Part shown: positions 1 to 5,225 of the stretch, in pieces
Position numbering within the stretch: position 1 is the stretch's first letter
How the letters are laid out: each line of letters opens with the position of its first letter
DNA from: a virus
Taxonomy: Duplodnaviria; Heunggongvirae; Uroviricota; Caudoviricetes
Strand: one strand, 5' to 3'
IMG/VR virus record: IMGVR_UViG_648276652_000011
Location: 1 to 5,225 of that record
DNA length: 5,225 nt
Notes under the pieces: generated by a model
Databases searched by the model: none
What the model saw: the letters and a program-made list of their open reading frames with translations, nothing else
Told to the model about the DNA's origin: nothing
Program-made: the position numbers and the translations under genes

Positions 1-739
<739 letters not shown>

Positions 740-762
740 GTGCGGTTTTACCGCATACCAAT

Positions 763-785
763 AACGCTTCACTCGAGGCGTTTTT
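763..785 (+). terminator. Putative hairpin plus T5 in the ea10-cIII intergenic region (attenuator or terminator-like)
   Basis: cgcttc (765-770) pairs with gaggcg (775-780) including one G-U pair; loop actc; followed by ttttt (781-785). It lies 17 nt upstream of the cIII SD aggag (802-806). Confidence 0.35.
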
Positions 786-811
786 CGTTATGTATAAATA
801 AGGAGCACACC

Positions 812-976
812 ATGCAATATGCCATTGCAGGGTGGCCTGTTGCTGGCTGCCCTTCCGAATCTTTACTTGAACGAATCACCCGTAAATTACGTGACGGATG
901 GAAACGCCTTATCGACATACTTAATCAGCCAGGAGTCCCAAAGAATGGATCAAACACTTATGGCTATCCAGACTAA
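812..976 (+). CDS. cIII: CIII, inhibitor of FtsH-mediated CII degradation (54 aa)
   Basis: [54 protein letters not shown] matches lambda CIII as I recall it. SD aggag at 802-806, 5 nt before ATG 812. The ORF-track start at 740 is an upstream extension. Confidence 0.9.
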   Translation: MQYAIAGWPVAGCPSESLLERITRKLRDGWKRLIDILNQPGVPKNGSNTYGYPD

Positions 977-1088
977 ATTCACTATCGCCACTTTTATTGG
1001 CGATGAAAAGATGTTTCGTGAAGCCGTCGACGCTTATAAAAAATGGATATTAATGCTGAAACTGAGATCAAGCAAAAGCATTCACTAA
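945..1088 (+). CDS. kil: Kil, host cell-division (FtsZ) inhibitor (47 aa)
   Basis: [47 protein letters not shown]. The start overlaps the cIII 3' end by 32 bp and the 3' end overlaps the long gam start, as in lambda. SD aggag at 931-935. Confidence 0.9.
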
Positions 1089-1459
1089 CCCCCTTTCCTG
1101 TTTTCCTAATCAGCCTGGCATTTCGCGGGCGATATTTTCACAGCTATTTCAGGAGTTCAGCCATGAACGCTTATTACATTCAGGATCGTCTTGAGGCTCA
1201 GAGCTGGGCGCGTCACTACCAGCAGATCGCCCGTGAAGAGAAAGAGGCAGAACTGGCAGACGACATGGAAAAAGGCCTGCCCCAGCACCTGTTTGAATCG
1301 CTATGCATCGATCATTTGCAACGCCACGGGGCCAGCAAAAAAGCCATTACCCGTGCATTTGATGACGATGTTGAGTTTCAGGAGCGCATGGCGGAACACA
1401 TCCGGTACATGGTTGAAACCATTGCTCACCACCAGGTTGATATTGATTCAGAGGTATAA
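1043..1459 (+). CDS. gam: Gam, RecBCD/SbcCD nuclease inhibitor (138-aa long form; GamS from the internal ATG at 1163)
   Basis: The translation matches lambda Gam as recalled ([23 protein letters not shown]... [10 protein letters not shown]). The internal ATG at 1163 ([13 protein letters not shown]...) has a strong SD aggag at 1151-1155 and gives the 98-aa GamS form. Confidence 0.95.
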
Positions 1460-1464
1460 AACGG

Positions 1465-2250
1465 ATGAGTACAGCACTCGCAACGCTGGCTGGGAAGCTG
1501 GCTGAACGAGTCGGCATGGATTCTGTCGACCCACAGGAACTGATCACTACTCTTCGCCAGACGGCATTTAAAGGTGATGCCAGCGATGCGCAGTTCATCG
1601 CATTGTTGATCGTCGCCAACCAGTACGGCCTTAATCCGTGGACGAAAGAAATTTACGCCTTCCCTGACAAGCAGAACGGCATCGTTCCGGTGGTGGGCGT
1701 TGATGGCTGGTCCCGCATCATCAATGAAAACCAGCAGTTTGATGGCATGGACTTTGAGCAGGACAATGAATCCTGCACATGCCGGATTTACCGCAAGGAC
1801 CGTAATCATCCGATCTGCGTTACCGAGTGGATGGATGAATGCCGCCGCGAACCATTCAAAACCCGCGAAGGCAGAGAAATCACCGGACCGTGGCAGTCGC
1901 ATCCCAAACGGATGTTACGGCATAAAGCCATGATTCAGTGTGCCCGTCTGGCCTTCGGATTTGCGGGTATCTATGACAAGGATGAAGCCGAGCGCATTGT
2001 CGAAAATACCGCATACACTGCAGAACGTCAGCCGGAACGCGACATCACTCCGGTTAACGATGAAACCATGCAGGAGATTAACACTCTGCTGATCGCCCTG
2101 GATAAAACATGGGATGACGACTTATTGCCGCTCTGTTCCCAGATATTTCGCCGCGACATTCGCGCATCGTCAGAACTGACACAGGCCGAAGCAGTGAAAG
2201 CTCTTGGATTCCTGAAACAGAAAGCCACTGAGCAGAAGGTGGCAGCATGA
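1465..2250 (+). CDS. bet: Bet (Red-beta) single-strand annealing recombinase (261 aa)
   Basis: [64 protein letters not shown]... I recognise this as lambda Red-beta; it starts 5 nt after the gam stop. Confidence 0.97.
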
Positions 2251-2927
2251 CACCGGACATTATCCTGCAGCGTACCGGGATCGACGTGAGAGCTGTCGAA
2301 CAGGGGGATCATGCGTGGCACAAATTACGGCTCGGCGTCATCACCGCTTCAGAAGTTCACAATGTGATAGCAAAACCCCGCTCCGGAAAGAAATGGCCTG
2401 ACATGAAAATGTCCTACTTCCACACCCTGCTGGCTGAGGTTTGCACCGGTGTGGCTCCGGAAGTTAATGCTAAGGCGCTGGCCTGGGGAAAACAGTACGA
2501 GAACGACGCCAGAACCCTGTTTGAATTCACTTCCGGCGTGAATGTTACTGAATCCCCGATCATCTATCGCGACGAAAGTATGCGCACCGCCTGCTCTCCC
2601 GATGGTTTATGCAGTGACGGCAACGGCCTTGAACTGAAATGCCCGTTTACCTCCCGGGATTTCATGAAGTTCCGGCTCGGTGGTTTCGAGGCCATAAAAT
2701 CGGCTTACATGGCCCAGGTGCAGTACAGCATGTGGGTGACGCGAAAAGATGCCTGGTACTTTGCCAACTATGACCCGCGTATGAAGCGTGAAGGCCTGCA
2801 TTATGTCGTGATTGAGCGGAATGAAAAGTACATGGCGAATTTTGACGAGATGGTGCCGGAGTTCATCGAAAAAATGGACGTGGCACTGGCTGAAATTGGT
2901 TTTGTATTTGGGGAGCAATGGCGATGA
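2247..2927 (+). CDS. exo: Lambda exonuclease Exo (Red-alpha), 5'-3' dsDNA exonuclease (226 aa)
   Basis: [64 protein letters not shown]... I recognise this as lambda Exo. ATGA start/stop overlap with bet (2247-2250). Confidence 0.97.
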
Positions 2928-3106
2928 AGCATCCTCACGATAATATCCGGGTAGGCGCGATCACTTTCGTCTACTCCGTTACAAAGCGAGGCTGGGTATT
3001 TCCCGGCCTTCCTGTTATCCGAAATCCCCTGAAAGCACAGCGACTGGCTGAGGAGATAAATAATAAACGGGGGGCTGTATGCACAAAGCATCTCCTGTTG
3101 AGTTAA
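2924..3106 (+). CDS. orf60a: Lambda Orf60a-like small protein (60 aa)
   Basis: The second ATG (2924) overlaps the exo stop as ATGA and has the SD gggag (2911-2915) at 8-nt spacing. It gives 60 codons, with the same size and position as lambda orf60a. The ORF-track start at 2918 is too close to the SD. Confidence 0.75.
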
Positions 3107-3270
3107 GAACGTGTATCGAGATGGCACATAGCCTCGCTCAAATTGGAGTCAGGTTTGTGCCAATACCAGTAGAAACAGACGAAGAATTTCATACGTTAGC
3201 CGCATCCCTTTCACAAAAGCTGGAAATGATGGTGGCGAAAGCAGAAGCAGATGAGAGAGACCAGGTATGA
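3079..3270 (+). CDS. orf63: Lambda Orf63-like small protein (63 aa)
   Basis: The 63-codon ORF overlaps the orf60a 3' end by 28 bp, as I recall for the orf63/orf60a arrangement in lambda. SD gggggg at 3069-3074. Confidence 0.8.
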   Translation: MHKASPVELRTCIEMAHSLAQIGVRFVPIPVETDEEFHTLAASLSQKLEMMVAKAEADERDQV

Positions 3271-3350
3271 CAACCACTGAATGCATTTTTCTGGCAGCGG
3301 GCTTCATATTATGTGTGCTTATGCTTGCCGACATGGGGCTTGTTCAGTGA
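3267..3350 (+). CDS. Candidate 27-aa hydrophobic (single-TM-like) peptide, MTTTECIFLAAGFILCVLMLADMGLVQ; speculative
   Basis: The ATG overlaps the orf63 stop as ATGA (3267-3270), with purine-rich gagagag 8-9 nt upstream. The stop TGA (3348-3350) overlaps a GTG (3347) in the frame of the next ORF. It is below the ORF-track size cutoff and is read by eye only. Confidence 0.3.
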   Translation: MTTTECIFLAAGFILCVLMLADMGLVQ

Positions 3351-3562
3351 CACCTCAGCAAGAAAACGCCCTTCGCAGCATTGCCCGTCAGGCTAATTCT
3401 GAAATCAAAAAAGCCAGACAGCAGTTTCCGGATAAAAACGTCGATGACATTTGCCGTAGCGTACTAAAGAAGCACCGCGAAACGGTAACGCTGATGGGAT
3501 TCACACCGACTCATTTAAGCCTGGCGATCGGCATGTTAAACGGCGTCTTTAAGGAACGGTGA
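3281..3562 (+). CDS. Hypothetical small protein (93 aa from ATG 3281; alternatively 71 aa from GTG 3347)
   Basis: Open frame with a helical-looking, charged C-terminal 70 aa (TPQQENALRSIARQANSEIKKARQQF...). There is no SD before ATG 3281, but a G-rich SD (gggg, 3336-3339) lies 7 nt before GTG 3347. The N-terminal 22 aa are Cys/His-rich (CAYACRHGAC). The start is uncertain. Confidence 0.5.
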   Translation: MHFSGSGLHIMCAYACRHGACSVTPQQENALRSIARQANSEIKKARQQFPDKNVDDICRSVLKKHRETVTLMGFTPTHLSLAIGMLNGVFKER

Positions 3563-3582
3563 ACATGAAAAGCAAAATCATC

Positions 3583-3608
3583 AGGGAGCTACAGGCTCCT
3601 TTTTTATT
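3583..3608 (+). terminator. Rho-independent terminator-like hairpin
   Basis: Stem ggagc (3585-3589) pairs with gctcc (3595-3599), loop tacag, followed by tttttt (3600-3605). Flanking pairs extend the stem to 7 bp. Confidence 0.6.
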
Positions 3609-3660
3609 ATTCGCATTTACCCTCAAGCGTATTAACCAACAATTCAGGGATTAATGAAAG

Positions 3661-3882
3661 ATGGCAGACATCATTGATTCAGCATCAGAAATCGAAGAAT
3701 TACAGCGCAATACAGCAATAAAAATGCGTCGTCTGAACTACCAGACTGTATCCGCAACTCATTGTTGTGAATGTGGCGATCCGATAGATGAGCGAAGACG
3801 CCTGGCCGTTCAGGGTTGTCGGACTTGTGCAAGTTGCCAGGAAGATCTGGAGCTTATCAGTAAACAGAGAGGTTCGAAGTGA
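3661..3882 (+). CDS. TraR/DksA-family C4 zinc-finger protein (73 aa), lambda Orf73-like RNA polymerase-binding regulator
   Basis: The 73-aa protein has CxxC...CxxC spacing (C-E-C-G ... C-R-T-C-A-S-C) near the C-terminus, and its size is typical of TraR-like proteins. Confidence 0.8.
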   Translation: MADIIDSASEIEELQRNTAIKMRRLNYQTVSATHCCECGDPIDERRRLAVQGCRTCASCQEDLELISKQRGSK

Positions 3883-4250
3883 GCGAAATTAACTCTCAGG
3901 CACTGCGTGAAGCGGCAGAGCAGGCAATGCATGACAACTGGGGATTTGACGCGGACCTTTTCCATGAGCTGGTAACACCATCGATTGTGCTGGCACTGCT
4001 GGATGAACGGGAAAGAAACCAGCAATACGTCAAACGCCGCGACAATGAGAACGAGGATATTGCACTAACGGTAGGGAGGCTGCGCGTTGAGCTGGAAGGC
4101 AAACACAGGCGCATTACTGAGCTGACAATGTGGATTAAGCGACTGAGTTCCTCTCTCAAAAACGCAAAACCAGACAGCAAGTTGCCGGATGACGCAATGA
4201 TCTGGCTAAATAATGAAGGGCTTACCAGTATAGAGGATATTTTACGATGA
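3879..4250 (+). CDS. Ea22-like (ead/Ea22 family) N-terminal-domain protein (123 aa), GTG start
   Basis: N-terminus MSEINSQALREAAEQAMHDNWGFDADLF carries the QALREAAE signature I associate with Ea22-family proteins. The GTG start overlaps the upstream stop (GTGA, 3879-3882); SD agagagg at 3866-3872. Confidence 0.65.
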   Translation: MSEINSQALREAAEQAMHDNWGFDADLFHELVTPSIVLALLDERERNQQYVKRRDNENEDIALTVGRLRVELEGKHRRITELTMWIKRLSSSLKNAKPDSKLPDDAMIWLNNEGLTSIEDILR

Positions 4251-4894
4251 GCACTTTTACCATGGAATGGCTACAAAATACGATTACCAGTATTGAGTCA
4301 GCACGAGATGAAATGCCATTCGGACTCGACAACGATCAAGCACACATGCTTACAGCATTTAAAATCGCTCTCGCCTCACTGGAACGCGAGCGGGTTCGCC
4401 ACGAGCATGCCAAATGGTCTGACTCCACATTTGGCTGCGTTGGCCCCATTGGTCCACTGAAACACCTCTCAAAAGAGGCTCTGGAAGCCGCAGCCGAACC
4501 TGACGATCTCAGCGAGTGGGCTGATATGCAGTTCCTGTTGTGGGATGCACAGCGCCGTGCTGGTATCAGTGATGCTGAAATTACCGCTGCTATGGAAAAT
4601 AAATTGAAGATCAACATGGAGCGCCAGTGGCCTGAACCAAAAGATGGTGAGCCTCGTTTGCACATTAAAGAACCCGGCAACTCTCCGGTAACTCCGGATG
4701 GTTGGATAAGCTGTAGTGAGCTAATGCCAGATGATGGTCAGCACGTAATTATTTTATGTGATGGCGCATTCGTTCTTTATGCGCAATATCGAGACGGAGA
4801 GTTTTTCGATATTGTCCGCAATGGTGATGAATTTTTCGAAACACAGAGTCGCAATGTAACCGACTGGATGCAACTACCAGAACCTCCTCTTTGA
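4247..4894 (+). CDS. Phage protein with DUF550-like (MazG-like NTP pyrophosphohydrolase-type) N-terminal region and DUF551-like C-terminal domain (215 aa)
   Basis: ATGA overlap with the upstream gene; SD gagga at 4233-4237. The C-terminus ...VTDWMQLPEPPL resembles the DUF551 signature. The N-terminal region has acidic helices KEALEAAAE and SEWAD plus NKLKINMERQ, resembling MazG-type metal-binding motifs. Confidence 0.7.
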   Translation: MSTFTMEWLQNTITSIESARDEMPFGLDNDQAHMLTAFKIALASLERERVRHEHAKWSDSTFGCVGPIGPLKHLSKEALEAAAEPDDLSEWADMQFLLWDAQRRAGISDAEITAAMENKLKINMERQWPEPKDGEPRLHIKEPGNSPVTPDGWISCSELMPDDGQHVIILCDGAFVLYAQYRDGEFFDIVRNGDEFFETQSRNVTDWMQLPEPPL

Positions 4895-4996
4895 TAGCTA
4901 AGCTTATACATATCTTTTACATCAGCAATCTATTGTTAATCTCCAATCAATGTTACGTTGTCATCTCTCTCATGCTTTGGAGGTAGTGATATGTCT

Positions 4997-5225
4997 TGGA
5001 TTTGCCCCTATATTTCCAGACACCTGTTATCACTTAACCCATTACTGGCTTGCTGCCGTAGATATTCCCGTGGCGAGCGATAACCCAGTGCACTATGCGG
5101 ATGCCATTCGTTATAATGCTCGAACGCCTCTGCAAGGTTCTTTGCTGCCGTTAACCCGTCTGGTTTGGGCATGACACTGATGTAGTCACGCTTTATCGTT
5201 TTCACGAAGCTCTCTGCTATGTCCG
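4997..5225 (-). mobile_element. IS2-like element (IS3 family), terminal inverted repeat and 3' portion; partial, continues off the right edge
   Basis: The + strand reads tggatttgcccctatatttccagaca from 4997, which is the reverse complement of the IS2 end (...TCTGGAAATATAGGGGCAAATCCA) as I recall it. The adjacent transposase C-terminus matches IS2. Confidence 0.88.
5008..5225 (-). CDS. insD: IS2-like transposase OrfB (InsD), C-terminal 72 codons (partial)
   Basis: The - strand encodes ...[71 protein letters not shown] with stop at rc 5008-5010. The frame is open to the window edge. The 'M' in the ORF track is an internal GTG. Confidence 0.9.

Follow-up and report, generated by a model that had tools for sequence, protein, structure and literature searches.

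Introduction

Coupling through overlapping stop and start codons (ATGA or UGAUG) is found in trpE-trpD, in trpB-trpA and throughout phage early operons. Small hydrophobic proteins of fewer than 50 amino acids include the type I toxins Ibs, Ldr, TisB and DinQ and the inner-membrane proteins KdpF and AcrZ.

Lambda and the Stx phages serve as reference systems. Existing work on their orf61, in the exo-xis region (Dydecka et al., 2018, PMC6213356; Donaldson et al., 2021, PMC8614690), rests on protein models of 61 or 93 amino acids. On these models, the gene has been deleted, frameshifted, modelled and given a pro-lytic role (PMC6213356, PMC4195576, PMC8614690). The phenotypes of delta-orf61 lambda are an altered lysis-lysogeny decision and altered prophage induction. 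In the structural work, Orf61 was modelled with 93 residues, residues 1-23 were left out of the model statistics, and a homeodomain-like fold was proposed for the Phi24B protein (PMC8614690).

We analyzed a stretch of 5,225 nucleotides from a Caudoviricetes record (IMGVR_UViG_648276652_000011, positions 1 to 5,225), referred to as the window, which is 97-99% identical to lambda, Phi24B and 933W. The stretch called "orf61" in lambda and Shiga-toxin phages appears, with reasonable though far from complete confidence, to hold two stop/start-coupled genes, one for a conserved 27-residue hydrophobic peptide and one for a 71-residue protein.

Layout of the locus

The features of the locus, all on the plus strand, are the following.

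3079..3270, plus strand: orf63 (DUF1382), the upstream gene (Pfam PF07131, E=8e-32), whose stop TGA 3268-3270 overlaps the mini-ORF start
3251..3280, plus strand: lambda-type orf61 start ATG 3251, which reaches TGA 3278-3280 in frame; not a genuine start, lacks an SD at a usable distance
3253..3260, plus strand: weak SD-like purine-rich GAGAGAGA, 6-nt gap to the mini-ORF ATG, anti-SD duplex -5.3 kcal/mol
3267..3350, plus strand: mini-ORF of 27 codons, hydrophobic peptide MTTTECIFLAAGFILCVLMLADMGLVQ (ORF list, substitution test, conservation)
3267..3270, plus strand: ATGA overlap of orf63 stop and mini-ORF start, a putative termination-reinitiation junction seen in the sequence and kept in relatives
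3281..3346, plus strand: 22-codon N-terminal extension of the 93-aa ORF, open, without constraint in its own frame
3335..3338, plus strand: GGGG, modest SD-like element about 8 nt before the 71-aa start, anti-SD duplex -4.7 kcal/mol
3347..3350, plus strand: GTGA overlap of 71-aa start and mini-ORF stop, ATGA in most relatives
3347..3562, plus strand: 71-aa Orf61-family gene, predicted three-helix protein (substitution test, distant homologues, RefSeq CDS)
3407..3412, plus strand: A6 run, A7 in lambda (alignment, lambda translation)
3583..3611, plus strand: intrinsic terminator-like hairpin and T tract that closes the unit, the predicted terminator t2 of Bloch et al., 2014 (PMC4195576)

A preliminary description, made from the letters of the window, had drawn attention to this arrangement, and a re-reading of the sequence and of the ORF list confirms it. 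ATG 3251 opens nine sense codons that end at TGA 3278-3280, and ATG 3281 follows in frame and opens the 93-aa ORF (3281-3562). The 27-codon ORF (3267-3350) shares its ATG with the orf63 stop as ATGA; at the other end, its stop forms GTGA with GTG 3347, from which an ORF of 71 codons runs to 3562. Both overlaps are conserved. The position that it gave for the lambda orf61 start is correct: in lambda, orf61 is at 30839-31024 and orf63 at 31005-31196, a 20-bp overlap.

The plausible SD ascribed to the mini-ORF is weak in the window copy, where it is the purine run listed above; AGG 3263-3265 lies too near the ATG to serve as SD. In other copies, with a methyltransferase gene upstream, the same start has a strong SD (GGGAGG, -10.3 kcal/mol). 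The G-rich element described before GTG 3347 is there, as the GGGG listed above, and the 3' end of a 9-nt SD-like site (ACAUGGGGC) lies 7 nt before the 71-aa start. No SD was found for ATG 3281.

No promoter-like site was detected on either strand near 3200-3400; across 2900-3900 there is a single one, minus-strand 3635-3606, which is at chance level. An Rfam search of the window returned no family over the locus, with the cIII thermoregulator at 799-857 as its only match. Since 26 ORFs of 20 aa or more fall wholly or partly in the surrounding 1 kb, the mini-ORF by itself is not beyond chance. It is raised above chance by the comparative evidence given below, namely frame-specific substitution and an invariant ATGA.

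The mini-ORF peptide and its conservation

The hydrophobicity that the preliminary description attributed to the 27-mer is evident (GRAVY 1.66; mean of 2.38 in the top 19-residue Kyte-Doolittle window and of 2.94 in a 15-residue core). The peptide MTTTECIFLAAGFILCVLMLADMGLVQ contains no Lys or Arg, and its only charged residues are E5 and D21. Its apolar segment is long enough to span or embed in a bilayer; its strictly apolar part is short (about 15-16 residues), and an Asp stands at position 21. It has no basic flanking residues for a positive-inside pattern, which is unusual among small membrane proteins. The peptide has an apolar core of about 15-21 residues (CIFLAAGFI(L/F)CVLMLA) and is probably membrane-embedded.

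The ATGA at 3267 is invariant in 290 loci with orf63 upstream, in which the last two residues of orf63 vary (QV, PA, PV, LV, LA). It is kept in all upstream contexts examined, that is, orf63 alleles, a Dam-like methyltransferase and the 355-aa gene of locus L088, and the mosaic junction between upstream contexts falls precisely on the mini-ORF ATG. Of 318 collinear loci, 317 are free of indels in the mini-ORF and 279 encode an identical peptide, intactness that is weak evidence by itself given the low divergence among the loci. Among 108 loci sampled without regard to the ORF, it is intact in 99, and four more have a 26-aa variant that arises by a CAA to TAA change. L088 has a version 14 nt shorter, which fuses the ATG to the long frame; this junction is a singleton, as it is absent from 5426 complete E. 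coli genomes.

The peptide is matched at full length by 175 phage records. No relatives outside the module were found by tblastn against 50,697 phage records (E up to 10), and there was no Pfam, NCBIfam, PADLOC or PDB match (best PHROG E=0.36). The peptide sequence was not found in the searched papers or in the supplements of an EHEC Ribo-seq study. As cited in PMC8614690, lambda ribosome profiling (Liu et al., 2013) gave only 7-aa and 31-aa novel ORFs in the region.

Frame-specific substitution

Synonymous and non-synonymous changes were counted in about 330 related loci, for alleles present in at least two loci. Between 3270 and 3346, the mini-ORF frame had 12 synonymous and 8 non-synonymous changes (binomial p=0.0009; mutation-type-preserving permutation p=0.002), a result that rests on 20-26 mutational events because the set is shallow, with loci 95-99% identical. 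The same interval gave 5:15 in the 93-aa frame (p=0.57-0.68) and 4:16 in the third frame. For alleles in at least five loci, the mini frame had 8:3 versus 2:9. Between 3350 and 3559, it was the 71-aa frame that showed the excess (20:15, p=6e-5), with 6:29 in the mini frame. Two control genes gave 25:15 (orf73) and 19:17 (orf60a).

The synonymous signal thus changes frame at 3347-3350. This is the comparison of homologues that the preliminary description had put forward, and it places the synonymous excess in the mini-ORF frame up to 3346 and in the 71-aa frame from 3350. The mini-ORF is under frame-specific purifying selection. Three alleles each occur at 3278 (T/G/A, all Thr) and at 3311, and non-synonymous variants mostly preserve hydrophobicity (F/L, V/I, V/A, T/A, G/V). 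The A/G change at 3347 is silent in the mini-ORF (CAA/CAG); G is found there in 23 of 108 loci from metagenomes and in 10 of the 191 other loci.

Two further observations do not separate the gene models. Indel density is too low throughout to discriminate between them. C3329T would be a natural knockout of the long frame, as it puts a stop in the 93-aa ORF and leaves the mini-ORF peptide unchanged; it was not found in the 5426 E. coli genomes, an absence that is uninformative because it concerns a single site.

The 71-aa protein and its start

Distant homologues, about 20 in number (32-65% identity to the 71-aa protein, 68-78 aa long), begin at the equivalent Met, and the start at 3347 is therefore correct. 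In an alignment of 19 homologues, the start Met falls in the column of residue 1 of the 71-aa form in 16, and the other three have longer called N-termini. None of the distant homologues has the 22-codon extension. The start Met is also the same in L107-type modules, where it has a GAGG SD to itself and comes 7 nt past the stop of an unrelated 250-aa gene. The ORF at 3347-3562 therefore has the family-typical 71-aa start, and RefSeq/PGAP annotates a 71-aa CDS in relatives. It fits the Orf61 family (PHROG 303 / 26061), with the motif NALRxIARxxNxEIK ... IGVLNGxF, and the 93-aa model does not; the PHROG 303 match has E=3e-42 and its profile covers residues 1-93 of the 93-aa ORF.

AlphaFold predicts three helices for the 71-aa form (mean pLDDT 78.5). 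For the 93-aa form, pLDDT is 41-56 over residues 1-20 versus 75-92 over the rest, the helical body. The Pitx2 homeodomain appeared among the Foldseek matches of the 71-aa model only at E=3 (probability 0.16, TM 0.34), which is not significant.

NCBI labels many 71-aa copies "cell division protein ZapA", a name that is unsupported. PF05164 matches weakly at residues 24-57 of the 93-aa ORF (E=0.013; 16.2 bits versus a gathering threshold of 23.8), no NCBIfam model matches, and no ZapA fold is among the Foldseek PDB matches of the 71-aa model (best E=1.2). We rejected this identity.

The lambda-type start ATG 3251 is not conserved: among 290 loci, the codon at 3278 is TGA in 146 and the codon at 3251 is ACG in 49. 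Current annotation pipelines give five gene models for this sequence, of 61, 71, 83, 93 and 100 aa, and Phi24B and 933W carry the 93-aa model in GenBank. The models that start at ATG 3251 (lambda orf61, 61 aa), ATG 3281 (93 aa) and ATG 3311 (83 aa, PGAP) take the mini-ORF in the wrong frame and are annotation artefacts. Of the two alternatives in the preliminary description, the synonymous-bias test and the distant homologues favour a hydrophobic peptide plus a 71-aa protein over a single 93-aa protein.

Origin and distribution of the mini-ORF

The mini-ORF is a lineage-specific insertion of 80 nt, flanked by ATGACA repeats, into an ancestral ATGA junction between a methyltransferase gene and orf61; its start and stop junctions are duplicates of this one junction. 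The insertion took over the SD and ATG of the older junction, whose upstream gene is typically a DNA adenine methyltransferase. An origin of the insert from duplicated flanking DNA was rejected, as alignment scores were at shuffle level.

The mini-ORF is confined to Escherichia lambdoid phages and is present in 3011 of the 5426 complete E. coli genomes, with 3347 E. coli copies; in lambda it lies at 31008-30925, and the Orf61 start corresponds to 30928. Matches in non-Escherichia genome contigs were discarded as lambda contamination. It is missing from the L107-type module and next to the distant homologues of Orf61. These homologues lie directly downstream of genes for DNA adenine methyltransferases, of the phage Dam / MT-A70 kinds, an adjacency that provides a first functional lead for Orf61.

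Discussion

In the arrangement that we favour, ribosomes that end orf63 at TGA 3268-3270 would reinitiate on the overlapping ATG 3267 and make the 27-residue hydrophobic peptide. Termination at TGA 3348-3350 would be followed by reinitiation on the overlapping GTG 3347 (ATG in most relatives), and this second reinitiation would yield the 71-aa Orf61-family protein. The mini-ORF is best read as a putative translated gene that encodes a small hydrophobic peptide and at the same time passes ribosomes on to Orf61. We infer that it is translated through coupling and that the peptide sits in the membrane, as well as any role that the peptide may play. RNA structure that hides the 3347 start, as in classical coupling, was considered and rejected, since the region folds no more stably than shuffled sequence (z=+2.4 and +1.1).

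The preliminary description suggested a possible part in toxicity or exclusion for such a peptide; its main part may be that of a ribosome relay. Taken strictly, this would mean that the 27-codon ORF is translated merely as a bridge across the 80-nt insertion, with a functionless product whose hydrophobicity comes from U-rich codons. Such a role fits an insertion that split a formerly direct ATGA coupling and whose start and stop are the duplicated junction, as well as the relatives without the mini-ORF, which couple Orf61 directly or supply their own SD. It also fits an orphan peptide without basic residues, and the toleration of the 26-aa variant in four loci. However, a relay needs only an open frame, and about 25% synonymous changes would therefore be expected, as in the other two frames. 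The observed 60% (12:8, p=0.002) is at the level of bona fide neighbour genes, and the non-synonymous variants mostly stay hydrophobic. We consider a functionless relay possible but doubtful.

The literature model for Phi24B and 933W, a single 93-aa Orf61 from ATG 3281 with the mini-ORF as a chance out-of-frame ORF, agrees with a frame that is open in all loci, with a PHROG 303 profile that spans residues 1-93, with the GenBank annotation and published structural model (PMC8614690), and with the in-frame fusion of similar length in L088. Against this, codons 2-22 show no synonymous excess (5:15), ATG 3281 has no SD, residues 1-20 are of low AlphaFold confidence and residues 1-23 were omitted from the published statistics, the extension is missing from all distant homologues, the stop of an unrelated gene lies 7 nt ahead of the 71-aa start in the L107-type module, and the L088 junction is not in 5426 E. 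coli genomes; we regard this model as quite improbable. A minor 93-aa isoform, made alongside the mini-peptide from overlapping frames, is barely credible: ATG 3281 is just 11 nt past the termination at 3268-3270 and could catch some reinitiating ribosomes, and the long frame is open everywhere, but that frame is unconstrained in the overlap and ATG 3267 is nearer the termination site. The wobble pattern might also be traced to a 61-aa antisense ORF (3334 to 3149, minus strand), which is intact in 284 of 285 orf63-context loci, has its third codon positions in register with those of the mini frame, and gives 10:10 for alleles in at least two loci. This excess is weaker than that of the sense frame, and there is none over the orf63 overlap (7:12). 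C3332T removes the antisense ATG in methyltransferase-context loci, the mosaic junction at 3267 splits the ORF, and the synonymous sites 3338 and 3347 fall outside it; there is no promoter-like site upstream on the minus strand, and it lies antisense within the pL operon. With no independent support, we rejected it as having negligible probability.

If two coupled genes make up orf61, published orf61 deletions probably removed both. Should the 61- and 93-aa models be wrong, orf61 mutants lost or frameshifted two genes together, and the modelled N-terminal helix of Orf61 would not exist. In lambda, the A7 run in place of A6 at 3407-3412 frameshifts Orf61 to 29 aa; the mini-ORF is intact and lies entirely within the interval deleted in delta-orf61, so that the 27-aa peptide would be the sole intact product of this interval. 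One may speculate that at least the lambda "orf61" phenotypes are caused by the peptide rather than by Orf61, and that the mini-ORF is a recently born membrane-acting early gene of lambdoid phages. We consider this unlikely; if true, the gene would have arisen de novo when an 80-nt insertion took in a coupled start codon that was already in place. The sequence is carried by over half of complete E. coli genomes. It provides a clean, datable case of small-ORF birth, in which an insertion at an ATGA-coupled junction gains a start codon and a supply of ribosomes.

Comparison with known systems

Orf61 of lambda, vb_24B_7c of Phi24B and L0070 of 933W are encoded by the same DNA as the locus described here and agree with its protein over the 71-aa C-terminal part. 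The difference lies in the start, which is the equivalent of ATG 3251 (lambda, 61 aa) or ATG 3281 (93 aa) in the published models and of 3347 here. The first 22-32 residues of the published models are an out-of-frame reading of what is here a separate 27-codon gene.

Compared with small hydrophobic proteins such as the type I toxins and KdpF or AcrZ, the mini-ORF peptide is similar in its 27-aa length, its one apolar stretch and the ease with which it is missed in annotation, and different in that it has neither family similarity nor basic flanks. Type I toxin-antitoxin loci have their own promoter and an overlapping antisense RNA antitoxin; for the mini-ORF, by contrast, neither a dedicated promoter nor an antisense RNA was detected, and its predicted expression is by coupling within the operon. 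Like stop/start-coupled systems, it has ATGA/GTGA overlaps at its two ends, and its pL-operon neighbours bet-exo, exo-orf60a and orf60a-orf63 overlap too. Unlike the usual case, a whole 27-codon ORF lies here between two duplicated junctions, with coupling that is predicted from sequence.

Genomic setting

The window covers part of a lambdoid pL operon, read on the plus strand, with these features:

371-739, +, DUF2528 gene
799-857, Rfam thermoregulator Lambda_thermo (88.5 bits), at the start of cIII (+)
between cIII and bet, +, gam
1465-2249, +, bet
2247-2927, +, exo
2918-3106, +, orf60a (DUF1317)
3079-3270, +, orf63 (DUF1382)
3251-3562, +, locus under study: 27-codon mini-ORF (3267-3350) and Orf61 (71-aa form 3347-3562, 93-aa form 3281-3562)
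3583-3611, +, intrinsic terminator
3661-3882, +, orf73 (TraR/DksA zinc finger)
after orf73, +, Ea22-like gene

Across 3050-3700, 180 phage records match the window at 97-99% identity, among them lambda, 933W, Phi24B and many Stx phages. Of 5426 complete E. coli genomes, 3011 contain the 84-nt mini-ORF sequence, and a copy in strain MB15 matches that of the window at 100% identity. Transposase fragments lie on the minus strand at both window ends (1-131, HTH N-terminus; ~5010-5225, rve_3 integrase-core C-terminus), so that the segment is bracketed by IS elements; it is probably part of a defective prophage without pL and N in place.

A G-run at the 3' end of orf60a (~3066-3075) doubles as the orf63 Shine-Dalgarno (SD) sequence. 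Its length is polymorphic (1-nt deletions at 3069/3070 in 28 of ~296 loci, a few 2-3-nt insertions at 3069-3075), and such changes would shift the frame of the orf60a C-terminus and modify the orf63 SD; in some relatives orf60a has 52 aa. The NMR structure of the orf63 product has been published. Unlike its neighbors, orf63 (3107-3266; 8 synonymous, 22 non-synonymous changes) has no synonymous excess in any of six frames, its C-terminal two residues vary freely, and selection on it may be relaxed or diversifying.

Geometry of the overlapping reading frames

All coordinates of the preliminary description agreed with the sequence and the ORF list. As stated there, lambda orf61 (30839-31024) overlaps orf63 by 20 bp, which makes ATG 3251 the equivalent of its start; in the window this frame is closed by the TGA at 3278-3280. 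The mini-ORF begins in an ATGA overlap with the orf63 stop and ends in a GTGA overlap, the GTG of which opens the 71-codon ORF. With 26 ORFs of 20 aa or more overlapping this kilobase, a 27-codon ORF is unremarkable by itself, and comparison with relatives was needed. The encoded peptide is hydrophobic (GRAVY 1.66, best 19-residue window 2.38) and contains no lysine or arginine.

Selection switches frame at the junction

We pooled 348 loci from IMG/VR (by protein and DNA pattern), metagenome contigs and GenBank phages, and aligned them to the window. The metagenome contigs were anchored inside the 71-aa gene, which makes this sample unbiased with respect to the mini-ORF. Each (site, allele) was counted once, and the main counts used alleles present in at least two loci. 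In the permutation test, mutation type was kept and changes were moved among sites of the same base.

Synonymous and non-synonymous alleles by frame
3270-3346, mini-ORF frame: 12:8, p=0.0009 against 25% synonymous expected, 0.002 by permutation
3270-3346, 93-aa frame: 5:15, p=0.57, 0.68 by permutation
3270-3346, third frame: 4:16, not significant
3350-3559, 71-aa frame: 20:15, p=6e-5
3350-3559, mini-ORF frame: 6:29, not significant

The preliminary description had proposed either one 93-aa protein or a small hydrophobic peptide plus a 71-aa protein, and had suggested that homologues be compared frame by frame. Synonymous bias follows the mini-ORF frame up to the junction and the 71-aa frame after it, so that the selected frame switches at the GTGA/ATGA overlap, in support of the second alternative. 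For alleles in at least five loci in 3270-3346, the ratio was 8:3 in the mini-ORF frame versus 2:9 (Fisher p=0.015). Control genes gave 25:15 (orf73) and 19:17 (orf60a). Two third positions of the mini-ORF frame carry three alleles each: 3311 (C, T or A) and 3278 (T/G/A), the latter encoding Thr throughout in the mini-ORF frame and reading TGA/GGA/AGA in the long (93-aa) frame. An antisense frame with shared wobble positions has a weaker excess (10:10) and none over its orf63 overlap; in some contexts it has lost its ATG, and the ORF is split by a mosaic junction.

The mini-ORF start is retained in different contexts

Although the last two orf63 residues vary among 290 loci (QV, PA, PV, LV, LA), all of these loci keep the final ...A TGA. 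In another common context, a Dam-like N6-adenine methyltransferase lies upstream; its 3' end, CGGGAGGCTGCATGA, contains a strong SD (-10.3 kcal/mol, gap of 3-4 nt) and overlaps the mini-ORF by the same ATGA. Copies in the two contexts are homologous from exactly the mini-ORF ATG onward. By these comparisons, this ATG is a conserved, serviced start codon. The SD proposed for the window is present as the purine run GAGAGAGA, but it is weak (-5.3 kcal/mol). Initiation here would rest mainly on termination-reinitiation.

Some loci were weighed as counter-evidence. In Escherichia sp. E1V33 (L088, 371-1716), a 355-aa gene with a DGQHR motif replaces orf63 and the junction is 14 nt shorter, so that the coupled ATG reads into the long frame as a 93-aa Orf61 fusion. 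This was the sole such fusion among the loci compared, and the junction is absent from the 5426 E. coli genomes; it was therefore regarded as a single deletion event. A 1-nt deletion in the mini-ORF occurs in one metagenome contig covered at 1.3x, and a CAA to TAA change in four loci removes only the last residue and retains a TAATG overlap.

Start and identity of the 71-aa protein

Searching 1.84 billion representatives exhaustively with HMMER identified ~20 distant homologues of the 71-aa protein (32-65% identity, 68-78 aa), none of which carries the 22-residue extension of the 93-aa form. The start methionine falls in the column of residue 1 in 16 of 19 aligned homologues, the other three having longer called N-termini. 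The family pattern is M-x(4-6)-NALRxIARxxNxEIK ... LGF ... IGVLNGxFxER. In an E. coli module found in 5 of 108 metagenome loci (L107 type), an unrelated 250-aa gene ends 7 nt before the equivalent ATG, which has its own GAGG SD. AlphaFold gave pLDDT 41-56 for residues 1-20 of the 93-aa form and 75-92 for its helical body; the 71-aa form was modeled as three helices (mean pLDDT 78.5). The lambda-type start is not conserved: among the 290 orf63-context loci, codon 3278 is TGA in 146 and codon 3251 is ACG in 49. Neither ATG 3281 nor ATG 3251 has an SD at usable spacing. The homologue alignments thus fix the 71-aa start independently of the frame test.

The name ZapA finds no support (Pfam 16.2 bits versus 23.8 needed, no NCBIfam match, nothing at E < 1 in Foldseek against PDB). 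A homeodomain resemblance of Orf61 has been proposed (PMC8614690); the Pitx2 match in Foldseek against PDB (E=3) was not significant. Residues ~42-65 (3470-3540, GFTPTHLSLAIGMLNGV) form a weak ankyrin-repeat-like motif, with which a PDB sequence search matched ankyrins and DARPins at E=3e-4 at best, no stretch passing by itself; candidate multi-stretch matches to long repeat proteins came from the exhaustive search.

Downstream, ORF 3559-3654 (GTG start, 31 aa; ATG 3565, 29 aa) overlaps the Orf61 stop by GTGA, spans the terminator and is annotated in some phage records. At 7:9 (p=0.05), its synonymous excess is marginal. This ORF probably corresponds to the 31-aa 'orf2313' of lambda ribosome profiling, as cited in PMC8614690.

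Origin of the mini-ORF

In four of six contexts examined, distant Orf61 homologues lie directly 3' of an MT-A70 or Dam DNA adenine methyltransferase, with stop and start overlapping or abutting and without a mini-ORF. In the other two, the upstream product had no Pfam call (L353) or was a 196-aa protein without a Pfam match (L354).

Positions at which an Orf61 homologue adjoins a methyltransferase gene
L355/L356: 585-1219
L358: 346-1219
L359: 272-1010
L360: 433-1219
L083 (listed with the distant contexts): 867-1716

In E. coli the order is Dam-like methyltransferase, mini-ORF, Orf61. This recurrent neighbor suggests that Orf61 and phage methyltransferases are functionally linked and is the best functional lead for the 71-aa protein.

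The L355 junction reads ACGGAGGCCGC-ATGACA-CCTGAAACAAGAAAC, and the E. coli methyltransferase context CGGGAGGCTGC-ATGACA-[74 nt]-ATGACA-CCTCAGCAGGAAAAC. Aligned in this way, the mini-ORF is an 80-nt insertion with a 6-bp direct repeat at its borders. Its start is then the ancestral coupled ATG and its stop the TGA of the duplicated ATGA. As 80 cannot be divided by three, its frame differs from that of Orf61. No similarity of the insert could be detected, either to its flanks or to other sequence in 50,697 phage genomes. The module occurs in Escherichia alone; matches in other taxa are lambda contamination and carry the frameshift of lambda. Such DNA (L089-L102, with the A7 run) contaminates GTDB assemblies of unrelated taxa, including Shewanella, Bradyrhizobium, Pseudomonas, Paenibacillus, Kitasatospora and Oceanobacillus.

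Peptide or relay

Beyond the overlap geometry, frame-specific constraint, hydrophobic composition, Orf61 start and insertion origin demonstrated here, we consider it rather probable that the mini-ORF is translated into a small hydrophobic protein and also relays ribosomes to Orf61. Ribosomes ending orf63 (or the methyltransferase) would reinitiate at ATG 3267, make the 27-mer, stop at 3348-3350 and reinitiate at 3347 for Orf61, while the 27-mer would partition into the membrane. A search for RNA structure tying the Orf61 start to upstream translation found none. The main rival is that the mini-ORF serves as a relay only, since a purely structural role is plausible for an ORF that arose by insertion. 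The synonymous fraction of 60% in the mini-ORF frame speaks against this reading, which we regard as rather unlikely.

Annotation and consequences for lambda

The same DNA is annotated with at least five gene models:

61 aa, start equivalent to 3251: lambda
51 aa: lambda imm21
93 aa, start equivalent to 3281: Phi24B vb_24B_7c, 933W L0070
83 aa, start ATG 3311: MB15 copy (L349, 3545-3796), identical to the window over the mini-ORF
71 aa, start equivalent to 3347: RefSeq phages, sometimes as 'cell division protein ZapA'

The window carries two rare alleles, C3311A (F15L in the peptide and a new ATG in the long frame) and A3347G (GTG as Orf61 start; GTG in 23 of 108 metagenome loci), which together lead PGAP to call the 83-aa CDS in the MB15 copy. 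The 27-codon ORF is not annotated in any phage or RefSeq record examined. The exact peptide exists in GenBank/UniProt as an automatic 'hypothetical protein' (e.g., UniRef A0A0A2SGE8_ECOLX) on 981 contigs, and a literature search for its sequence found no occurrence. The mini-ORF is a candidate for a new, previously undiscussed small gene inside a well-studied phage.

The finding also brings a corrected Orf61 start, with practical consequences for the exo-xis literature, where Phi24B Orf61 is taken as a 93-aa protein, lambda Orf61 as its truncated version, and residues 1-23 are noted to model inconsistently (PMC8614690). In lambda the mini-ORF is intact (complement 30925-31008). The Orf61 gene, starting at 30928, is frameshifted there to a 29-aa product by an A7 run at 30862-30868, where relatives have A6 (window 3407-3412). 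With the 3347-type start, the annotated 61-aa orf61 therefore consists of 32 out-of-frame residues and a 29-aa stump. The published deletions of orf61 from lambda and Phi24B (PMC6213356), like the 1-bp frameshift constructs (PMC4195576), were based on those gene models, and deleting the annotated orf61 interval necessarily takes out the mini-ORF too.

Follow-up and report, generated by a model that had tools for sequence, protein, structure and literature searches.

A short zinc-finger gene in an enterobacterial prophage raises two questions: whether its product acts on the host RNA polymerase as TraR does, and how the surrounding phage operon brings the gene to expression. We analyzed a stretch of 5,225 nt (hereafter, the window; positions 1 to 5,225 of IMG/VR record IMGVR_UViG_648276652_000011), which carries the lambda-type leftward (pL, delayed-early) operon of an enterobacterial prophage, spanning ea10 through the exo-xis region, with IS elements on both sides (Table 1). 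Combining the ORF list, Pfam matches, and the annotation of relatives, the plus-strand gene order reads ea10-cIII-kil-gam-bet-exo-orf60a-orf63-orf61-orf73-ea22, and its exo-xis block (orf60a-orf63-orf61-orf73-ea22) has the same order as previously described (PMC8614690).

Table 1 Features of the 5,225-nt window and the evidence for them.
Feature	Coordinates	Strand	Evidence or remark
IS100-type element, istA end	1-217
ea10-like DUF2528 gene	371-739	+
cIII thermoregulator RNA	799-857		Rfam match
kil + gam	1043-1459	+
bet	1465-2250	+
exo	2247-2927	+
orf60a/DUF1317	2918-3106	+
Second terminator-like hairpin AGGCTGGG-TATTT-CCCGGCCT, in orf60a	2989-3020 (hairpin 2989-3009)	+	t1-lambda of Bloch et al.
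orf63/DUF1382	3079-3270	+
orf61-like gene	3281-3562	+	93 codons from ATG 3281; GTG 3347 (RefSeq-style) gives 71 aa; PHROG 303, 4.7e-36
Small frame, (M)NMKSKIIRELQAPFLLFAFTLKRINQQFRD	3559-3654	+	31 codons from GTG 3559, 29 from ATG 3565
Intrinsic-terminator-like hairpin AGGGAGCT-ACA-GGCTCCTT with T-tract	3583-3611	+	stem 3583-3601, T-tract 3602-3611
orf73, 73-aa TraR-family zinc-finger protein	3661-3882	+	ORF, Pfam PF01258, PHROG 54, identity to lambda Orf73
Ead/Ea22-like gene, 123 aa	3879-4250	+	Pfam PF13935, 7.1e-21
PF04447 dATP/dGTP pyrophosphohydrolase + DUF551 gene, 215 aa	4247-4894	+	Pfam, RefSeq annotation
IS3-family transposase	from ~4983

Its 95% protein identity and shared synteny make the gene orthologous to orf73 (also Orf2310) of bacteriophage lambda. 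It runs from an ATG to a TGA, and its 73-aa product is identical to lambda Orf73 at 69/73 positions, the differences being H27Y, A29T, I30V, and V49A. At the nucleotide level, window positions 3300-4097 match lambda 30177-30975 with 95.2% identity, up to a mosaic breakpoint inside the ea22-like gene (window ~4097-4105) at which the alignment collapses. The two loci share the place of the gene between orf61 and ea22, the GTGA overlap at its stop, and an identical terminator and small frame upstream; they differ in the downstream half of ea22 and in the next gene. RefSeq E. coli genomes label orf73 “TraR/DksA family transcriptional regulator”, and the lambda RefSeq entry (NC_001416) leaves it unannotated.

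Profile searches placed the protein in the same family. Pfam PF01258 (zf-dskA_traR) matched residues 33-64 with 37.8 bits (cut-off 24.9), PHROG 54 (“DksA-like zinc-finger protein”) matched at 6.4e-26, and the TraR subfamily model NCBIfam TIGR02419 matched over its full length (1-64/64; E = 8.4e-15) but with 55.1 bits stayed just under its cut-off of 59.7. The best sequence match in the PDB was E. coli YbiI (2kgo, 3.8e-5), with TraR (5w1s) at 2.4e-4. Cysteines occupy positions 35, 36, 38, 53, 56, and 59; C35-x2-C38 and C56-x2-C59, separated by 17 residues, form the C4 finger that had been predicted near the C-terminus, leaving C36 and C53 as extra cysteines. The N-terminal tip reads D3-x2-D6-x-A8 (DxxDxA), and residues 44-48 read E44-R45-R46-R47-L48; six cysteines, DxxDxA, and ExxRL are all common to the window and lambda proteins. 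The hallmarks listed for the family in the Donaldson review (DxxDxA, a C4 finger, an acidic residue in the C-terminal helix, and ExxR(K/L); PMC8614690) are thus all present. A reading as a DNA-binding zinc-finger regulator was ruled out, as the sequence and fold matches were all to TraR/DksA proteins that bind RNA polymerase.

Conservation followed the same residues. Across 38 aligned sequences, made up of relatives of 58-95% identity and F TraR, D3, D6, A8, C35, C56, Q60, and E64 were invariant, and C38, C59, R46, and R47 were conserved in at least 90%; conservation of the zinc ligands was also seen in a second set of 33 sequences. The acidic tip is therefore kept throughout, and cysteines that vary among homologues, the outcome named beforehand as contradicting the assignment, were not seen at the four finger positions. 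R46 and R47 form the arginine pair equivalent to TraR R48/R49, and E64 is the acidic residue of the C-terminal helix. As for the extra cysteines, a pair noted before in lambda Orf73, C53 was invariant in the phage subfamily (33 sequences) and absent from F TraR, while C36 was restricted to the E. coli group of the 38-sequence alignment. Of the four residues that differ from lambda, three (Y27, V30, and A49) are present in other members of the family.

An AlphaFold (AF2) model built on the 33-sequence alignment had helices at 8-27, 44-49, and 57-71 plus a Zn knuckle (mean pLDDT 76.5; the N-terminal helix reached only 55-66, the C-terminal helix and the Zn domain >88). The model has the TraR-family fold, in which a single long helix at the N-terminus precedes a globular Zn ribbon and a C-terminal helix, ~70-75 aa in total. 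The top fold match in the PDB was TraR in complex with RNA polymerase (6n57_M, prob 1.00, TM 0.54), followed by YbiI (2kgo), DksA in an rrnB P1 complex (7khi_M), TraR (5w1s_M), and DksA2, and also DksA 5vsw_M and 1tjl_A; the E-values of these matches were modest (3e-3), and the protein is very small.

What such a protein does is established for lambda. Gopalkrishnan et al. (2022, mBio; PMC9239242) found that the purified lambda protein and DksA compete for E. coli RNA polymerase and that Orf73 inhibits rrnB P1 (IC50 ~50 nM, equal to TraR and without ppGpp) as well as rpsT P2; D3N and D6N mutants lost activity or were defective. In vivo, lambda Orf73 complemented a dksA null strain, and when expressed from pL it lowered pre-rRNA to 29% and rpsT mRNA to 45%, made the host grow more slowly, and gave a 3- to 4-fold higher phage yield (PMC9239242), although an earlier study, discussed in the same paper, had reported the opposite effect on yield. 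Unlike TraR, which activates thrABC, argI, rpoH P3, and tra promoters, the lambda protein gave weak activation, if any, of the three host promoters tested (PMC9239242), and it is therefore not a full functional equivalent of TraR.

The window protein compares with these relatives in a similar way. It shares with F TraR (PDB 5W1S, 6N57) a length of 73 aa, the DxxDxA helix, CxxC-17-CxxC, the RR pair, and the glutamate of the C-terminal helix, yet the two are only 31% identical, TraR has four cysteines and Orf73 six, and the TraR gene lies in a conjugation operon whereas orf73 lies in a phage early operon. DksA has the same secondary-channel site, the same acidic tip logic, and a Zn-finger domain of the same Pfam family (PF01258); it differs in being ~151 aa long with a coiled coil and in needing ppGpp for full activity, whereas TraR and Orf73 are single-helix proteins that act independently of ppGpp (PMC9239242). 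E. coli YbiI and phage P2 Orf82 carry a C4 finger as in Orf73, but the likeness of YbiI is limited to residues 31-65, and P2 Orf82, which does not have the tip A8, is 5-fold weaker on rrnB P1 (PMC9239242).

Since the window protein is 95% identical to lambda Orf73 and three of its four differences are found in family members, we expect it to work by the same mechanism, with a probability of about 0.9. The N-terminal helix bearing DxxDxA would enter the secondary channel of RNA polymerase and point towards the active site, while the Zn-ribbon domain (E-x-R-R) and the C-terminal helix would touch the rim helices as well as beta'Si3 and betaSi1, both proteobacterial insertions. From this position Orf73 would, with no need for ppGpp, destabilise the open complexes of promoters for rRNA and ribosomal proteins and so divert host resources during lytic growth. 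The original prediction of a TraR-like secondary-channel factor thus agrees with its lambda orthologue, for which the activity is experimental (PMC9239242); the gene call was correct, but it re-identifies a characterised lambda gene whose protein function was already known.

Whether this copy is still in use is a separate matter. The window could be a silent relic, i.e., a decayed prophage fragment bracketed by IS elements in which orf73 is intact but unexpressed and without present function. The IS100-type and IS3-family elements at its two ends are consistent with this, as is the presence, in related prophages, of Eag, xis, and int at the site occupied here by an IS. Among complete E. coli genomes, none matched the window above 98.2%. 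Three observations make such a relic improbable, however: every ORF between ea10 and the pyrophosphohydrolase gene, both included, is intact, the exact Orf73 protein sequence recurs in 16 viral contigs of IMG/VR, and strain TB354 carries the same IS100 insertion in a prophage that is otherwise continuous. Expression of orf73 in the present host is nevertheless uncertain, because pL and N lie outside the window and IS elements bracket the segment.

The original prediction had orf73 heading a translationally coupled unit directly downstream of an intrinsic terminator. The terminator is there, but orf73 is not the first gene of a chain: between it and the orf61-like gene lies a small frame whose GTG overlaps the orf61-like stop (GTGA 3559-3562) and which ends 6 nt ahead of the orf73 ATG, its last codons (TTC AGG GAT TAA) holding the Shine-Dalgarno-like AGGGA of orf73. 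Across loci, an open frame of at least 28 codons reached the orf73 start in 141 of 156 distinct upstream sequences, ending 1-6 nt before the ATG. By its pattern of variation the small frame behaves as coding: summed column entropy was 4.06, 2.73, and 6.76 at the three successive codon positions, and codon differences from the window comprised 231 synonymous and 190 non-synonymous changes. A PHROG search returned no match for the peptide. In some Citrobacter and Pseudocitrobacter loci (L125, L135, L136, and L142), the same peptide forms the C-terminus of a full-length Orf61-like protein, and because of this the small ORF looks like what has been retained of an orf61 allele at its 3' end. The 31-aa “orf2313” detected in lambda by ribosome profiling (per PMC8614690) is probably this small frame, as length and region agree. 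The orf61-like gene itself is full length in the window; lambda orf61 is truncated through a frameshift caused by one extra A in a homopolymer run.

The terminator sits within this small frame, 60 nt upstream of orf73. Its stem has 8 pairs, of which 4 are G-C, closed by the loop ACA and followed by TTTTATTATT; the centroid fold has -10.2 kcal/mol, and the stability of the 66-nt segment that holds the hairpin is ordinary (z = -0.83). The sequence is identical in lambda, where it is the predicted terminator t2-lambda (Bloch et al. 2014, Table 4; PMC4195576). Rfam returned nothing at the terminator or orf73, the cIII thermoregulator being its only match in the window. By itself, then, the hairpin is modest, and it is its conservation across the compared sequences that is evidence for more than chance.

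We evaluated this conservation by detecting hairpins separately in each of 384 sequences (the window and 383 loci), which comprised 158 distinct upstream sequences. A hairpin with a T-tract, located at -74 to -78 relative to the orf73 ATG, was present in 124 of the 158. Altogether, 34 different hairpins occurred, and among their stems were at least five sequences unrelated to one another: GGGAGCT/GGCTCCC, GGTCGC/GCGGCC, AAAGGGAC/GTCCCTTT, AAGGCCTCT/AGAGGCTTT, and AAGGGGC/GTCCCTT. Between the lambda type and the type of the Citrobacter/Pseudocitrobacter locus L125, two neighbouring pairs differed in both arms without a shift in register (A-U becoming G-C, and G-C becoming A-U), and in an alignment of 21 sequences, pair 49-59 was C-G in 9, A-U in 7, and G-C in 2. 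The covariation score of this alignment was 0.189 against 0.114 in shuffles (1/500), with two registers coexisting and a slide of -1 scoring equally. A single-register count of covariation was mixed (~72% paired cells in each of registers 0 and -1), because lambda-type and Enterobacter-type stems pair one column apart, and for this reason we relied on the per-sequence detection. Since the stem lies in codons, two residues of the encoded peptide co-vary with it (E..A, S..R, and G..V), and the T-tract translates as Pro-Phe-Leu-Leu.

Taken on the sequence comparison, two features are new. One is that the terminator stays in the same place in enterobacterial prophages although at least five unrelated stems occur; the other is its location within a translated frame that runs up to the ribosome-binding site of orf73. 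Bloch et al. reported the same hairpin (3583-3601) as t2-lambda together with an overlapping promoter p1; stem covariation across genera and the location in a coding frame are unreported there.

Terminators within ORFs are a theme of this region. The second terminator-like hairpin, in orf60a, matches t1-lambda save for one T-to-C change in the tail (PMC4195576, Table 4). A literature search for “tL3” returned only plasmid-construction papers. By the pKD46 coordinates, the orf60a hairpin (t1) is probably lambda tL3; that name was set aside for the hairpin before orf73, which is t2.

Downstream of orf73, both predicted stop/start overlaps are present: the orf73 stop (TGA 3880-3882) overlaps the GTG of the ea22-like gene at 3879 (GTGA 3879-3882), and the ea22-like stop (TGA 4248-4250) overlaps the ATG of the 215-aa ORF at 4247 (ATGA 4247-4250). 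GTG 3879 is supported as the true start because the Pfam Ead_Ea22 match begins at residue 2 and profile position 1. The N-terminal 73 codons of the ea22-like gene are lambda-like and the remainder belongs to a different mosaic module. The third gene had been called MazG-like, which holds at the superfamily level only: its PF04447 match (4.5e-42) and the RefSeq annotation of a 98.9%-identical locus agree on a pyrophosphohydrolase, and its sole sequence match in the PDB, to the MazG-like MazZ (7ody), is weak (E = 0.53).

The comparison was then extended to the downstream side, where IMG/VR and GTDB genomes gave 90 distinct contexts, 69 of them close (at least 85% protein identity) and 21 distant (56-69%). 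Among the close contexts, 68/69 had the GTGA overlap at the orf73 stop, and 61/69 had an Ea22-N-like ORF of at least 50 aa beginning at the overlap; the stop of that ORF was overlapped by the next start in 54/61. A PF04447 homologue occurred within ~2 kb in 41/69, but the arrangement of the window, with this gene immediately following an Ea22-like gene of 123 aa, in only 5/69. Of 5426 complete E. coli genomes, only 40 had at least 80% of window 3300-5000. Behind the same Orf73 allele, Ea22-like ORFs ranged from 5 to 659 codons. In distant contexts, an NTGA overlap was kept in 13/21, with an unrelated downstream protein. The orf73-ea22 coupling is thus a conserved feature, already visible in lambda, while the trio with the pyrophosphohydrolase is one mosaic arrangement among many; with 5/69 contexts, we ruled out that enzyme as an obligate partner of Orf73. 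Both overlaps would be expected to give translational coupling; the three-gene cassette as proposed holds only in part. Overlapping junctions are general in this operon (also bet/exo with ATGA, exo/orf60a, orf60a/orf63, and orf61/small frame).

Could orf73, the ea22-like gene, and the pyrophosphohydrolase gene nonetheless form an autonomous cassette, a coupled trio read from a promoter over the terminator and insulated from the upstream pL genes? The 4-nt overlaps at both junctions and the terminator directly upstream would suit such a cassette, and Bloch et al. placed a BPROM promoter p1 (-35 TCATCA, -10 TTTTATTAT) over the terminator, proposing that it explains the high orf73 and ea22 mRNA of phage Phi24B, which was well above orf61 mRNA, especially after H2O2 (PMC4195576). 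Read by eye, however, the p1 hexamers are poor (TCATCA 3/6 and TTTTAT 4/6 of the consensus, at an 18-nt spacer), and a sigma-70 promoter scan of the plus strand over 3400-3661, including the gap between terminator and orf73, gave no promoter-like site. In lambda, the region is transcribed from pL (PMC9239242, PMC8614690); by RT-qPCR, orf73, ea22, and ea8.5 mRNA was lower than that of orf60a, orf63, and orf61 (PMC4195576), i.e., genes past the terminator gave less mRNA than those upstream, and they were induced with pL (PMC4195576, PMC9239242). Together with the rarity of the trio (5/69) and the translated frame that joins orf61 to orf73, this makes an autonomous cassette quite improbable, and the idea of a self-standing transcription unit was not borne out, although p1, a weak promoter proposed from BPROM, leaves it viable for phage Phi24B.

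The last alternative, that Orf73 mainly blocks initiation of host DNA replication (the “bin” phenotype, which earlier genetic work cited in PMC9239242 attributed to the block orf73-ea22-ea8.5-orf55) rather than reprogramming transcription, is very improbable, given that Orf73 from a single-copy prophage had little or no lowering effect on dnaA mRNA, that dnaA P2 and dnaA P1 required ~10-fold and >30-fold more protein in vitro than rrnB P1, and that, in the authors' view, the phenotype follows indirectly from altered transcription (PMC9239242).

For the expression of this TraR-like factor, the most likely scheme is entry from pL, read-through with N, and a terminator that stops stray transcription. 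Transcription would enter from pL, and N-modified polymerase would pass the terminator before orf73, whereas unmodified or stray transcription would halt there, which may keep the host-toxic Orf73 silent in lysogens. Translation, for its part, would be chained on both sides of orf73, as the small frame reaches to the ribosome-binding site of orf73, and ea22 has its start in overlap with the stop of orf73.

More tentatively, the conserved terminator could be a translation-gated switch instead of a plain insulator, a proposal that we regard as rather doubtful but that the geometry invites, with the terminator lying within a frame that also holds the orf73 Shine-Dalgarno, be it an ORF of 29-31 codons or the tail end of an Orf61-like protein. 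In its favour, covariation of the stem is strong enough to make two residues of the peptide change together, with the remaining residues under purifying selection. Under such gating, a ribosome trailing the polymerase through the frame would open the hairpin at its 5' arm and thereby allow read-through, and the same ribosome would then re-initiate at the orf73 start; untranslated or uncoupled transcripts, e.g., from stray transcription in a lysogen, would terminate.

Overall, the comparative evidence suggests that t2-lambda has been selected as a structure across Escherichia, Enterobacter, and Citrobacter prophages. A terminator embedded in a translated frame that is coupled to orf73 would offer a testable explanation for the differences in mRNA level that set orf73 and ea22 apart from the exo-xis genes upstream, and lambda apart from Stx phages, and for how a host-toxic modulator of RNA polymerase is kept silent in lysogens. 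If translation gating were true, a growth-arresting factor that mimics ppGpp would be tied to the translational capacity of the cell.

The terminator hairpin preceding orf73, the 73-aa TraR-family zinc-finger gene, sits within a conserved translated frame. This frame is either a 29–31-codon ORF or, in other genera, encodes the C-terminal end of an Orf61-like product, and it runs as far as the orf73 ribosome-binding site. Because the stem covaries, the small-frame peptide shows paired changes at two of its residues (E..A, S..R, G..V).

In the window and in nearly all E. coli prophage loci, the orf61-like product is 71–93 aa long and extends to this small frame. The homopolymer run upstream is A6 in the window versus A7 in lambda (locus L001, about 3604–3615), and the one additional A cuts lambda orf61 to 61 aa. 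Given the longer product found elsewhere, the classic lambda orf61 looks like a frameshifted allele. Regions of orf73 identical to lambda were also found in assemblies of unrelated organisms, including Shewanella, Bradyrhizobium, Streptomyces, Paenibacillus, Helicobacter, and Segatella (loci L085–L119). The contigs concerned had low coverage, several measured about 48.4–48.5 kb, and they almost certainly entered public assemblies as contaminating lambda control DNA.

A second, terminator-like hairpin lies inside orf60a and presumably corresponds to lambda tL3. Its tail reads TCCTGTT in the window versus TTCTGTT in lambda (T-to-C), and the window scan returned no call for it. Farther upstream, a match to Rfam Lambda_thermo (cIII thermoregulator RNA; 88.5 bits) confirms that the cIII translation-control element is intact in the window prophage.

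Features located in the window, with their coordinates
Feature	Position	Strand	Remarks
IS100-type istA 5′ end	1–217	minus	Left edge
Lambda_thermo match	799–857
Terminator-like hairpin AGGCTGGG-TATTT-CCCGGCCT	2989–3020		Within orf60a coding sequence; t1-lambda of Bloch et al. 2014 (PMC4195576)
Segment with the homopolymer run	3402–3412		A6
Small frame	3559–3654	plus	Between orf61-like gene and orf73
Terminator hairpin preceding orf73	3583–3611		Predicted terminator t2-lambda (PMC4195576)
Pyrophosphohydrolase gene	4247–4894		PF04447 (dATP/dGTP pyrophosphohydrolase) + DUF551
Right-hand insertion sequence	about 4983–5225
IS2-like terminal repeat	about 4993–5018		With right-hand IS3-family fragment
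IS3-family transposase fragment	5008–5205	minus	Right edge

Downstream of orf73, the pyrophosphohydrolase gene is of a type common in the variable exo-xis region, where its position is free: 41 of the 69 distinct downstream contexts with ≥85% Orf73 protein identity carried a PF04447 homologue about 0.4–2.1 kb downstream of orf73. All PHROG matches of this gene were labelled “unknown function”. Insertion sequences lie on either side of the prophage segment, and related prophages encode Eag, xis, and int where the window has the right-hand IS3-family element.

Two “extra” cysteines, C36 and C53, have been discussed for lambda Orf73. C36 was confined to the E. coli group. Among 33 members of the phage Orf73 subfamily, with identities as low as 58%, C53 was invariant, yielding a C53-x2-C56-x2-C59 arrangement, whereas F TraR lacks this C53. 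Such invariance across the subfamily suggests that C53 may be functionally relevant rather than incidental.

Follow-up and report, generated by a model that had tools for sequence, protein, structure and literature searches.

The ea22-like locus

The window—the whole stretch of 5,225 nucleotides that was analysed—carries, in this order, a DUF2528 gene, the cIII/kil region, gam, bet, exo, DUF1317 (orf60a), DUF1382 (orf63), an ORF in the orf61 region, a TraR-like orf73, an Ea22-like ORF, and a DUF550/DUF551 gene. The features considered here are as follows.

3661..3882, + strand: equivalent of lambda orf73 (TraR/DksA zinc-finger; PF01258, E = 1.9e-9; phrog_54, E = 6e-26)
3879..4250, + strand: Ead/Ea22-family ORF; GTG start, 123 aa, begins MSEINSQALREAAEQAMHDNWGFDADLFHELV
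3879..4097, + strand: lambda-type part of the ORF, codons 1-73; N-terminal helix MSEINSQALREAAEQA, a short lambda-type variable segment, and the family core
within codons 1-73, + strand: conserved family core, VLALLDERERNQQYVKRRDxENEDIALTVGxLRVELE
4097..4098, no strand: mosaic junction, codon 73/74; the lambda similarity stops at 4097 and the VSe13 Ead similarity at 4101
4098..4250, + strand: replacement tail, codons 74-123 plus the stop; 50 aa, GKHRRITELTMWIKRLSSSLKNAKPDSKLPDDAMIWLNNEGLTSIEDILR
4233..4250, + strand: putative coupling signal; GAGGA at 4233-4237, a 9-nt spacer, and the ATG at 4247-4249 over the TGA at 4248-4250
4247..4894, + strand: P22 EaA-type gene, 215 aa; N-module 1-45, predicted pyrophosphohydrolase 51-145, DUF551 152-214

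The preliminary description had recognised an Ea22-family N-terminus in the ORF at 3879..4250, and the profile and pairwise comparisons bear this out. PF13935 (Ead_Ea22) matches residues 2-79 over positions 1-113 of its 139 (E = 7.1e-21, 75.7 bits against a cut-off of 27), and lambda Ea22 (J02459 29847..30395) is identical at 69 of 81 positions in BLASTP, a highly significant similarity (E = 2e-49). The lambda protein has 182 aa, in agreement with the preliminary description, and the ORF was rightly described as 123 aa long and ending inside the start of the next gene. Both family signatures are present in the ORF: the N-terminal MSxIxxQALREAAE, and the core VLALLDERERNQQY.KRRD.ENEDIALTVG.LRVELE, whose columns are invariant or nearly so over the aligned Ea22-family members. 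The dN/dS of codons 1-73 against lambda is 0.195. In the PHROG collection, the ORF matches several families of unknown function.

At NCBI, a 100% identical protein is named “MULTISPECIES: ead/Ea22-like family protein”. Among the matches listed there are dozens of variants of exactly 123 aa with 92-99% identity; a single one of these is carried by at least 1000 contigs. The same ORF, with one nucleotide different from the window, is annotated by RefSeq in E. coli Rb-23, whose prophage is 98% identical to the window and shows exactly the window's genes. This prophage has the order N...cIII-kil-gam-bet-exo...ea22-like...xis-int, and its DUF550/DUF551 gene is followed by eag, a hypothetical gene, xis, and int, beside torS. 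Judged by its sequence, the ORF is a member of the Ead/Ea22 family in the early-left region of a lambda-like E. coli prophage.

The two ends of the window depart from the Rb-23 prophage. Positions 1-217 are unmatched (the alignment begins at 218), so a further mosaic boundary lies upstream of the DUF2528 gene. At the other end, the homology stops at 4998, where Rb-23 goes on with eag, and the end of an IS3-family element begins at about 4984-4999 in the window (~4984-5225). Its - strand ORF at 5008..5205 is a transposase C-terminus, and “IS3 family transposase” is annotated at the matches in 4498 of 5426 E. coli genomes. The terminal sequence TGGATTTGCCCCTATATTTCCAGACA of this end resembles that of IS2. 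The particular prophage/IS3 junction occurs, at a coverage of at least 80%, in none of the 5426 complete E. coli genomes of the collection.

A mosaic junction behind the family core

Where does the similarity to lambda end? Positions 2101-4097 of the window form a single blastn block with lambda at 96.5% nucleotide identity. The block is collinear from bet to ea22 (bet-exo-orf60a-orf63-orf61-orf73-ea22), and the ORF takes the exo-xis position, directly after the TraR-like orf73. In the base-by-base view, near-identity to lambda continues up to GAGCTGGAA, and right after it the matching is at random level. Codon 73 is complete with base 4097, so the break sits after ...LRVELE. The similarity to Ead of the P22-like Salmonella phage VSe13 is lost at 4101 (blastn), and the aligned diverse family members share a common core through LRVELE and all diverge beyond it. 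In these alignments, codon 73/74 after LRVELE is the hinge where the members of the family in general diverge. The suspected module-swap junction is therefore a real mosaic boundary at 4097/4098, located both by the alignment with lambda Ea22 and by the nucleotide comparison with lambda.

On the right side of the junction, the window is similar to the P22 group: the identity to VSe13 is about 94.5% over 4364-4728 and 4851-4998 (blastn). The interval 4098-4363 has no phage match in megablast, and no phage in the phage collection carries the lambda head with this tail, the best matches spanning residues 1-81. The combination of this head and tail is common enough in E. coli prophages.

The lambda-type C-terminal region, which had been described as lacking, is indeed gone. 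In tblastn, lambda Ea22 residues 74-182 and Ea8.5 have no detectable match anywhere in the window (best E = 0.09); a displacement of the lambda C-terminal domain or of ea8.5 to another place in the window is thereby ruled out. The C-terminal K/R-G-E tripeptide is absent as well: the ORF ends in ...IEDILR, and lambda and VSe13 end in IRIKGE. No separately folded dimeric C-terminal domain follows the coil, as only 29 residues lie beyond the long helix described below, and the PDB holds no usable sequence match to the ORF. The suggestion that a MazG-like/DUF551 gene replaces the C-terminal part has some basis, in that DUF551 is fused to Ea22 heads elsewhere (P0231, P0192, and Stx V2). At this locus, however, the replacement is the ORF's own 50-aa tail, and the next gene is an independent gene of the EaA type.

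Two further observations concern the stretch collinear with lambda. Relative to lambda, the window is without one A at 3407, in an A-run of orf61 (region 3251-3562), which joins the orf61 reading frame to a downstream one in a 93-aa ORF at 3281..3562; the last 71 codons of this ORF are annotated as a hypothetical protein in the Rb-23 RefSeq record. Lambda orf61 stops early (…KKSQTAVSG*), with another frame open for a longer C-terminal sequence (…ARQQFPDKNVDDICRSVLKKHRETVTLMGFTPTHLSLAIGMLNGVFKER); where lambda has codon 10 of orf61, the window has a stop. Lambda orf61 may derive from a longer gene by frameshift, or the other way round. In addition, the record MW057783.1, “Campylobacter phage CJLB-4” (48,361 bp), matches orf73-ea22 over the same span as lambda does, at 94.0% DNA identity, and its annotation is in the style of lambda. 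It seems to be a lambda-like sequence that bears a Campylobacter name, perhaps through contamination or mislabelling.

The replacement tail continues the coiled coil

Residues 81-123 of the tail (ELTMWIKRL...IEDILR) constitute a module with tblastn matches in 21 phage records, at 64% identity to N15 gp45 and 51% to ST64B Sb32. In a search that took in 1.8 billion representative proteins, the match reaches residue 123 in four of 150 representatives (P0121, P0122, P0140, and P0195), and all four end exactly there. Among the sequences found to bear it, the module is always at the extreme C-terminus of the protein. Its last part, residues 96-123, contains six acidic and three basic residues as read from the sequence. 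An acidic character has been reported for the Ea22 C-terminal domains (PMC10834534), and the acidic tail of the ORF echoes it.

The AF2 model consists essentially of one long helix (pTM 0.38). The helix is continuous over residues 34-94, with 10-residue block-mean pLDDT values of 84-92 over 31-80; beyond it, short helices are placed at 104-112 and 118-122 with low confidence (pLDDT 49-67). A simple count gives a heptad register that runs through the junction, with the a positions at 58, 65, 72, 79, 86, and 93, and the d positions at 61, 68, 75, 82, and 89. Of these 11 a/d positions (residues 58-94), nine are hydrophobic, a result equalled in only 24 of 20000 shuffles. Lambda Ea22 has the same register. 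Together, the model and the heptad count predict a central coiled-coil region in the ORF, as in the Ea22 family; it extends over about 37-93, is strongest at 61-93, and is shorter than that of lambda. The tail residues 74-93 prolong it in the same register by about three more heptads. As one register crosses the junction, the swap kept the coiled-coil phase. At 44-58, polar residues occupy most of the a/d positions, and the oligomeric state is therefore uncertain. The model and the sequence thus show the predicted product as a small all-helical protein of the early pL operon, in which a conserved head is followed by a helix of some 60 residues that carries the heptads, and then by a short acidic cap.

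Coupling signals at the gene boundaries

The stop of orf73 overlaps the GTG start of the Ea22-like ORF (GTGA), and lambda has the same arrangement and the same GTG. A GAGAGG Shine-Dalgarno sequence lies at 3867-3872, 6 nt before the GTG and within the last codons of orf73. At the other boundary, GAGGA (4233-4237) is encoded within the EDILR codons, 9 nt 5′ of the ATG of the next gene in an ATGA overlap. The junction sequence GAGGAT(A/G)T(T/A)TT(A/G)(C/A)GATGA is common to the window, ST64B Sb32/Sb31, and N15 gp45/gp45.1. From these signals, orf73, the ea22-like ORF, and the eaA-like gene look like a translationally coupled chain.

The same junction leads to an observation on N15. Its gp45.1 (18 aa, L003 1641-1697) opens with MITT... 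at the ATGA junction that starts the EaA N-module in the window and in ST64B (MSTFT... and MTTIT..., respectively). N15 gp45.1 looks like the remnant of an EaA-type gene start, left after a deletion or recombination.

The K/R-G-E ending of other family members has a comparable setting. This C-terminal motif of Ea22 was termed of unknown significance (PMC7093339, 2020). It is encoded by AAAGGAGAG followed by TGA in lambda (L001 2317-2331), VSe13 (L005 1498-1513), and N15 (L003 906-922). In VSe13 (ead) and N15 (gp43/gp44), the AAGGAG is a Shine-Dalgarno sequence just 5′ of the ATG of the next gene; lambda retains AAAGGAGAGTGAGATCGG, but has no ATG there. K/R-G-E may therefore be a by-product of a ribosome-binding/junction cassette, and not a feature of the protein.

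The downstream EaA-type gene

The product of the next gene, 4247..4894, matches PF04447 (dATP/dGTP pyrophosphohydrolase, formerly DUF550; E = 4.5e-42, 142.7 bits against a cut-off of 23) and PF04448 (DUF551; E = 1.5e-17, 64.6 bits against a cut-off of 22), and has no usable sequence match in the PDB. Its N-terminal 45-50 residues match genes annotated EaA/DUF550 in P22-like phages. This N-module is 53% identical to the N-terminus of N15 gp45, and also matches that of ST64B Sb31. Since residues 1-45 are homologous from Met1 to other N-termini, the start of this gene is a true N-terminus. The gene is a separate one of the P22 EaA type, encoding predicted pyrophosphohydrolase and DUF551 domains, and lies on the ea8.5 side of the lambda map.

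Could the tail be a docking element for the EaA-like protein, so that the pair would amount to a non-covalent Ea22 V2? The tail adjoins the EaA N-module over the gene boundary in the window, ST64B, As1, S.Typ Adana, and FSL SP-016, and the two are one polypeptide in N15 gp45. Moreover, the Ea22-like and EaA-like genes appear translationally coupled, and DUF551 is carried covalently on Ea22 coils elsewhere: in P0231, P0192, and P0230, long representatives of the family, the Ea22 head and coil are joined with a DUF551 that aligns to that of the next gene. However, the association is not obligate. By comparison of accessions and coordinates, the N-module lies beside the tail in about seven of the 21 tail-bearing phage records, and the tail occurs in about seven of the 32 records with the N-module. 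Most tail-bearing genes, among them those of Rac, ArgO145, several Stx phages, and H19J, have no N-module behind them at the sensitivity used, and most EaA genes of the P22 type have no tail in front of them. An obligate pairing is thus ruled out, as only about a third of the tail-bearing phage records have it, and the adjacency may equally reflect a recombination unit across the gene boundary, which is common in lambdoid mosaics. We consider a docking function of the tail unlikely.

A direct complex of the two proteins through the tail and the N-module—with the coil displaying DUF551 and the MazG-type pyrophosphohydrolase non-covalently—is likewise a low-probability speculation, because the link between the two modules is optional. 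If it were true, the pair would be the split counterpart of the DUF551-bearing Ea22 V2 of the Stx phages, and the effect of Ea22 on lysis and lysogeny would be linked to a manipulation of the nucleotide pool.

Integrity of the short allele

The allele of the window is shorter than lambda Ea22 (123 versus 182 aa) and is without a globular C-terminal domain, and an IS3-family insertion lies about 100 bases downstream of the next gene. The ORF could accordingly be read as a decaying ea22 pseudogene that a deletion in a defective prophage has truncated. The tail, however, is not random read-through. Its module is conserved in N15, ST64B, and others: over the 43 shared codons, dN against N15 and ST64B is 0.21-0.30, given alone because the synonymous sites are saturated. 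Amino-acid conservation with saturated synonymous sites means conservation at the protein level. In addition, the tail keeps the heptad register, its codons include the conserved ribosome-binding site and ATGA of the next gene, and the short-tail allele is spread over many E. coli lineages. Decay is a very improbable account of this ORF.

Alternatively, the tail might be kept mainly for nucleic-acid reasons, as the ribosome-binding site and start of the next gene or as a recombination linker. Its last six codons hold both GAGGA and ATGA, the same junction recurs in ST64B and N15, and the alternative K-G-E ending is likewise encoded by a Shine-Dalgarno sequence for a following gene. This reading, however, covers only the last six or so codons, whereas the amino acids are conserved over all 43, and the nucleotide identity of the tail to N15 and ST64B is only 69-72%. 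It is as poor a candidate as decay.

Finally, the ORF and the next gene could be one Ea22-MazG-like/DUF551 gene, split by a sequencing or mutational frameshift, as the 4-base overlap of the two ORFs and the existence of Ea22-head/DUF551 fusions (P0231, 354 aa; P0192, 307 aa; and the published Stx Ea22 V2, PMC10834534) might suggest, but this hardly deserves consideration: the 123-aa length and its stop are kept in many variants (92-100% identical, at least 1000 contigs), the junction of the tail with the next gene (4098-4363) occurs in 54 of 5426 complete E. coli genomes with two genes annotated in 54 of 54, the same ...EDILR stop is followed by different genes in N15 gp45 and ST64B Sb32, the first 45 residues of the next gene match, from Met1, N-termini of N15 gp45, ST64B Sb31, and P22-type EaA, and the fused proteins join DUF551 to the coil via other sequence, without this tail and without a pyrophosphohydrolase domain. 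The preliminary description had named such a frameshift as a check on its own reading; no sign of one was found, and neither a longer in-frame gene at the locus in related genomes nor a sequencing-error origin of the 123-aa form was seen.

Comparison with related systems

Lambda Ea22 (UniProt P03756) is close in its location right after orf73, in its GTG over the orf73 stop, and in residues 1-73, which are nearly identical (about 94-96% at the DNA level up to 4097). From residue 74, there is no similarity. Unlike the ORF, lambda Ea22 continues with about 30 more coil residues, an alpha/beta dimeric domain at 102-182 (NMR, PMC10834534), and the terminal KGE, and its downstream neighbour is ea8.5 in place of an eaA-type gene.

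The Stx/EHEC Ea22 variants V1-V3 (PMC10834534), P0231, and P0192 share with the ORF the conserved N-segment and coil core (IPR025153/PF13935) and an exchanged C-terminal end. In contrast to the ORF, they are 300-360 aa long, have an additional N-terminal insert, and carry a globular C-terminal domain within the same chain. The V2-type DUF551 is of the same type as that of the next gene in the window (...SPVTPDGWISCSE.MP...HWM.LPEPPL), but in the window it resides on the neighbouring gene and is fused to a pyrophosphohydrolase domain, unlike in the V2-type proteins.

Ead of VSe13 (P22 group, 161 aa) has the family core and the hinge at 4101, and the VSe13 DUF550 (EaA-type) gene is 94.5% identical to 4364-4728. 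It differs in a longer N-terminal insert, a tail ending in IRIKGE, and an 87-aa gene between ead and the DUF550 gene.

The tail has its counterparts in N15 gp45 and ST64B Sb32, which carry ELTM(W/L)(I/V)KRL...(I/V)ED(I/V)LR at the extreme C-terminus and the GAGGAT...ATGA junction. N15 gp45, however, has no Ea22 head, its N-terminus being an EaA-type N-module. In ST64B Sb32 (205 aa), the Ea22 head is diverged and contains a Cys-rich insert, and the coil is far longer than in the ORF.

Proposed mode of action

The Ea22 genes are mosaic: the variants share the N-segment and coil (IPR025153), and their C-terminal domains are unrelated (PMC10834534, the 2024 NMR paper). DUF551 is portable: it occurs in dATP/dGTP pyrophosphohydrolase proteins as well as in Ea22 V2 (PMC10834534). 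The pro-lysogenic effect is known for lambda and Phi24B only; in both, deletion of ea22 lowers lysogenisation and host survival, although the C-terminal domains of the two are unrelated. Moreover, lambda and P27 Ea22 are tetramers, and the C-terminal domain by itself fails to reproduce the phenotype (PMC10834534, PMC7093339).

Assembly: Codons 1-73 supply lambda's own Ea22 head together with the conserved coiled-coil core. At codon 73/74, the longer coil and the alpha/beta C-terminal domain of lambda give way to the 50-residue tail, which adds about three heptads in register and then a small acidic cap, predicted as helical, as in N15 gp45 and ST64B Sb32.

Action: By analogy with lambda and P27 Ea22, the 123-aa protein would self-associate through the coiled coil. 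As for the Ea22 proteins of lambda and the Stx phages, binding to a partner may then favour lysogeny and survival of the host in early development. On this view, the function would lie in the head and coil that the alleles have in common, while the tail would be an end piece open to exchange. Self-association by the coil and a pro-lysogenic action via the shared head and coil are, on this analogy, the most likely behaviour of the allele. As the ORF is without the globular dimeric C-terminal domain and without K/R-G-E, the transfer of the pro-lysogenic role is an extrapolation.

Altogether, the ORF is very probably an intact mosaic ead/ea22 allele of the exo-xis pL region, with a lambda head and core, a swapped tail, and apparent translational coupling to its neighbours; its oligomeric, pro-lysogenic role is inferred from lambda and Stx Ea22.

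Significance

The exact protein, its family assignment, the mosaicism of Ea22, and the mobility of DUF551 are already public. The additions made here are small: the junction at 4097/4098, the kept heptad register, the identification of the tail as a module of the N15 gp45/ST64B Sb32 type, and the coupling signals in the terminal codons. A literature search on “Ea22-like” found no functional study of short-tail Ea22 alleles. The value is mainly one of correct annotation, as the sequence is ordinary and already stands under the right family name.

The ORF shows at base resolution how an ea22 locus is built of an exchangeable head, core, coil continuation, tail, and junction signal. If the short-tail allele promotes lysogeny, this would suggest that the activity resides in the head and coil—and not in any C-terminal domain—which would help to find what Ea22 binds.

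Follow-up and report, generated by a model that had tools for sequence, protein, structure and literature searches.

The window analyzed here, a stretch of 5,225 nucleotides, is the early-left (pL) arm of a lambda-like prophage, presented in the direction of pL transcription. Its gene order starts with a DUF2528 gene (371-739) and proceeds through kil (within 819-1088), gam (1043-1459), bet (1465-2250), exo (2247-2927), an orf60a-like DUF1317 gene (2918-3106), an orf63-like DUF1382 gene (3079-3270), an orf61-like ORF (3281-3562), a TraR/DksA-type zinc-finger gene resembling lambda orf73 (3661..3882, plus strand; PF01258, E = 1.9e-09; phrog_54; TIGR02419), and an Ead/Ea22-like gene encoding 123 residues (3879..4250, plus strand; PF13935, E = 7.1e-21), to the ORF at 4247..4894 (plus strand) with which we are concerned. 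This synteny, from kil, gam, bet, and exo through the Ea22-like gene, bears out the distal pL operon location given in a preliminary description of the sequence. The orf73-like gene belongs to the same operon as the ORF and lies two genes upstream of it.

In an intact relative, a prophage of NZ_AP022107 that occupies the lambda attachment site and adjoins ybhC, the genes downstream of the corresponding one are eag, a hypothetical gene, xis, and int, an order which is that of the classical exo-xis or "ea" region. In the window, an IS3-family element stands in place of the eag-xis-int side. Alignment with the intact prophage identifies 4991..4998 (plus strand) as the first 8 nt of the downstream eag, truncated by the insertion, and the end of the insertion sequence, with the terminus TG/GATTTGCCCCTATATTTCC, occupies 4999..5225 (minus strand), the C-terminus of the transposase being encoded at 5008-5205 on the minus strand. 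An earlier start of the element at 4976-4984, hinted at by megablast, was rejected, since two other copies of the insertion sequence put the terminus at 4997-4999.

Integrity and selective constraint of the ORF

The ORF is complete, encoding 215 residues followed by a stop codon, with ATG as the start codon in the mechanically generated ORF list, and comprises an N-terminal helical module, a DUF550 (MazG-like) core, and a DUF551 domain, as in the EaA family. The previously described ATGA overlap with the upstream gene is real, the ATG at 4247-4249 overlapping the TGA at 4248-4250 of the ORF 3879..4250 in the sequence TTTTACGATGAGC; a Shine-Dalgarno-like AGAGGA read from the sequence is found at 4232..4237 (plus strand), 9 nt before the ATG and inside the Ea22-like ORF. 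The C-terminal peptide that had been quoted as resembling DUF551 is found in the translation, and so are all the acidic-helix segments quoted with it, namely KEALEAAAE (residues 76-84), SEWADMQFLLWD (residues 89-100), and NKLKINMERQ (residues 118-127). These segments, however, are located in the middle of the protein (residues 76-127) and not in the N-terminal region to which they had been assigned, and they coincide with helices 68-83, 88-104, and 109-125 of an AlphaFold2 model.

Comparison of the ORF with P22 EaA and with the Flyfo phage homologue gave pS values of 0.73-0.87 (saturated) against pN values of 0.15-0.22, corresponding to a dN/dS of about 0.08-0.09 in the sense frame. An antisense ORF of 114 residues is present at 4336-4680 on the minus strand, and a similar antisense ORF is present in P22. 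From the sense-frame dN/dS alone, this antisense ORF was judged unlikely to be a real gene, and the simplest explanation for it is an incidental effect of the conserved sense frame.

EaA-family membership and modular architecture

The resemblance to DUF550 and DUF551 proposed in the preliminary description was confirmed by profile-HMM searches of Pfam, in which residues 51-145 (4397..4681, plus strand) match PF04447, the MazG-like all-alpha NTP pyrophosphohydrolase core, with 142.7 bits (cut-off 23) over profile positions 2-96 of 97, and residues 152-214 (4700..4888, plus strand) match PF04448 (DUF551) with 64.6 bits (cut-off 22) over profile positions 1-67 of 68. With E-values of 4.5e-42 and 1.5e-17 and the low dN/dS given above, the feature at 4247..4894 is far beyond chance. 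PF04447 is the former DUF550 and presently bears the Pfam name "dATP/dGTP pyrophosphohydrolase." These two were the only Pfam families matched at E ≤ 0.1, with no match to the canonical MazG profiles; the protein resembles canonical MazG only in its fold and active site. A search of NCBIfam with the 215-residue protein gave no match, and its PHROG matches are all to families of "unknown function."

The protein belongs to the family of P22 EaA, as DUF550 is followed by DUF551 in the same chain and the gene is located in the early-left exo-xis/ea region. Because only 22 of 145 DUF550 representatives carry DUF551, this architecture defines a specific subgroup. P22 EaA has the same module order (N-terminal module, DUF550, DUF551) and the same early-left place; tblastn aligns 79% of the query with it at 63% identity, and the DUF550 cores are 78% identical. 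It differs in its length of 317 residues, with a different, longer N-terminus and an insert of about 75 residues between DUF550 and DUF551. Related genes of lambdoid, Stx, and Klebsiella phages are labeled "EaA protein" or "DUF550 domain-containing protein," and the annotation of Klebsiella phage Sweeny carries a note naming "Salmonella phage P22 Eaa protein, SwissProt Q03544." An identical protein (P0001) is present on 558 public contigs, and its RefSeq entry, WP_000103027.1, is named "dATP/dGTP pyrophosphohydrolase domain-containing protein" (99.8% DNA identity). Since the family, the domain architecture, and the name of this exact sequence are already in public databases, the protein is already known and nothing in it is new in kind; the preliminary description, while essentially right in its reading, had overstated the novelty of a common and known family. 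A literature search turned up no experimental study of EaA, of DUF550, or of MazG in the exo-xis region, and a Gifsy-1 paper merely lists an eaa homologue within a strain-specific region.

The N-terminal 45-50 residues form a separate helical module in the AlphaFold2 model (pLDDT 83-94). The part defined here as residues 1-45 (4247..4381, plus strand) contains the predicted helix 6-22 and the start of helix 29-62, shows the pattern M-x-T-x-T-K-E-W-L-Q ... I-P-F-G-L-D ... A-L-A-S-L-E, and matches phrog_5117, phrog_660, and phrog_3323, with no match in a Pfam search. Of the 145 DUF550 representatives, 16 carry it, in every case as the first segment of the chain, even where the core lies 100-266 residues downstream, and it is presumably a helical module common to many proteins of the ea region.

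An exhaustive HMMER search with residues 40-150 retrieved, at E ≤ 1e-3, 3428 cluster representatives (clustered at 50% identity), including 511 at E ≤ 1e-30. The best 150 of the 3428 are 74-98% identical to the query in the domain, with total lengths ranging from 111 to 477 residues. Among the 145 representatives, the domain is flanked by 1 to 315 residues on the N-terminal side and 0 to 260 on the C-terminal side, and its partner domains are DUF551 (22 proteins), Lar restriction-alleviation (2), and Ea22 (1); fusions of Ea22 with DUF550-DUF551 also exist (P0065). The low dN/dS set against these variable flank lengths indicates strong constraint on the DUF550 core combined with free exchange of the flanks. 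The enzyme core is very common, and at least a partial DNA match was found in 2191 of 5426 complete E. coli genomes, Shiga-toxin phages included. The DUF550 domain also occurs in virulent T1-like Klebsiella phages and in mycobacteriophages, where its gene is located between a DUF4406 gene and a DnaQ-like gene, an occurrence that points to a general role in the nucleotide metabolism of phage replication. The mycobacteriophage neighbor gp107 was considered as a DUF5664 protein providing a Rosetta-stone link, and this was rejected, gp107 being the DUF4406 protein.

The DUF551 domain, predicted to be a small five-stranded beta-barrel, has conserved ends (SPVxPDGWISCSERMP ... VTHWMPLPEPP) and a middle part in which both the sequence and the length are hypervariable. 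A profile search retrieved 6086 proteins, of which the best 120 are nearly all stand-alone proteins of E. coli and Salmonella prophages, 75-146 residues long, among them versions about 90% identical to the query's own DUF551. Of the terminal motifs W-I-S-C-S-E-R-M-P and T-H-W-M-P-L-P, the query keeps W153, M160, P161, W207, and P211, and it is atypical in having Leu159, Asp206, and Gln209 at positions occupied by Arg in 111, His in 110, and Pro in 106 of 112 relatives. Positions 159/206/209 in the 120 closest DUF550-DUF551 proteins read L/D/Q in 40, R/H/P in 34, R/D/P in 13, and other combinations in the remainder, a variation which suggests altered or relaxed constraint on DUF551 in the fused context. 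The same PF04448 domain with the WISCSERMP and THWMPLPEPP ends is found in YfdS of the E. coli prophage CPS-53, in the C-terminal domain of the V2 variant of Stx-phage Ea22, and in VT2-Sakai orf4, which, like the query, are encoded in prophage early or accessory regions (PMC10834534, PMC4776307) but, unlike it, lack DUF550 and are mostly stand-alone. VT2-Sakai orf4 had been considered as a distant DUF550-DUF551 relative and was rejected as such, having DUF551 only; an ASCH-like C-terminus of the same protein was dropped, with no support from Pfam.

Fold and predicted active site of the DUF550 core

The AlphaFold2 model, built with 145 homologues, has a mean pLDDT of 83.9 and shows helices 6-22 and 29-62 ahead of the three core helices already mentioned (68-83, 88-104, and 109-125), then a low-confidence linker and a five-stranded beta domain. 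A fold search with the model identified the all-alpha MazG/HisE NTP pyrophosphatase fold, in agreement with the MazG-like nature proposed at the outset. The structural neighbors (scores in brackets) include Sulfolobus MazG 1vmg (7.5), the Thermotoga MazG-related protein 2yxh (7.1), iMazG 2q5z (7.0), M. tuberculosis MazG 7yh5 (6.8), and HisE 1yvw (6.8), followed by the lower-ranked superfamily structures 4qgp, 6j22, 3c90, 1w2y, 3cra, 2gta, and 2a3q. The top match in Foldseek is 7ODY, the structure of MazZ from cyanophage S-2L, with a probability of 1.0 and a target TM-score of 0.71 at an E-value of only 0.1. Since MazZ matches in sequence-only searches of the PDB were non-significant (E = 0.53 with the protein and 0.25 with a 145-sequence profile), the link to MazZ is made by the fold and the alignment of catalytic residues.

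In this alignment, on which HMMER to 7ODY and a seven-way alignment agree, E77, E80, E90, and D93 correspond to E35, E38, E50, and D53 of MazZ, which coordinate three catalytic Mn2+ ions in the crystal structure (PMC8342488). They constitute the predicted metal-binding motif E77-x2-E80-x9-E90-x2-D93 (4475..4525, plus strand), the "ExxE...ExxD" signature of MazG. The predicted substrate-pocket residues D100, K119, N123, R126, and W128 (4544..4630, plus strand) correspond to D60, K76, N80, R83, and W85 of MazZ, in which D60 lies 3.0 Å from the guanine 2-amino group and R83 contacts the beta-phosphate (PMC8342488). The seven-way alignment comprises the query, P22 EaA, gp20 of Klebsiella phage Sweeny, gp24 of the Flyfo siphovirus, gp108 of mycobacteriophage TeardropMSU, the DUF550 part of the enzyme of Acinetobacter phage SH-Ab 15497, and MazZ, and all nine mapped metal and pocket residues are invariant in it. 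Over the 145 cluster representatives, E77, E80, E90, D93, K119, R126, and W128 are likewise invariant, and D100 and N123 reach a conservation of at least 90%. The metal-binding role that had been attributed to the acidic residues is therefore accompanied by their conservation, as they are invariant across homologues.

These results bear on the question of whether the ORF is functional at all. It might be a recombinational mosaic without function or a remnant decaying in a defective prophage, or the antisense ORF at 4336-4680 might be the real gene, as could be supposed from the IS insertion in the adjoining eag, the heavy shuffling of modules, the absence of two near-invariant residues from the query's DUF551, and the presence of the 114-residue antisense ORF here and of a similar one in P22. 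We regard such explanations as extremely unlikely, and the conservation statistics already go most of the way to refuting them: the ORF is uninterrupted and recurs in identical form on the 558 contigs, the sense frame retains its low dN/dS in the face of saturated synonymous change, the catalytic residues are invariant, and the antisense reading is without independent support.

Candidate substrates and proposed role in early phage development

The name of the family derives from the DUF5664-DUF550 enzyme ("MazZ-2") of Acinetobacter phage SH-Ab 15497, which replaces A by 2-aminoadenine in its DNA. According to Zhou et al. 2021, as relayed by PMC8342488 and PMC12884076, this enzyme converts dATP and dGTP to monophosphates and PPi, removing dATP and supplying dGMP to PurZ in the Z-genome phage; its gene (L007, 32865-34022) lies directly between purZ and datZ. 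It shares PF04447, the four acidic ligands, and the K/N/R/W pocket with the query. It is nevertheless a distant relative, scoring 33.4 bits to PF04447 against the query's 142.7, showing 40% identity over only 42 residues by BLASTP, and carrying an N-terminal PF18909 (DUF5664) in place of the query's C-terminal DUF551. Furthermore, the DUF5664 of phage Wayne hydrolyzes dATP, dUTP, and dGTP by itself, and the DUF550 proteins of Z-phages form a monophyletic group of their own (PMC12884076). S-2L MazZ, a (d)GTP-specific MazG-like NTP pyrophosphatase that is 21-30% identical to the query, is also a member of a Z-cluster and is a stand-alone protein (a 111-residue chain in 7ODY), in contrast to the multi-domain query; its authors state that the base-binding residues of the DUF550-type subfamily differ from those of MazZ-1. 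The chemistry of NTP to NMP and PPi can be transferred to the query with good confidence, but the substrate cannot, given the distance to the SH-Ab 15497 enzyme, the activity of DUF5664 by itself, and the differing base-binding residues. Neither the window nor the 16.6-kb locus of the intact relative encodes PurZ or DatZ; the query should thus not be filed as a functional MazZ, and the physiological rationale known from Z-phages is inapplicable to a phage type without PurZ.

Taking these data together, we consider that this EaA-family accessory protein of lambda-like prophages, assembled from three shuffled modules, probably acts as a MazG-type purine (d)NTP pyrophosphohydrolase modulating early nucleotide pools. 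In the predicted mechanism, residues ~46-145 would constitute a catalytically competent all-alpha MazG/HisE-type NTP pyrophosphohydrolase that, by analogy with MazZ, may form dimers or tetramers with the active sites at the chain interfaces and would use E77, E80, E90, and D93 as Mg2+/Mn2+ ligands for a multi-metal mechanism. The alpha-beta bond of a purine (d)NTP, most likely dGTP/GTP with or without dATP, would be cleaved to yield the monophosphate and pyrophosphate, R126 presumably steadying the leaving phosphates and D100 reading the purine edge. The DUF551 domain is a non-catalytic, small Tudor/SH3-like beta-barrel that most likely serves as a portable adaptor to a host or phage partner, and the N-terminal helices would be a module specific to the family. 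Transcription of the gene would start from pL soon after infection or induction and would not take place in the repressed lysogen, and the EaA-type protein may be a dispensable modulator of purine nucleotide pools in early phage development.

The nucleotide might instead be (p)ppGpp, hydrolyzed as by Atd1 or E. coli MazG, with the purpose of lowering the alarmone early in infection and thereby biasing the lysis-lysogeny decision or blunting alarmone-dependent abortive infection, alongside a TraR-like Orf73. A precedent exists in the phage MazG-like Atd1, which hydrolyzes ppGpp and protects against TIR-STING toxicity (10.1101/2022.06.09.495361), and a guanine nucleotide would suit a pocket keeping the counterpart of MazZ D60. 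The idea is attractive because the TraR-like Orf73 homologue is encoded two genes upstream, lambda Orf73 acting on RNA polymerase to reprogram transcription without need for ppGpp and to increase the burst size (PMC9239242), and the exo-xis region influences the lysogeny decision (PMC10834534). Cyanophage MazG, which like Atd1 shares with the query the superfamily and the idea of reshaping host nucleotide or alarmone pools, hydrolyzes dGTP and dCTP and is inactive on magic-spot nucleotides (PMC6850273). In addition, the sole DUF550 relatives that have been assayed, the SH-Ab 15497 enzyme and MazZ, use dNTP/NTP substrates, and a link to defense or counter-defense was found neither by PADLOC, no model of which matched at E ≤ 0.01, nor in the other libraries. 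We therefore hold the alarmone reading to be rather unlikely.

Another conceivable function is that of a house-cleaning enzyme for non-canonical or damaged purine dNTPs (e.g., 8-oxo-dGTP, dITP, and 2-oxo-dATP), guarding the replicating phage DNA, for example, after prophage-inducing oxidative or SOS stress. M. tuberculosis MazG and RS21-C6/DCTPP1 are among the sanitizing enzymes, and the structural neighbors include 7yh5, 2q5z, and mouse 2a3q, which we take to be RS21-C6/DCTPP1. DNA damage precedes prophage induction, and deletion of yfdS, encoding a DUF551 protein, renders E. coli sensitive to H2O2, as stated second-hand in PMC4776307 and PMC10834534. The link to oxidative stress, however, concerns DUF551-only proteins and not DUF550, and the assayed relatives take canonical dGTP/dATP, making the sanitizing function improbable.

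The preliminary description had further speculated on the destruction of immune signaling nucleotides such as cyclic oligonucleotides. MazG-type enzymes cut the pyrophosphate bond of NTPs, whereas cyclic oligonucleotides contain phosphodiester bonds only, so that this part of the speculation would fit poorly with MazG-class chemistry and did not stand. The target might instead be an NTP-type signal. The bacterial Kongming system uses as its immune messenger dITP (10.1101/2024.12.20.629578), a purine dNTP chemically between dATP and dGTP, which an enzyme accepting both of the latter could plausibly take, and the gene lies in a variable accessory region. The trigger of Kongming is, however, the deoxynucleotide kinases of phages (10.1101/2024.12.20.629578), none of which is encoded in the window or in the 16.6-kb locus of the relative, and no defense-related profile matched, leaving the destruction of such a signal very unlikely.

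Elements of these readings may be combined in a bolder one, to which we attach little credence: EaA-type proteins would be pyrophosphohydrolases for guanine nucleotides, with dGTP/GTP, (p)ppGpp, or a dITP-type immune signal as substrate, would be delivered by DUF551 to a host machine, and together with Ea22 and Orf73 would seize stringent or replication control and tip the lysis-lysogeny balance. Candidates for the host machine are the replication initiation apparatus, as hinted at by a multicopy phenotype of yfdQRS, and RNA polymerase. If this were true, DUF551 would recognize its target through its hypervariable middle, and this surface would be under diversifying pressure.

For the family as a whole, the name "dATP/dGTP pyrophosphohydrolase" calls for caution in annotation, as it came from a peripheral member with a second, independently active hydrolase domain. 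A role of the DUF550 core has been demonstrated only in phages with 2-aminoadenine DNA, and what it does in lambdoid, P22-like, T1-like, and mycobacterial phages of the ordinary kind is a directly testable question. The answer bears on the influence of the exo-xis region on prophage induction and hence on the release of Shiga toxin.

Modular composition of the ea region

The DUF550 protein and the Ea22-like protein encoded just upstream (window 3879-4250) are matched by the same PHROG profiles: one stretch of phrog_660 aligns with the first 56 aa of the former, which include the module at window 4247-4381, and a separate stretch aligns with the last 88 aa of the latter, whereas the hits of phrog_924 cover aa 98-214 in the DUF550 protein and aa 77-123 in its Ea22-like neighbour. 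Modules of the two proteins are thus combined in different orders in these profiles, and an Ea22-DUF550-DUF551 fusion of 370 aa is known (P0065). The ea region, that is, the accessory exo-xis segment of lambdoid phages, is a pool of modules that recombine freely. The Ea22-like gene in the window is short (123 aa) and without a lambda-type C-terminal domain. Its counterpart (L002 7681-7875) in the otherwise near-identical intact relative (L002, a prophage next to ybhC in NZ_AP022107) carries the annotation of a truncated pseudogene and is not coupled by ATGA to the DUF550 gene.

The DUF551 domain (window 4700-4888) carries Leu, Asp, and Gln at aa 159, 206, and 209, where Arg (111/112 relatives), His (110/112), and Pro (106/112), respectively, are found elsewhere. 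These positions vary only in DUF551 domains fused to DUF550, with the combinations L/D/Q in 40, R/H/P in 34, and R/D/P in 13 of the 120 closest sequences, which suggests that the binding function of DUF551 is altered or relaxed where the domain is fused to DUF550. The middle of the domain is hypervariable in both sequence and length, and its N- and C-terminal motifs are nearly invariant (DUF551 alignments A3 and A4); either a scaffold whose displayed surface varies or a pair of conserved junctions for recombination would give this pattern.

DUF550 in other phages and the origin of the family name

In Mycobacterium phage TeardropMSU (gp107-gp108; L009 1130-1821), a minimal DUF550 protein of 105 aa is encoded directly after a gene for DUF4406, a nucleoside deoxyribosyltransferase-like family, and a DnaQ-like exonuclease gene lies shortly downstream. 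The context of this DUF550 gene is one of nucleotide metabolism or replication, with no PurZ annotated nearby. The enzyme of Acinetobacter phage SH-Ab 15497 (L007 32865-34022), from which the functional name of PF04447 was taken, scores only 33 bits against the PF04447 model and also contains DUF5664, a domain that in another phage hydrolyses dNTPs by itself. Thousands of enterobacterial prophage proteins now bear the name 'dATP/dGTP pyrophosphohydrolase', which derives from this peripheral, two-domain member.

Antisense frame, insertion element, and operon neighbours

An antisense ORF of 114 aa (window 4336-4680, - strand) overlaps the DUF550 core, and phage P22 has a similar long antisense ORF (L003 2479-2787, - strand). 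Since the sense frame is strongly conserved over this region (dN/dS ~0.08-0.09), the antisense ORF is most simply regarded as a by-product of that frame and is probably not a gene. Downstream, eag (ATG at 4991) is interrupted after 8 nt by an IS3-family insertion sequence (within window 4991-5225; transposase C-terminus at 5008-5205, - strand; terminus TG|GATTTGCCCCTATATTTCC). In the window, the element occupies the place held in the intact relative by eag, a hypothetical gene, xis, and int, and therefore the prophage may have lost the ability to excise.

Two genes upstream of the DUF550 gene lies a TraR/DksA-type zinc-finger gene resembling lambda orf73 (window 3661-3882). Lambda Orf73 needs no ppGpp to reprogram RNA polymerase (PMC9239242). 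A functional link between the orf73-like gene and a predicted guanine-nucleotide-type pyrophosphohydrolase is conceivable. Between this gene and an orf61-like ORF is a terminator-like stem-loop with a T-run (window 3583-3601, + strand); if it is functional, the distal genes, the DUF550 gene included, would need N-mediated antitermination.
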